Assembly: GCF_028368995.1 (NCBI RefSeq)
Contig: NZ_JAQNDL010000002.1
Location: 1,088,001-1,152,000, forward strand
Source of the DNA: Nannocystis bainbridge
GTDB lineage: Bacteria; Myxococcota_A; Polyangia; Nannocystales; Nannocystaceae
Direction of reading: 5' to 3'
DNA length: 64,000 nucleotides
The notes under the pieces were generated by a model. It did not search any database. It was given only the letters and a program-made list of their open reading frames with translations, and was not told the DNA's origin. The position numbers were made by a program, and so were the translations under genes. Below, in pieces: positions 1 through 64,000 of the stretch (positions within the stretch are counted from its first letter, which is position 1; every line of letters begins with the position of its first letter).

Positions 1-152
1 TTTGTCCGCGGGGTGTTTACCCAGGACACTCGCTAAGCTACCCTGCCGCCCCAATTTCGCAGTCCGCCCTGGACAACCTGCGAAGCCGGGCGCCACACTG
101 CCTCACCGGGGATCTCTTCGGTGCGCACCCCATAGAGGACGGAGTCGTCACG

Positions 153-527
153 ATGGCCTTGACGAAAGCTCAGAACGAGAAATTCCGCGCGATGCTGCTC
201 GAGCGGAGGAACGCCCTCATCAGTCAGGCGCAGCGTACGCTCGAGAGCGACATGGTGTTGTCGCCCGACGATCGCTTCGACGAGGTCGACCAAGCGTCCA
301 GCGAATACATGCAGGCGTTCAGCTTCCGCCTGCGCGGGCGCGAGAAGTTCTTGATGGAGAAGATCGACCTCGCGCTCCGCAAGATCGACCAGAACACCTA
401 CGGGACCTGCGAGGAGTGCGAGGAGCCGATCTCGCTCAAGCGCCTGCAAGCACGGCCGGAGACCCCGCTGTGCATTCAGTGTAAAGAGGCGCAAGAGAAG
501 GAAGAAGCGGTCTACGCCGAAGAGTGA
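153..527 (+). CDS. dksA: DksA/TraR family RNA polymerase-binding transcription factor
   Basis: Coiled-coil tip DEVDQAS (DxxDxA) and C4 zinc finger CEEC...CIQC; GAGG/GGAG SD-like sequence upstream. Confidence 0.9.
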   Translation: MALTKAQNEKFRAMLLERRNALISQAQRTLESDMVLSPDDRFDEVDQASSEYMQAFSFRLRGREKFLMEKIDLALRKIDQNTYGTCEECEEPISLKRLQARPETPLCIQCKEAQEKEEAVYAEE

Positions 528-536
528 TTCGCGACG

Positions 537-1412
537 ATGGCGCCCGAGCTGTTCACTCTCCCGGGCCTCGGGTGGGCCATCACGTCCTACGGACTCGCGG
601 TCGCCGTCGCGCTGGTGACCGCGTGGCTGGTGTCGCTGCTGCTGGCCCGCCGCGACAAGCTGCCCCCCGAGGTCCTCGGCACCGTATTCGTGCTGTCGGC
701 CATCGCTGGGCTGCTCGCCGCGCGCGCCGGTCATCTGCTGCAGCAGGGGCAAGGGCTCGAGCTGTCGCACCTGCGCTCGCTGCCGGCCGGCGGCCTGGCG
801 GTGTTCGGCGGGCTGTTCGCGGCGCTGGCGGTGGCAACGATCGGTTGTCGGCGCTTCCAGGTGCCGACGCTGGCGTGGCTCGACTGCTGGGCTCCGGCCG
901 TCGCGCTCGGCGGGGTGATCGAGCGGGTCGGGGCGTTCTTCGCCGGGGCTGATTTCGGCATGTACGTCGGGCCAGGTGACTTGGGACATGGCCTCGGGGT
1001 CACGTACCCCGCCGGCTCACCGGCGTTCCTGCTGCACACGGCGGCGTTCCCTGGGCTGCCCGGGCTCACCGAGACGACGTCGGCGCCGGTGCACCCGGTC
1101 CAGCTGTACCTGGCGGCCACCTGCGTGGTGGCGGCGGGCGCGGGCTTCTTGTTGCGCCGGTTCCGTCGCTTCTCGGGCCAGCCGCTCCTCGCGGTCGCGG
1201 CGGTGTTCCTGCTCGGCCGCGCGGTGGTGTTCGAGCCGCTGCGCTTCGACGCGTCGCCGCTGACGCTCGGGCCGCTCCGGCTGCAACAGGTGTCGGGGCT
1301 CGGGCTGCTGCTGGCGGTCGCGGTCGCGTGGTGGATGCTGTCCGCCCGCGCGGCGGCGCAACCGAAGCTGGCGCGCCAGTGGGAGGGGGGCCCGTGGACG
1401 CCTCGCGCGTGA
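537..1412 (+). CDS. lgt: Prolipoprotein diacylglyceryl transferase family protein
   Basis: Multi-TM protein with ITSYGL, GGLAVFGG, RVGAFFAG-DFG, VHPVQLY and EPLR motifs typical of Lgt. Confidence 0.8.
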   Translation: MAPELFTLPGLGWAITSYGLAVAVALVTAWLVSLLLARRDKLPPEVLGTVFVLSAIAGLLAARAGHLLQQGQGLELSHLRSLPAGGLAVFGGLFAALAVATIGCRRFQVPTLAWLDCWAPAVALGGVIERVGAFFAGADFGMYVGPGDLGHGLGVTYPAGSPAFLLHTAAFPGLPGLTETTSAPVHPVQLYLAATCVVAAGAGFLLRRFRRFSGQPLLAVAAVFLLGRAVVFEPLRFDASPLTLGPLRLQQVSGLGLLLAVAVAWWMLSARAAAQPKLARQWEGGPWTPRA

Positions 1413-2062
1413 TCCGTCCGCCGCCGATCCCGGTAGTGGTGATCCACGGGGCCCTGCGTTCGCGCGTGGGCCTGTGGCCGGTGGTCCGCTACCTGGAGAA
1501 CCGCGGCTTTCAGGCGGCCGCCTTCGGCTACGCGACCCGCACCGACAGCCTCGAGCGCCACGCGGAGCGGCTCGAGCAGTTCCTCACCACCTGGCTCGAA
1601 GGCCAGAAGGTGCCGACGCTCGGGATCCTGACCCACAGCATGGGCGGGCTGGTCGCGCGGGCGTACCTGGCCCGGCCGGGAGCGGCCGAGCAGGCGCACC
1701 GGCAACGCGTCGCCATGTTGGCGCCGCCGAACCAGGGAGCGGCGCTGGCGGCCCGGCTGCGGGGCTTCAAGCCGTTTCGCTGGCTGTACGGCGCGGCGGC
1801 CGAGGTGCTGCAACCCGATCGCGCGGCCATGCTGCCGCCGCCGCCCACGAGCGCCCAGGTGCTGATCCTGGCCGGCGGCAAGCGCAAGGGCGAGCGCGGC
1901 TACTCGCGCTGGATCGCCGGCAACAACGACGGCCTGGTCGGCGTGGCCGAGACGGCGCTGCCGGGGATCGATCCGGAGCTGATCGGCGGGGCCCACAGCG
2001 TGCTGCAGTGGCGCCCCTCGGTGCTGGCCCGGGCTGCGGAGTTCCTGGCCGCGAACGAGTGA
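1409..2062 (+). CDS. Alpha/beta-fold hydrolase (esterase/lipase-like)
   Basis: VVVIHG, nucleophile elbow THSMGG, APPNQG, NDGLV, GAHS; GTG start overlaps the lgt stop (GTGA). Confidence 0.8.
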   Translation: MIRPPPIPVVVIHGALRSRVGLWPVVRYLENRGFQAAAFGYATRTDSLERHAERLEQFLTTWLEGQKVPTLGILTHSMGGLVARAYLARPGAAEQAHRQRVAMLAPPNQGAALAARLRGFKPFRWLYGAAAEVLQPDRAAMLPPPPTSAQVLILAGGKRKGERGYSRWIAGNNDGLVGVAETALPGIDPELIGGAHSVLQWRPSVLARAAEFLAANE

Positions 2063-2071
2063 GCCACGACC

Positions 2072-2113
2072 TGTCGCGGAGGACATGCCTCTCCGGACAT
2101 GTCCTGAGGGGCA
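2072..2113. repeat. 14-bp palindromic unit array (3 units)
   Basis: TGTCGCGGAGGACA|TGCCTCTCCGGACA|TGTCCTGAGGGGCA between convergent genes. Confidence 0.85.
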
Positions 2114-2135
2114 TGGAACACCGGAGCTCGCCGCG

Positions 2136-3167
2136 TCACATCGGCAGCGGCGGGGCGCAGGTCGAGACGCCGGCGCCGACGATCCGGACCGGGGCCTGGG
2201 TGAGCAGGGTGAGCGCCTGGTCGCTGTCGTCGCTGTTGTCGAAGTCGAGGTGCCAGACCTCGCTGTTGGTGACGAAAGCGCCGGTGGAGGTGAAGAGGTA
2301 GAAGTCGCCGCCCCACCAGGCGAACGCGAACGCGCTCTCGCTCTTGAGACCGGGCAGCGGCAGCACGTCGATCACGGCGCCGGTGTCCTTGTCGTACTCG
2401 GTGAGGATCGAGGGCGCTAAGCCCTGGAACGCGAACAGCCGGCCGGTGCCGGTGCCGGTGAGCTCGCCCCAGGCGTAGTCGATGCCGGCGATCGTCGAGA
2501 GGACGAGGGACTGCGGATCGATGACGCCGAGCGCTCCCACGTCGGGGCCCTGGAGGTCGGGCGAGATGCCGGAGTGGGCGTAGAGCTTGTCGCACGGGTC
2601 GTTCAGGCTGTTGGCGACGAAGGCCATGCCGAACTGCGGGAACATCGGGTTGTCGGGGGTGAACCCGGGATCGAGGCACTTCACGGGGTCGCTGGCGTCG
2701 TTGAGGTCGACGGTATAGAGGTCGCCGTTCCAGTACTGAATCCAGGCGCGGCCCTTGCGACTGACGCCCATCGAATAGGTGTCGACCATGCCGCCGCAGT
2801 GGATGTCGGCGATAAAGGCGAACTCGCCCGACTTCGGATCGAAGCTCCACAGCGAGCCGACATCGGAGAGGACGTACACGAGCTCGGTGCCCTCGGCGCA
2901 CGGACAGCCGACCTCGGGCTCGTTGTCGGCGCCGGTCATCTCGATGCCGGTGGTGGTCGGCTGGTCGCCGCTGTCCCAGCCGCTGCCGCCCGGACCCCCG
3001 GTTCCGCCGTCGGTCGCGGAGACGAAGCCGTTGGCGTCGTTGCCGTCACCGTCGCCGTCGTCGTCGTCGTCGAAGTCGCCATCGTCGTCGCCGCCGAACA
3101 GAGGGAAGGGACAGGCAGGGAGGAGCGAGACGGTGACGAGGAGCCCAAGAAGGCGGACGCTGCGCAT
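2136..3167 (-). CDS. Myxobacterial-type lipoprotein with acidic linker and probable beta-propeller domain
   Basis: Signal peptide/lipobox MRSVRLLGLLVTVSLLPAC, D/G-rich linker, ELTGTGTGRLF, FAWWGGDFYLF and C-terminal IVGAGVSTCAP; start moved to the ATG at 3167. Confidence 0.7.
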   Translation of the reverse strand: MRSVRLLGLLVTVSLLPACPFPLFGGDDDGDFDDDDDGDGDGNDANGFVSATDGGTGGPGGSGWDSGDQPTTTGIEMTGADNEPEVGCPCAEGTELVYVLSDVGSLWSFDPKSGEFAFIADIHCGGMVDTYSMGVSRKGRAWIQYWNGDLYTVDLNDASDPVKCLDPGFTPDNPMFPQFGMAFVANSLNDPCDKLYAHSGISPDLQGPDVGALGVIDPQSLVLSTIAGIDYAWGELTGTGTGRLFAFQGLAPSILTEYDKDTGAVIDVLPLPGLKSESAFAFAWWGGDFYLFTSTGAFVTNSEVWHLDFDNSDDSDQALTLLTQAPVRIVGAGVSTCAPPLPM

Positions 3168-3329
3168 GATGTCGACGATAGCGAAGATCGCGGTGCGGGC
3201 CCGTAATCGGCCGTCTGGGGCCGCCTGGCGGCGGTTCTCGCGGGCCCGGGTCCGACGGCGGTCCGCCAGCGCCCGCGCGCGTACGACCGCCGGCCGCGGG
3301 GCCGTGATCGCCGACGCGCGCGCGTCACC

Positions 3330-3612
3330 TGTCCCAAGAGATCGGCCCGCTCCGCGCGTCTCGATCGGCGACGCCGTGCATGGCGAAGATCCGGGCGTCA
3401 CCCCCGCCTGTGCCAAGGGCCAGGTGAAGATCGGCCTCCGCATGTGACCCATGGCACCTGGCCTCAAGACCCTGGCGCTTGGGGCATGCCTGAAGGTTCC
3501 GGTGCGCGGCCGGGCGCTGGCGCCGGTCCCGAAGGACAGGTCCCAGAGGTCCTGTCGCTGGGGCCGGGTTCCCCCATGAGTTATCTCCATTCGGTGACTG
3601 TTCTAAGGGCCA
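3330..3612. promoter_or_regulatory. Cluster of ~10 degenerate 14-bp palindromic units in a divergent promoter region
   Basis: Units at 3330, 3409, 3459/3473/3487, 3525/3539/3553 and 3599, e.g. GGTCCCGAAGGACA, TGTGCCAAGGGCCA, TGTTCTAAGGGCCA. Confidence 0.6.
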
Positions 3613-3668
3613 GGAATCATGTGTCATCGTCTGACTCTCCCAATCCACCACCAATGAGCGACGGGACC

Positions 3669-4055
3669 ATGGACGAAAACGAAGTTGCACAAGAGATCGG
3701 CAAGCGCATTCGCCAATGGCGAATGAATACGCCGCCTCCGAAGACGCGCCGCAAGCGGCAGAACGAGACGGGCTGGCGCCCGCACATGACGATCGAGGAG
3801 CTTGCGAAGGCCACCGGCCTGACGGTCACCACCGTCAACAAGCTCGAGCTCGGCTACAAGGCGCCGCGGATCGAGTCGCTGCTGCTGCTCTCGCAGGCCT
3901 TCGGGTGCGATCCCAGCGAGCTCCTGCCGAAGACGAAGCACCGCAACACCGGCAAGTCCGAGCTGCTCAACGAGCTGTCCGCGGCGGCGACGCAGCTGGG
4001 CGCCAAGCAACTCCGCGAGCTCATCAAGCAGGCCCGCGGGATGGAGCCGGGCTGA
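3669..4055 (+). CDS. XRE/Cro-C1 family helix-turn-helix transcriptional regulator
   Basis: IGKRIRQWR...MTIEELAKATGLTVTTVNKLELGYKAPRIESLLLLSQAFGCDPSELL; alternative start at 3654. Confidence 0.85.
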   Translation: MDENEVAQEIGKRIRQWRMNTPPPKTRRKRQNETGWRPHMTIEELAKATGLTVTTVNKLELGYKAPRIESLLLLSQAFGCDPSELLPKTKHRNTGKSELLNELSAAATQLGAKQLRELIKQARGMEPG

Positions 4056-4139
4056 AGGCCCGCCCGGTGGCCGCGGTCCGCACCGCGGCCGCCACCCGTC
4101 CGTCCGGTCGAGAACCGGCGAGACTCTCGATGTGGGGGC

Positions 4140-4168
4140 TTGCGGCCGGGAGCGAGGAAGGCTATAAG
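4140..4168 (+). promoter_or_regulatory. Sigma70-type promoter of tRNA-Val
   Basis: TTGCGG(4140)-17 nt-TATAAG(4163), followed by a GC-rich discriminator just upstream of the tRNA. Confidence 0.7.
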
Positions 4169-4185
4169 GCGCCTCCACCCGCTGC

Positions 4186-4257
4186 GGGCGCGTAACTCAG
4201 CGGTAGAGTGCCACCTTCACACGGTGGAAGCCATAGGTTCGATCCCTATCGCGCCCA
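4186..4257 (+). tRNA. tRNA-Val (anticodon CAC)
   Basis: GGGCGCG acceptor stem pairing with CGCGCCC, D arm TAACTCAGCGGTAGAG, anticodon stem CCACC/GGTGG with loop TTCACAC, T loop GTTCGAT; CCA not encoded. Confidence 0.95.
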
Positions 4258-4284
4258 TAAGACAATCAGCCAAGTTCATGGCCC

Positions 4285-4316
4285 CGAGAGCCGCCGCAAG
4301 GCGGCTCTCGTCGTTT
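4285..4316 (+). terminator. Hairpin terminator after tRNA
   Basis: Perfect 11-bp stem CGAGAGCCGCC-GCAA-GGCGGCTCTCG with a weak T tail. Confidence 0.65.
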
Positions 4317-4488
4317 GGTCGCTCGATCATCCGGAGTGAGTGACGCGATCGCCGCGCGATGGGGAACCGCGAGGTGCTGACAGTGCGCTCGCCGGTGTGG
4401 CGCGGACGAGAGGCGAGCGTGGTCCGGGGATGCGCGTGGGAATCGCGCGAGTCCGGGGCGAGAGGCAGGAGCGCCGGAGGGCCAGACG

Positions 4489-4794
4489 TCAGCGACGGCG
4501 CTCGCGTGCCTCGGCGCGCGCGTCGATCGCGTCCTTCGCTTCCTTGAGGCCGACGCCGTGGACCTCGCGGAAGCGCTTGATCGCCTCGATCTTCTGATCG
4601 TCGCGCAACAGTCGGTCGAGCTCGGCCTCGAATGCCGACAGCGCCGGTCTGGACGCCTGGGTGAACTCCCAGCGCAGAGCTTCGACCGCGGCGCGGGCGG
4701 CCAGCAGGGTGCCGCCGTGGCGAGCGCGATGGCGGCGAATGGCCTCGATGGTCGCGCCGTGGCGGACGAGCTCGCGGATGTCGGCGTCGGTCAC
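4489..4794 (-). CDS. Small protein with duplicated ribosomal L7/L12 C-terminal-like motif
   Basis: TIEAIRRHRARHGGTLLAARAAVE and KIEAIKRFREVHGVGLKEAKDAID; not the canonical rplL. Confidence 0.7.
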   Translation of the reverse strand: MTDADIRELVRHGATIEAIRRHRARHGGTLLAARAAVEALRWEFTQASRPALSAFEAELDRLLRDDQKIEAIKRFREVHGVGLKEAKDAIDARAEARERRR

Positions 4795-4803
4795 CCGTCG
4801 ATC

Positions 4804-5502
4804 CTACGCGGGTCGCCGGCGACGGAGGAGGAAAACCACGGCGAGGCCCACGGGCGCGGCCGCGAGGACCAGCCACGGCCAGCGCGGGCGCGCGGGCGCA
4901 GGCTCGGGGATCGCGATCGGCTGCGCCGCCGGCTTCGATGCGGCTCCGGGCTCCGGGGTCGAGGTGGTCGCGAGTTCGGGTCGGCGGATGGTCAGCGCGG
5001 ATCTGCGCCGGTGCGCCACGAAATCGAGCTCGGGGACACCTGGCTGAGAGGACATGTCCTGAAAGACAACATGGCCGAGGAGCCGGTGGCCGGGGGCGAG
5101 GCGGCCGAGCAGCGGGAGGCGGAGGGTGAAGGCGTCGAGCGGGCCGGGGCAGGCGAAGCCGACCGCGACGGAGAGGCCGTCCTCCTCGACGAAGCTGATC
5201 TTCTCGACGGTGCCGGGGCAGGCGGCGGTGTCGCGGAAGATGTGGATGCCCGTGAGGACCTGCTCGCTGAGCAATGTCTCGACGGACAGGAGCTCGAGCT
5301 CGTCGAGCTGCCCGCTGCGATCGGCGTCGGCGCCTGGCACGAGCTCGACGATCTCGGGACGGGCGAACACCAGCTCGGCGGTGATGCGCGCCCCGGCGAC
5401 CCGGAGCTCGGCACGCGAGAGGCCGCGCTCGTGTGCGTGCGCGAGGGCGGGGGCGGCGATGCCGACGATTACGACGGAGATGGTTCGGAGGAGGCGCGCG
5501 AT
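4804..5502 (-). CDS. Exported protein resembling the N-terminal domain of HupE/UreJ-type proteins, with C-terminal TM anchor (start uncertain)
   Basis: Signal-like ARLLRTISVVIVGIAAPALAHA-HERGLSRAEL, EF-hand-like DADRSGQLDELE, C-terminal WPWLVLAAAPVGLAVVFLLRRRR; GC3-rich codons in this frame. Confidence 0.55.
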   Translation of the reverse strand: MARLLRTISVVIVGIAAPALAHAHERGLSRAELRVAGARITAELVFARPEIVELVPGADADRSGQLDELELLSVETLLSEQVLTGIHIFRDTAACPGTVEKISFVEEDGLSVAVGFACPGPLDAFTLRLPLLGRLAPGHRLLGHVVFQDMSSQPGVPELDFVAHRRRSALTIRRPELATTSTPEPGAASKPAAQPIAIPEPAPARPRWPWLVLAAAPVGLAVVFLLRRRRPA

Positions 5503-5828
5503 TCCAGGGGCGAGCGTGGTGCGGAGGCGGCAGGGGCTCGATCGCTCGCGCTCGTGGGATGCTGGGGAGATGCGAGCTCGGTGGTTTCGGCCGGTGCGAG
5601 CGAGCCCGCGAGCGCGGCGCTCGGGAGCGTCGCGGAGGCGAACCGGCGCGCCGATACCTTCGACCTGTGACCCCCGGGCTGCCTTGATAGCGCCGACGTT
5701 GCCGAGGTGTTCCTGCAGCAGGCGACGGAGGCGGCCGGGGCGAGCGAGCACGAGGCCATGGGACGCGAGCGACGGCGACCGTGCAAGCGGGACTTTCGCG
5801 GTCGGGCAGGGCCCGCTAGCCTGTGCGG

Positions 5829-6530
5829 GTGACCGACGAGCCGCTGAGCTTGACCAAGGTGACGGCGTCGATCGGCGGAGCGCTGCTCGCCGCGTCGTTC
5901 TTCCTGCCGCTGGTGGACATGCGGGCCGGCGGCTCGGCGGCGGGAGACGTGTTCGGGGTGGAGTCGATGCGCCGCCAGATCGAGGGCTCGCGCGAGTTCG
6001 AGAGCGTGAAGCCGCTGATCGCTCCGGCGCTTCAGCAGCTCGAGGCGTTCGGCGCGGGGCCAAGCCTGCGCAACCTCTCGCGCCTGGTCGTGGCGACGAA
6101 GGAGATCGTCGACACGGTGGTGGCCACCGGGCTGGCGCCGGCCGAGGCGAAGGTGGCCTCGACGGCGCTCGGCGCGACGCGGCTGCTCTTATGGTTGGTG
6201 CCGCTGGTGGGGGCGGTGCAAGCGGTGCTGCCGCTGCTGACGCGCTTTCGCGGCTACGCCGGCTTCTTCGGCCTGCTGGCGCGGTTCGGCTTCGGCCTGG
6301 TGTTCGTGACGCTGGCCCTGATCCCGCTGCTCGGGGCCCCGGGCGCGCGCCCGTTCCTCGGGCTCGCGGTCTATGCGGCCCTGTTCGGGGGCGGGCTGAT
6401 GATGGCGAGCGGCATGTTGGGAGTGAGCCGCGGCAACTTCTTGCTGGTGTTCGCGGCCCAGGCCGGGGTGCTGGCGGCGGTGGTGTTCGGGCTGCGGGCG
6501 CTGGTCGAGGCCGGTCAGCGCGCGCTGTGA
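5829..6530 (+). CDS. Hypothetical integral membrane protein
   Basis: Several hydrophobic TM segments and typical codon bias; GTG at 5829 lies 6 nt after TAGCCT (alternative start 5823). Confidence 0.7.
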   Translation: MTDEPLSLTKVTASIGGALLAASFFLPLVDMRAGGSAAGDVFGVESMRRQIEGSREFESVKPLIAPALQQLEAFGAGPSLRNLSRLVVATKEIVDTVVATGLAPAEAKVASTALGATRLLLWLVPLVGAVQAVLPLLTRFRGYAGFFGLLARFGFGLVFVTLALIPLLGAPGARPFLGLAVYAALFGGGLMMASGMLGVSRGNFLLVFAAQAGVLAAVVFGLRALVEAGQRAL

Positions 6531-6536
6531 GTCCGA

Positions 6537-6606
6537 AGGTCTCGGGGACATGTCGAAAAGGGCATGTCTCCGGGGGCATGGTCGATCGGGCATGTCCTCG
6601 GGGACA
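6537..6606. repeat. 14-bp palindromic unit array (5 units)
   Basis: AGGTCTCGGGGACA|TGTCGAAAAGGGCA|TGTCTCCGGGGGCA|TGGTCGATCGGGCA|TGTCCTCGGGGACA immediately after the stop codon. Confidence 0.9.
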
Positions 6607-7245
6607 GCAGTATGGAGAGCTGGTGATCGCCGGATGCTGCGGTCTCTTGCAGTGGTGGTCGCGGGTAAGTGTTTGGTGATGGCACGTGCATGCGGGCGCC
6701 TGGGTCGGCGTGAAGGCGCTCGCGGGGAAGAACTGCGGGATCGCGGCGCTGACGGGGGCAACTTCGTCCGTCGTTCGAGCGGCGCTCCGACCGATGGATC
6801 GGCGTCGCGCCGATCTCGAAGATGGACCGCCGAGGTCGTGTGGGATGGTGACCGCGAGTCCGCACAGGTAGTCGGCGCTCAGGTGCTCGCCGATCTGCGC
6901 CCGGGTGGACGATGCGGCGTCGTGTCGAGGAGAAGATGGATCGGGCTCGCGCCGATTGGATGCCGAGGCCGGGGGCGCGCAGGCTGGAGCGAGCGAGCGG
7001 CGGCATGTGGGTGTGCGGCCCGGGTCGGCAGTTCGCGCCAGTGGCTGCGCAGCCGGGAGGTCGAGGGCGTGCGCGGTCCGGTGGGCGGATTCCCTGGCGA
7101 GGACGCGAAAGGGCTGTGGGCGAGCTCGGCGAGGCGTGTATGGCGCCGGGCTGGTGCGTGACCCCGCCGGTGAGGACGAGCCCGCGGGTGGCCGCGTCGG
7201 CAGGCTAGCACCGGGGCGTGGCGTGCGGGCATACTCGCAGGCGCG

Positions 7246-10200
7246 TTGACCGATCCCACGAAGGCCGCCGAATCCGATGCGCAGGGGCTGCGCGATGCGT
7301 TTCACCAGCACTTCGGCGTCGTGCGAGCCGCCGCCCGTCTGTTCGGGATCCCGTCGTCGTTGCTCGACGACGTGGCCCTGCAGACGTTCGTGATGGCCCA
7401 CGGGCGCGGCGAGGACTTGCAGCAGCTGGCGATCGCCCGCTCGCGGCTGGTCACGCTGACGCGGCGAGTGGCCGAGTGGTACCGCGAGGAGATGCCGCCG
7501 GCGACCGTCGACGTGCCGGTCGAATTTCCCGGTTCGGATGTGCTGGCGCGGTTTGTCGGGGGTCTGGCGCCGCAGGCCCGCGAGGTGTTCGTGCTGGCGG
7601 AGCTCGGCGGTCTGCGGGTCCCCGAGATCTCGGCAGAGCTCGGAGTCGGCTTCGAGGCGGCGCGAGCCCAGGTGGTCGAACTGGTGCGGGACTTCGCGGC
7701 GGCGACGGCTGCGGCCGGCGCCGAAGAGGTGCTTCACGACCTGGTGCGCGTGCTCGATCCGCCGCCTGTCCAGCGCGAGCTGCAGTTCGCGGCGCTGGAG
7801 GCCCGGCTGGCGCCGCGGTCGCTGACGCCGGAGGGGGCCGAGCCGGCGCATTCGCAGTGGATCATGCCGATCAGCCTCCGGCGAGCCTCGAGCGGGGCGA
7901 TGCAGGCGGCAGAGCCGGCCGCGGAGGCAGGTGCTTCGGGACAGGTCGGCCCGCTGGCCGCGGGGACTAATGCTTCGGGACAGGTGGCGGTCGAGGGCTC
8001 GCTGGCCGCGGGGACAGGTGCTTCGGGACAGGTCGGCTCGCTGGCCGCGGGGACAGGTGCTTCGGGACAGGTCGACTCGCTGGCCGCGGGGACAGGCCCT
8101 TCGGGACATGTCGTCGGGGGGGCCGGTGCTTCAGGCGATATCCTCGGCTTGAGCCCGGGAGGGCTGGTGGGCGGGGCCGGCGGGACGCCGGGCGGGGCCG
8201 GTGCGGAGGCCCAGGATGGTGCTCCGGCAGGATCGGGCGCGAGTGGACAGCTGGCCGGAGGGACAGGTGCGGCGCCGGGGTTGGCACCGCCTCCGCCGAT
8301 CGGCGGGCAGGGAGTTCAGGGCGCGGAGGTCAATAGCGGGTCCGTGCTGGCCGCGCTCGCGCAGATGACCGAAGGGACAGGTGCCGTCGGGCACGGCCAG
8401 GGTCTGCCGCCTGGGGGCGGGCCGATGGCCGCCGGCCCAGGGGGGGCGCCGGCCGGAGTCGGTGCGGTTGCGCAAAACCCCGCGTGGCCTGCTCCGGGCG
8501 CGAGTGGTCAGGTAGCAGGAGGGACAGGTGGGGCGCCCGCCTGGGGACCGCCGCCCGGGCTCGGGGGTAGCGGGCAGAGTGCTGGTTCGCCGGGTGCTGC
8601 CGCTCCGGGTGGGGCGAGTGGGCAGATGGCCGGAGGGACAGGTGGTGCGCCTGCCTGGGGTCCGCCGCCCGGGGTCGCCGGGAGTTCGCAGAATGCTGGC
8701 TGGCCGGCTCCGCCCGGATCGGGAACTCCGGCGAGTGGGCAGATGGCCGGAGGGACAGGCGGTGCGCCTGCCTGGGGTCCGCCGCCTGGGGTCGTCGGGA
8801 ATCCGCAGAATGCTGGTTGGCCGGCTCCGCCCGGACCGGGGACTCCGGCGAGTGGGCAGATGGCCGGAGGGACAGGTGGTGCGCCTGCCTGGGGTCCGCC
8901 GCCAGGGATTGGCGGCAGTCCGCAGAATTCTGGTTGGCCGGCGTCGCCGCCAGGCGTGGGCGGGGCGGTCGCGGGTTTGTTGCCGCCCGGTCCGGGGGGA
9001 CAGGGCCCTGCGGGGAGCTGGCCTGCGCCTCAAGGCAACGGTCCGGCCGCGGCGCCTGCGGTGAGCGGGCCTTTGGCCGGAGGCCCGGGTGCGGTTTCGG
9101 GGTTGCCGGGCGTCGGTGAGCCGCCGCTCGGTTCAGGGCCAGTATCGCCAGTTTCTCCCGCTCCCGGAGCCTGGGGACCGCCGCCGGGGGGGTTGCCGAC
9201 CGGCGCGGCGCCCGGGAGTTCGGGTGCAGCGCCCGCGCCTGGGCAGGGCAGTCCGGTTTTGGGAGCGACGGCGCCGATCTTCGGTGGTTTGCTCGCGGGT
9301 TCCGGGGTGCCGTCAATGCCTGTCGGGACAGGTCCTTCGGGCCAGATGGCCGGGCCGGGGATGGCTCCGGAGGCAGGTCCCTTGGGACATGCGCCGACCG
9401 GGTTCCAGCCGCCGGCCGGACCGGGGATGGCTCCGGGGACAGGTCCTTTGGGGCATGTGCCGACCGGGTTCCAGCCGCTGGCCGGACCGGCGATGGCTCC
9501 GGGGACAGGTCCTTTGGGGCATGTGCCGGCGGGGCCGCAACCCGCGCTGGCGCCGGCCGGGAACTCAGGGGTGGAGCAGGGTGGGGTGATGTCCCCGGGG
9601 ACAGGTCCCTGGGGACAGGTTCCCTCGGGGCCGCAACCAGCGTTGCCGCTGGCGGGGCATTCGGAGCAGGGTGGAGTGATGGCCCCGGGGAGAGGTCCCT
9701 GGGGACAGGCTCCTCCGGGGCCGCAACCAGCGCTGCAGCCGGCTGGGCATTCGGGCGCGGAGCAGGGGCAGATGGCGCCTGGGACAGGTCCCTGGGGACA
9801 GGCTCCTGCGGGGCCGCAGCCGGCGCTTCCGCCCGGACAGGCGGCGGGGATGGCTCCCGGGACAGGTCCTTGGGGACATCCAGCGGGGTCGCAACCGGCG
9901 TCTGAACCGGCGGCGGGGACCGGACCTTGGGGACATCCCGCGGGGCCGCAGGTGGCGCTGCCGCCGGCGGGGCATTCGGGCGCGGAGCCGGGGAGTGGGA
10001 TGGCCCCGGGGACAGGTCCCTGGGGACATGCTCCCTCGGCGCCGCAGGCGGCGCTGCCACCGGGACAGGGTGCTGGCATGGCTCCGGGGACAGGTCCCTG
10101 GGGACAGGTGCCGCCCGGACCGGCGCCTGGGGCGGCGTGGGGGCCGCCCGGTCCGGTCCCGGCGCCTGGGCGCCAAGCTGCCCCGCCGAAGCGGTCGGGC

Positions 10201-11010
10201 TCGATCGTCGCCGACCTCGACGTACCCGAGCGCGACCTCAATGAACGTCCGCGGCGGCTCGTGCCCGGATCGATGGCGCTCGTGCTGGTTTGCTTGCTGG
10301 TGCTCGGGATCGCCGGGGGCGGCGGATACCTCGCCTGGGAGCGGTCGCAGGCGCAGCCGACGCTCGAACCGACGGTCGAGCCCGAGGCCGTGACGCTGCC
10401 GCCGGTCGAAGGGCCCGAGGCCGCGCCCGTGCCGGTCGATCCCGCCGTGCCGGGGGCGACGACGTCGACTCCGACGGGCACGTCGCCGGGCGCGACACCC
10501 GGCACGACGCCGACCACGTCACCGGGCACGACGCCGGGCAAGACGGATCCGGCGCCGACGAAGACGGGCACGACGCCGACGACCAAGCCTCCGAAGACGA
10601 AGTCCGAGTCCGGCAGCTCCACGCCGAAGAAGCCGCCGGCCGAGAAGACGGGCTCGAGCTCGAAGACGGGCTCGGGCGGCACCAAGAAGGCCGATCCGGC
10701 CGAGGAGCTGGCCAAGCGCAAGGACCAGGCGGACGCGGCAGATCCGGGGCGCGTGCTGGTCGAGCTCGAGTATCTCAGCGCGATCGACAAGGCGCTCAAG
10801 GCCGGCAACTGGGCCCAGGCGCTGGCCTACATCGATCAGCACGACAAGGAGCTGCCGGGCGGGCAGTTGGTCGACAAGTTCGACGAGCGGCGGATCCGGG
10901 CGCTGTGCGGGATGGGTCGGGCGAGCGAGGCGCAGGCCAAGGTGACGCAGATCCTGGCCAAGCGCCCGAGCTCGAAGGTGAAGACGGCCCTGGCCGAGTC
11001 CTGCAAATGA
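7246..11010 (+). CDS. Degenerate ECF sigma-70-like N-terminus fused through a long Gly/Pro repeat region to a TM helix and a C-terminal TPR-like (anti-sigma-type) domain
   Basis: Region-2-like HFGVVRAAARLFGIPSSLLDDVALQTF, region-4-like LAPQAREVFVLAELGGLRVPEISAELGV, TM MALVLVCLLVLGIAGGGGYLAW, C-terminal ELEYLSAIDKALKAGNWAQALAYIDQHDKELPGGQL...RIRALC; TTG start uncertain. Confidence 0.65.
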   Translation: MTDPTKAAESDAQGLRDAFHQHFGVVRAAARLFGIPSSLLDDVALQTFVMAHGRGEDLQQLAIARSRLVTLTRRVAEWYREEMPPATVDVPVEFPGSDVLARFVGGLAPQAREVFVLAELGGLRVPEISAELGVGFEAARAQVVELVRDFAAATAAAGAEEVLHDLVRVLDPPPVQRELQFAALEARLAPRSLTPEGAEPAHSQWIMPISLRRASSGAMQAAEPAAEAGASGQVGPLAAGTNASGQVAVEGSLAAGTGASGQVGSLAAGTGASGQVDSLAAGTGPSGHVVGGAGASGDILGLSPGGLVGGAGGTPGGAGAEAQDGAPAGSGASGQLAGGTGAAPGLAPPPPIGGQGVQGAEVNSGSVLAALAQMTEGTGAVGHGQGLPPGGGPMAAGPGGAPAGVGAVAQNPAWPAPGASGQVAGGTGGAPAWGPPPGLGGSGQSAGSPGAAAPGGASGQMAGGTGGAPAWGPPPGVAGSSQNAGWPAPPGSGTPASGQMAGGTGGAPAWGPPPGVVGNPQNAGWPAPPGPGTPASGQMAGGTGGAPAWGPPPGIGGSPQNSGWPASPPGVGGAVAGLLPPGPGGQGPAGSWPAPQGNGPAAAPAVSGPLAGGPGAVSGLPGVGEPPLGSGPVSPVSPAPGAWGPPPGGLPTGAAPGSSGAAPAPGQGSPVLGATAPIFGGLLAGSGVPSMPVGTGPSGQMAGPGMAPEAGPLGHAPTGFQPPAGPGMAPGTGPLGHVPTGFQPLAGPAMAPGTGPLGHVPAGPQPALAPAGNSGVEQGGVMSPGTGPWGQVPSGPQPALPLAGHSEQGGVMAPGRGPWGQAPPGPQPALQPAGHSGAEQGQMAPGTGPWGQAPAGPQPALPPGQAAGMAPGTGPWGHPAGSQPASEPAAGTGPWGHPAGPQVALPPAGHSGAEPGSGMAPGTGPWGHAPSAPQAALPPGQGAGMAPGTGPWGQVPPGPAPGAAWGPPGPVPAPGRQAAPPKRSGSIVADLDVPERDLNERPRRLVPGSMALVLVCLLVLGIAGGGGYLAWERSQAQPTLEPTVEPEAVTLPPVEGPEAAPVPVDPAVPGATTSTPTGTSPGATPGTTPTTSPGTTPGKTDPAPTKTGTTPTTKPPKTKSESGSSTPKKPPAEKTGSSSKTGSGGTKKADPAEELAKRKDQADAADPGRVLVELEYLSAIDKALKAGNWAQALAYIDQHDKELPGGQLVDKFDERRIRALCGMGRASEAQAKVTQILAKRPSSKVKTALAESCK
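7925..10110 (+). repeat. Intragenic tandem repeats (39-bp, 117-bp and ~66-96-bp units), each carrying phased 14-bp units
   Basis: SLAAGTGASGQV x3-4 (39 bp), ASGQMAGGTGGAPAWGPPPG x3-4 (117-bp period at 8625/8742/8859) and MAPGTGP(W/L)G(H/Q) x~10. Confidence 0.9.
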
Positions 11011-11082
11011 GCGCACCCGGGACGCGAGGGGCAGCTCGCCGCGCTCGCGTCCCGATGGTGGTCGGTGGGCATGGGCGTGATA

Positions 11083-11285
11083 TGTCTTTCGGGACATGTC
11101 CGTTCGGACTTGTGAAGTCCGAGCAATGGTGGCAACGGATATTGTCCCGAAGGACATGTCCTTGAGGATATGTGCACGCCCGGCGAACTCGCGAGATGGA
11201 CATTGTGTCCGGGCCGCTGAGACTGGCTGGAATGCTCCGCTCGTTGCGATGGCGAGGACAATCTCCAAAGATGTCCTGAAGGACA
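11083..11285. repeat. 14-bp palindromic unit arrays (2+2+1 units)
   Basis: TGTCTTTCGGGACA|TGTCCGTTCGGACT (11083), TGTCCCGAAGGACA|TGTCCTTGAGGATA (11143), TGTCCTGAAGGACA (11272). Confidence 0.9.
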
Positions 11286-11471
11286 GGCCACTCGAGATCG
11301 TTGCAACGATTGCCGGCTGCCCGGCGCGCTCGGTGCCAGGGGAAACGCGGCCTCATTCTGCCCCGCGGGCGCCTGCAGGGCCCGTAGCCCGAGCAAAGCC
11401 TTGGCCCGCGCAGGCTGCCTCGCATGGGACGCCGTGCTCGACCAGCGCGAGCAAGGTCGGCAGACCGGCCA

Positions 11472-11635
11472 CCGACAGGGGGGCGGCCGTCCTGGCCGAG
11501 GTGACGCGGCGTGACCTGGGGAGCCCAAGGTCGGCTTCGACGCGCTCACGGCCGACAGGGGGGCGGCCGTCCTGGCCGCGGTGACGCGGCGTGACCTGGG
11601 GAGCCCAAGGTCGGCTTCGACGCGCTCACGGCCGA
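11472..11635. repeat. 80-bp intergenic tandem duplication
   Basis: 11472-11551 and 11552-11631 are identical except for one base. Confidence 0.9.
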
Positions 11636-11813
11636 TGGGGGACGGCTCCGCTACGCCGCGATCGAGGCCAGGTTTGCGCCGTCTCGCATCTCGTCGCGCC
11701 TCACGATGCGCGCAGGCATGAAGTCGGATGAAGCTGCTGTCACAGCCCAGGGCGTGACGGCTCGATCAGCTTTCATGGTGTCGGCGTCGGCGGTCGCCGC
11801 TGCCTCGAAAGAC

Positions 11814-11846
11814 AAAAATCGGAGCCGCGCGGACGCGGCTCCGATT
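11814..11846 (-). terminator. Rho-independent terminator of the S1-domain gene
   Basis: 13-bp stem AATCGGAGCCGCG/CGCGGCTCCGATT, followed on the minus strand by a T tract (AAAAA at 11814-11818). Confidence 0.85.
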
Positions 11847-11863
11847 GCGTGAGGCGGCAGCTC

Positions 11864-13129
11864 TCAGGCGCGGCGGCGGGTGGCGGCCGGCTTGGCGTCG
11901 CTCGGATTGTCGCGGCTCTGGGCCGGCTTGGCGTCGGGCAGCTTGCCCTGGAGGTCCTTCATCAGGTCGCCGAGGCTACCGAGGCCCTTGCTGCCGCCGG
12001 CGCCCTTCTTGGCCTCCTTGGCGAAGGTCTTGTAGGCGGTGCGCTCTTCGGCCGCCGCGACGCCCTGGATGCTGAAGCGGAGCTTGCCCTCGCCGCCGCC
12101 GCGGCCGAGCATCACGACTTCGACGTCCTTGCCGACGGGGAAGGCGCGCCGCGGATCGGCGTTGGGCGGCAGGCCGAGCTCGCTGAGCGGCACCAGGCCG
12201 CGACCGGCCTCGGTGTCGACGAACACGCCGAAGTTGGTGACCTGGCCGACCTTGCCCGCCAGCACCTGCTCGGTAGCGGCGGAGGTGGTGGGCTCGCTCG
12301 TCTGATCGGCCGACTTCATCGACAGGCTGATCTTGAGGTCGGTCGGGCTGGTGCCGCGCGGCTCGACGGCCAGCACGCGCACCTTGACCGACTCGCCGAT
12401 CTTGATCACGTCGTCGATCTTGTCGACGCGGCCGTGGCCGAGCTCGGAGATGTGGATCATGCCCTCGATGCCGCCGAGGTCGACGAAGGCGCCGTAGGGC
12501 TGGATCGTCTGGACGATGCCCTCGAGCTCGGCGCCGACGACGAGGCGCTCGCGCACCGCCTTGGCCTGGTTCTCGCGCTCGTCCTTGAGGACGGCCTTGC
12601 GCGAGACGATGACCGAGCGGCCGCCGTCGCGGATCTCGATGACCTTGAAGAACTGCTTGGTGCCGACGAAGCGCTCGAGGTCCTGGGCGAAGCCGAGGTC
12701 GACCTGCGAGGCGGGGCAGAACGCGCGCACGCTGCCGAGCTCGACCTCGAGGCCGGCCTTGACGGCCTTGGTGACGGTGGCCTCGACGGGCACGCCGCTC
12801 TGCAGCGCGAGGTCCAGCGACTGCGTGTCGATGCCGCCCCTGCCGATGGCGACGACCAGCTGGATGCCGCCCGACACGGACGCGACCGTGGCGCGCAGCT
12901 TGTCGCCGATCTTGACCTTGAGGTTGCCTTCTTTGTCGAGGAGCTGGGCGCGTTCGATCCGCCCCTCGCTCTTGGCACCGATGTCGAGGAACACGCTGTC
13001 GGCACCGATCTCGACCACCGGACCCTCGACGAGCTGTCCGGGGCGCACGCGCTTGCTCAGCCTGGCGCGCGTCTGCGCACCCTGGGCTTCAAACATCGCG
13101 GCGAAGTCTTCATCTTGCTGCTGGGCCAT
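11864..13129 (-). CDS. S1 RNA-binding multi-domain protein (RpsA-like paralog)
   Basis: EDFAAMFE N-terminus and about four S1 domains (VFLDIGAKSEG, RAFCPASQVD, YGAFVDLGGIEGMIHISEL, NFGVFV), plus an LGSLGDL tail. Confidence 0.85.
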   Translation of the reverse strand: MAQQQDEDFAAMFEAQGAQTRARLSKRVRPGQLVEGPVVEIGADSVFLDIGAKSEGRIERAQLLDKEGNLKVKIGDKLRATVASVSGGIQLVVAIGRGGIDTQSLDLALQSGVPVEATVTKAVKAGLEVELGSVRAFCPASQVDLGFAQDLERFVGTKQFFKVIEIRDGGRSVIVSRKAVLKDERENQAKAVRERLVVGAELEGIVQTIQPYGAFVDLGGIEGMIHISELGHGRVDKIDDVIKIGESVKVRVLAVEPRGTSPTDLKISLSMKSADQTSEPTTSAATEQVLAGKVGQVTNFGVFVDTEAGRGLVPLSELGLPPNADPRRAFPVGKDVEVVMLGRGGGEGKLRFSIQGVAAAEERTAYKTFAKEAKKGAGGSKGLGSLGDLMKDLQGKLPDAKPAQSRDNPSDAKPAATRRRA

Positions 13130-13219
13130 GGGGGGCCAAGCTTGGCAAAGCCGACCTCGCGGGACAAGTGCCGGGGCCTCACAAGACGGCGGCTTCGGGG
13201 CGCGCCGTGAGCCACGCAC

Positions 13220-14686
<1,467 letters not shown>

Positions 14687-14808
14687 TCGTCGACTGACTC
14701 GGGAGTGTATCGCCTCGGCGGCCACGCCACCATCGGCGCGTGGAGTAGGCTCAATTTCGCGTATCCGGGCGAATCCACGGCGGTGGGGGCGAGCGGCGGC
14801 GCCGCCTC

Positions 14809-15804
14809 TCAAATGCCGTGAAAGCTGATGAAAGGGTCGGGCGGGTCGCTCTGGCCGGCCTTGAGGTCGAGGTGCAGGTGATTGGCGTGTGCCCGGTCGT
14901 GATCCGGTGTAAGCAGGGTATGTACGAGCCCGCCCTGGGCCGCGACGCAGACCAGGCCGAGGAGGAGCTCCGAGGCCGGCGCCCCCGAGGCCGGCGTGGC
15001 GCCGGGCCCGGTCTCCCGCGGACCCGGGCAGCGGCGCAGCTTCCGGCGCGGATAATGATCCTCGACCGTGGCGGCGGGGTCGCTGCCCCGCCGCAGCGCG
15101 TAAAGATCGAGCGCGAGGCCGAGGTTGTGCTGACTCTTCGGCTTCTGCTGCACGATCTTGCCCCGGCGCAGGGCGGAAAAATACTGCACCTCGGTGACGC
15201 CCCGGGCGTGCAGCCACTCGGCCAGGGGCACCACGGCGGCGACCAGGCGACAGTCCCAAATCGCGTGGGCGTCGCGCTCGAGATCGGAGCTCCACGGGAT
15301 CGTGAAGGCGACGCCCGCGATCGGGCCGCGCAGACGCACGGGGATCGCGACCTCGGGCGCTTCGTCGCGACGGAGCACGGCGAACTCGACCTCGCGCTCG
15401 CGCAAGTAGTCGTGACAGCGGGCGGCGTTCATCGCCATCAGCGCGGTCGCGTCGACGCCCGGGGTCGGGCCCGCGGGCGGCCACGCGGGCGGCGGCGCGC
15501 GCGACGGCTCGGGGCTCGCCGGCGCGGCCGGGCGGGGGCGGGGACGCGACGCGCTCGGCCGCGGTTCCGTCTGTCCCTGAGGACCTGTCTCCTTGCACCT
15601 GGCGCTTGCGACCTGTACCAGAGCGCGATTGCCCGCGTAGCCGCTCGGGCAATCGGGCGGGCGGACGGCGGGCAGGCGCCAGCGCGGGGCGTTCGACCAC
15701 CCGACTCGCCCGCCGGCGGCGTCGGCGTTGGTGGGCACGAGCAGGGCGCCGAGCAGCACGACCCTCAAGGTAGTCCTCCAGGCGCCTTTGTATGCCGATG
15801 TCAT
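14809..15804 (-). CDS. Extensin-like family exported protein (peptidase M15/LAS-like metal motifs)
   Basis: Signal peptide, Pro-rich linker, PVRLRGPIAGV, DCRLVAA, SQHNLGLALDL, HANHLHLD. Confidence 0.75.
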   Translation of the reverse strand: MTSAYKGAWRTTLRVVLLGALLVPTNADAAGGRVGWSNAPRWRLPAVRPPDCPSGYAGNRALVQVASARCKETGPQGQTEPRPSASRPRPRPAAPASPEPSRAPPPAWPPAGPTPGVDATALMAMNAARCHDYLREREVEFAVLRRDEAPEVAIPVRLRGPIAGVAFTIPWSSDLERDAHAIWDCRLVAAVVPLAEWLHARGVTEVQYFSALRRGKIVQQKPKSQHNLGLALDLYALRRGSDPAATVEDHYPRRKLRRCPGPRETGPGATPASGAPASELLLGLVCVAAQGGLVHTLLTPDHDRAHANHLHLDLKAGQSDPPDPFISFHGI

Positions 15805-15814
15805 ACCTCGCAGG

Positions 15815-15843
15815 ATTGTGAGGCAAGCCGCGACCTCAAGCAA
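15815..15843 (-). promoter_or_regulatory. Sigma70-type promoter for the extensin-like gene
   Basis: Minus strand TTGCTT-17 nt-CACAAT, ending 10 nt before the ATG. Confidence 0.5.
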
Positions 15844-15880
15844 AAAAAACCCAGCCCGGGGCTCTCAGGTCGGGGCTAGG
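15842..15880 (-). terminator. Intrinsic terminator with no annotated upstream gene on its strand
   Basis: Minus strand CCTAGCCC...GGGCTGGG followed by T8. Confidence 0.65.
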
Positions 15881-15906
15881 CTGACCGTCGAGGTCGCCCG
15901 GAAGCC

Positions 15907-18900
15907 ATGCCCAGCGTCGATCCTAAGCAAGAGACCCCTGTAAACCCGGTTTCAAACGGAGAAAATGGGCGCTACGCCGCGCACCACAAGATCCGCGTCG
16001 TGACGGCCGCCGCCCTGTTCGACGGCCACGACGCCGCGATCGGGGTGATGCGGCGGGTGCTCCAGTCGGGCGGCGCGGAGGTGATCCATCTCGGACACAA
16101 CCGCGGGGCCGAGGAGGTCGTCGACGCGGCGATCCAGGAGGATGCGCAGGCGATCGCGGTCAGCTCGTATCAGGGCGGCCACATCGAATACTTCAAGTAC
16201 ATGGTCGACCTCCTGCGCCAAAAGGGGGCCGGTCACATCACTGTGTGGGGCGGCGGCGGCGGCGTCATCGTCCCGCGCGAGATCGAGGAGCTGCACGCGT
16301 ACGGGGTGCAGCGCATCTTCAGCCCCGAGGACGGGCGGCGCCACGGGCTCACCGGGATGATCGACATGATCCTCGCGGGCGCCGATTTTGCGACCGCGCC
16401 GGCCGATCCGCTGGCGGAGTTCGCGGCCTTGCGGGCGCCCGGGGCGCTGACGGCCGCCGATCACAAGAGTCGGCTCGCGCGCCTGATGACGGCGGTCGAG
16501 GCCGCGGTCGCGGCCGGCGGCGAGCAGCCGCTGCTCGACGCGCTGCGCGCCGACGACGGCAAGGCGAGTGCGCCCGTGCTCGGCATCACCGGCACCGGCG
16601 GCGCCGGCAAGTCGTCGCTCACCGACGAGCTGCTGGCGCGGCTGCTGCGGGACCACGCCGATCGCCGGATCGCAGTGGTCTCGGTCGACCCGACGCGGCG
16701 GCGCACCGGCGGCGCGCTGCTCGGCGACCGCATCCGCATGAACGCGCTGCGCGACCCACGGGTGATGATGCGCAGCCTGGCGACCCGCGCGGCCGGGGTC
16801 GAGCTGTCGCGCGCGACCGACGACATCGTGCGGCTGCTGCAGCGCGTCGGCTACGATCTGGTGATCGTCGAGACGTCGGGCATCGGTCAGGGCGACGCCG
16901 AAGTGACGCGAATCGCCGACCTCTGCCTTTACGTGATGACCGCCGAGTACGGCGCACCCAGTCAGCTCGAGAAGATCGAGATGCTCGACGTGGCGCAATT
17001 CATCGCCATCAACAAGTTCGAGCACAAGGGCAGCAAGGACGCCCTCCGCGACGTCCGCAAGCAGGTCCGGCGCAACCGCGACATCCCGTATTCGCTGCCC
17101 GACGAGCAGTTGCCGGTGTTCGGCACCGTCGCCAGTCGATTCTTCGATCGCGGCGTCAACGGGCTGTACGCGGCGCTGTGCGGGGCGCTCAGCGAGCGGC
17201 GGCCGGACGCGCCGTGGTCGTGCTCGATCCCGGCGGAGCTGCGCGCGCCGATCTCGGACATCAGCGATTTGATCGCGTCGGAGCGCCAGCATTACCTGGC
17301 CGAGATCGTGCGCCAGGTCCGCGGATACAAGGCGCGGGTCAAGCGGCAGGTCCAGCTCGCGCGCGAGATCGGGGCGCTGACGACGGCCCAGCGGCTGCTC
17401 GCCGACGAGGCTGATTCACCGGCGTTCGCCCGCAAGCTCGAGGAGCTGCGCGGCCAGCTCGACTCCGACACGCGGCGGGCGCTCGAGGAGCTGCCGAAGC
17501 TGTTCGCGGCCTACCGCGAGCCGGAGTTCGTGGTGAAGATCCGGCAGTCGACCGTGCGCTATCCGACCCAGGTGCAGACGCTGTCGGGCACCCAGCAGCC
17601 GCGCGTCGCGGTCCCGCGCGACGACGAGCCGGGCGCGCTGGTGCGGTTCGGATTGCTCGAGAACCTGCCGGGCTACTTCCCGTTCACCGGCGGCGTGTTC
17701 CCGTTCAAGCGCGAGGGCGAGGACCCCAAGCGGATGTTCGCCGGTGAGGGCGGGCCGGCCCGCACCAACGAGCGCTTCCACTATTTGTCGGCGGGCGAGC
17801 CGGCCAAGCGGCTGTCGACGGCCTTCGACTCGGTGACGCTGTACGGCTGGGACCCCGACGAGCGGCCGGACGTGTTCGGCAAGATCGGCGAGAGCGGCGT
17901 CAGCATCTGCACGCTCGAGGACGCCAAGCTGCTCTACAGCGGCTTCGACCTGTGCGATCCGGCGACGTCGGTGAGCATGACGATCAACGGACCGGCGCCG
18001 ATCCTGCTGGCGTTCTACATGAACACCGCGATCGATCAGCAGGTCGAGCGCGAGCAGCAGAAGCTGGGCCGCGCGGTCACCGAGGCCGAGCGGACCGCGA
18101 TCGCCGATCGCACGCTGCAGGTCGTGCGCGGCACGGTGCAGGCCGACATCCTCAAAGAGGACCAGGCGCAGAACACCTGCATCTTCTCGATCGAGTTCGC
18201 GCTGCGGATGATGGGAGACATCCAGCAGTACTTCATTCAGAAGAAGGTGCGGAACTACTACTCGGTGTCGATCAGCGGCTATCACATCGCCGAGGCGGGG
18301 GCGAACCCCATCACCCAGCTGGCGTTCACGCTGTCGAACGGGTTCACGTTCGTCGAGTACTACCGGGCCCGCGGCCTCGGCATCGACGACTTCGCGCCCA
18401 ACCTGAGCTTCTTCTTCTCGAACGGCCTCGACAGCGAGTACACGGTCATCGGCCGGGTCGCGCGCCGGATCTGGGCCATCGCCCTGCGCGACCTCTACGG
18501 CGCCGACGAGCGCAGCCAGAAGCTGAAATATCACATCCAGACGTCCGGCCGTTCGCTGCATGCGATGGAGATCGACTTCAACGACATCCGCACGACGCTG
18601 CAGGCGCTGTTCGCCTACTACGATCACTGCAATAGCCTGCACACCAACGCCTACGACGAGGCGATCACGACGCCGACCGAGGCGAGCGTGCGGCGGGCCA
18701 TGGCGATCCAGCTCATCATCACCCGCGAGCAGGGCCTGGCCAAGACGGAGAACATGCTGCAGGGCAGCTATATCGTCGACGAGCTGACCGAACTGGTGGA
18801 AGAGGCGGTGCTCGCCGAATTCCTCCGACTCGACGAGCGCGGCGGAGTGCTCGGCGCGATGGAGCGACAATACCAGCGAGGGAAGATCCAGGACGAAAGC

Positions 18901-19233
18901 CTGCTCTATGAACAGCGCAAGCATTCGGGGGATCTCCCGATCATCGGTGTGAACACGTTCATCAACCCCAACCGGACGGGTGACGAGGAGGCTGCCGGCC
19001 TCAACCTGACGCGCGCGAGCCACGCCGAGAAGACGGCTCAGATCGACCGTCTACGGGCGTTTCAGGCCCGAAACGCCGAGGCGGCACCGGCGGCGCTCGA
19101 GCGGCTGCGACAAGTCGCGTTGTCGGGTGGCAACACTTTCGCGGCGCTTATGGAGACTGCACGAGTCTGCAGTTTGGGACAGATCTCCAGGGCGTTGTTC
19201 GAGGTTGGCGGCGAGTATCGTCGGTCGATGTGA
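15907..19233 (+). CDS. icmF: Fused isobutyryl-CoA mutase / MeaI GTPase (B12-dependent)
   Basis: B12-binding FDGHDAAI...HLGHNR, P-loop GTGGAGKSS, ETSGIGQ, mutase motifs RLSTAFDSVTLYG, RGTVQADILKEDQ, HIQTSGRSLH; 1108 aa. Confidence 0.95.
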   Translation: MPSVDPKQETPVNPVSNGENGRYAAHHKIRVVTAAALFDGHDAAIGVMRRVLQSGGAEVIHLGHNRGAEEVVDAAIQEDAQAIAVSSYQGGHIEYFKYMVDLLRQKGAGHITVWGGGGGVIVPREIEELHAYGVQRIFSPEDGRRHGLTGMIDMILAGADFATAPADPLAEFAALRAPGALTAADHKSRLARLMTAVEAAVAAGGEQPLLDALRADDGKASAPVLGITGTGGAGKSSLTDELLARLLRDHADRRIAVVSVDPTRRRTGGALLGDRIRMNALRDPRVMMRSLATRAAGVELSRATDDIVRLLQRVGYDLVIVETSGIGQGDAEVTRIADLCLYVMTAEYGAPSQLEKIEMLDVAQFIAINKFEHKGSKDALRDVRKQVRRNRDIPYSLPDEQLPVFGTVASRFFDRGVNGLYAALCGALSERRPDAPWSCSIPAELRAPISDISDLIASERQHYLAEIVRQVRGYKARVKRQVQLAREIGALTTAQRLLADEADSPAFARKLEELRGQLDSDTRRALEELPKLFAAYREPEFVVKIRQSTVRYPTQVQTLSGTQQPRVAVPRDDEPGALVRFGLLENLPGYFPFTGGVFPFKREGEDPKRMFAGEGGPARTNERFHYLSAGEPAKRLSTAFDSVTLYGWDPDERPDVFGKIGESGVSICTLEDAKLLYSGFDLCDPATSVSMTINGPAPILLAFYMNTAIDQQVEREQQKLGRAVTEAERTAIADRTLQVVRGTVQADILKEDQAQNTCIFSIEFALRMMGDIQQYFIQKKVRNYYSVSISGYHIAEAGANPITQLAFTLSNGFTFVEYYRARGLGIDDFAPNLSFFFSNGLDSEYTVIGRVARRIWAIALRDLYGADERSQKLKYHIQTSGRSLHAMEIDFNDIRTTLQALFAYYDHCNSLHTNAYDEAITTPTEASVRRAMAIQLIITREQGLAKTENMLQGSYIVDELTELVEEAVLAEFLRLDERGGVLGAMERQYQRGKIQDESLLYEQRKHSGDLPIIGVNTFINPNRTGDEEAAGLNLTRASHAEKTAQIDRLRAFQARNAEAAPAALERLRQVALSGGNTFAALMETARVCSLGQISRALFEVGGEYRRSM

Positions 19234-19325
19234 GGACTGAGGATGCAGGTCAGGTGGGATGAAATTGCCTGTGACTGTGCAAATAGATTCCATCGTGTCC
19301 AAAGTCTTGTGCTAGCCTGGACGCC

Positions 19326-19877
19326 ATGTCCAAGTACGACGTGTCCCTGGTGTCCGCGGTCGAAGGCCGCAAGCGCCAGATCCTCGTGGATCTGCTGCGC
19401 CAGAACTCCGAGCTGACGCTCGGCGAACTGCATCAATTGTCGAAGGGCGAGCTCGGAAAGCTCCTCAGCTCGATCACCGTCCAGGAGCTCCTCCATGGCG
19501 AGAGCGGCGCCCGCGAGTCCGCGTCGATCGAGCCCGCGCGCGGCGGCCGTCCCGGCAAGCCCGGTCGCAAGCCGGTGGCGAAAGCGCCCGAGGCCAAGTC
19601 CACCAAGGAGACCGCCGCGCCCGCCAAGTCCGGCAAGGGCGCCAAGGCTGAGCCCGCTGCCGAGGTGAACACGCGCACCCCGACGGGCCGCGATGCGTTC
19701 GACAAGGGCGTGCTCGAGGTGCTCAAGAGCATCGGCGGTCCCGCCGGTGCCGGGGAGATCCAGCGTCGCGTCGGTGGCACCAACATGCAGGTTCGTTCGG
19801 CGGTCAACCGCCTGATCGAGGCCGGCCAGGTGACCTGGACCGGCAAGGCCCGCGGCACCCGTTATCGCGTCGCCTGA
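19326..19877 (+). CDS. Putative DNA-binding protein (K/A/P-rich histone-like linker plus C-terminal winged-helix)
   Basis: RGGRPGKPGRKPVAKAPEAKSTK linker; AGEIQRRVGGTNMQVRSAVNRLIEAGQVTWTGKARGTRY is wHTH-like. Confidence 0.65.
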   Translation: MSKYDVSLVSAVEGRKRQILVDLLRQNSELTLGELHQLSKGELGKLLSSITVQELLHGESGARESASIEPARGGRPGKPGRKPVAKAPEAKSTKETAAPAKSGKGAKAEPAAEVNTRTPTGRDAFDKGVLEVLKSIGGPAGAGEIQRRVGGTNMQVRSAVNRLIEAGQVTWTGKARGTRYRVA

Positions 19878-20014
19878 GCACGACGGTTCTTTGGCATCGC
19901 TGGAGCCGGTCGCACAGTCGCCAAGAGCGACCGCGCGATCGGCTTCGTCGCGACCGGCGTTGCGCAGATCGTTGCACAGGTCCCACCGGGCCGAGGTTGC
20001 GCTACGCTGCCGTT

Positions 20015-20932
20015 GTGGGACGCCCGACCCGAACCTCCGTCCAACTGTCCACCCTCGCCGCAATCGTCGCCCTGGCGGCCGGCTGTTCGCGTGAGCCCAA
20101 GGGCGCGACCGCGGGCGTGGACTCGACCACGACGACGACGCAGACGAGCTCCGGCAGCGAGACTTCGTCAGCCACGAGCCCGACCAGTACGACGACTTCG
20201 ACTTCGGAGGCCCCGCCGACGACGACGATGGGGGTCGACGACATGGGCAGCGTCGGTGGTCAGTGCAACCTGTTCATGCAGGACTGCCCGCTCGATCAAA
20301 AGTGCACGGCGTGGAACGAGGACGGCGGGCCGTTCCCCAACGGCACCCGCTGCGTGCCGGTCGACCTCAATCCGGCGCTGCCCGGCGAGGACTGTGTGGT
20401 CCCGGGCAAGTTCGGTGACGGCATCGACAACTGCGCTCGCGGCTCGATCTGCCTCGACCTCGAGAACACCGGCAAGGCGACGTGCGTGGCCTACTGCACC
20501 GGCAACATGGACGCGCCGAATTGCCCGAAGCCCGAGGACCGCTGCGCGTTCCTGTTCGAGCCGACGGTCCCGGTGTGCTTCAGCAAGTGCGACCCGCTGC
20601 TGCAGGACTGCAGCCCCGGCGAGACCTGCGTGCCCAACGAGGCCGCTCTCGGCGCCCCGCACTTCGTCTGCATGCCGCGCGTGTTCCCCGACCTCGGCAA
20701 GTACGGTGATTCATGCTACGCGCTGTCGGGCTGCGATCCGGGCAACCTCTGCATCTTCGGCGAGAATCTGCCGAGCTGCAAAACCCCGTACTGCTGCTCG
20801 GTGTGGTGCGACCTCGAATCGCCGGACTCCTGCCTCGACTACGATCCGACGCTGAGCTGCGTCCAGTGGTTCCAGGAGGGCGGGGCGACGCCCGGCTACG
20901 AGAACGTCGGCATCTGCGGCATCATGCAGTGA
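20015..20932 (+). CDS. Cys-rich lipoprotein with Thr/Ser linker
   Basis: Lipobox ALAAGC, T/S linker, repeated CNLFMQDCP/CDPLLQDCS modules, C-terminal VGICG; start GTG 20015 or TTG 19997. Confidence 0.75.
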   Translation: MGRPTRTSVQLSTLAAIVALAAGCSREPKGATAGVDSTTTTTQTSSGSETSSATSPTSTTTSTSEAPPTTTMGVDDMGSVGGQCNLFMQDCPLDQKCTAWNEDGGPFPNGTRCVPVDLNPALPGEDCVVPGKFGDGIDNCARGSICLDLENTGKATCVAYCTGNMDAPNCPKPEDRCAFLFEPTVPVCFSKCDPLLQDCSPGETCVPNEAALGAPHFVCMPRVFPDLGKYGDSCYALSGCDPGNLCIFGENLPSCKTPYCCSVWCDLESPDSCLDYDPTLSCVQWFQEGGATPGYENVGICGIMQ

Positions 20933-20936
20933 CGCG

Positions 20937-22049
20937 TCACGGCGCCTCGATCGCCGCCGGCGTGCAGTCCGGCGGCGCCGTGCGCGGGTTGCAGCGCGAC
21001 GGCATGCCACCCGGGATGGCGAACACGTAGTCGTACTTGTCGCCGCCGGGCGGCGGATAGTCGGTGCTGATGAAGTGCGCGCCGCTGGCCAGCGCCGCCG
21101 CGCCGCGCGAGAGGTCGCCGGCGCTCGGCTCGATGTTGTCGGCGTCGGCGCGGGTGCGCACGAGGTGGCCGGCCGCCACCGCGGCGTCGATGCGCGCGGC
21201 GTCGCCGACCGGATCGTTGAGCGAGTGGACCGCCGCGAACGGCAGCGTGAGGTCGCCGAACGCGTCAGGGAACAGGAGCCGCCCCGCGGTCCCGCCCGCC
21301 GTGTAGGCCTCACGCCACTTGCCGCCGTCGTGCAGGACCAGCAGCAGCTTGCCGCGCGCGTCGTCGATCGCCGGCCAGCCCCCCGCGGCCACGCCGTCGC
21401 GCAGATTGGCAGCAGCACCCTGGACGTCGTCGGGCACGATCAATCGCTCCTCGGGCCAGATCGACAGGACCTGTGATTCGAGGGTCGCCAGCAGCTCCTG
21501 GGCGGCGGGCGGATCGAACGCGCTCTTGAGCTCGAGCATGACGTAGAGCGGGTGATGCGAGGGATGTCCTTCGGACCATGTCCTCAAGGTCATCAAGCAG
21601 TCGACCAGGGTGGGGCAGGTCGAGGCGGTGTCGAGCAGGTCGATGTGATAGACGGCGATCGGCTCGCCGACGCCGGTAAACCACAGATCGAGCTCGAACT
21701 TGCGGACGCCCTGATCCCCGAGCTGCTGGTCGAGCGGGAGATGGGTGTAGTCCCACTCCTTGATCAGACTGCCAGGCGACAGGTGATAGCTGTTGTGAGT
21801 CCCGAGCGCCTGGAGCTGGTGCAGCCGCAGGCGGCCGTCCGGGGCGTCGCCGGTGGTGGTGGTCGGCGCGGTCCCACCGGTGCCGGTGCTTGTGTCTCCG
21901 GTGGTGCCGGTCGAACCGATGATGCCGGTCGAACCGGTGGCGCCGGTCGAACCAGTGGTGCCACCAGCGCCGTCGGTGGTGGCGCCGGCGGGCGCGCTGC
22001 AAGCGGCGAGGGTGCACACGATCCAGCCCAGCGACCCGAGGCGCGTCAT
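20937..22049 (-). CDS. Ca2+-dependent phosphoinositide-specific phospholipase C-like lipoprotein
   Basis: Lipobox TLAAC, GTHNSYH, QGVRKFELD, LVRTRAD, GAHFISTD. Confidence 0.8.
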   Translation of the reverse strand: MTRLGSLGWIVCTLAACSAPAGATTDGAGGTTGSTGATGSTGIIGSTGTTGDTSTGTGGTAPTTTTGDAPDGRLRLHQLQALGTHNSYHLSPGSLIKEWDYTHLPLDQQLGDQGVRKFELDLWFTGVGEPIAVYHIDLLDTASTCPTLVDCLMTLRTWSEGHPSHHPLYVMLELKSAFDPPAAQELLATLESQVLSIWPEERLIVPDDVQGAAANLRDGVAAGGWPAIDDARGKLLLVLHDGGKWREAYTAGGTAGRLLFPDAFGDLTLPFAAVHSLNDPVGDAARIDAAVAAGHLVRTRADADNIEPSAGDLSRGAAALASGAHFISTDYPPPGGDKYDYVFAIPGGMPSRCNPRTAPPDCTPAAIEAP

Positions 22050-22067
22050 GCCGCGATCGTACCGACG

Positions 22068-22808
22068 TCAGTACACGCAGTCGAGCGTGGCCTCGTGGAC
22101 CAGCGATAGCTCGACGCCGCCGCTCTCGAAGGTGAGGTCGAGCCGGTAGGGCTGGTTGCAGAAGCCGCAGCCGGGGGTCGGCGCACCCTTCTGTTTCATC
22201 TGCTCCTGCGCGAGCGTCTGGCCGGCGCCGACAGGGCCGCTCTCGTCCGGGAGCACGGTGATGTCGTGGACGCTCGGCACGTCGTCCGGAGACAGGGTGA
22301 TGGTCGCCTTCGTCAGCTCGGCCGAGCCCGTCGCCAGGCCCTGGCTATTGTCGTAGACGACGGTCCACCAGGCGAGGATGCTGTCAGGATCGACGATGGG
22401 TTGGCAATTGGCGTAGAGGAGGACGTCCTTGAGCTCGAGCGCCAGCGGCTCACCCACGGGCGCGTCGGTCGTCGAGCTGTCCGAAGTGCCAGACGAGGTG
22501 GTGTCGACCTCGGTGGTGCTGCCTTCGGTGGAGGTGGTCGCCACGCCTGTGTCAGTGGCGTCGGTCGTGCTGGTGCTGGTCGTCGAATCGGCGGTGTCGA
22601 TGCCGGTGGTCTCGCCCATGCTCTCGCCGGTCGAATCGGTGGAGGTGGTCGTGGTGCCGGTGGTCGGGCCCGTGGTCGGGCCGGGATCGGTGGAGCCGCC
22701 GGTGGTGGTGTCGGTCGAGGCCCCGGTGCCGGTCGAGGCGCTGCCGCTGTCACCGCATGCGGTGCCGAGGATGACGATGAATAGGCCAAGGTTCGCGCGG
22801 AGTTTCAT
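22068..22808 (-). CDS. Hypothetical lipoprotein with long Thr/Ser-rich linker
   Basis: MKLRANLGLFIVILGTAC lipobox, T/S/G linker, C-terminal domain containing NCQPIV and Cys pairs. Confidence 0.75.
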   Translation of the reverse strand: MKLRANLGLFIVILGTACGDSGSASTGTGASTDTTTGGSTDPGPTTGPTTGTTTTSTDSTGESMGETTGIDTADSTTSTSTTDATDTGVATTSTEGSTTEVDTTSSGTSDSSTTDAPVGEPLALELKDVLLYANCQPIVDPDSILAWWTVVYDNSQGLATGSAELTKATITLSPDDVPSVHDITVLPDESGPVGAGQTLAQEQMKQKGAPTPGCGFCNQPYRLDLTFESGGVELSLVHEATLDCVY

Positions 22809-23009
22809 GCCCGCGGAGGGTGGCAGCGCGAACCGGGCCGGGCAAGCGCACACCCCGAGCACCGTCGTTCCGCGGGAGATCGCCCCGCGTCCTCAAGCGC
22901 GCATCGACGCACTCGATCGGCGTCTCCGCGTGTGTAAGCATGAGCCCCGCCTCCGCGTTTGCATAGCGTTTCCGCTCCCCCCTTCACCCGAATGTGAATC
23001 GAGCGCTCC

Positions 23010-26000
23010 ATGCGTGACCACAAGCGACAGATCCGGCGCACGGCCCCGGCAGGCCTCTTCGCCGCGATGTTCTTCCTTCCGTCTTGCACCCCCAAGACTC
23101 CGCCGCCCGCGAACGAGACCGACACCACGCGGGAGACCGCGCAGACCCCGAAGCTCGACCTGTGGGCGGGCGTGCCCGCGATCGAGCCCGAGGACAGCGA
23201 CATCGCCGCCGAGTTGACGCCGACCCCGGGGCCGAAGCCGCCGCCGAGCGTGAGCGAGAAGATCGAGCTGCCGTTCCCGCCGCCCGCGCCGCCGAGCAAG
23301 CAGACCCAGGATCTGGCCCAGGAGGGCCCCCTGAAGGTCCTCCGCACCAGCCCGACCGAGAAGGCGCCCGGGCTCGTGGGCTCGGTCAGCGCGGTGTTCA
23401 ACCAGCCGATGGTGCCGCTGGCCTCGATCGACGACCTCAAGCTCGAGCGCTCGCCGCTGACCATCGAGCCGCTGCCGCCGGGCAAGTTCCGCTGGCTCGG
23501 CACGCAGATGATCGCGTTCGAGCCCGAGGGCCGCATGCCGTACTCGACCACGTACACGGCCAAGGTCGTGGCTGGCGAGACCTCGACGATGGGCACCAAG
23601 CTGGTCAAAGAGGTGAAGTGGCAGTTCACCACGCCGTCGCTCGAGATCGAGTCGTTTTCGCCCGGTGAGTACGAGTTCGCCACGCTCGATCCGGTGCTGG
23701 TGCTGCGCTTCAACCAAAAGATCGATCGCGACAAGCTGCTGGCCGCGATGCGCGTGAAGGGCGGGGCCGCGAGCTTCACCCAGGTCGCGCCGGAGCAGTG
23801 GGACACGCTGCCCGAGCCGTACCGCTCGCAGGCCAAGCAGGGCCCGCAGGAGCGCGTGCTCGTGCTGAAGCCGACCACGTCGCTGACCGCCAACACCCTC
23901 TACAACCTCGAGATCCCGCCCGGCGTGTACGGCGAGGGCCCGAACCCGAGCAAGGCGATCAAGCTCAAGCTGCGCACCTACCCGCCGCTGACGCTGAACG
24001 GCCCGCGCTGCTCGTCGGACTACTACTGGGAGTGCAACCCGATGGCCGGGCTCACGGTCAGCGCCTCGAACGAGCTGCTGACCGATCCGGGCGCCGAGAA
24101 GAAGGTCAAGGTCACGCCCGAGGTCCCCGACCTCAAGGTCACCGTGGCCGGCAGCATCCACCTGGCCGGCAAGTTCCGCGGCCTCGGCACCTACACGATC
24201 GAGGTCGAACCTGGCCTGAAGGACATCCACGGACAGGAGCTCAAGGCGCCGTACCGCAAGACGGTCACGCTGCCGGCGCTCGACGCCTCGCTGCAGTGGG
24301 CCGACCGCCCGGTCGATCCCGCCGTGCTCGAGCCGAGCCACTCCGGTCAGCTCGATCTCAAGGCGACCGGCCTGTCCTCGGTCGAGGTCCGCGCGCGCGC
24401 GTTCGAGCCGAGCGAGCTGCGCAAGGTCCTCGTCGACCGTCACGTGCGCTACGACGGCGAGTGGCCGGACTCGCTCAAGACGCCGACGTGGGACAAGCTG
24501 TTCGACGTCAGGGAGTCGCGCGTCGAGGCCGCGACCGTGTCGCTCGACGCCAGGGCGCTCGGCGCCGGCAACGGCAAGTTCGTGCTGCTCGGCGCGCGCT
24601 CGAACGCGATCGGCGACAGCAACTGGCGCTATCGTCAGTCGCTGACGCAGGTGGTGCAGGTCACCCGCCTCGGCGTGACCGCGGCGCTCGACAGCGACAG
24701 CGGCGTCATCCTCGTCACCGACATCGAGACCGGCGAGCCGCTGTCCGGGGTCGAGCTCGGGCTCCACAACATGTCGCTCGACTCGGCGGCGTGGTCGGGC
24801 ACGTCGGGGCCCGACGGCCTCGCCGAGCTGAAGCACGGCACGCAGTACGACCAGCCGTACATCCTCGCGCGCTACCAGGGCGAGGTCGCGTACGTCCCGC
24901 TGCAGCAGACGGCCGACAACTCGTGGGGCTCGTGGATGCACACGAACCGCGAGGACGAGCCGCGGATCTTCTTCTACACCGATCGTCAGCCGTACAAGCC
25001 GGGTGAGACGGTGCACCTGCAAGGGATCGTCCGCGAGGAGACGCGCGGCCCGGCCGGCAAGGTCCAGCTGTGGCGCCCCGACACGCCCGCCAGCTACACG
25101 GTGAACGGGCCGCGCGGCCACGAGGTCGCCAAGGGCGAGCTCAAGATCGGTCAGTTCGGCACCTTCAGCGTCGACATCCCGATCCCGGCCGACGGCGACA
25201 CCGGCAGCTACAGCCTGCAGGTCAACTCGCCCGGGGGCCTGTTCTCGAGCGAGCGCTCGTTCTACCACGCGTTCGAGGTCCAGCAGTTCCGCGCGCCCGA
25301 GTTCGAGGTCAAGGTCGAGCGGCCGGCCGCGGCGCCGCTGCTCTACGGCGACACGCTGCAGGCCGAGATCAAGGCCAGCTACTTCCACGGCGCGCCGATG
25401 GTCGGGGCCGAGGCGACCTACACCTTGCGGCGGCAGGACTCGCCGTACCGCCCGCCGGGCAGCGAGAACGAGTCGTTCACGTTCGGCAAGGGCGGCCAGG
25501 AGTGGTGGTTCGGCGGCGGCGATTTCGGCCACTTCGAGGGCGGCGGCGGCCTTTACCGCGGCAAGGGCTTCCCGGGCTCGTTCGGCAACGACATCCTGGT
25601 GCGCCAGGGCAGCGGGCAGACCGACGCGCGCGGCCTGCTCGCCGTCACTCACTTGCTCGCCGCGGTCGAGACGCCGTGGGGCCAGAAGACGCCGGTGCCG
25701 CCGGCCGGGCCGAAGTCGGAGGAGCCGCCGAGCGCCTCGACGTACACGCTCGAGGCCGCCGTCGTCGACGAGAACCGGCAGTCGATCGCCGGCCGCTCGA
25801 CCTACGTCGTCCACCCCGCGAGCGAGTACGCGGGCGTGCGCGCCGATCGCTCGGTGTATCGCGCCGGTGAGCGCGCGCGGCTCGAGGCGGTCGTCGTCGA
25901 CGTCGAAGGCAAGCGGGTCAGCGGGCGCGATGTCCAGGTCAAGCTGGTGCGCAAGGAGACCTCGCGCGCCGCGGTGCAGGAGAACGGTTCGTGGCAATAC

Positions 26001-29000
26001 AAGTACGAGACGGTCGACGTCGAGGTCGGTAACTGCGCGCTGGTCTCGGCCGAGGCGCCCGTCAATTGCGAGCTCGTGGTCGACAAGGCCGGCAGCTACG
26101 ACATCCGCGCCCTCATCAGCGATCCGAAGGGCAACAAGTCGCTGTCGAAGCACCCGTTCTACGTCTACGGCGAGGACGCGGTGGTGTGGCAGCAGGACCA
26201 GCACCGCGTCGACATGGTGCCCGACAAGCGCACCTACGAGCCCGGCGACAAGGCGACCGTGCTGGTGCGCTCGCCGTTCGACAAGGCGCGCGGCCTGGTG
26301 GTCGTCGCCCGCGAGGGCATCGTCTCGCACTACCCGATCGAGGTGAAGGGCGGGGCGGCGACGATCGAGGTGCCGATCGACGAGGCGCAGATCCCCAACC
26401 TGCGCGCGTCGGTGCTGCTGGTGCGCGGGCGCGTCGAAGTGCCCGGCGCGCCGCCCGGACAGGACCTCGGCCGCCCGGCCTTCGCCGTCGGCCACGTCGA
26501 CCTCAAGGTCGCCGCGACGCGCAAGAAGATCGCGCTCGAGGTCGTGCCGGAGAAGACCGAGGTCGCGCCGAAGGACACGCTGAAGCTCACCCTCAAGGCC
26601 AAGGACTTCGGTGGTGCGCCGCAGAAGGCCGCCGTCGCGGTGATGGTGGTCGACGAGGGCGTGCTGAGCCTGATGGGCTTCCAGACCCCCGACCCGCTGG
26701 CGTTCTTCCACCACGACCGCGACCCGGGCGTCAGCCTCTACGACATGCGCCAGTTCCTGGTCGCCAAGAAGGACGCCGAGCCGCCGGTTCCCGTGCCGGA
26801 GGCGCAGCAGAGCGTCCCGGCCGACGCGCTGGGCGACACCGGCCTCGGCATGCGGGGCACCGGCGCCGGGGGCGGCGGCTACGGCAGCAGCGCCGGCTTC
26901 CTGGGCGGCATGGCCGACAAGGCCGGGGCGCCGCCGCCGGCCATGCCGATGGAGGCGGCCGAGGAGCGCAAGGAGGCCGAGGCCAGCAACGTGATGCAGA
27001 AGAACAAGCGGCAGGCCACGTTCACCACGACGCTCGACACGACCGTGGCGATGAACCAGCCGATCTCGCTGCGCTCGCTGTTCGCGACCACCGCTTACTT
27101 CAACGCCGAGGTCGCGATCGACGCCAGCGGCGAGGCGACGGTCGAGATCCCGATGCCGGAGAACCTGACCAGCTTCCGCGTCATGGCGGTCGCCGTCGAC
27201 CCCGACCAGGCCGACCGCTTCGGCTCGGGCGAGGCCAGCGTCAAGGTGCGCAAGCCGATCATGCTGCGGCCGAGCCTGCCGCGGTTCGCCAACTTCGGCG
27301 ACAAGTTCGAGGCCTCGGTGATGGTCGACAACCAGACCAGCGAGCCGCAGGCGATCCTCGTCGGCACGCGCGGCAGCAACGTCGTCGTCTCGGGCGAGCC
27401 GACCGTCGGCGTCGAGATCCCCGCCGGCGAGTCGCGCGAGGTCCGGTTCCCGATGGCGGTCGATCGCGTCGGCACCATGCGCCTGCAGTTCGCCGCGCTC
27501 TCGAACGGCGGCCGCGACGCGACCGAGCTGGCGCTGCCGGTGCACTACCCGGCGACGCGGCAGGCGTTCGCCGACTACGGCGTGACCGACGGCAGCATCG
27601 CCCGCACGCTCAAGGTCCCCGACGACGCGCTGCCGGCGTTCGGCGGGCTCGAGGTGAGCATGAGCTCGACGGCGCTGACCGGCCTCGAGGACGCGGTCGA
27701 TTTCCTCGTCGGCTACAAGTACGAGTGCACCGAGCAGCTGGCCAGCCGCTTGCTGCCGATCTTCGTGCTCGGCCCGGTGCTCGAGCAGTTCCCGATCGCC
27801 AGCGTCAGCGACCTCGTCAAGCGGCAAGCGCTCGGCGCCGCCGGCGTGGCGCGGATCCAGTCGCGGCAGAACTGGGACGGCGGCTTCCGCTTCTGGGACG
27901 AGGCGGCCCGCAGCTCGCCGTACCTGACCGCGTGGGTGACGTTCGCCTGGCTCGAGGGCAAGGCGGCCGGCTTCAAGGTCGACGACAGCGCGATCGACCG
28001 GGCGATGAACTACCTCGACAACTTCGTGCGCAACGGCGAGGCCACCCCGTGGGGTCGCTTCTACGATCACACCAGCCGGGCCTTCGCGCTGTGGCTGATG
28101 AGCCGCGACGGGCGCGGCAGCGACCTGTTCGAGCGCGTGTACGCCAAGCGCAAGGAGATGCCGCTCTACGCCCACGCGCTGCTGCTGTCGACCGCGCACC
28201 GCTACGGCATGACCGGCTCGCGCGACGCGCTGCTGCAGGAGTTCCGCTCCAAGGTGGTCGAGAACGCCAAGACGGCGCACTTCGCCGAGAGCAAGCGCGA
28301 GGGCGACGACAGCTACGGCCTGCAGGTGCTCATGCACTCGAACGTGCAGACCGACGCGATCGCGCTGATGGCCCTGCTCGAGGTGGCCGAGGCCGACCCG
28401 CTGCTGCCGAAGGTCATGGCGGGGATCCTCGACGACCGCGACCCGAAGAAGGGCGGGCAGTGGGGCACCACCCACGCCAACGCCTGGGCGCTGCTGGCGG
28501 CCAGCCGCTACTTCACCACCATCGAGAAGGACGTGCCCGACTACGTCGCGCGCGTCTGGCTCGACAGCGCGTTCGCCGGCGAGCGCGCCTTCAAGGGCCG
28601 CAGCATGGCGGTGGTCGAGCAGCAGATCCCGATGAGCAAGCTGATCGAGCAGAAGCCGCGCGAGCTGCTGCTGAGCAAGGACGGACCGGGCCTCCTCTAC
28701 TACCGGCTCGGGCTGCGCTACGCGCCCGCCGACCTGGCCATGAAGGCCGAGTCGCAGGGCTTCACCGTGCACCGCAGCTACGAGCCGCTGGCGCAGGGCG
28801 GCGACAAGCCGGACCCCGAGTCGGTCAAGAAGCTCGAGGACGGCACCTGGCAGATCAAGGCCGGCGCGCTGGTGCGCGTCAACCTCACGCTCGTCGCCAA
28901 GGACCGGGCCAACTACGTCGTCGTCGACGACCCGCTGCCGGCCGGCTTCGAGGGCCAGAACGCCAAGTTCTCGACCACCCTGCGCGACGTGCAGGGCGGC

Positions 29001-29279
29001 GTCGAGAGCCAGTCGGTCGACAGCAACGTGCCGTTCTTCGGCGAGCTCGGCGGTTGGTGGTGGTGGCGCCCGTGGTGGCGCTTCAGCCACACCGAGATGC
29101 GCGACGATCGCATGCTGCTGTTCGCCGACCACCTGCCGGCGGGCGTCTACACGTACAGCTACACCGCCCGCGCGACCTCGATCGGCGACTTCAGCCTGCC
29201 GCCCGTGCGCGCCGAGGCGATGTACATGCCCGAGGTGTTCGGCCACGGCGCCTCGACCAAGGTGCGCGTGGTCGAGTGA
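23010..29279 (+). CDS. Bacterial alpha-2-macroglobulin family lipoprotein
   Basis: Lipobox FLPSC, Big_5-like domains, FFYTDRQPYKPGETV, AVMVVDEGVLSL, MPENLTSFRVMAVA, thioester motif YECTEQ, C-terminal AEAMYMPEVFG. Confidence 0.92.
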   Translation: MRDHKRQIRRTAPAGLFAAMFFLPSCTPKTPPPANETDTTRETAQTPKLDLWAGVPAIEPEDSDIAAELTPTPGPKPPPSVSEKIELPFPPPAPPSKQTQDLAQEGPLKVLRTSPTEKAPGLVGSVSAVFNQPMVPLASIDDLKLERSPLTIEPLPPGKFRWLGTQMIAFEPEGRMPYSTTYTAKVVAGETSTMGTKLVKEVKWQFTTPSLEIESFSPGEYEFATLDPVLVLRFNQKIDRDKLLAAMRVKGGAASFTQVAPEQWDTLPEPYRSQAKQGPQERVLVLKPTTSLTANTLYNLEIPPGVYGEGPNPSKAIKLKLRTYPPLTLNGPRCSSDYYWECNPMAGLTVSASNELLTDPGAEKKVKVTPEVPDLKVTVAGSIHLAGKFRGLGTYTIEVEPGLKDIHGQELKAPYRKTVTLPALDASLQWADRPVDPAVLEPSHSGQLDLKATGLSSVEVRARAFEPSELRKVLVDRHVRYDGEWPDSLKTPTWDKLFDVRESRVEAATVSLDARALGAGNGKFVLLGARSNAIGDSNWRYRQSLTQVVQVTRLGVTAALDSDSGVILVTDIETGEPLSGVELGLHNMSLDSAAWSGTSGPDGLAELKHGTQYDQPYILARYQGEVAYVPLQQTADNSWGSWMHTNREDEPRIFFYTDRQPYKPGETVHLQGIVREETRGPAGKVQLWRPDTPASYTVNGPRGHEVAKGELKIGQFGTFSVDIPIPADGDTGSYSLQVNSPGGLFSSERSFYHAFEVQQFRAPEFEVKVERPAAAPLLYGDTLQAEIKASYFHGAPMVGAEATYTLRRQDSPYRPPGSENESFTFGKGGQEWWFGGGDFGHFEGGGGLYRGKGFPGSFGNDILVRQGSGQTDARGLLAVTHLLAAVETPWGQKTPVPPAGPKSEEPPSASTYTLEAAVVDENRQSIAGRSTYVVHPASEYAGVRADRSVYRAGERARLEAVVVDVEGKRVSGRDVQVKLVRKETSRAAVQENGSWQYKYETVDVEVGNCALVSAEAPVNCELVVDKAGSYDIRALISDPKGNKSLSKHPFYVYGEDAVVWQQDQHRVDMVPDKRTYEPGDKATVLVRSPFDKARGLVVVAREGIVSHYPIEVKGGAATIEVPIDEAQIPNLRASVLLVRGRVEVPGAPPGQDLGRPAFAVGHVDLKVAATRKKIALEVVPEKTEVAPKDTLKLTLKAKDFGGAPQKAAVAVMVVDEGVLSLMGFQTPDPLAFFHHDRDPGVSLYDMRQFLVAKKDAEPPVPVPEAQQSVPADALGDTGLGMRGTGAGGGGYGSSAGFLGGMADKAGAPPPAMPMEAAEERKEAEASNVMQKNKRQATFTTTLDTTVAMNQPISLRSLFATTAYFNAEVAIDASGEATVEIPMPENLTSFRVMAVAVDPDQADRFGSGEASVKVRKPIMLRPSLPRFANFGDKFEASVMVDNQTSEPQAILVGTRGSNVVVSGEPTVGVEIPAGESREVRFPMAVDRVGTMRLQFAALSNGGRDATELALPVHYPATRQAFADYGVTDGSIARTLKVPDDALPAFGGLEVSMSSTALTGLEDAVDFLVGYKYECTEQLASRLLPIFVLGPVLEQFPIASVSDLVKRQALGAAGVARIQSRQNWDGGFRFWDEAARSSPYLTAWVTFAWLEGKAAGFKVDDSAIDRAMNYLDNFVRNGEATPWGRFYDHTSRAFALWLMSRDGRGSDLFERVYAKRKEMPLYAHALLLSTAHRYGMTGSRDALLQEFRSKVVENAKTAHFAESKREGDDSYGLQVLMHSNVQTDAIALMALLEVAEADPLLPKVMAGILDDRDPKKGGQWGTTHANAWALLAASRYFTTIEKDVPDYVARVWLDSAFAGERAFKGRSMAVVEQQIPMSKLIEQKPRELLLSKDGPGLLYYRLGLRYAPADLAMKAESQGFTVHRSYEPLAQGGDKPDPESVKKLEDGTWQIKAGALVRVNLTLVAKDRANYVVVDDPLPAGFEGQNAKFSTTLRDVQGGVESQSVDSNVPFFGELGGWWWWRPWWRFSHTEMRDDRMLLFADHLPAGVYTYSYTARATSIGDFSLPPVRAEAMYMPEVFGHGASTKVRVVE

Positions 29280-29365
29280 CCGCACGCCGCGGCGGCCCCG
29301 TCGGCGATGTGTTTCGCCGGCGGGGCTGGTCGCGGCCGCCACCTCGTGTAACCATGGGGAGGACG

Positions 29366-30217
29366 ATGACCGCGCCGCGCTCGCTCGTCCTCCTCCTCGC
29401 GCTCGCCGCTTGCGGCGCGCACGGCCGCGGCAAGCAGGCCGCCGCGCCGGGCGCCCGTTCGTCGTCGGCGGACAAGCTGTTCGACGACACCAGCGTCGAG
29501 AGCCGCACCGGCGGCGGCAGCGGCAGCGCCCAGGCCCCGATCCCGCGCTGCGGCCCGCGCGACTCCTATCAATACGTCGCCCGCGATTTCCGCTGCCCCG
29601 GCGGCGGCAACCCGTTCGACGGCGACGCGGCCGCGGCCGCCGACGCGCGCGCCGGCAGCCTCGGGCCCGACGACCGCGGGCACATGGTCGACGTGTACGA
29701 AGTGCCATGTCCCAAAGGCAAGGTCGAGGTCTTCGTCGACATGTACGGCTGCCCCGAGATGGAGGCCCAGCTGGCGCGCGACCGCAACCTCGCCGATCCG
29801 CTCGAGCTCGACGTCCACTTCGCCGCCGGTCGCTACGACGAGGTCCGGACCCGCTGCATCGCCCTGGCCGACGCGGCCCAGAAGCGCGGCAGCAGCGACG
29901 AGGCCTCCTCGCTCAGCATCTACCACTGCGGGATCTTCACCCCCGCGCTGCTCGTGCGCGCCGGCCTCTCCGATCAGGCAGTGTCCGCCGCCGGTCAGAC
30001 CTGCCAGTCGTACCCGCCGGTGTCGCCGCGCAGCAGCGTGCGCGTCGAGGTCCTGGTCGGCATCGTCGACGCCATCGCCCGCATGTGGGCCGGCGACAAG
30101 GTCCCGGCGCGCGAGGGCGGCGACCGCCTGGGGGCCCTCCTGCCGCAGCTGCTGCGCGCCTGCGACGTCGAGGCCGACACCTTCATGCGCGCCTTCGAGG
30201 CCGCCGGCGGCGAGTGA
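29366..30217 (+). CDS. Hypothetical lipoprotein
   Basis: GGAGG SD, lipobox LLLALAAC, motifs CGPRDSY...RCP...HMVDVYEVPC...VFVDMYGC. Confidence 0.7.
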   Translation: MTAPRSLVLLLALAACGAHGRGKQAAAPGARSSSADKLFDDTSVESRTGGGSGSAQAPIPRCGPRDSYQYVARDFRCPGGGNPFDGDAAAAADARAGSLGPDDRGHMVDVYEVPCPKGKVEVFVDMYGCPEMEAQLARDRNLADPLELDVHFAAGRYDEVRTRCIALADAAQKRGSSDEASSLSIYHCGIFTPALLVRAGLSDQAVSAAGQTCQSYPPVSPRSSVRVEVLVGIVDAIARMWAGDKVPAREGGDRLGALLPQLLRACDVEADTFMRAFEAAGGE

Positions 30218-30235
30218 CCGGCGCTCGCGGGCCGC

Positions 30236-31510
30236 TCACTTGCGCGGGCGCTCGCTCGCCGCGTCGGGCACCCACTCGAGTGTCTCTTGGGACATGTCGA
30301 TGAGGGCATGTCCGAAAGTTCCTTCGAGCTCGGCCCGCAGCGCGCGCGCCAGCGCCTCGTAGTGGGCGACCTCGTTGTAGAGCTGGGCCGAGATCCGGAT
30401 CAGCCGCTGCGGCGGGGCCGGCCACCACGGCACCGGCACCTCGATGCGGTGGCGCGACAGCAGCGCGTCCTGCAGCGGGTCCGACGTCAGCGGCGTCACC
30501 ACCTGGCCATCGGGACCTGGCGGAAGGGACAGGCTCGCCAGGCTGCCCAGCATCGCCTCCGGGGCCGGCAGCGCCGCGCCGATCGCCTTGGCCACGAGCT
30601 TGCGGCCGGCGCACGCCAGCGCGTGGTTGCGCGCCTGCACCTCGGGCCAGCCGCCGGGCAGCATCTCGCCCATCTCGCGCAGGGCCGCGGGCACGCACAG
30701 CCACGGCGACGGGTCGGCGGTGCCGGTCCAGTCGAACTCGGCCTGCAGCCGCGAGCCCGCGCGCGGGTCGTTGAACCCGTGGCTGATCACGGCCGGGTGG
30801 ATCGGCTCCTGACGGTCGCGGCGGACGTGCAGGATCGCCGCGCCCTTGGGCGCGCACACCCACTTGTGGAGGTTGCCGGTGTAGTAGGCCGCGCCGATCG
30901 CGTCGAGGTCGAGCGGGACCATCCCGGGCGCGTGGGCGCCGTCGACCAGGCAGTCGACGCCGCGCTCCTGCAGCGCCGCGACGATGCCGGCGATCGGCAG
31001 CAGCAGCCCGGTCGGGCTGGTCACGTGGTCGACCAGCGCCAGCCGGGTGCGCGGCGTGACCGCGGCGAGGACCGCCGCGATCGCCTCGTCGGGCCCGCTG
31101 ATGGGGAAGGGCAGGGCGGCGGTGACCACCTTCGCACCTGTCCGATGGGCCACGTAGCGGGCGGCGTTGTTGCAGGCGTTGTAGCCGTGCGAGGTGATCA
31201 GCAGCTCGTCGCCGGGGCTGAACTCGAGCGAGCGCAGGATCGCGTTGACGCCCTCGCTGGCGTTGCGCACGAACACCAGGTCGCGCGGATCGGCGCCGAC
31301 GAACGCGGCCGCCGCCTCGCGCGCGGCCGCGAGCGGGGCCTGCAGATCGCGGAGGAAGAAGCGCACGGGCTGCCGCTCCATGCGCCGCCGCAGCTCGTCC
31401 TGGACCGCGAGCACCGCCCGGGGGCACGCGCCGAAGCTGCCGTGGTTGAGGAACACGACCTCCGGATCGAGGGTCCAGCGGCTCCGGAGCTCGGCGGCGA
31501 CGGGCGACAT
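30236..31510 (-). CDS. Class V PLP-dependent aminotransferase (isopenicillin N epimerase / cysteine-sulfoxide lyase-like)
   Basis: FLNHGSFGACP, DHVTSPTG, VDGAHAPG, NLHKWVCAPKG, WTGTADP, RISAQLYN. Confidence 0.9.
   Translation of the reverse strand: MSPVAAELRSRWTLDPEVVFLNHGSFGACPRAVLAVQDELRRRMERQPVRFFLRDLQAPLAAAREAAAAFVGADPRDLVFVRNASEGVNAILRSLEFSPGDELLITSHGYNACNNAARYVAHRTGAKVVTAALPFPISGPDEAIAAVLAAVTPRTRLALVDHVTSPTGLLLPIAGIVAALQERGVDCLVDGAHAPGMVPLDLDAIGAAYYTGNLHKWVCAPKGAAILHVRRDRQEPIHPAVISHGFNDPRAGSRLQAEFDWTGTADPSPWLCVPAALREMGEMLPGGWPEVQARNHALACAGRKLVAKAIGAALPAPEAMLGSLASLSLPPGPDGQVVTPLTSDPLQDALLSRHRIEVPVPWWPAPPQRLIRISAQLYNEVAHYEALARALRAELEGTFGHALIDMSQETLEWVPDAASERPRK
30281..30322. repeat. 14-bp unit array in the aminotransferase 3' tail
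   Basis: TGTCTCTTGGGACA|TGTCGATGAGGGCA|TGTCCGAAAGTTCC. Confidence 0.8.
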
Positions 31511-31560
31511 CCCCGATCCTTACCACGCCCGTCGCGGCGCATCCTCATTATACTGGCCGG

Positions 31561-32880
31561 GTGCTGCGTCGCGTCGTCGAGCCGATCTTCGGGGTCGCGT
31601 TACGGATCTTCTTCCGCCGGATCGAGCTCGACGGCCTGTCGCGCGTGCCCGCCGACGGGCCGGTGATGTTCGTGCTCAACCACCCCAACGCGCTGATCGA
31701 TCCGGCCTTCTTGCTGTGCCTGTCGCCGCGCCCGGTGGCGTTCCTGGCCAAGGCCCCGCTGTTCAAGACACCTGTCCTCGGGGCCATCGTGCGCGCGTTC
31801 GACTCGATCCCGGTGTACCGCCGGCAGGACGAGGGCGGCGCGCGCGTCGACAACGGCGACACCTTCCGTCTCGCGCGCGAGCTGCTGTTGCGCGGCCGCG
31901 CCATCGCCATCTTCCCCGAGGGCACCTCGCACTCGGATCCCGACCTCAAGCCGCTCAAGACCGGCGCCGCGCGCATCGCTCTCGGGACCGGCCTCGAGGA
32001 CCTCACGATCATCCCCGCGGGTCTCTTCTACACCGCCAAGGCGCGGTTCCGCAGCGACGCGCTGGTCTACTTCGGCGCCCCGCTGAGCGTGCCGCACGCC
32101 CCGCTCGACGAGCGCGGCGAGCCGCCCGCCGGCGCGGTCGCGTCGCTGACCCGCGACATCGACGTGGCCCTGCGCGCCGTCACCTTGCACGGCGACGATC
32201 ACGAGATCCTGTCGCTCGTCGAGCGCACCTCCGACATCTTCGCCGCCGCCAGCGAAGAGGCGTGGAGCGTCGCCGAGGCGTTCGAGCTGCGGCAGAAGCT
32301 GCTCACCGGCCACGCGCGCCTGCGGGCCCGCGACCCTGCGCGCCTCGACGCGCTCATCGCCCGCGTGCTCCGCTACGAGCGCGACCTCGCCGAGCTCGGC
32401 CTCGGCCCCGATCACCTCGCGCCCGAGACCATCACCTTCACCGCCAGCCTGCGCTACGCCCTCCGCAGCCTGTTCGCGCTCGGCGTCGTGTTCCCGCTCG
32501 CGCTGGCCGGCACCGCGATCCACTACCCCGCGTACCGGGCCAGCGGCATGGTCGCCGCGCGCGTCGCCGGCAAGTACGAGGACATGGTCGCGACCGGCAA
32601 GCTGCTCGCGGCCATGGCCTTCTTCCCGCTCACGTGGGTGCTCGTCGGCCTCGCCGCCGGTCAATTCGGGGGCCTGCGGGCCGGGCTCGTCGCGGGCCTG
32701 CTGTTCGCGCCGCTCGCCGGCTGGGCCGCGCTCTCGTTCTGGGAGCGCTTCGCCACCGTGCGGGCCGCCGCGCACGGCCTCGGCCTGTTCTTCCTGCGCC
32801 GTCATCTGCTCACGCACCTGAGCGACGAGCGGCGGGCCATCCGCGCCGAGATCCTCGCGCTCGCCGAAGTCGTCGCCTGA
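31561..32880 (+). CDS. Lysophospholipid/glycerol acyltransferase (PlsC family) with C-terminal TM region
   Basis: NHPNALID (HxxxxD), FLAKAPLF, IPVYRRQD, IFPEGTSH, LKTGAARIA. Confidence 0.9.
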   Translation: MLRRVVEPIFGVALRIFFRRIELDGLSRVPADGPVMFVLNHPNALIDPAFLLCLSPRPVAFLAKAPLFKTPVLGAIVRAFDSIPVYRRQDEGGARVDNGDTFRLARELLLRGRAIAIFPEGTSHSDPDLKPLKTGAARIALGTGLEDLTIIPAGLFYTAKARFRSDALVYFGAPLSVPHAPLDERGEPPAGAVASLTRDIDVALRAVTLHGDDHEILSLVERTSDIFAAASEEAWSVAEAFELRQKLLTGHARLRARDPARLDALIARVLRYERDLAELGLGPDHLAPETITFTASLRYALRSLFALGVVFPLALAGTAIHYPAYRASGMVAARVAGKYEDMVATGKLLAAMAFFPLTWVLVGLAAGQFGGLRAGLVAGLLFAPLAGWAALSFWERFATVRAAAHGLGLFFLRRHLLTHLSDERRAIRAEILALAEVVA

Positions 32881-33024
32881 GCCGCGCACCGGCCCGAGGT
32901 CCCGCGCACCTCGGGTCATGGGAAGATGCGTCCGCCGAAACTGTCATCGGCGTTACAGAAAGAATTGTCGCTCTGCGGGCGATCTGCGCCGAGCCCGCTG
33001 TGCCGCGCGATGCCGCGCTGAGCT

Positions 33025-35778
33025 ATGACTGAGCCCGCCGTGAACGCACCGCACACCTCGGCAGACACGCCGGTCATGCGCCAGTTCCTCGACATCAAGC
33101 GTCAGTTCCCTGACGCGATCGTGATGTTCCGGATGGGCGACTTCTACGAGATGTTCTTCGACGACGCGCTCACCGTCGGGCCCGTTCTCGAGATCGCCGT
33201 CACCACCCGCGACAAGGGCGAGGTCGAGAACCCGGTGCCGATGGCGGGCGTGCCGTACCACGCGATCGGCGGCTACCTGCGGACCCTGGTCGAGCGCGGC
33301 TTCAAGGTCGCGATCTGCGAGCAGATGGAGACCCCGGAGCAGGCTCGCCTGCGCAAGGGCCCGAGCAAGATCGTCCGCCGCGAGGTCGTCCGCGTCGTCA
33401 CCCCTGGCGTGCTGGTCGACGAGGAGCACCTGCGCGGCGAGGAACCCAACTACCTGGTCGCGCTGGCCCACGACGCCGCCGGCACCTACGGGCTCGGCGC
33501 GCTCGACATCTCGTGCGGCGAGTTCTTCGTCGTCACCTGCGAGGGCGCCGGCGCGGTGCGGGCCGCGCTGTCGCGCCTGGCGCCGCGCGAGATCGTGTGC
33601 GAGCCGGGGCTGCACCCGTGGCTGGGGCTCGAGCTCGGGCCGCTGTGCCCGCGGCTCGAGGGCCGCGATCCGGCCGCCGTCGGCGCCGCCCAGCTGGCCC
33701 GCGTCAAGCGCCTGCGCGAGGAGAGCGGCGGCGAGGCGCTGGCGCCGGTCGAGGCGCAGGCCGCCGCGCTCGCGCTGGCCTACGCCGAGGACACCCAGCC
33801 GGGCCAGACCTTGCTGCTGCATCGACTGCGGCGCCAGGCCTTCGAGGCCCACCTCGTGCTCGACGACGCCTCGCTGCGCAACCTCGAGGTGTTCCGCACG
33901 CTGCGCGACGGCCAGCGCAAGGGCAGCCTGCTGTGGGCCGTCGACGCCACCCGCACCGCCATGGGCGCGCGCCTGCTGCGGGCCTGGCTCGGCGCCCCTC
34001 TGCGCGCGCTCGGGGCCATCCGCGAGCGCCACGACGCCATCGAGGCCCTGCTCGCCGAGCCGCGCGTGCGCGGCGACCTGCAGGACCGCCTCAAGGACGT
34101 CCGCGACATCGCCCGCCTGGCCGCGCGCGCCCGCCTCGGCACCGTCAGCCCGCGCGAGCTGGCGGCCCTGCGCCAGTCGCTGGCGGCGTTGCCCGGGGTC
34201 GCCGCGCTGCTGCAGGAGCTGGCCCGCCGGCGCATCCCGCTGCTCACCGAAGGACAGGTCCCCGAGGACATGTCCGAGGGGACATGCGCCAAGAGCCAGG
34301 CCGAAGCCGCCCGCCTGCCGGTCCTGCTCGACCTCGGCGAGGACCTGCTGCAGGACGTCCACGCCGCGCTGGTCCGCCTGCTGGTCGACGAGCCGCCGGC
34401 CCACCAGCGCGACGGCGGCATGATCCGCGCCGGCGCCGACCCGGAGCTCGATCGCCAGCTCGGCCTGCGCGACGGCGGCCGCGAGGCGCTGGCGGCCATC
34501 GAGGCCCGCGAGCGCGAGCGCACCGGCATCGCCAACCTCCGCGTCCAGCACAACCGCGTGTTCGGCTACTACATCGAGGTCCTCAAGACCCAGCTGTCGC
34601 GCGTGCCGGCCGAGTACGTGCGCAAGCAGACCACCGCCAACGCCGAGCGCTACGTGACCGCCGAGCTGGCCGAGCACGAGACCGCGGTGCTCGGCGCCGT
34701 CGCGGCCGCGCTCGAGCGCGAGCAGCAGCTGTTCACCGCGCTGCGCGAGCAGGTCTCGGCGGCCGGCGATCGCCTATTGGCCGCCGCCGAGGGGCTGGCG
34801 CGGCTCGACGTGCTGGCCGGGCTGGCGGAGATCGCCGAGGACCACGCGTATGTCCGTCCGGACATGGTCGAAGAGCCAGTCCTCGACATCGAGGAGGGCC
34901 GCCACCCGGTCGTCGAGCGCATGCTCGACGCCGGCCGGTTCGTGCCCAACAACCTGGCCCTGCGCGCCTCGACCACCGCGAACACCGGGGCAGGGCGGCT
35001 GATGCTGCTGACCGGCCCCAACATGGGCGGCAAGAGCACGGCGATGCGCATGGCGGCGCTGGTGGCGATCCTCGCCCACGCCGGCGCCTTCGTGCCGGCG
35101 GTGCGGGCCCGCGTCGGCGTCGTCGACCGCGTGTTCACCCGCGTCGGCGCCGCCGACGACCTCGGCCGCGGCGAGTCGACCTTCATGGTCGAGATGCGCG
35201 AGGCCGCCCAGATCTTGAGCCAGGCGACCCCGCGCAGCCTGGTCCTGCTCGACGAGATCGGCCGCGGCACCGCGACCTACGACGGCCTCGCGCTGGCGTG
35301 GGCGATCACCGAATTCCTCCACGACCAGATCGGCTGCCGCGCGCTGTTCGCCACCCACTACCACGAGCTCACGCAGCTGCAGGCGCGCCTGGTCGGGCTG
35401 CGCAACGCCCACGTCACCGTGCACGAGGAGCGCGGCAGCATCGTGTTCCTGCACCGCGTCGAGGCCGGGCCGGCCGAGCGCAGCTACGGCATCCAGGTCG
35501 GCCGTCTCGCCGGCCTGCCGGCGTCGGTGCTGCGGCGGGCGCAGAAGCTGCTCACGCGCCTGGAGCAGGCCCAGGGCGAGGCGCGGCCGCTGCCGCAGCT
35601 CGACCTGTTCGCGGCCCCGACGCCGCCGCCGCAGGTCGTCGACGCCGCTCCGCCGGCCCTGGCCGCGATCCTGGCCGATCTGCGGGCTCTCCACCCCGAC
35701 GAGCTGAGCCCGCGCCACGCGCACGAGGCCCTGCGTCGGCTCCACGAGCGCCTGGTCGCGGTCGAAGGCGGCAGCTGA
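33025..35778 (+). CDS. mutS: DNA mismatch repair protein MutS
   Basis: TPVMRQF, FRMGDFYEMF, VVRVVTPG, TGPNMGGKST, GESTFMVEM, DEIGRGT, FATHYHEL, SYGIQV, QLDLF clamp-binding motif. Confidence 0.97.
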   Translation: MTEPAVNAPHTSADTPVMRQFLDIKRQFPDAIVMFRMGDFYEMFFDDALTVGPVLEIAVTTRDKGEVENPVPMAGVPYHAIGGYLRTLVERGFKVAICEQMETPEQARLRKGPSKIVRREVVRVVTPGVLVDEEHLRGEEPNYLVALAHDAAGTYGLGALDISCGEFFVVTCEGAGAVRAALSRLAPREIVCEPGLHPWLGLELGPLCPRLEGRDPAAVGAAQLARVKRLREESGGEALAPVEAQAAALALAYAEDTQPGQTLLLHRLRRQAFEAHLVLDDASLRNLEVFRTLRDGQRKGSLLWAVDATRTAMGARLLRAWLGAPLRALGAIRERHDAIEALLAEPRVRGDLQDRLKDVRDIARLAARARLGTVSPRELAALRQSLAALPGVAALLQELARRRIPLLTEGQVPEDMSEGTCAKSQAEAARLPVLLDLGEDLLQDVHAALVRLLVDEPPAHQRDGGMIRAGADPELDRQLGLRDGGREALAAIEARERERTGIANLRVQHNRVFGYYIEVLKTQLSRVPAEYVRKQTTANAERYVTAELAEHETAVLGAVAAALEREQQLFTALREQVSAAGDRLLAAAEGLARLDVLAGLAEIAEDHAYVRPDMVEEPVLDIEEGRHPVVERMLDAGRFVPNNLALRASTTANTGAGRLMLLTGPNMGGKSTAMRMAALVAILAHAGAFVPAVRARVGVVDRVFTRVGAADDLGRGESTFMVEMREAAQILSQATPRSLVLLDEIGRGTATYDGLALAWAITEFLHDQIGCRALFATHYHELTQLQARLVGLRNAHVTVHEERGSIVFLHRVEAGPAERSYGIQVGRLAGLPASVLRRAQKLLTRLEQAQGEARPLPQLDLFAAPTPPPQVVDAAPPALAAILADLRALHPDELSPRHAHEALRRLHERLVAVEGGS
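34243..34298. repeat. 14-bp unit array inside mutS (3-4 units)
   Basis: CTCACCGAAGGACA|GGTCCCCGAGGACA|TGTCCGAGGGGACA|TGCGCCAAGAGCCA. Confidence 0.85.
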
Positions 35779-35961
35779 GTGCCTGTCCTTCGGGCCATGT
35801 CATGTCGTGAGGCGGCGAGGCGCACAGGTCCGCGGCCCTGCACTCCAGCGGCTCCAGGCAGCTGTCGCGGTTCCGGGGCGCGGCCTGAGCGTGCGGGTTC
35901 GCAAGCGTCACCCGCATCCGAGGACTCAACGCGCGCGCCCGTCCGCGGCAAGCTCGCCTTC

Positions 35962-36939
35962 ATGCCTCTCGTGCGCCTCCGCCTGAGCGTGCTCGCCCTC
36001 GCGGCGACCTCGCTCGCCTGTCCCGCGCTGGTCCCCGACGCCCAGGACAGCGACGACGGCGGGGCCTCCGACAGCTCGTCCTCGGAGCCGGCGCCGCCCG
36101 ACCTGCCGCCGCCGGGCCCGCAGGACGTCGTCGTCGCCACCTTCAACGTGCACCGCTTCTTCGACACGAAGTGCGACAGCGCCACGTGCGGCAACGGGGC
36201 CTACGAAGAGGTCTACTCGCAGGCCGAGTTCACCTACCGCGCCGACCAACTCGCCGACGCCATCGACGAGATGCAGGCCGACATCGTGATGCTGCAAGAG
36301 GTCGAGAGTCAGGCCTGCATCGACGCGCTGGTCGATCGCCTGCCGCAGTTCGAGACCGCGTTCATCGGCGAGACCGGCTTCGTCGCGTCGATCGACACCG
36401 CGATCCTCTCGCGCCTGCCGCTCATCGAGATCCGCAGCCACGGCAAGGCCCCGATCCCGCTGCCCGGCGGCGGCTCGACCCACTTCGCCCGCGACTACCT
36501 CGAGGCCCACCTCGACGCCGGCGGCCGGCGCCTGATCGCCTTTGTCGCCCACTTCAAGTCGAAGAACGACGACGACCCCGATCGCCGCCTGGCCGAGGCG
36601 AACGCCGCCCGCGACCTCATCGACCTCGCCGCCGACAACTACCCCGACGCGCTCGTGCTCATGGGCGGCGATCTCAACGACGTGCCCCAGTCGGAGCCGC
36701 TGCAGGCGATCGAGGCCGGCGGCGGCACCGTGCGCGTCGCCGAGGAGCTCGGCGACGACGACTGGACGTACGTCTACGACGGCGACACGCGCGCCATCGA
36801 CCACCTCTACCTGTCGACCCGCAGCGGCGGCGGCAGCTTCGTCAAGGGCAGCGCCCGCGTCCTCCGCGGCGCCGGCACCGACGGCTGGGGCGGCTCGGAC
36901 CACGCGGCCGTGCGCGGCACCTTCCGCGTCGGTGGCTGA
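35962..36939 (+). CDS. Endonuclease/exonuclease/phosphatase family lipoprotein
   Basis: Lipobox SLAC, VATFNV, LQEVE, HFKS, GGDLND, IDHLY, SDHAAV. Confidence 0.88.
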   Translation: MPLVRLRLSVLALAATSLACPALVPDAQDSDDGGASDSSSSEPAPPDLPPPGPQDVVVATFNVHRFFDTKCDSATCGNGAYEEVYSQAEFTYRADQLADAIDEMQADIVMLQEVESQACIDALVDRLPQFETAFIGETGFVASIDTAILSRLPLIEIRSHGKAPIPLPGGGSTHFARDYLEAHLDAGGRRLIAFVAHFKSKNDDDPDRRLAEANAARDLIDLAADNYPDALVLMGGDLNDVPQSEPLQAIEAGGGTVRVAEELGDDDWTYVYDGDTRAIDHLYLSTRSGGGSFVKGSARVLRGAGTDGWGGSDHAAVRGTFRVGG

Positions 36940-36948
36940 CGGCCGCGG

Positions 36949-37005
36949 CGCTTCCATCGCCCCGCGTCGCTTCCATCGCCCCGCGTCGCTCCGAGCGCCC
37001 CGCGT
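36949..37005. repeat. 19-bp intergenic tandem repeat x3
   Basis: CGCTTCCATCGCCCCGCGT x2 followed by CGCTCCGAGCGCCCCGCGT. Confidence 0.8.
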
Positions 37006-37064
37006 CGCAGGCGGACCCCACGGCGCCGGCGCGCGGCTGTGATACCGTGAGTCCGAGTCTCGGC

Positions 37065-38735
37065 ATGCGCTCCTCGCCGCTCTTCCCGCTGCTCGCCGCG
37101 CTCGCGCTGCCGGTCGCGTGCGCGCGCGAGGAGTTCGCGCCGGAGCGATCGGTCGTGTGCGAGGGCGCGGTCGAGGTCCCCGATCCGGCCCTGCGCGCGC
37201 TGCTCCTCGACATCCTCGACGATCCCGAGGCGAACGACAGCACCACCGGCGAGCCCGTCCTCACGGCCGCGTCGCTGGCCACGCTCACCGGGCTACAGGC
37301 CGCCGAGCGCGGGATCGTCGACCTGCAGGGCCTCGAGTGCGCCGTCAACCTCCGCACCCTCGGCCTCGCGCGCAACGAGATCGTCGACATCCGCCCGCTC
37401 ACCTGGTTGGGCGAGCTGCGGGAGGTCGAGCTGTCGGAGAACCCGATCGCCGGCCACGACCCGCTGGCGCGCCTCGTCAAGCTCGAGAAGCTCGTGCTCG
37501 GCGGCGCCGGCGTGAAGTCGATCGCCTTTGTCGCCGGCATGACCGCGCTGCGCCACCTCGACGTCGCCCGCGGCGAGGTCGGCGACATCGGCCCGCTCGC
37601 CGGCCTCGGCCGGATCGAGTCGCTCGTCCTCTCCGACAATCAGATCGCGGACATCGGCCCGCTCGCCGGCCTGCACGAGTTGTTCGCGCTCTCGCTCGAC
37701 GGCAACGCGATCGCCGACATCGGTCCGCTCGCTGCGCTGGCGCGGCTCGAGTACCTCGACATCGACGAGAACGCGATCGACTCGCTGGCCCCGCTGGCCG
37801 GCCTCACCCGCATGCGCCGGATCGAGGCCAACGCCAACGCGATCACCGACACCCGCGGCCTCGCCGGCAAGCCCGACCTCGTCGAGCTCGGGCTCGAGAA
37901 GAACCAGATCGCCGCGCTCGCCGATCTCAGCGGACTCACCGGCCTCGTCACCCTCGACCTCGACGAGAACCTGCTCACCAGCCTCGATGGCCTCGAGGTC
38001 CTGGTGGAGCTGCGCAACCTGACCGCCCGGATCAACGCCATCGCCGACATCAGCGCCGTCGTCGGGCTCACCGACCTGCGGCGCCTCGACCTGCGCGACA
38101 ACCCCGGCCTCGTCGACCTCACGCCGGTCGCGGGCTTGCAGTACCTCGACTACCTCGGCCTCGGCGGGCAGGGCGTCGCCCCCGACCTCGCGCCGCTGAC
38201 CGGCCTCCCGCTGCTGCGCCAGCTCGACGTCATCGACGGCGCCACCACCGAGTACGGCGTGCTCACCAGCTTGCCCGCGCTCCGGGTCCTGCGGCTGCTC
38301 AACGCCCCGCTCGACGTCGCCGACCTCGAGGCCATCGCCGGCGCCACCGCGCTCACCACCCTCGACATCTCCGGCGCGCCGGTGACCGACCTCGGCCCGC
38401 TCGCGCCGCTCACCGGCCTCGTCGACTTCTCCGCCAGCGGCACCCGGATCAACGCCCTGGGCCCCGTCACCGACTGGCTCGAGCTCGATTTCCTCCGCGT
38501 CGCCCGCACCCCGCTGAAGAGCCTCGCCGGCGTCGAGACCGTGCTCGGCGTCGACCAGATCGACATCAGCGACACTGAGGTCGACGACATCTCGCTGCTG
38601 CTCGGGCTCAAGGCGTTCCGCAAGAACGACCGCCTCGACGCCCGTGGCAGCCGGCTCGACGACGGCGACTGCGACGACATCCGCGCCCTCCGCGAGCGCG
38701 GCGTCAACGTCCTCGCCGACCCGACGTGCGAGTGA
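37065..38735 (+). CDS. Internalin-like leucine-rich repeat lipoprotein
   Basis: Lipobox LPVAC, cap PDPALRALL, many 22-aa LxLxxNxIxDIxPLAGL repeats. Confidence 0.88.
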   Translation: MRSSPLFPLLAALALPVACAREEFAPERSVVCEGAVEVPDPALRALLLDILDDPEANDSTTGEPVLTAASLATLTGLQAAERGIVDLQGLECAVNLRTLGLARNEIVDIRPLTWLGELREVELSENPIAGHDPLARLVKLEKLVLGGAGVKSIAFVAGMTALRHLDVARGEVGDIGPLAGLGRIESLVLSDNQIADIGPLAGLHELFALSLDGNAIADIGPLAALARLEYLDIDENAIDSLAPLAGLTRMRRIEANANAITDTRGLAGKPDLVELGLEKNQIAALADLSGLTGLVTLDLDENLLTSLDGLEVLVELRNLTARINAIADISAVVGLTDLRRLDLRDNPGLVDLTPVAGLQYLDYLGLGGQGVAPDLAPLTGLPLLRQLDVIDGATTEYGVLTSLPALRVLRLLNAPLDVADLEAIAGATALTTLDISGAPVTDLGPLAPLTGLVDFSASGTRINALGPVTDWLELDFLRVARTPLKSLAGVETVLGVDQIDISDTEVDDISLLLGLKAFRKNDRLDARGSRLDDGDCDDIRALRERGVNVLADPTCE

Positions 38736-39048
38736 GCGCGCGCGGTGCCTGCCTCGAAGACGGCCTGGAGCGAGGTCGGCACGACCGTCATCGACGCGGA
38801 CCAAACCCGCCGGCACGAGGCGAGCAGCCGGCGTGCTCGTGATCAGCGCCGAAGCACCTGCGGCACGACGCGAGCTGAAGACGCGCTCTTAGCGAGGTCG
38901 GTCAGCCGTGATCAGCGCCGAAGAACCTGCCGATCCGACGGGGGCCGAAGCCGCGCCAGCGAGACCGGCCAGACCGTGATCGTCGCCGTCGAACCCGCCG
39001 CCGCGACGCAAATTTCGTGACCCGGCGGGCCCGCGCTACACCTCGGGC

Positions 39049-40044
39049 ATGCGCGACGCCGTCGAGCGCTTCCTCGAGCACCTGCGGGACGAGCGGCGGC
39101 TCTCGCCGCACACCCTCCGCGCCTACCGCGGCGACCTCCTCGATTTCCTCGACCGCTTCGAGGCTCGCCGCGGGCGCCCGGCCGAGCTCGCCGACCTGGG
39201 CGTGCGCGAGGTCCGGGCCGACCTCGCCGAGCGCTTCAGCGAGCAGGCCGCAAGCACCTCCGCGCGCAAGCTCTCCACCTTGCGCAGCTTCGCCGAGTTC
39301 CTGCGCAGGCGCGGCGAGCTGCCCGACAACGAGGCCGCGCTGGTGCGTCGGCCCAAGCTGCCGCAGCGCCTGCCGGTCGCTCTCCCGGTCGAGGATCTCA
39401 CCGACATGATCGATGGTCCTGGCCACGCCGACGGCGTGCTCGGCCTGCGCGACCGCGCGATCCTCGAGATCCTCTACGGCGCCGGCCTGCGCGTCGGCGA
39501 GTGCGTCGCCCTCGACCTCGAGCACCTGCGCTGGGACAGCGACGCGCTGACCCTGCGGGTCGTCGGTGGCAAGGGCAACAAGGACCGCGAGGTCCCGCTC
39601 GGGGCGCCTGGCGCCGCCGCGGTGCGGGCCTGGCTCGGCGTCCGCGAGAAGATGCTGCCGCCGGGTCAGCCCCTGTCCGAGAGCACAGGTTCGAAGCGCG
39701 GCGCCGCCAGGGGCGAGCGGGCGCTGTTCCTCGGCCGCCGCGGCCAGCGGCTCGGCGATCGCAGCGTGCGGGCCCTCGTCTACCGCCGCTGCGAGGCCAC
39801 CGGCGCGCGCGCCCGGGTCGGCCCGCACGGCCTGCGCCACAGCTTCGCCACCCACCTGCTCGAGGGCGGCTGCGACCTGCGCAGCATCCAGGCCATGCTC
39901 GGCCACGCCAGCCTCAGCACCACCCAGCGCTACACCCACCTCGACCTCGGCCGGATCGTCGACGTCTACGAGCGCGCCCACCCGCGCGCCCGGGCGGCCG
40001 CCCCCGCGCAGCCGGCCGAAGCCCGTCCGCGCCGGCGCGCCTGA
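39049..40044 (+). CDS. xerC: Tyrosine recombinase XerC
   Basis: SPHTLRAYRGDL, RDRAILEILYGAGLRVGE, GKGNKDREVP, PHGLRHSFATHLL, LGHASLSTTQRYTH. Confidence 0.88.
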   Translation: MRDAVERFLEHLRDERRLSPHTLRAYRGDLLDFLDRFEARRGRPAELADLGVREVRADLAERFSEQAASTSARKLSTLRSFAEFLRRRGELPDNEAALVRRPKLPQRLPVALPVEDLTDMIDGPGHADGVLGLRDRAILEILYGAGLRVGECVALDLEHLRWDSDALTLRVVGGKGNKDREVPLGAPGAAAVRAWLGVREKMLPPGQPLSESTGSKRGAARGERALFLGRRGQRLGDRSVRALVYRRCEATGARARVGPHGLRHSFATHLLEGGCDLRSIQAMLGHASLSTTQRYTHLDLGRIVDVYERAHPRARAAAPAQPAEARPRRRA

Positions 40045-40059
40045 GCGGCCGCGCGGGGT

Positions 40060-40134
40060 GCAGGGCGCTGCGTGGGCGCGAACGAGGCGAGCGAGCGGAG
40101 CAGGGCGCTGCGTGGGGCGCGACCGAGGCGAGCG
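40060..40134. repeat. ~40-bp tandem duplication after xerC
   Basis: GCAGGGCGCTGCGTGGG(G)CGCGA(A/C)CGAGGCGAGCG occurs twice. Confidence 0.8.
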
Positions 40135-40166
40135 CAGCAAGGCGCGCCGCCGCGTACTCTACAAAA

Positions 40167-40250
40167 TGTCCTCGAAGACATGCTCATGAGGGCATGTCCT
40201 CACGAGCATGTTCGATCGTTCATGTCCTTTCGAGCATGCTCTTTCAGGCA
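40167..40250. repeat. 14-bp palindromic unit array (6 units)
   Basis: TGTCCTCGAAGACA|TGCTCATGAGGGCA|TGTCCTCACGAGCA|TGTTCGATCGTTCA|TGTCCTTTCGAGCA|TGCTCTTTCAGGCA. Confidence 0.95.
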
Positions 40251-40278
40251 CGCCCCGGCGCCCGCCGCCAGTCGCGCC

Positions 40279-41391
40279 TCACAGCGTCGCGTCGAGCAGC
40301 ACCTCGGCCGTGCCGCGCTGCTTGCGTTCGATGCGGTCGGTCGCGGTGCGGCGCACGCGGTCGTTGCGGACCGGCATCTCGCGCTCGTACCAGGCCCCGT
40401 CGATGTACACGTCCACGAACGGCGCGGGCAGCCCGAGCTCGCCCTGCGGCGAAGTCGTCTTGGTGGCCACGTGGAAGTGGATGTGCGGCCCGCTGCTGTG
40501 GCCCGAGTTGCCGACCTTGCCGAGCTCCTGGCCGAGCTCGACCTTGTCGCCGACCTTCACCTTCACCGTGCCCGGGATCATGTGCCACAGCGACGACGCC
40601 TCGCCGAAGCCGTGGTCGATCACCACCCCGTTGCCGCCGCCCTCGCCGGTCGCCCCGGGGCCGTTCTCGGCCACGTCGTTGACGGCGCGCATCACCGTCC
40701 CGGCGGCCGGCGCCAGCACCGGGTAGCCGTAGCAGTACGAGGCCTTGTTGCCGCTGCCGCCGACCGGCTTGCTGCGCCCGCCCTTCATCACGACCATGTC
40801 GTAGGCGAACCGCTGGCCGCGGTGATTGTGGTGGTAGTTCGTCATGCGCCGCGGGCCGCCGTGCACGACGGTCCACTCGCCGGTGCTCACGAAATGCAGC
40901 CGCGTCACCGTCGAGTAGCGGCGCGCCGGGCCGGCGATCTGCTCGAACGCCAGGTGCTCGCGGACCAGCAGGCGGTCGAGCGCGCGGTCGGGCGTGACGG
41001 CGAACTGGAACAGCACCAGCCGCACCTTGCGATCGGGCGCGCCGGCCTTGCCGCGGGCGTAGACCACCAGCCCCGAGTACCAGGTCAGGTCGCCCTCCTT
41101 GTGGACCTTCTCTTCGAGGATGCCGATCGGCTGGCCGTAGCGGGTGCGCAGGCGTTCACCGGTCGCCGCCAGCTCGGGCGGGCGGACCACCGTCTTGAGG
41201 CTGGGAGACATCCACGCGTGCAGCTCCGACACGCGGCCGAGGAGCAGCCCGTTGATCAGGCGATCCGCCTCCGGCATCAGCTCGGAGGTCGGCTTCAGCG
41301 ACGCCTGGTTGGGGGCGCGCAAGTCCTTGGGCTTGCAGCCGAGCCCGGCGGCCAGCGACAGCGCGACGACGAGGACCCGCAGCGGGTGCAT
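40279..41391 (-). CDS. M23 family metallopeptidase lipoprotein
   Basis: Lipobox AAGLGC, QRFAYD, PVLAPAAGTV, GNGVVIDHG, VGNSGHSSGPHIHFH. Confidence 0.88.
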   Translation of the reverse strand: MHPLRVLVVALSLAAGLGCKPKDLRAPNQASLKPTSELMPEADRLINGLLLGRVSELHAWMSPSLKTVVRPPELAATGERLRTRYGQPIGILEEKVHKEGDLTWYSGLVVYARGKAGAPDRKVRLVLFQFAVTPDRALDRLLVREHLAFEQIAGPARRYSTVTRLHFVSTGEWTVVHGGPRRMTNYHHNHRGQRFAYDMVVMKGGRSKPVGGSGNKASYCYGYPVLAPAAGTVMRAVNDVAENGPGATGEGGGNGVVIDHGFGEASSLWHMIPGTVKVKVGDKVELGQELGKVGNSGHSSGPHIHFHVATKTTSPQGELGLPAPFVDVYIDGAWYEREMPVRNDRVRRTATDRIERKQRGTAEVLLDATL

Positions 41392-41568
41392 GCCGGCGCC
41401 ATCCTAGCCGTTCTCTCGCATCCTTCACCGGGGCGTCCGCGCGCGCACGCCGACTCGCGCGCGCACGCGGGAGCGGCGTGGGGTCCGCGGATCGGGCGCG
41501 ATTTCGTGACGATCTTCACCTTGTTCGGCGCGCGGACGCGAGCGTCCGGGGGTACGCTCGTTTTCGCC

Positions 41569-42084
41569 ATGCGCCCCGCCACCGTCGTCGCCTCGCCGCT
41601 CGATGGCCCGTACAGCCCCGCGCTGCTCGGTCTTTCGGCCGCCACGTCGTCGCCGTGGAGCGCCGGCGAACCGGTCGCCCGGTGGCTCGCCGCGTGTCGC
41701 TGCGTCGCCGGGCGCTGGAGCGTGCGGCTCGAGCTGCGCGGCTCCCCGCGCGTCAGCGACGATCTCGACCTCGCGCGCGACGAGCAGGACCGCTTGCTCG
41801 GATTGTGGGGGCAGGGCGACCAGATCGGCCACTTCGAGCGGCTGGGCCTCGCCCCGACCGGCGACGACGCCGCGATCCGCCGCGCCTGGCTCGAGACCTG
41901 TCGTCAGCTGCACCCGGACCGTTACTACGGCAAACGGCTCGGGGCGTTCGCGGCGATCCTCGCCGAGCTCTTCGATCGCGCGCGAGCCTCTGCCGAGCTC
42001 CTCGGCGACCCGCGGCGTCGGGCCCGCTACCTGGCGGAGCTCGAAGCTGTTGTGCGCGACGAGGCCGACACCAAAGCGCTCTGA
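41569..42084 (+). CDS. J-domain (DnaJ-like) co-chaperone
   Basis: HFERLGL...AIRRAW...LHPDRYY...LGDPRRRARYL; directly upstream of Hsp70; start uncertain. Confidence 0.75.
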   Translation: MRPATVVASPLDGPYSPALLGLSAATSSPWSAGEPVARWLAACRCVAGRWSVRLELRGSPRVSDDLDLARDEQDRLLGLWGQGDQIGHFERLGLAPTGDDAAIRRAWLETCRQLHPDRYYGKRLGAFAAILAELFDRARASAELLGDPRRRARYLAELEAVVRDEADTKAL

Positions 42085-42155
42085 CCATGTGTTTCTACAC
42101 ACGATTTTTTGCGCGGCAGCTCACGCCCCGAGCGTGGTAGGTCTGCGACCTCGTC

Positions 42156-43997
<1,842 letters not shown>

Positions 43998-44297
43998 AGC
44001 GAAGCGCGTCGCCGCGCGCAGTGCAGCATGCGCAAGAGCGGCGAGTCGCCGATGGCGCAGCGCCGACGCAGCATGTGCCGACACAGCCTATGCAGATGAG
44101 CGGCGCGCAGCATGATGGTGCCCGAGCGGCGTCGAAGCAGGATGTGCGTACGAGCGGCGTAGAGTCGATGCGCAGCATGTTCGTGCCCGAGCGACGCTTG
44201 GCTGATGCGAAGCGATTCCTTGTCAGCGACGCCCCGCGCTGACGTGCAGCATGTTCGTGCACGAGTGTTGCCGATGCACGCAGCGTGATGACCAGAA

Positions 44298-44437
44298 TGT
44301 TCGATGGGACATGTCCTTCATGACATGTCGAGAATGTTGAGGCTGTGCTGACCGCGCGCGCGGCCGCGTGACTGAAGTAGCGCCTCTCCGTCTCACCGCA
44401 GGCGCTGCATGCACCTCTGAACATGTCCTTCAGGACA
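44298..44437. repeat. Two 14-bp unit arrays in the dnaK-pyrK spacer
   Basis: TGTTCGATGGGACA|TGTCCTTCATGACA (44298) and TGCACCTCTGAACA|TGTCCTTCAGGACA (44410). Confidence 0.85.
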
Positions 44438-44663
44438 CCTTCACAGCGCCCGCGCGCTATGAACTCGCCGCGACGGCGGCGCCGCAGCGGTCGGCGCCGG
44501 GAGCGATCGCGGGCCGGGGCTCATGCCACGGCGCGCGTGATCGAACCCGCGGACCGGCAAGACGAGCAGGCCTTGCGAATGCGGCCTCCTGCGTGCGGCT
44601 CCGCGCGCAAGGTCACGCTCCGCGCGCTTGTCTGGGGCGCGGGGCTGGCCTATTTCGCCCGCG

Positions 44664-45470
44664 ATGACCGCTGCTCAGTTCGAGGTGCGCGTCGAGGCCA
44701 ACCGTCGCCTCTCGGGCGGCTACTTCTTGCTCGAGCTCGCCGCCGCGGCGCCGACGCCGATGGCCGACGCGGTCCCGGGGCAGTTCGTGATGCTGCGCGG
44801 CGAGTGGGGCAGGGAGCTGCTCAACCCGCGGGCCTTCTCGATCCTCGACGTGCCCGATCCGACGCGCTTCTCGATCCTCGCCAAGGTCTACGGCGAGGGC
44901 ACGCGGCGGCTCAAGCGGGTCGAGCCCGGCGACCGCCTCGTCACCACCGGTCCGCTCGGGGCCGCGTTCCCGCGCCCGGGCGGACCGACGCGCGACCTGC
45001 TGGTCGCCGGCGGCGTCGGTCTGCCGCCGCTCCACTTCTACGCGCGCATGGCCCATCGAGCAGGTCTCTCGGGACATGTCGAAATGTTCTACGGCGGCCG
45101 CGACCGCGACGACCTGGTGCTGCTCGACGACCTCGAGGCGTGGGGCGTCCCCACCAACCTGGCCACCGAGGACGGCAGCGCCGGCGTGCGCGGCTACGTG
45201 ACCGCCGCCCTCGGGCCGCGCCTCGACGCCGCCGCGCGCACGGGCGAGGCGGTGCGGGTGCTCGCGTGCGGGCCGACGCCGATGCTGGCCGCGGTCCGCC
45301 GCCTGGTGCTCGAGCGCGGGGTGCAGGCGTTCCTCTGCCTCGAGGAGAACATGGCCTGCGGCTTCGGCGTGTGCCTCGGCTGCGCCGTGCCGGTCTACGG
45401 CGCCAAACCTTACCGCTACTGCTGCACCGACGGCCCGGTGTTCGACGCTCGCGAGGTGCGCTGGCCATGA
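44664..45470 (+). CDS. pyrK: Dihydroorotate dehydrogenase electron transfer subunit
   Basis: PGQFVML, GPLG, VAGGVGLPPL, ACGPTPML, [2Fe-2S] motif MACGFGVCLGC...CTDGPVF. Confidence 0.92.
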   Translation: MTAAQFEVRVEANRRLSGGYFLLELAAAAPTPMADAVPGQFVMLRGEWGRELLNPRAFSILDVPDPTRFSILAKVYGEGTRRLKRVEPGDRLVTTGPLGAAFPRPGGPTRDLLVAGGVGLPPLHFYARMAHRAGLSGHVEMFYGGRDRDDLVLLDDLEAWGVPTNLATEDGSAGVRGYVTAALGPRLDAAARTGEAVRVLACGPTPMLAAVRRLVLERGVQAFLCLEENMACGFGVCLGCAVPVYGAKPYRYCCTDGPVFDAREVRWP

Positions 45471-46438
45471 CCGAAGGCATCGACCTCACCACTTCGTGCG
45501 GCCCGATCGCGCTGCGCACCCCGATCCTCGCGGCCTCGGGCTGCTTCGCCTACGGCCAGCAGTTCGCCGCCTTCACCGACCTGCGCGCGCTCGGCGGGAT
45601 CTCGACCAAGGGCATCTCGCCGCTGCCGCGCTTCGGCAACCCGCTGCCGCGGATCTGCGAGACAACCGGCGGGATGCTCAACTCGATCGGGCTCGAGAAC
45701 GTCGGCGTCGAGTCGTTCCTGCGGGACAAGCTGCCGTTTCTGCGCGACCTCGGCGTGTCGGTGTGGGTCAACTTCTTCGGCGTCGACTTCGAGACCTACG
45801 TCGACTGCGCGCGCCAGTTGAGCGCGGGGCAGGGCATCGACGCGCTCGAGATGAACATCTCGTGCCCCAACATCAAGAAGGGCGGCATCGAGTTCGGCAC
45901 CGTCCCCGAGGTCGCGCACCGGCTCACCCGCGCCGTGGTCGAGGCCTCGAGCGTCCCGATCATCGTCAAGCTGAGCCCGAACGTCAGCGACATCGTCGCC
46001 ATGGCCGACGCGGTGCAGAAGGCCGGCGCCGCGGGCGTGTCGCTGATCAACACGATTACCGGCATGGCGATCGACGTGCGCACGCGCCGGCCGAAGATCG
46101 CCACCACCTACGGCGGCCTCTCGGGCCCCGCGATCAAGCCGATCGCCCTGCGCATGGTCCATCAAGTCGCGCGCGCGCTGCCAGATCTCCCGATCTGCGG
46201 CATGGGCGGGATCCTCAGCGGCGAGGACGCGCTCGAGTTCCTGATGGCCGGTGCGCGCTGCGTGCAGGTCGGCACCGCCAACTTCGCCGAGCCCGGCGCG
46301 TGCGTGCGCATCACCGAGGAGCTCGGCGCCCTGCTGCGCACGCTCAAGTTCCCGTCGGCGCGCGCGGCGATCGGCTGCCTCGAGCCGCACGCGGCCGAGC
46401 CCGAGCACCTGGCCGAGTCGCCGTGGTGCTCGAGCTAG
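45467..46438 (+). CDS. pyrD: Dihydroorotate dehydrogenase B catalytic subunit
   Basis: ASGCF, GNPLPRICET-GGMLNSIGLEN, NISCPN, VKLSPNV, GGLSGPAIKPIAL; ATGA overlap with pyrK. Confidence 0.95.
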   Translation: MTEGIDLTTSCGPIALRTPILAASGCFAYGQQFAAFTDLRALGGISTKGISPLPRFGNPLPRICETTGGMLNSIGLENVGVESFLRDKLPFLRDLGVSVWVNFFGVDFETYVDCARQLSAGQGIDALEMNISCPNIKKGGIEFGTVPEVAHRLTRAVVEASSVPIIVKLSPNVSDIVAMADAVQKAGAAGVSLINTITGMAIDVRTRRPKIATTYGGLSGPAIKPIALRMVHQVARALPDLPICGMGGILSGEDALEFLMAGARCVQVGTANFAEPGACVRITEELGALLRTLKFPSARAAIGCLEPHAAEPEHLAESPWCSS

Positions 46439-46828
46439 ACGCCGCGCCCTGACCGCGCGGCTCGCCCGCGCAGGAGGTCGCCCGGCTCGCTGGCGTCGGC
46501 CTTCGCGCTCGCAGGGGGAGCGACTCACGCCGCCGCCGCGGCTGGTCGACGCCCGTGCGAGTGGGCTCTCGTTCTCTTGCAGCCTCGTCATGCAGCACAT
46601 GGGGCGGGGAGAGCGAGCCTGGTCTTTGGGTCAGGCGATGCAGCGCCGCCGGCGCGCCGCCAGTGTGCGTCCCCCGGCGATGTAGGTGTCGCGTGATTGT
46701 TCGGTGCGGAGCGGTGTCTTCCTCGCGGTCCTGCCGCGGCCACGGGCGCGCGCGTCCACGCGCGAGGGCGGGGGACCGCGCCGCCGCTTGCGGCCAAAAC
46801 CCGGCCTCGGATACGCTGCCGGTCGCCG

Positions 46829-47710
46829 ATGACGGATCGTGAAATTCCCTGGCGGGCTCGCCTCGCGGCCGCAGTCCTCGACGTTTCACCCGATTGGGGT
46901 GCGAGCGCTGCCAGCAAGGCTCTAGGCGCGGCCGCTCGTGCTCGTCTGCCGCGCCCGCTGAGCCGCGCGTTCGTCTCTGCCTATGTCCGCTTCTTCGGCG
47001 TCGACCTCGAGGATGTCGAACCGCGCTCGGTGCAGGACGGCTACGACAGCTTCAACGCCTTCTTCACCCGCCGCCTGCGACCGGGCGCGCGGCCGGTCGA
47101 CGCGCGGCGCGACGTCCTGAGCGCCCCGTGCGACGGCTTGCTCCGCGGCATCGCGCCGATCGAGCGCGACACCGCGGTGGTCGCCAAGGGTCACCAGTAC
47201 ACGCTGGGCGAGCTGCTCGCTGACGACGCGCTCGCCGAGTCGTTCCTCGGCGGCCTGGCCTCCACCATCTATTTGCATCCGCGCGACTACCACCGCGTGC
47301 ACACGCCGTGCGACGGCACTGCGCAGCGCGTGATCGCGGTGCCGGGCCGGCTGCTCCCGGTCACTGCCGCCGCGCTCGAGCGGGCGCCGCGGCTGTTCGC
47401 CCTCAACGAGCGGCTGATCCACGTGCTCGACACCTCGTTCGGGACGATCGCCGTGGTGATGATCGCCGCCTTCGGCGTTGGCCACATGAGCTGCGCCTAT
47501 CGCCACATCGCGCCGCATCCGCGCGAGATCCAGCGCGTCGAATGCGAACCGCCGGTGCGCCTGCGCAAGGGCGACGAGCTCGGCGTGTTCCACCTCGGCA
47601 GCACCGTCGTGGTGTTGACCCAGGCCGGCGTCGGCCCGCTCGCGCCGACCGACGAGCCCACCGTCGTGCGCATGGGCCAGCCCCTCTTGCAGCGAGGCGA
47701 CGTCGCATGA
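46829..47710 (+). CDS. psd: Phosphatidylserine decarboxylase proenzyme
   Basis: SFNAFFTRRLRPGARP, APCDG, AKGHQYTL, IYLHPRDYHRVH, LFALNER, self-cleavage motif GVFHLGSTVV. Confidence 0.9.
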   Translation: MTDREIPWRARLAAAVLDVSPDWGASAASKALGAAARARLPRPLSRAFVSAYVRFFGVDLEDVEPRSVQDGYDSFNAFFTRRLRPGARPVDARRDVLSAPCDGLLRGIAPIERDTAVVAKGHQYTLGELLADDALAESFLGGLASTIYLHPRDYHRVHTPCDGTAQRVIAVPGRLLPVTAAALERAPRLFALNERLIHVLDTSFGTIAVVMIAAFGVGHMSCAYRHIAPHPREIQRVECEPPVRLRKGDELGVFHLGSTVVVLTQAGVGPLAPTDEPTVVRMGQPLLQRGDVA

Positions 47711-49419
47711 CTTGGCAGGTATCACCCGAGGAGTGGCTGCTCGACTTCACGATCATTCCGCGCGGCCTCGCGCGCGGCAACGACTCGCTCGATGTGATCG
47801 ACGATCGCCTGCGGACCATGCTGACGCCCCCGGGTCCACCGGCGGGGATCATCATCCCGACGATCACCGCGCCCACGCGTCCCGCGAAGTCCGCCACGGG
47901 GCCGCTCCCCTCGGCCTCCGCGAAGCAGCCCACCGGCCCCAAACCCGTCGCTGCGCCGCTCTCGGAGCCTGCCGCGGGCAGCGGCCTCAGCATCGAGCTG
48001 CGGCCGGTCGGCCCGGCGGCGCCGAGCCCGACCCCGCCCGAGAAGGGTGCGAGCGTGGTCATCCCGTCGCTCACCCGGCCGGGAGGCGCGCTCGTCGACG
48101 ATGACGACGACGACGCGATGGCGCTCGAGCGCCTCGTGCCCGCCGGCGCCGAGCCCAGCCCGCGTGACGACGACGTCGATGACGTGATGTCGGCGGTGGC
48201 CTCCTCTGCGTCGCTCCTGCCAGTCGGCGCCGAGGCCGAGGCCGAGCCGGACGTGGACGAAGAGGATCCCGAGGAGGAGATCCAAGCGGCTGAGCCCGAC
48301 GCCGCCGAGGCTGAGGACGACGCCGAGATCGAGGACGACGAAGAGATCGAGGTCCAGGAAGAGGTCGTCGAGGCGCGACCCGCGCCCGTCGTCGAAAAGC
48401 CCGTGCCGCCCCCACGTCAGCTGACCGGCCCAGTCCCGGCCGCCGAAAAGCTGGGCCCGCCGCGCCCTCCCGCTGGGGCATCGCCAGCAGCGTCCGAAAA
48501 GTCGGGGCCGCCGCGGCCACCGCCGACGCCGGAAAAGGCCGGGCCGCCGCGACCGCCGCCGACCGCCGCCGAGAAGCCGGTCGCCCCGCCGCGCCCGCCG
48601 CCCGAAAAGGCGCCCCCGTCGAAGCCGACGTCGTCCACCGCGCCCCGCAGCGACGGCCGCAAGCGCCGCAACTGGCACGAAGAGGTCTTCGGCGACCACT
48701 ACGCCGCGATCTTGCCGGTCGACGCCGACGCCAGCGCCGAGATCGACGCCGCGTTCGTGCAGAAGTCGCTCGATCTGGCGAACGGCCAGACCCTCCTCGA
48801 CGTCGGCTGCGGCGACGGCCGCCACGCCACCGCTTTCGCCGCCCTGGGGCTCGATGTCACGGGCCTCGACAACTCGATGCCGCAGCTGCTGCGGGCGGCG
48901 CGGCGCAACGAGGCCAGCCGCTTCAACTTCGACATCCTGCACGGCGACATGCGTAACCTGCCGCGCGACCGCACGTACGACGCGGTCACCTGCCTGGGCA
49001 GCAGCTTCGGCTACTTCGAGAGCGACGAGCAGAACCGGCAGTGCCTACAGGACATGGTCGAAGTGCTCAAGCCGGGCGGCAAGCTCGCGCTGCAGCTCTT
49101 CAACCGCGACTACCTCATGGGGGTCCTGCCGTGTCGGTCGTGGTGGCAGGGCCGGGGCTGCCTGGTGCTCGACGTTGCAGACATGCAATTTTCCACCGGG
49201 CGCGTGCGGATCCACCGGACGGTCGTCTTCGAGGACGGCCGTCAGTTCGAGCACCACATCTCGATCCGCGCCTACTCCGCACACACGCTGGCGAAGATGC
49301 TGCCGACGATGGGGGCCCGCGTGATCGAGCTGTCGGGCAGTCGTGACACTCGCGGCCGCTTCTATGGCGGCGCCTCGCCCGAGATCTGGATCTTCGCCCA
49401 GCGTCGCGACGACGTCTGA
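47707..49419 (+). CDS. Class I SAM-dependent methyltransferase with long acidic/Pro-rich N-terminal region
   Basis: LLDVGCGDGRH, GDMRNL, YDAVTCLGSSFGYF, LKPGGK; ATGA overlap with psd. Confidence 0.85.
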   Translation: MTWQVSPEEWLLDFTIIPRGLARGNDSLDVIDDRLRTMLTPPGPPAGIIIPTITAPTRPAKSATGPLPSASAKQPTGPKPVAAPLSEPAAGSGLSIELRPVGPAAPSPTPPEKGASVVIPSLTRPGGALVDDDDDDAMALERLVPAGAEPSPRDDDVDDVMSAVASSASLLPVGAEAEAEPDVDEEDPEEEIQAAEPDAAEAEDDAEIEDDEEIEVQEEVVEARPAPVVEKPVPPPRQLTGPVPAAEKLGPPRPPAGASPAASEKSGPPRPPPTPEKAGPPRPPPTAAEKPVAPPRPPPEKAPPSKPTSSTAPRSDGRKRRNWHEEVFGDHYAAILPVDADASAEIDAAFVQKSLDLANGQTLLDVGCGDGRHATAFAALGLDVTGLDNSMPQLLRAARRNEASRFNFDILHGDMRNLPRDRTYDAVTCLGSSFGYFESDEQNRQCLQDMVEVLKPGGKLALQLFNRDYLMGVLPCRSWWQGRGCLVLDVADMQFSTGRVRIHRTVVFEDGRQFEHHISIRAYSAHTLAKMLPTMGARVIELSGSRDTRGRFYGGASPEIWIFAQRRDDV

Positions 49420-49908
49420 TCGCCGTCCGAACGTCGCGCAGGGCTAGCTTGCTCGCGCGACAGCGATGTCAGAGGGAATGACAGCGGTGTCTCGCGGGTT
49501 TCGAACCCGTGACCCCGCGTCGTGCCTGTGGAGGAAGATCACGAGCGCTGTGGCCGCGATGCCCTGGACGGGGCGGCGGTCCGTACCCAGTTTGGGTCAA
49601 GTCCGCGGAACGAGCCTCTGTTGCGTCGTCAAGGCTCTTGCGTGCGGTTCCATGTGAGACAAAGCGTCCGAGAAGCACCTACATCTGCGCAGGTCTACGG
49701 ACGCAGAGGGTGATGAAACTTCCACCTCGGACTTGCGTAGGACCTTGAAGCAGAAGGCCCCGAAACGGTGCCTAACAAGAGGTCCTCCAGTGATCCTGGC
49801 CGAGCCTGGCGACACTACCATCGCAGGCCCGAATCACGCGAAGCCGTTTCTATCCGCCGTACACGACTATTCCGCGCTTTCCGCGACGCGAATTCCCGCC
49901 CCTTGGCT

Positions 49909-49924
49909 TGGCCCGAAACTAGCA
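49909..49924 (+). promoter_or_regulatory. Putative sigma54 (-24/-12) promoter
   Basis: TGGCCCGAAACTAGCA has GG-N10-GC spacing, followed by GAGG SD at 49937 and ATG at 49947. Confidence 0.55.
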
Positions 49925-49946
49925 CCCCAACCGAACGAGGTCGATC

Positions 49947-51302
<1,356 letters not shown>

Positions 51303-51354
51303 AGCCCTGAGCCCTCGCGGCTCGCGCCGGCGCGCCTGGTGGTATGTTCCCACC

Positions 51355-51741
51355 ATGCGCGCCGGTCTTCGCTTTCTCGTCCTCACGTCCGTCGCCCTCG
51401 CGTGCGGCCGGGCGACCGAGATGCGCGTCGAGCCAGCGAACGGCGAGAGTGACGGCGGCCAGACGGTCCGCCTGGTCGGCTCCGATTTCCTCGGCCACGG
51501 CCCCGCGGTCGTCTACCTCGGGATGCGTTCGGCCCGCGCGGTGGTCCTCGAGGACGATCATCACATCTCGCTGAAGACGCCGGAGGCCGAAGGATTCGGC
51601 GCCGTCGATGTGCGAGTCGAGTTCGCCGACGGCACCTCACACACGCTGCCGCAGGCGTTCACGTACCGCCAAGTCGAGGGCAAGCCGCTGCGGCCGGTCC
51701 TCTTCAAGCCGGGCACCGCGCCCGTGCCGACCGCGAAGTGA
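51355..51741 (+). CDS. IPT/TIG domain lipoprotein
   Basis: Lipobox VALAC, VEPANG...GGQTVRLVGSDF, TPE...GAVDVRV...AFTY. Confidence 0.8.
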   Translation: MRAGLRFLVLTSVALACGRATEMRVEPANGESDGGQTVRLVGSDFLGHGPAVVYLGMRSARAVVLEDDHHISLKTPEAEGFGAVDVRVEFADGTSHTLPQAFTYRQVEGKPLRPVLFKPGTAPVPTAK

Positions 51742-51902
51742 GAGCTCGGCGCTGGCGAGCTCGTCCTCGTCAAGCCGGGTGCCGCGCCCGTGCCGACCGC
51801 AGTGTGAGAGCTCGGCGCTGGCGACGAGTGAGCTCGTCTCGGGCCCTCACGCGAGGACAAGGCGAGGGCAGGCCGCTGCGGCCGACCCTCTTCAAGCCGG
51901 GC
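51675..51902 (+). repeat. Diverged downstream copies of the IPT gene 3' end
   Basis: 51697-51758 is repeated at 51763-51824 (66-bp period); 51675-51714 is repeated at 51863-51902. Confidence 0.85.
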
Positions 51903-51909
51903 GCACTGC

Positions 51910-53001
51910 TCAGCTCTCGCGCACGTGGAACAGCTGCTGGCCGATGAGCAGCAGGCTGCCGAACGGGACGCACTGGCCGCTGCGCACGCGCAGGTAGGTG
52001 CCGTTGGACGAGCCGCGGTCCTCGAGGAACACGCCGTCGTCGTCGCCGCCGACCCGGCAGTGGGTGCTCGAGACGTAGCCGTCGGTCGGGAAGGTGAGGT
52101 CGCCTCGCTCGCGGCCGACGATGAACTCGTTGCCGACGATCGGCACGGCCTCGCACGCGCGACCACCATCGACGATGACGCTGATCCGACCCCAGTAGCC
52201 CGGATTGGGGCTGCCCATGCGCTCGGTGCCGTCGGCCAGCGCTTCGGCTTCGGGCAGGTCCTCGTAGTAAAGGAGCTCCTGGCCGACGCGGAAGGTGTCG
52301 CCGTGCTGCAGCTCGATGCGCCCCTCGATCTTGCGGTAGACACCGTTGACCGGGCTGAGATCGTCGACACGCACGCCATCGGCCTCGACCGAGAAGGCGC
52401 AGTGCTTGGGGTTGAGATAGAAGTCCTGATCGAACGGCGCGCCGGAGTCACGACCGAAGGGGATCGGGCCGTCCTCGAGGTCGATGGTGCCGCCGTCGCT
52501 GCCGTCCTCGCGCAGCAAGTGGAGGCACGCGCGCAGCTTGGGCTTCGACGACGACGCCGCGGCGGGCCGAGCCGTGACGGGCGGGGGCGTGACAGCCGCG
52601 GGCGGCGGTGTCGTGGGGGCGGCGTTCAGCCGGTTGCCGCAGCGCCCGCAGAACAAGAACCCCGGCGGATTGACCATGCCGCACGCGTTGCAACCGTTCG
52701 ACGCGGCCTCGACCGGCGCGCTGGCGGCGGGGCTCGGCGGGGTGACGGCGGGCGGAGCGGCGAGGGGCGGTGTAACGACGGGCGGCGGGGCCTTGGCGAT
52801 CGGCGGCTTCGGCGGATCGATCACGGTGCCGCTCGACGAAGTCGGCGACGCGACGGGCGGGGTGATCTGCGTGCCCGCAGGCGTATGATTCGAGCGCGGC
52901 GGCACCGACGCGGGCGCGCCTCCGGGCAGGCGCGCGCCACACCCGAGGCAGAACTTGTAGTGGTCCTGATTCTCCTTGCCGCAGTTCGGACAGATGATCA
53001 C
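51910..53001 (-). CDS. Zinc-ribbon plus tandem FHA domain protein
   Basis: CPNCG...FCLGCG, CNACG...FCGRCG, FHA motifs FGR...H...NGVY and VGR...VSSTH...SSNGTY. Confidence 0.85.
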   Translation of the reverse strand: MIICPNCGKENQDHYKFCLGCGARLPGGAPASVPPRSNHTPAGTQITPPVASPTSSSGTVIDPPKPPIAKAPPPVVTPPLAAPPAVTPPSPAASAPVEAASNGCNACGMVNPPGFLFCGRCGNRLNAAPTTPPPAAVTPPPVTARPAAASSSKPKLRACLHLLREDGSDGGTIDLEDGPIPFGRDSGAPFDQDFYLNPKHCAFSVEADGVRVDDLSPVNGVYRKIEGRIELQHGDTFRVGQELLYYEDLPEAEALADGTERMGSPNPGYWGRISVIVDGGRACEAVPIVGNEFIVGRERGDLTFPTDGYVSSTHCRVGGDDDGVFLEDRGSSNGTYLRVRSGQCVPFGSLLLIGQQLFHVRES

Positions 53002-53052
53002 AACAGAGGCCCCTTCTTCAGGCCGCGACGGGCCGTGAAGCGAAGTGTTCGC

Positions 53053-54081
53053 TTACGAGATCTCGACGCGCAGCAGCTGCTGGCCGATGAAGATGTAGTC
53101 GCCGTGGAACAGCTCGACGGCGCCCTTGATCCGCACGAAGGTGCCGTTGCGCGAGCCGGTGTCGGTCAAGATGATGTGGTGCGAGTCGGACGCCGAATCG
53201 AGGCGCGCGTGGCGGCCCGAGATGAAGCGGTCCTGCGGGAAGTTCATGTGGTTGGCTTCGCGCCCGAGCGTCAGCGTGGTGGCCTGGGCCGAGACGATGC
53301 GACCCTCGCCGCCGCCCGCGAGCAGCTGGACGACGCGGAAGCGCGCGTCGGGCCGCGGGCTGGTGTAGCTGTAGGTGTGGTTGGCGTCGGGGCCGGGCTC
53401 GTTGAAGGGCGCGCTGTCGAGGCGGAGTAGCTGCTCGCCGACGAGGAAGCAGTCGCCGTGATCGAGCGGCACCGGCGACTTGATCCGCACGAACACGCCG
53501 TTGATGCTGCCGAGATCCTTGGCGAACAGGCGGTTGCCCTGGACGCTGAAGAGGGCGTGCTCGGGGCTGAGGAAGAAATCCTCGTTGAAGCGGATTTCGC
53601 CGGTGCTGCGACCTACGACATGGTTGGTGGCGCTGAGGTGATAGGTGACGCCGTCGCCGCCTTCACCCTTGATGACCACCAGCCGCGGCACGACGTGCTG
53701 CTGCTGCAGAGCGCCGAAGAACATGGTCTTGGCGGCGGGCTTGCCCTGCGACGCCTCGAGCGGGGCGCCGGTGACGGCGTTGAAGCGCGGCTGGGCGGCA
53801 GGGGGCGCGGCGGTGACCGGCTGAACGCTGGAGATCACCGTGGAGGGCGGCTTCACCGGGCTGCTCTGCGACGTCGCGGCCGGGGAGGGCAGCGGGACGG
53901 TGGCCGGCGAGGACGCGGCCGCGTTCGCCTGGGTGATCGGACGCGCAGCCGCGCCGAGACCCAGCAGCACCGCCGACGGCGGGATCGGTTGCGGCGCGAG
54001 GACGCCAGCGCACCGGTCGCAGACTACGGCGCGCAACTGGTTGAGGTGGCCACACACCGAACAGGCAAGGCCCAGTTCCAT
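53053..54081 (-). CDS. Zinc-ribbon plus tandem FHA domain protein
   Basis: CSVCG...CDRC, FHA motifs VGR...LSPEH...SINGVF and LGR...ISGRH...SRNGTF; start ATG 54081. Confidence 0.85.
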   Translation of the reverse strand: MELGLACSVCGHLNQLRAVVCDRCAGVLAPQPIPPSAVLLGLGAAARPITQANAAASSPATVPLPSPAATSQSSPVKPPSTVISSVQPVTAAPPAAQPRFNAVTGAPLEASQGKPAAKTMFFGALQQQHVVPRLVVIKGEGGDGVTYHLSATNHVVGRSTGEIRFNEDFFLSPEHALFSVQGNRLFAKDLGSINGVFVRIKSPVPLDHGDCFLVGEQLLRLDSAPFNEPGPDANHTYSYTSPRPDARFRVVQLLAGGGEGRIVSAQATTLTLGREANHMNFPQDRFISGRHARLDSASDSHHIILTDTGSRNGTFVRIKGAVELFHGDYIFIGQQLLRVEIS

Positions 54082-54116
54082 GACCCGGGGATCCTCATCC
54101 GCGCGTGGCCTCGTTG

Positions 54117-57100
54117 TCAACGCGAGTCGGCCGCGCGAGGCGCCGGCACCGGCTCGCGGATCAGGGGGCGCAGGTCGAGGCATTCGCGCTCGCCGCTGGC
54201 GGCGCACGGGCGGCGCAGGCGGTCCTGGGACCACGCCTCGGCGCGCGTGCCCGCAGCCGCGGCCGCGAGCGCCTGCTGCAGCGCAGCGGTATGGGGCCTC
54301 AGGACCGAGGCGGGCAGGGCCTCGATCGGCGGCGCGATCGCCTGGGCGAGCCAGCGATCGATGGCGATCTCCCAGCTCCCGGCGCGTAATGGCGGAAGCG
54401 GCGGCAGCTCGACGCGCGCGGACGACGGGGCCAGCAAACGCCCGAGCGCGGCGCCGGCGGCGTCCCGCGGCAATCCGCGCGGACCGACGTAGCGCCCGAG
54501 CAGGGTGGCGATCGCGTCGTCGCGCGCGGCCTCGCGACGGAGCTGTCCGAAGCGCCAGGCCGCGATCGCGGCGACCACGGGATCGCTGGCGTTCAGGTCG
54601 GCGCCGACGCGCGCGAGCTGGTCGTCGCCGGTCAGGGCCGCGCGGGCGAACGCGCAGACCCGTCGCGCCTGCTGGCTGCTTGCGGCGGCCGCCAGACGGG
54701 CGACGCGGTCGCGGTCGGCGAGGTCGCCTCCGCGCGCCAGCGAGGCGCAGGCGAGCGCGATCATCAATCCCTCGTGCTCCGGCGCGGCGAAGCGACGCAG
54801 CTCGGTGGCGGCCGCGGGGGCGCTGCTGCGGGCCAGGGCCCAGGCGGCGGCGTACCAGCTCTCGCGCGAGGCGTCGCCGGTGCGCAGCAGGTCGGCGAAC
54901 ACCGATACGGCCTCGGGCTCGTCGAGGGCGCCCGCGGCCTGAATGGCGGCCGCGCGGGCCTGTTCGAACGCCGTGCGGACGGTGCGGGTGGCGTCGCGTG
55001 GCGGGGTCAGCTGCGCGCCCATGCGCGCGAGCGGCAGCGCGGTCTGGGGCAGGGCGAGGCGGCCGAGGTGCTCGGCGGCGCGGAGGCGACCGGTGACCGG
55101 GCCGCGCGCGAGCGCCTCGACCAGCGAGCGCCGCAGCGCGCCGGTCCGCGCGGTCCGCTCGGGCTCGTCGCCGCTGGCGAGCCACGTCTTGATCGCGGAG
55201 GTACTGGCCCGATCGAGGGCGTCGAGCAGCAGCGCGCGGCCCTCGTCGGCGCTTGGATCGCGCCGCGCCCGGGCGAGCGCGAGATCGAGGATCGGCGCGA
55301 TCGCGCCGCGCGTCTCCGCGAGGTCGAGGGCGCGTCGCCCGGCCTGCTCGACGACCTCGGGCGCGCCGCCCTGCTCCACGATCGCGCGCAGCATCGCCTC
55401 GGCGCGCTCGGGCCTGCCGCGCGCGAGCTCGAGCTCCGCCAGTCGCAGGCGCGCCGGGGCGTTGGACGGATCGCGCTGCAGCAACCCCTCGTAGAGCTTG
55501 GAGGCCTGCTCGGGCTCGCCGCGGCGCTCGTAGAGCTCGCCGATACGGATCAGCACCCGGGCGCTGTCGGCCTTGTCGAGCTCGACATGCGCGGCGGCCA
55601 GCAGCACGCGCTCGATGTCCCCCGACTCGAAGGCCACCTCGGCGAGCTCGGCCAGGACGTCGGCGCTGCGCTTGGGGTCGAGCGTCATCATCCGCTCGAG
55701 CGCGTCCATCGCCGCATCGCCGCGGCCGGCGCGACGCAGGGCCAGGGCCAGCTCGGCGAGCCGCTCCGGATCCTGAGCCCGCAGGCGCACCAGCTTCTCG
55801 TGCACCGCGACCGCCTTGGCGTACTTCTCCTCGCGTGTGTAGATCTCGGCCAGCAGCAGACCTGCCTCGAAGGCCAGGTCGGTGTCCTTGCCGTCGAGGT
55901 CGAGCAGGGCCTGCTTCTCGATCGCCTGGCGACGGCTGGTGAACTGCGACAGCGTGCCGCCGACCAGGATGTCGACGATCCGCGTGCGCGCCTCGTCGTG
56001 GAGGATCCGGTGCTCGGGCGCGCGGGTCAGCTCGAACACTTGCTGCCAGGTGGTGAGCGCCTGGTGGGGCAGGCGATCGTCGGTCTCGAGGATCGCGCGC
56101 AGGCGCAGGTACTTGGGATCGCGCGGCGCGGCGGCCAGGGCCTTCTGCAGCGACAACACGGCCTCGGGCCGGCGGTGCTCGGCGAGGATCTCGGCGTGGC
56201 GGGCCCAGCCGGCGTGCCCCGGACGCACGAGCCCCGGCAGCAGCGCCCACTCCTTCATGGCTTCGGGCTCGCGGTTCATCTGGAACAGCTGCTCACCGAG
56301 AGCCACGCGCGCGTCGGGGTCGCGCGGTCGGGCGCGGACCAGCCGCTGCGCCACCGCGAGCGCGCGATCGGGTTCGTCCTGCAAATTGTAGAAGTCGAGC
56401 AGCCGCAGCAGCGCGTCGCCCTGGGTGCTGGCGGCGGCCTCGAGCTCGGCGGCGACCTTGAGCCCTTGCTCGCGCTTGCCGGTGCCGATGAGCCGCGCCG
56501 CCAGCTCGAGCCCCAGCTGCAGGCGCTCGGGGCTCTTGGGCCCGAGCTTGGCGAACTCGGCCAGCGCCGCCTCGGCCTCGCCACCTGACTCGAGGGACAT
56601 GACCAAAGCAGCACGTGCTTCCGGGTCGTCGGGATCGGCCGCGAGCGCGCGGCGCCAGGCGTCGACCGGATCGGCCCCGCCCGCCGCCTGTGCGCGGGCC
56701 AGGGCGCGCCAGCCGGCGCCGTCGCGGGCCTGCTCGGCGCGGCCGAGGAACCGCTCGATCCGCGCCGGCGCATCGCCGCTGGCCTGACGCGCACCTGCCT
56801 CCAAGACCAGGTCCCACGCCGACGCACGCTCGGGGCTGCCGACCCGCGTCGCCTCCACCTGCGCCCACGCGAGCTCGCTCGCCCCCGCGGCGTCACCGTT
56901 CGACAGCCGCGTGCGGGCCCACTCCTCGCGCGCGCTCAGTTGATCGGCGCCGCGGAGGCCCGCCACCGCCTTGGCGTAGGCGGCCTCGGCGGGCGCGGAT
57001 TGACCGGCGCGGGCGGCCGCGCGGGCGAGTCGGAGCTGGGCCGCGCCGTTGCTCGGATCGCGGGCCAGCGCCTGGGCCAGCCGCAGCGCCTCGGGTCCGA

Positions 57101-57659
57101 GGCCGTTGCGATCGGCGATGTCGAGCGCTTGCAGGCGCAGCGCGTCGTCATTGTTCGCCTGGGCCGCGGCCTCGAGCGCGGTCACGGCTCCGCGGGCGTC
57201 GCCGGCGGCTTGCAGCGCCTCGACGCGCAGCTTGAACACGCGGGCGCGCAGGCTGCCGGCTCGTGGTTCGACCTCGACGAGGCGGGCCGCAGCGCCGCGC
57301 GGATCGCCGAGGCCGAGCTTGGCCCGCGCGTCGAGGATCCCCAGGGACAGGTCACCTGGCGTTCGGGACAGCCCGGCCTCGATGCGTTTGGCCAGGCCGG
57401 CCTTGCCGAGCACCGCTTCGAGCGCGCGCCACTGGGCCTGATCGAACGGCTGTTTGCGCAGCTTGTCGAACCGCTGCTGCACCAGCGCGGGGTCGGCGGC
57501 GCTGCGCTCGACGCTCCAGTCGTCCTCCGCGGGGGCTGCCTGAGCCGATGGCGCAGCGAACAGGGCGAGAGCGAGCGGGATCCATCCGTAAAGCGCGTGA
57601 GCCCCAGCACGCGGACGAGCCGTTCGCGAGCGCGGCGCGAGGCGAGGCCGGAGGACCAT
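54117..57659 (-). CDS. Large exported TPR + HEAT repeat protein
   Basis: Signal-like LALALFAAPSAQA, many TPR-like helical repeats (PDDPEARAAL, PRDPDARVALGE, PSNAPARLRLAEL) and a HEAT-like C-terminal region. Confidence 0.75.
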   Translation of the reverse strand: MVLRPRLAPRSRTARPRAGAHALYGWIPLALALFAAPSAQAAPAEDDWSVERSAADPALVQQRFDKLRKQPFDQAQWRALEAVLGKAGLAKRIEAGLSRTPGDLSLGILDARAKLGLGDPRGAAARLVEVEPRAGSLRARVFKLRVEALQAAGDARGAVTALEAAAQANNDDALRLQALDIADRNGLGPEALRLAQALARDPSNGAAQLRLARAAARAGQSAPAEAAYAKAVAGLRGADQLSAREEWARTRLSNGDAAGASELAWAQVEATRVGSPERASAWDLVLEAGARQASGDAPARIERFLGRAEQARDGAGWRALARAQAAGGADPVDAWRRALAADPDDPEARAALVMSLESGGEAEAALAEFAKLGPKSPERLQLGLELAARLIGTGKREQGLKVAAELEAAASTQGDALLRLLDFYNLQDEPDRALAVAQRLVRARPRDPDARVALGEQLFQMNREPEAMKEWALLPGLVRPGHAGWARHAEILAEHRRPEAVLSLQKALAAAPRDPKYLRLRAILETDDRLPHQALTTWQQVFELTRAPEHRILHDEARTRIVDILVGGTLSQFTSRRQAIEKQALLDLDGKDTDLAFEAGLLLAEIYTREEKYAKAVAVHEKLVRLRAQDPERLAELALALRRAGRGDAAMDALERMMTLDPKRSADVLAELAEVAFESGDIERVLLAAAHVELDKADSARVLIRIGELYERRGEPEQASKLYEGLLQRDPSNAPARLRLAELELARGRPERAEAMLRAIVEQGGAPEVVEQAGRRALDLAETRGAIAPILDLALARARRDPSADEGRALLLDALDRASTSAIKTWLASGDEPERTARTGALRRSLVEALARGPVTGRLRAAEHLGRLALPQTALPLARMGAQLTPPRDATRTVRTAFEQARAAAIQAAGALDEPEAVSVFADLLRTGDASRESWYAAAWALARSSAPAAATELRRFAAPEHEGLMIALACASLARGGDLADRDRVARLAAAASSQQARRVCAFARAALTGDDQLARVGADLNASDPVVAAIAAWRFGQLRREAARDDAIATLLGRYVGPRGLPRDAAGAALGRLLAPSSARVELPPLPPLRAGSWEIAIDRWLAQAIAPPIEALPASVLRPHTAALQQALAAAAAGTRAEAWSQDRLRRPCAASGERECLDLRPLIREPVPAPRAADSR

Positions 57660-57849
57660 TGCAGCGAGCCTAGCAGGTTTGCCGGCGGCGTCGCGGGCGA
57701 ACCCGGCCGAGCTCCCGCGCACGGCGAGACGGGCGCATCGACGTGCGACGCGCGGCGCGGCGGACCGGACCGGTCGGGCGCGAACGGGCGCGCGCCGGGT
57801 GGGTCTTGACCACAATTTCGTGCACCCTACATTCGCCCGAACCACGGTC

Positions 57850-58161
57850 ATGCCGATCTACGCCTATCGTTGTCTGCAATGCGAAGCCGAGCCCGAGTTC
57901 ATCCAGAAGATGAGCGAGGACCCGATCACCGTGTGCGAGGCCTGCGGTGGCCAACTGGTCCGCAAGGTGACCTCCGCGTCGTTCCACCTCAAGGGCGGCG
58001 GCTGGTACAAGGACGGCTACGCCAGCACCAAGCCGGGTGACGGCGGCGACAGCAAGAGCAGCGAGTCGAGCTCGACGCCCGCCACCGACACGGCCAGCAA
58101 GTCCGAGACACCCGCCAGCAAGCCGGCCGAGTCGACGAGCGCGAAGGCGGCCACGTCATGA
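57850..58161 (+). CDS. FmdB-family zinc ribbon protein
   Basis: [11 protein letters not shown]...CEACGG...[13 protein letters not shown] with a Ser/Thr tail. Confidence 0.9.
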
Positions 58162-59015
58162 GCGCGCGCCGGCTCGACGGCAAGGCGCGGGCGGCCCGGC
58201 TGCTCGGCGAGGTCGAGCAGCGGGTGCGTGCGTGCAGCGAGCGCGGCGTCCGGCCGTGCCTGGCCGTCGTGCTGGTCGGCGACGATCCCGCGTCGCAGGT
58301 CTACGTCCGCAGCAAGGAGAAGCGGGCCGCCGAGATCGGCATCGAGGCCCGCGATCATCGCCTGCCGGCGAGCACGACCACCGACGAGCTGCTCGCGCTG
58401 GTCGCGGCCCTCAACGCCGAGAGCGCCGTCGACGGGATCCTGATCCAGCTGCCGCTGCCGCCCCAGTGCGACGCGCAGCGGATCTTGCTCGCGGTCGACC
58501 CGGCCAAGGACGTCGACGGCTTCCACCCCGACAACCTCGGGCGCCTCATGCTCGGCCAGCCGCGCTTCGTCGCCTGCACTCCGCAAGGCTGCATGTTGCT
58601 GCTCGAAGACTCGGGCGTCTCGCTCGCAGGGGCGCGCGCGCTGGTGATCGGCCGCTCGACGATCGTCGGCAAGCCGATGGCGCAGCTGCTGGTCCACGCC
58701 GACGCGACGGTGACGGTCGCCCACTCGCGCACGCGCGACCTGGCGGCCGAGGTGGCCCGCGCCGACATCGTGGTCGCGGCGATCGGCCGCCCCGAGTTCG
58801 TCCGCGGCGAGTGGATCAAGCCCGGCGCGGTCGTGATCGACGTCGGCATGAACCGCCTGGCCGACGGCCGCCTGGTGGGCGACGTCGAGTTCGCGGCCGC
58901 CGAGGCGCGCGCGTCGGCGATCACGCCGGTGCCCGGCGGCGTGGGCCCGATGACGATCGCGTGCCTGCTCCACAACGTGGTGCTGGCGGCCGAGCGCCGG
59001 GCCGGCCTGGTCTGA
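58158..59015 (+). CDS. folD: Bifunctional methylene-THF dehydrogenase/cyclohydrolase
   Basis: [58 protein letters not shown]. Confidence 0.96.
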
Positions 59016-59106
59016 CAGGGCGTGGCCTTGGGAGCATGTTCATCGGAACATGCTCCGAGGGCCATGTGCCCATGAGCATGTCCTGGAGGACATGCTCCCA
59101 CGGACA
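59009..59106. repeat. 14-bp palindromic unit array (6-7 units) filling the folD-parB convergent spacer
   Basis: GGTCTGACAGGGCG|TGGCCTTGGGAGCA|TGTTCATCGGAACA|TGCTCCGAGGGCCA|TGTGCCCATGAGCA|TGTCCTGGAGGACA|TGCTCCCACGGACA. Confidence 0.95.
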
Positions 59107-59111
59107 GGCGC

Positions 59112-60053
59112 TCAGGTTTCGTCGTCGCGGCGCTCGCCGAGGAAGTGCTCGAGCAGGCGGTCGAGCTCGTCGAGGCTGCCGTAGGGCACCTCGATGGTGC
59201 CGGCGCCCTTCTTCTTGCTGTCCGAGCGCACGGCCACCTGGACGCCGAGGCTGCGACGCAGGCGCTCCTCGAGGTCGCGGACGATCACCGCGCGCTTGTG
59301 CGTCTCGGGGTCGGGCTCGGCCTCGGGCTCGCTCGGCCGCAGCCGCTCACGCACCGCGCGTTCGACCGCGCGGACGCTGAGGCCCTTCTCGATCGCCTCA
59401 TAGGCGAGCGCCAGCATGTCCGCCGCGTTCTCGAGCGCCAGCAGGGCGCGCGCGTGGCCCATGCTGAGGCGGCCGTCCTGCACCAGGTCTTGCACCTTCG
59501 ACGGCAGGCGGAGCAGCCGCAGCGAGTTGGCGACGGTGCTGCGGTCCTTGCTCAGGCGCTCGGCCAGCTGGTCCTGCGTGAAGCCGCGGACGTCGATCAG
59601 CTGACGGAAGGCCTGAGCCTCCTCGATCGGCGACAGGTCGAGTCGCTGCAGGTTCTCGAGCACGGCCAGCTCGAGGCGGTCGCTCTCGGGCGTGTCGCGG
59701 ATGACGGCCGGCAGCTCGTGCAGCCCGGCCAGCTGGGCCGCGCGCCAGCGGCGTTCACCGGCGACGAGGATGTAGTGCCCGTGCAGGCCGGGGTTCGGCG
59801 TCACGACCACTGGTTGCAGCAGCCCGTGGCGCTTGAGGCTGTCGGCCAGCTCGCGCAGCAGGACCGGCTCGAACTGCTTGCGCGGCTGGTCGGGGTTGGC
59901 CGCGATCTGCTCGATCGGCAAGATGCGCAGCGCCGGGCCGCCCGGCGTGGGAACAGGCGAAGCCGCGGCGTCGGCGGAGGCCGGCGCGGGCGCCTGCGGG
60001 ATCAGAGCGCCGAGGCCGCGGCCGAGGGCAGGGGGCCGTTTGGGGAGGTTCAC
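59112..60053 (-). CDS. parB: Chromosome partition protein ParB
   Basis: ALGRGLGALI, NPDQPRKQF, GLLQPVVV, AGERRWRAA, ENLQRLDL, HTH QLAERLSKDRSTVANSLRLL; GTG start overlaps the parA stop. Confidence 0.95.
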   Translation of the reverse strand: MNLPKRPPALGRGLGALIPQAPAPASADAAASPVPTPGGPALRILPIEQIAANPDQPRKQFEPVLLRELADSLKRHGLLQPVVVTPNPGLHGHYILVAGERRWRAAQLAGLHELPAVIRDTPESDRLELAVLENLQRLDLSPIEEAQAFRQLIDVRGFTQDQLAERLSKDRSTVANSLRLLRLPSKVQDLVQDGRLSMGHARALLALENAADMLALAYEAIEKGLSVRAVERAVRERLRPSEPEAEPDPETHKRAVIVRDLEERLRRSLGVQVAVRSDSKKKGAGTIEVPYGSLDELDRLLEHFLGERRDDET

Positions 60054-60892
60054 GCGTCGGGCCTCGCTTCGATGCGGGACAGCAGCTCCTGGGCGAGGTC
60101 GAGGTAGGCGCGGGCGCCCTTGCTCTCGATGTCGTAGAGGAGGACCGGCTTGCCGTGGCTCGGGCTCTCGCTCAGGCGGACGTTGGGCGGGATGGCGGTG
60201 GCGAACACCTTGTCGGCGAAGTGCTGGCGGACCTCGGCGACGACCTGCTGGGCCAGGTTGGTGCGGCGGTCGAACATGCAGAAGACGATGCCCTCGATCG
60301 CCAGGCGGGGGTTGAGCGCCGCGCGGACGCGCTCGATCGTCCCGGTCAGCGCGCCCAGGCCCTCGAGCGAGAAGTACTTGGCCTGCATCGGGATCAGCAC
60401 CGTGTCGGCGGCCACGAGCGCGTTGAGGGTCAGCAGGCCGAGCGACGGCGGGCAGTCGAAGATGACGAAGTCCCAGTCGAGCTCCGCCTCGGCCCGCTCG
60501 AACGCGGCGCGCAGGACCATCTCGCGGCCGTGGACGCTCACGAGCTCGATCTCGGCGCCCGTCAGGTCGGGCGATGCCGGGATGACCTGAAGCGTCGGCA
60601 GCTCGGTCGCGTGGACCACGGCCTTGAGCGGGGCGGCGCCCAGCATCAGCTCGTAGGTGCCTGTGTCGACCTGGCCACGCGTGTAGCCGACCGCGGAGCT
60701 GGCGTTGCCCTGGGGGTCGAGATCGACGAGGAGGACCTTGCGCTCGGCTGCGGCCAGGCTGGCGGCGAGGTTGACGGCGGTGGTCGTCTTGCCCTCGCCG
60801 CCCTTTTGGTTGCTGACAGCGACGATCCGCGGCCGCCGCCGCGCGGGCGACCTCGATGCGGTGACCTTCGGCACGGGGCCACTCCCTACCAC
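60050..60892 (-). CDS. parA: Chromosome partition ATPase ParA/Soj
   Basis: NQKGGEGKTTTAVNL, DLDPQGNAS, DCPPSLGLLT, IPPNVRLSESPSHG; start may be GTG 60874. Confidence 0.93.
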   Translation of the reverse strand: MVGSGPVPKVTASRSPARRRPRIVAVSNQKGGEGKTTTAVNLAASLAAAERKVLLVDLDPQGNASSAVGYTRGQVDTGTYELMLGAAPLKAVVHATELPTLQVIPASPDLTGAEIELVSVHGREMVLRAAFERAEAELDWDFVIFDCPPSLGLLTLNALVAADTVLIPMQAKYFSLEGLGALTGTIERVRAALNPRLAIEGIVFCMFDRRTNLAQQVVAEVRQHFADKVFATAIPPNVRLSESPSHGKPVLLYDIESKGARAYLDLAQELLSRIEARPDA

Positions 60893-60986
60893 GGCCGGAG
60901 CCGCGCTGCTCGCCCGTGAAGAGGAGGTTAGTGTGATTCAAGGTCGTTTTCTTGCCCACATGTGGGACAAGACTTACAAGGTGGGC

Positions 60987-61160
60987 ATGAGCTACTACCG
61001 CACGGCGTTCACCAGCTTCGAAGAGTTCCAGCGCGAGGCCCTGCACGGCGAGTGTGACGACCTCGGCAAGGAAGAGCTCGAGCTCATCTACGACCTCGAG
61101 GACAGCGACAACCTGGTGCGGCCGGCTGCTCGTGCGCGTCGGCGACGGAGCCGCGAGTAG
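60987..61160 (+). CDS. Small hypothetical protein (57 aa), acidic with basic tail
   Basis: MSYYRTAFTSFEEFQREAL...RARRRRSRE; strong GC3 codon bias; AAGGTGG upstream; alternative start 60960. Confidence 0.55.
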   Translation: MSYYRTAFTSFEEFQREALHGECDDLGKEELELIYDLEDSDNLVRPAARARRRRSRE

Positions 61161-61288
61161 GCCATGGCCGCGATGACCGGGACCTTCGCCGCGAACCCCA
61201 TCGCGGCCGCCCAGGGGGGCGATCTTTCGACCCTCCTGCTCGGCGCTTCGAAGCTGATCGTGTTCGGGATTTTGAGCTGTGCCGTGTC

Positions 61289-62656
61289 TCAAAGCCCCGG
61301 GCTCGGCGCCGCGAAGTCCCAGCTGTCCGGCGCGTCGGGTGCCTCCGGCGCGGCGCGGACCAGCGCGGCCTCCTGGGTCGCCGGGTCAGGCGCCGCCAGC
61401 GGATCGGGCCAGGCGCGGTAGCTGCTCCGCAGCTCGCCGAGGTCGTCGCGCAGCACGACCGGCTCGACGTTGCCGAGCCCCGCGTTGGCGAGCGCGTTGT
61501 CGTCGGTCCGCAGGACCAGCGCCGCGCCGACCGGCCCCTCGTACAGTGAACCGACGAGCAGGGCCTTGCGGCCAGGTGCGAGGCAGGTGTTCGGCGCGCA
61601 GCCGCCGTCGCCGCTGAAGTAGAGCAGGGGATCGACGCCCGGCGCACCGGGATCGACGGAGTCGGCCAGCGTGAAGCCGGCGAGGTCGACGGCGCCAGGC
61701 CCGAGGTTGACGACCTCGACGAACTCGGCGTGCTTCTCGAGGCTGGCCGGCCCGGACGGGTTGCTGAGCACCTCGACGATCGCCAGGGTCGCGGGCAGGG
61801 ACGGCTCGCCGGTGCTGTCGTCATCGCCGCCGAGCACGGGCAGCTCACCCGGACTCGGGGCGCAGGCGATCCAGTCGGCGGCGCTGTCGCTGTCGACCGC
61901 CGGATCGACGCGACACAGCGACTCGCCGGCGCCAGGCACCGCCGCGGGTGGGCCGCTCCACAGCGCGGGATCGTCGAAGGGCGCCGGCTGCGTCGCGCCG
62001 TAGAGGAGTGTGTCGCCGAGGTTGCCGTCCTGATCGCGCAGGCCGACGGCGCCGTCGTCGTTGCGCAGGCCGCCGCTGTCGGCGAACGCGGCGCGCAGGA
62101 CCTCGCCTTCGCGCAGGATGGCCGGGACCGGCAGGTCGGCGGGGCTGGCGTAGCGCAGCAGCAGCAGGCGTTCGCCAGGCTGCAGCACTTCGCCGCCGAT
62201 CCCGAGATCGCCCATCCACAGCTCGGGCCAGCTGCGCGCCGCGACCACCAGCCCGCCGAGCGTCAGCGGTTGTTCGCCGACGTGGGCGATCTCGACGAAC
62301 TCCGGGCTGGTGGCGCCGCCGTCCTTGCCGTCGGGATCGGCCATCACCTCCGTGATCCGCAGCACGCCGAGGGCGATGCTCGGCTCGCCGAATGTGTCCG
62401 TGAGGACAGGTCCTCCGGACCCTGTCCCCAGGGTCGAAGTGGCCTCGGGCAGCCCGAGGTCGACCGGCGCGGCGCCCCAGTCGGTGAGGCTCGGCCAGGT
62501 GGTGGTGTCGGCCGCGGTCGAGGTCCCGAGGCCGGTGCTGCCGGTCGTGGAGGTCGAGGTGTCGGCGGGGACGCCGGCGGGCTGCGGACTCCAGGCGCCG
62601 CAAGCGGCCGTGAACGCGAAGAAGAAGAGGGGAGTGACGAGGTGTCGTGAGTGCAC
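61289..62656 (-). CDS. Lipoprotein with two lamin-tail-like domains
   Basis: GTG start MHSRHLVTPLFFFAFTAAC (lipobox), T-rich linker, LRITEVMADPDG...EFVEI and LAIVEVLSNPSG...EFVEVVN, each ending in PSPG. Confidence 0.8.
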   Translation of the reverse strand: MHSRHLVTPLFFFAFTAACGAWSPQPAGVPADTSTSTTGSTGLGTSTAADTTTWPSLTDWGAAPVDLGLPEATSTLGTGSGGPVLTDTFGEPSIALGVLRITEVMADPDGKDGGATSPEFVEIAHVGEQPLTLGGLVVAARSWPELWMGDLGIGGEVLQPGERLLLLRYASPADLPVPAILREGEVLRAAFADSGGLRNDDGAVGLRDQDGNLGDTLLYGATQPAPFDDPALWSGPPAAVPGAGESLCRVDPAVDSDSAADWIACAPSPGELPVLGGDDDSTGEPSLPATLAIVEVLSNPSGPASLEKHAEFVEVVNLGPGAVDLAGFTLADSVDPGAPGVDPLLYFSGDGGCAPNTCLAPGRKALLVGSLYEGPVGAALVLRTDDNALANAGLGNVEPVVLRDDLGELRSSYRAWPDPLAAPDPATQEAALVRAAPEAPDAPDSWDFAAPSPGL

Positions 62657-62751
62657 ACCCGGAGGTCGTGGTTCGCGGGGTCGGTCTTGCAGCCCGGACG
62701 CGAAAGTTGAGCGCGGCGATGCGTGAGGCCGCGCCACAACTCGCGTTGGGG

Positions 62752-64000
<1,249 letters not shown>

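Follow-up and report, generated by a model that had tools for sequence, protein, structure and literature searches.

A clade-limited XRE-type regulator gene of Nannocystis with 14-bp palindrome units at its promoter: a candidate reader of TGTCC-N4-GGACA

Introduction

The genome of Nannocystis bainbridge is rich in a 14-bp palindrome, TGTCC-N4-GGACA, which gathers at gene ends, and one locus raises the question of which protein, if any, reads it. The window analysed here, a stretch of 64,000 nucleotides, contains at 3669-4055 a gene for a small helix-turn-helix (HTH) protein of the XRE type. A first-pass annotation of the window proposed that the promoter of this gene is tiled by degenerate copies of the palindrome and that its product may be the reader of the motif. 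Does the protein read the palindrome throughout the chromosome, does it bind related boxes at its own promoter, or is the proximity of gene and units without meaning?

Two known systems frame the question. The operators of phage 434 are 14 bp long, with 5+5 contacted bp around 4 uncontacted central bp, and occur as three sites per control region (PMC1636474). This 5+4+5 geometry is that of TGTCC-N4-GGACA with its variable centre, a likeness which describes the DNA and not its binder. Gbn (SCO1839) of Streptomyces is described in its abstract as a small, clade-limited HTH nucleoid-associated protein which recognises a short motif genome-wide (PMC9239103). A literature search returned nothing relevant, among the matches listed, on intergenic palindromes of Nannocystis or on TGTCC/GGACA in myxobacteria. 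The gene-end palindromes of Nannocystis here gain one concrete, clonable candidate for their reader.

Materials and methods

The window corresponds to G000:C3:1088001-1152000 of a genome (G000) of 11.05 Mb in 5 contigs, with 71.5% G+C; positions below are those of the window. Gene calls for this genome were crude (7802 genes, approximate starts). Units were scored with a half-site weight matrix derived from the half-site excess in G000. The protein was modelled with AF2 from a 22-row alignment (mean pLDDT 74).

Of the 73 family genomes in the phyletic sample, 23 were motif-rich and 50 motif-poor; orthologs were accepted at E 1e-52 or better. A maximum-likelihood RpoB tree was inferred from 30 genomes (15 motif-rich, 15 motif-poor; 1393 columns) and rooted on G054; the 30 were the best-matching of the 58 genomes, out of 73, in which a match was found. 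Rival readers were screened among 80 proteins of at most 500 aa flanking 56 other divergent regions of at most 900 bp that were equally loaded with units.

Results

The palindrome in the window and the genome

Exact TGTCC-N4-GGACA occurs nine times in the window against 0.02 expected, a number reached by 0 of 100 shuffles, and copies with at most two mismatches number 101 against 26.1 +/- 4.6 expected. The whole genome holds 1987 exact copies, while the best of 29 palindromes with permuted arms reaches 83: the motif is real. A neighbouring unit in 14-bp register is seen in the flanks of exact copies, and head-to-tail junctions number 375 in G000, 154 in G066, 18 in G064, 5 in G059, 2 in G013 and 1 in G011. 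With the crude gene calls, exact units in G000 are densest in convergent intergenic regions (1.51 per kb), followed by co-directional (0.60) and divergent ones (0.19), with 0.087 per kb in coding sequence, which bears out the earlier observation that large arrays lie at 3' ends. The variant word TGTTC-N4-GAACA is present in merely 1-7 copies per genome in the sister genera, so that one word, TGTCC-N4-GGACA, holds throughout the clade.

An RNA hairpin under selection should strongly favour variants that preserve a G-U wobble pair. Across 3654 co-directional intergenic regions, read in the orientation of transcription, 329 single variants retain the wobble pair and 283 break it (p about 0.06, normal approximation); given this near symmetry, the motif behaves as double-stranded DNA. 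REP/BIME elements and their RAYT proteins were considered as a model, since they likewise involve abundant short extragenic palindromes clustered behind genes. The Nannocystis units differ in being 14 bp long and in abutting in exact register with variable centres. The Y1 (IS200/IS605-like) transposase gene that defines a REP/RAYT system was not found in G000 (Y1_Tnp, PF01797: 0 matches at E 0.001 in a genome of 90% completeness, with a positive control in 6 of 14 known genomes), and this candidate was rejected.

The XRE gene and its protein

The gene and its surroundings comprise the following features:

2136-3170, minus strand: divergent neighbour, a lipoprotein-like gene (MRSVRLLGLLVTVSLLPAC...) with no Pfam family (ORF, Pfam search)
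3669-4055, plus strand: XRE/Cro-C1-type HTH gene, paralog A, 128 aa (Pfam HTH_3, orthologs, conserved start)
3729-3785, plus strand: basic loop TPPPKTRRKRQNETGWRPH, residues 21-39, between helix 1 and the HTH (AF2 model, alignment)
3789-3860, plus strand: helix-turn-helix TIEELAKATGLTVTTVNKLELGYK, residues 41-64 (alignment, helices 42-49 and 53-61)
3948-4040, plus strand: two predicted C-terminal helices, residues 94-108 and 112-124 (AF2 model, SinR-like layout)
4069-4090, plus strand: G+C-rich inverted repeat behind the stop codon, GGCCGCGGT-CCGC-ACCGCGGCC (direct sequence reading)
4186-4257, plus strand: tRNA-Val (CAC) downstream of the XRE gene (ARAGORN; Rfam tRNA, 68.8 bits)

The start at 3669 is the one conserved among orthologs, which share M-(D/N/T)-E-N-E-V, and an alternative in-frame ATG at 3654 is retained in close relatives only. 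Residues 40-85 match Pfam HTH_3 (PF01381) with E 5.4e-13 and 49.2 bits against a cut-off of 23, and the HTH_26 profile likewise scores above its cut-off (39.8 against 22). The model places helices at residues 3-20, 42-49, 53-61, 68-78 and 82-85, followed by 94-108 and 112-124, and the first five form the bundle expected of an XRE domain, with helices 2 and 3 as the HTH. The annotation as an XRE-HTH gene thus stands, on the HTH_3 match above the curated cut-off and on the modelled five-helix bundle.

Among 22 aligned sequences, 69-97% identical overall, 58 columns are invariant, the larger part of the basic loop among them; of the 24 HTH residues, 20 never vary, and the segment T49-K64, which contains the recognition helix, is fully invariant. 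The loop TPPPKTRRKRQNETGWRPH is conserved in all 22 sequences (invariant residues P22-P24, K25, R27, K29, E33, G35, W36, R37 and H39), and in the model residues 21-41 are without secondary structure at pLDDT 63-67.

The tight family is small: a search of 5.8 billion proteins yields 34 clusters, none below 56% identity. An exhaustive profile search further revealed an outer family of metagenomic proteins of about 120 aa, 26-47% identical and of the same layout. These also have a basic loop, of different sequence, which makes the loop a trait of the family and not special to this protein. What had been called an unusual basic insertion is therefore a conserved loop between helix 1 and the HTH, as described, but it is not unique.

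Foldseek against the PDB listed rows that are almost all of XRE type, among them SinR, NHTF, phage repressors, P22 c2 on its operator, C.AhdI, ClgR, DdrO, BldD and EspR, with none at E 0.001 or better. The best row is SinR of Bacillus subtilis (1b0n_A, E 3.8e-3), a weak match at 21% identity whose order of parts, an HTH domain and then two C-terminal helices, is also that of the model. P22 c2 on its operator is a structural neighbour (3jxb_D, TM to target 0.84, rmsd 1.5). The repressors of 434 and P22 belong to the same HTH_3 domain family, although the XRE profile finds neither among solved chains at E 0.01 or better; this profile, built from 22 sequences, returned 0 hits at E 0.01 among 177,635 PDB sequences. 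By profile and modelled fold, the protein is a narrowly distributed new member of the known XRE/HTH_3 regulator family. Its two C-terminal helices possibly serve self-association, and a prediction with two copies as a homodimer scored 0.27 against a mark of 0.42, a value that speaks neither for nor against a dimer.

In an Rfam search covering 3000-4400 (E up to 1), the tRNA downstream of the gene was the sole credible match, and the inverted repeat at 4069-4090 is not a unit of the motif. Short metatranscriptome contigs from four sets cover parts of 3648-3998 at an identity of at least 99% (X1 records 1 and 4, X2 record 13, X9 record 18), and the same four sets hold no contig over 3100-3647. 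In all 24 RNA runs, only small shares of the stretch (at most 0.18) are represented. These contigs hint that the gene is present in RNA libraries, in which DNA carry-over is possible and from which starts, strand and level cannot be read.

Two paralogs and the ancestral locus

Each of the 10 other genomes of the genus carries two paralogs, A (81-97% identical) and B (73-79%), whereas the two sister genera have a single copy of the gene. Two copies thus go with a motif density about ten times that of the sister genera, which have one. The single copy and B share an upstream neighbour, a gene with CarboxypepD_reg and Plug domains ending in ...LRGVF and its stop, and in G000 and G013 an S41 peptidase lies downstream of both B and the single copy; these common neighbours identify B as the ancestral locus. 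Paralog A adjoins the lipoprotein-like gene in all nine A loci with enough flank and is followed by the tRNA-Val in six loci. Chromosomal synteny is stable at both A and B loci, and paralog A is not a prophage gene.

At the B and single-copy loci, units begin right behind the ...LRGVF stop codon of the TonB-receptor-like upstream gene. The upstream regions of A and B have only two pieces in common, a unit junction and a 32-nt block. Judged from these sequences, paralog A arose in Nannocystis by a joint duplication of array, promoter and gene. As the array at the ancestral locus lies behind the stop of another gene, the units upstream of A are read as inherited remains of a gene-end array.

Weak units upstream of the gene

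The lipoprotein-like gene starts at 3170 on the minus strand, leaving a divergent intergenic region at 3171-3668 in which the following units and block were located:

3330-3343, plus strand: single weak unit TGTCCCAAGAGATC, 7.5 bits (mismatch count, weight matrix)
3409-3422, plus strand: single unit TGTGCCAAGGGCCA, 9.2 bits (mismatch count, weight matrix)
3459-3500, plus strand: weak phased triplet 3459 (3.3 bits), 3473 (6.5) and 3487 (1.4) (weight matrix)
3525-3566, plus strand: phased triplet 3525 (11.9 bits), 3539 (4.3) and 3553 (4.4) (weight matrix)
3596-3627, plus strand: 32-nt block common to the A and B promoters, a box followed by a core (blastn, A against B)

The span 3330-3612 holds nine positions with at most three mismatches to TGTCC-N4-GGACA against 1.24 expected (genome mean 4.39 per kb), including two, 3445 and 3584, absent from the nine positions named in the first-pass annotation. 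Among the named positions, 3525 has one mismatch, 3409 and 3599 have two, 3330, 3473, 3539 and 3553 three, 3459 four and 3487 five, so that three only lie within two mismatches. All nine fall in the top 1% of genome positions by weight-matrix score, and five reach 6 bits (3330, 3409, 3473, 3525 and, at 11.6 bits, 3599) where about one is expected. The triplet at 3525 sums to 20.6 bits (0.20 such triplets expected per 483 bp), and that at 3459, of which only 3473 reaches 6 bits, to 11.2 bits (0.31 expected).

Retention among the five close A orthologs is uneven: 3525 and 3553 recur in all five and 3539 in two, the unit at 3409-3422 is conserved at about -260 in all five, and that at 3330-3343 is not retained in those compared. 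Between the triplet at 3525-3566 and the post-stop array of locus B, 15 of 16 letters (CCCGAAGGACA.GTCC) agree.

An equal or greater load of sites is found in 703 of 6165 intergenic regions (about 11%); by the crude calls, regions with at least five such sites make up 52 of 1426 divergent, 314 of 3487 tandem and 337 of 1252 convergent ones. The upstream array is therefore present but decayed, at about five times background, and it is not exceptional. The description of the promoter as tiled by degenerate 14-bp units holds to this extent, with positions that rank high in the genome, but the tiling is modest, two of its members have four and five mismatches, and its load is matched elsewhere.

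These figures suit a reading without any link, in which the protein is an ordinary local regulator whose operator is unrelated, the units are remains of a gene-end array and the 32-nt block is a plain promoter. The commonplace load, the array behind the stop codon at the ancestral locus, like thousands of others, and the basic loop in distant relatives, which does not follow the motif, all speak for it. Against it, the A loci have no upstream gene end, and yet units are retained there in all Nannocystis lineages examined. With the promoter evidence given below, we regard the absence of any link as rather unlikely.

A box in register at the promoter

Blastn of the A against the B upstream region aligned the 32-nt block with 27 of 32 identities (E 5e-6), at -72 and -66 from the respective start codons. 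In the window it consists of the box at 3599-3612, TGTTCTAAGGGCCA (11.6 bits), and, in register with it, a conserved 14-nt core at 3613-3626, GGAATCATGTGTCA. The block is conserved in A orthologs and, when loci are aligned on the start codon, reads as a motif-like box, a 14-nt core (GGAATCATGTGTCA, GGTAACTTGTGTCA or TGAACTTCGTGCCA across loci) and, in several lineages, a second box.

Box, core and box stand in exact register at five loci, three in sister genera and two Nannocystis A loci (L038, L042, L047, L029 and L031). The promoter of L042 reads TGGCCCTTGCGTCA, TGAACTTCACGCCA, TGATCGATTGGCCA (20.8 bits) and that of L029 TGTCCCAAGCGCCA, GGAATGATCCGTCA, TGTCCTGGCGGCCA (23.1 bits). At these five loci (14.6-20.4 kb) no phased triplet, or hardly any, outscores the one at the promoter (window fraction 0.003-0.007); in the low-density sister genera the promoter one ranks first in a 20-kb locus, which stands against the absence of a link. 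The fraction is 0.016-0.06 at four g2 loci and 0.06-0.09 at the five close A orthologs, where the triplet scores 4.0 bits. At the B loci the triplet is negative in six of nine (fraction 0.14-0.29) and weak in the other three (0.3-3.6 bits), a chance level that a regulator unrelated to the motif would explain. Counted as sites of at least 8 bits within 300 bp upstream, all 24 loci are positive, with 64 sites in 7.2 kb (8.9 per kb) against a locus-wide density of 0.5-3.1 per kb in the same loci.

The promoter boxes consistently carry CGCCA or GGCCA instead of GGACA across orthologs. Both are among the commonest tolerated variants in the genome, with 451 copies of GGCCA and 159 of CGCCA next to an exact left arm, but these letters may mean a different specificity, and the most conserved part of the block (TGTGTCATSATG) may be nothing more than promoter elements. 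A sigma-70 consensus scan of 3100-4300 found 0 promoter-like sites. A sigma-54 -24/-12 pair near TGGCACCTGGCCTT and TGGCGCTTGGGGCA was rejected by eye, the spacing or the -12 letters being wrong. The pattern TGnnCnAAGSGCCAGG, with 35 occurrences in the genome and three in the region, was dropped as circular, having been derived from these very sites.

The best explanation of the locus, to which we give somewhat less than an even chance, is an autoregulated small Cro/C1-type (XRE) repressor confined to the Nannocystis clade. Such a protein would have a SinR-like layout, with an HTH domain, two C-terminal helices and an Arg/Lys-rich loop after helix 1. Its dimer would bind 14-bp boxes of 5+4+5 form (TGnnC-N4-GnnCA) flanking its own promoter core, here the box at 3599-3612, and would thereby repress transcription of its own gene; the remaining weak units at 3330-3566 would be the decayed remainder of an ordinary gene-end array. 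We infer the dimeric binding and the autorepression by analogy with proteins of the phage 434 and SinR types. Autoregulation is suggested by the HTH_3 family and fold, the 434-like box geometry, the block shared by A and B, the boxes in register and the stable synteny. The weak or negative triplets at close A and B promoters count against it, as do the promoter-element alternative for TGTGTCATSATG and the non-consensus box letters. Many features of the region were inspected, and part of the pattern may reflect selection by the analyst.

The gene might also be a target instead of a reader, with another protein reading the arrays and controlling the XRE gene through its promoter boxes. These boxes do have the register of the arrays; moreover, 39 of the 80 proteins at other loaded divergent regions have no Pfam family, and novel binders may exist among them. 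However, the screen yielded three recognisable regulators (BlaI-like, AraC and WYL, of which the BlaI-like one alone was profiled) and no candidate reader was identified, and XRE-type repressors commonly autoregulate. We consider control by such another reader highly improbable.

Co-occurrence of protein and palindrome

The proposal that the protein reads the motif led to the expectation that orthologs and motif enrichment occur together. Exact copies number 114-2090 in the 11 genomes of g1, 87-169 in the five of g2 and 67-696 in the seven of g4, every genome of these genera being motif-rich, and 0-20 in the other 50 family genomes from 14 genera. Orthologs were found in 20 of the 23 motif-rich genomes (g1 11/11, g2 4/5, g4 5/7) and in none of the 50 motif-poor ones. 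The three genomes without an ortholog, profile search included, are G061, G063 and G066, which are 60, 65 and 67% complete. In G063 a contig end truncates the syntenic S41 gene just before the expected position of the XRE gene, and G061 and G066 lack even the syntenic S41 ortholog, with paralogs of 37-39% only; the misses are thus put down to incomplete assembly of the locus. A further 400 genomes from the phylum include no motif-rich one (highest exact count 18), and the best profile match among them has E 1.4e-15 against 4.7e-48 in G000. The expected co-occurrence is therefore borne out.

Its weight is limited by phylogeny. In the RpoB tree, g1, g2 and g4 fall together on one side of a branch with SH-aLRT 99, and one change explains both traits; as the motif-rich genomes all belong to one clade, their match with the protein counts as one evolutionary event, which every gene specific to the clade would show as well. 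As a control, the BlaI-like regulator, which lies beside a divergent region of equal load, occurs in 58 of the 73 genomes, motif-poor genera included, so that the phyletic match of the XRE gene is not automatic.

This evidence bears on the reading in which paralogs A and B, with identical HTHs, are abundant and bind all TGTCC-N4-GGACA units, their dimers tiling the arrays every 14 bp and the weak units at the gene's own promoter giving negative feedback. It is favoured by the phyletic match and its control, the motif-poor remainder of the phylum and the distance of the best match there, the tiny, sharply bounded family, the invariance of the HTH, the second gene copy in the high-density genus, the behaviour of the motif as double-stranded DNA, the lack of a REP-type Y1 transposase in G000 and the boxes in 14-bp register. 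Weighing against it are the single evolutionary event, the promoter load equalled in many intergenic regions, and own-promoter boxes that are off consensus at conserved positions. A 5+4+5 palindrome, moreover, fits many dimeric families, CRP/FNR, PadR and others among them. Genome-wide reading by these paralogs passes every test run, yet the tests have little independent power, and on balance we think it unlikely. The inference that this protein is the reader thus keeps its co-occurrence and its in-register promoter boxes in several lineages, and is weakened by the single event, the ordinary gene-end array at the ancestral locus and the weak, non-consensus boxes.

Discussion

The XRE gene is distributed in parallel with the motif across 73 family and 400 phylum genomes, and units stand in the same register at its promoter; its product is a testable but unproven candidate reader of the palindrome. 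In its fullest form, which we hold to be improbable, this idea would make both XRE paralogs a dedicated lineage-specific reader: a Cro-like dimer, its basic loop lying over the uncontacted centre, would coat head-to-tail 14-bp palindromes behind thousands of genes, mark or insulate gene ends, and titrate itself through the weak units at its own promoter. As three units span four helical turns, successive coating dimers would each be turned by 120 degrees. The motif word may even have spread from the operator of the XRE gene itself.

Were the protein to bind the motif, it would represent a kind that to our knowledge has not yet been described: an HTH protein limited to one lineage that coats the chromosome sequence-specifically and is tied to gene ends. 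If it does not, it would simply join the autoregulated XRE repressors already known, and other clade-specific DNA binders would become candidates.

For a genome-wide reader the nearest analogue would be Gbn, as its abstract presents it: a small, lineage-confined HTH protein with a short word and very many sites. Compared by description only, Gbn differs in fold family and in its motif, GATC followed by (A/T)T, and its abstract mentions neither fixed-register arrays nor a gene-end bias (PMC9239103). For the autoregulated repressor that we prefer, the comparison is with phage repressors, from which the Nannocystis protein differs in being encoded by a chromosomal core gene in conserved synteny and in carrying a 19-residue basic loop between helix 1 and helix 2. 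The DNA differs as well, phage operators being few spaced sites, whereas the Nannocystis motif forms thousands of abutting units.

Motif arrays near the XRE gene and within a repetitive reading frame

Arrays of the 14-bp palindrome TGTCC-N4-GGACA adjoin the region of paralog A, the XRE gene of the window (3669-4055, + strand), and flank a long reading frame built of tandem repeats:

2072-2113, three abutting units (mismatches 1, 2, 1)
6551-6606, similar array behind the stop at 6530
7246-11010, + strand, Gly/Pro-rich ORF of 1254 aa with tandem-repeat composition
7917-8113, 8500-8942, 9348-9528 and 9492-10108, tandem repeats inside this ORF
11083-11170, similar array behind the stop at 11010, where this ORF ends

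The units at 2072-2113 exactly occupy the gap separating the convergent genes 1394-2062 (+) and 2136-3170 (-), and form a textbook gene-end array adjoining the XRE gene region.

Within the 1254-aa ORF, the tandem repeats (periods of 39, 117, 66, 90 and 78 bp) are rich in motif-like units in register, e.g., TGGCCCCGGGGACA abutting GGTCCCTGGGGACA; in this frame the units spell the peptide repeats GTGPWGQ and ASGQV. Coding sequence has either absorbed arrays here, or the ORF is partly non-coding; near its N-terminus lies a weak Sigma70_r4_2 match (E 1.2e-4), under the cut-off.

Motif centre and distribution

Across the whole genome, the four central letters of the motif are non-random, with C/T favoured at positions 6-7 and G/A at positions 8-9 (YYRR), the most frequent centres being CCGA, TTCG, CGAA, CCGG and CTCG. 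The A+T content of the centre is approximately 0.4, against 0.285 for the genome.

A slight excess of exact motif copies was observed in three genomes of genus g32 (G048, G049 and G051), with 17-20 copies vs. 2-7 in the reversed control; the XRE ortholog is absent from all three, and the excess may reflect noise or a small regulon.

Other candidate DNA-binding proteins in the source genome

Two further genes of the source genome (G000) encode potential DNA-binding proteins:

C1:4374343-4374642, - strand, third XRE-type ORF, distant, 128-aa open frame
C1:4263636-4264343 (locus L078, 4637-5344), - strand, Crp-like regulator gene, cNMP_binding and HTH_Crp_2 domains

The former matches the profile of the XRE family with an E-value of 1e-14, covering profile positions 26-123. 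The Crp-like gene lies approximately 2.4 kb downstream of paralog B, the second XRE copy, past the gene for the S41 peptidase and a short ORF on the opposite strand. Since 5+4+5 palindromes are also targets of CRP/FNR proteins, this family represents a rival candidate class of motif reader.

Further features around paralog A

Upstream of paralog A in locus L009, 9-bp repeats (GGATGATGT/GGATGGTGT) run for >80 bp and, in this genome only (G008), stand in place of the distal upstream region. Behind the tRNA-Val gene of the window, one reading frame stands alone:

4489-4794, - strand, 101-aa ORF with a short ribosomal L7/L12 C-terminal domain match (E 7.4e-8, residues 65-92)
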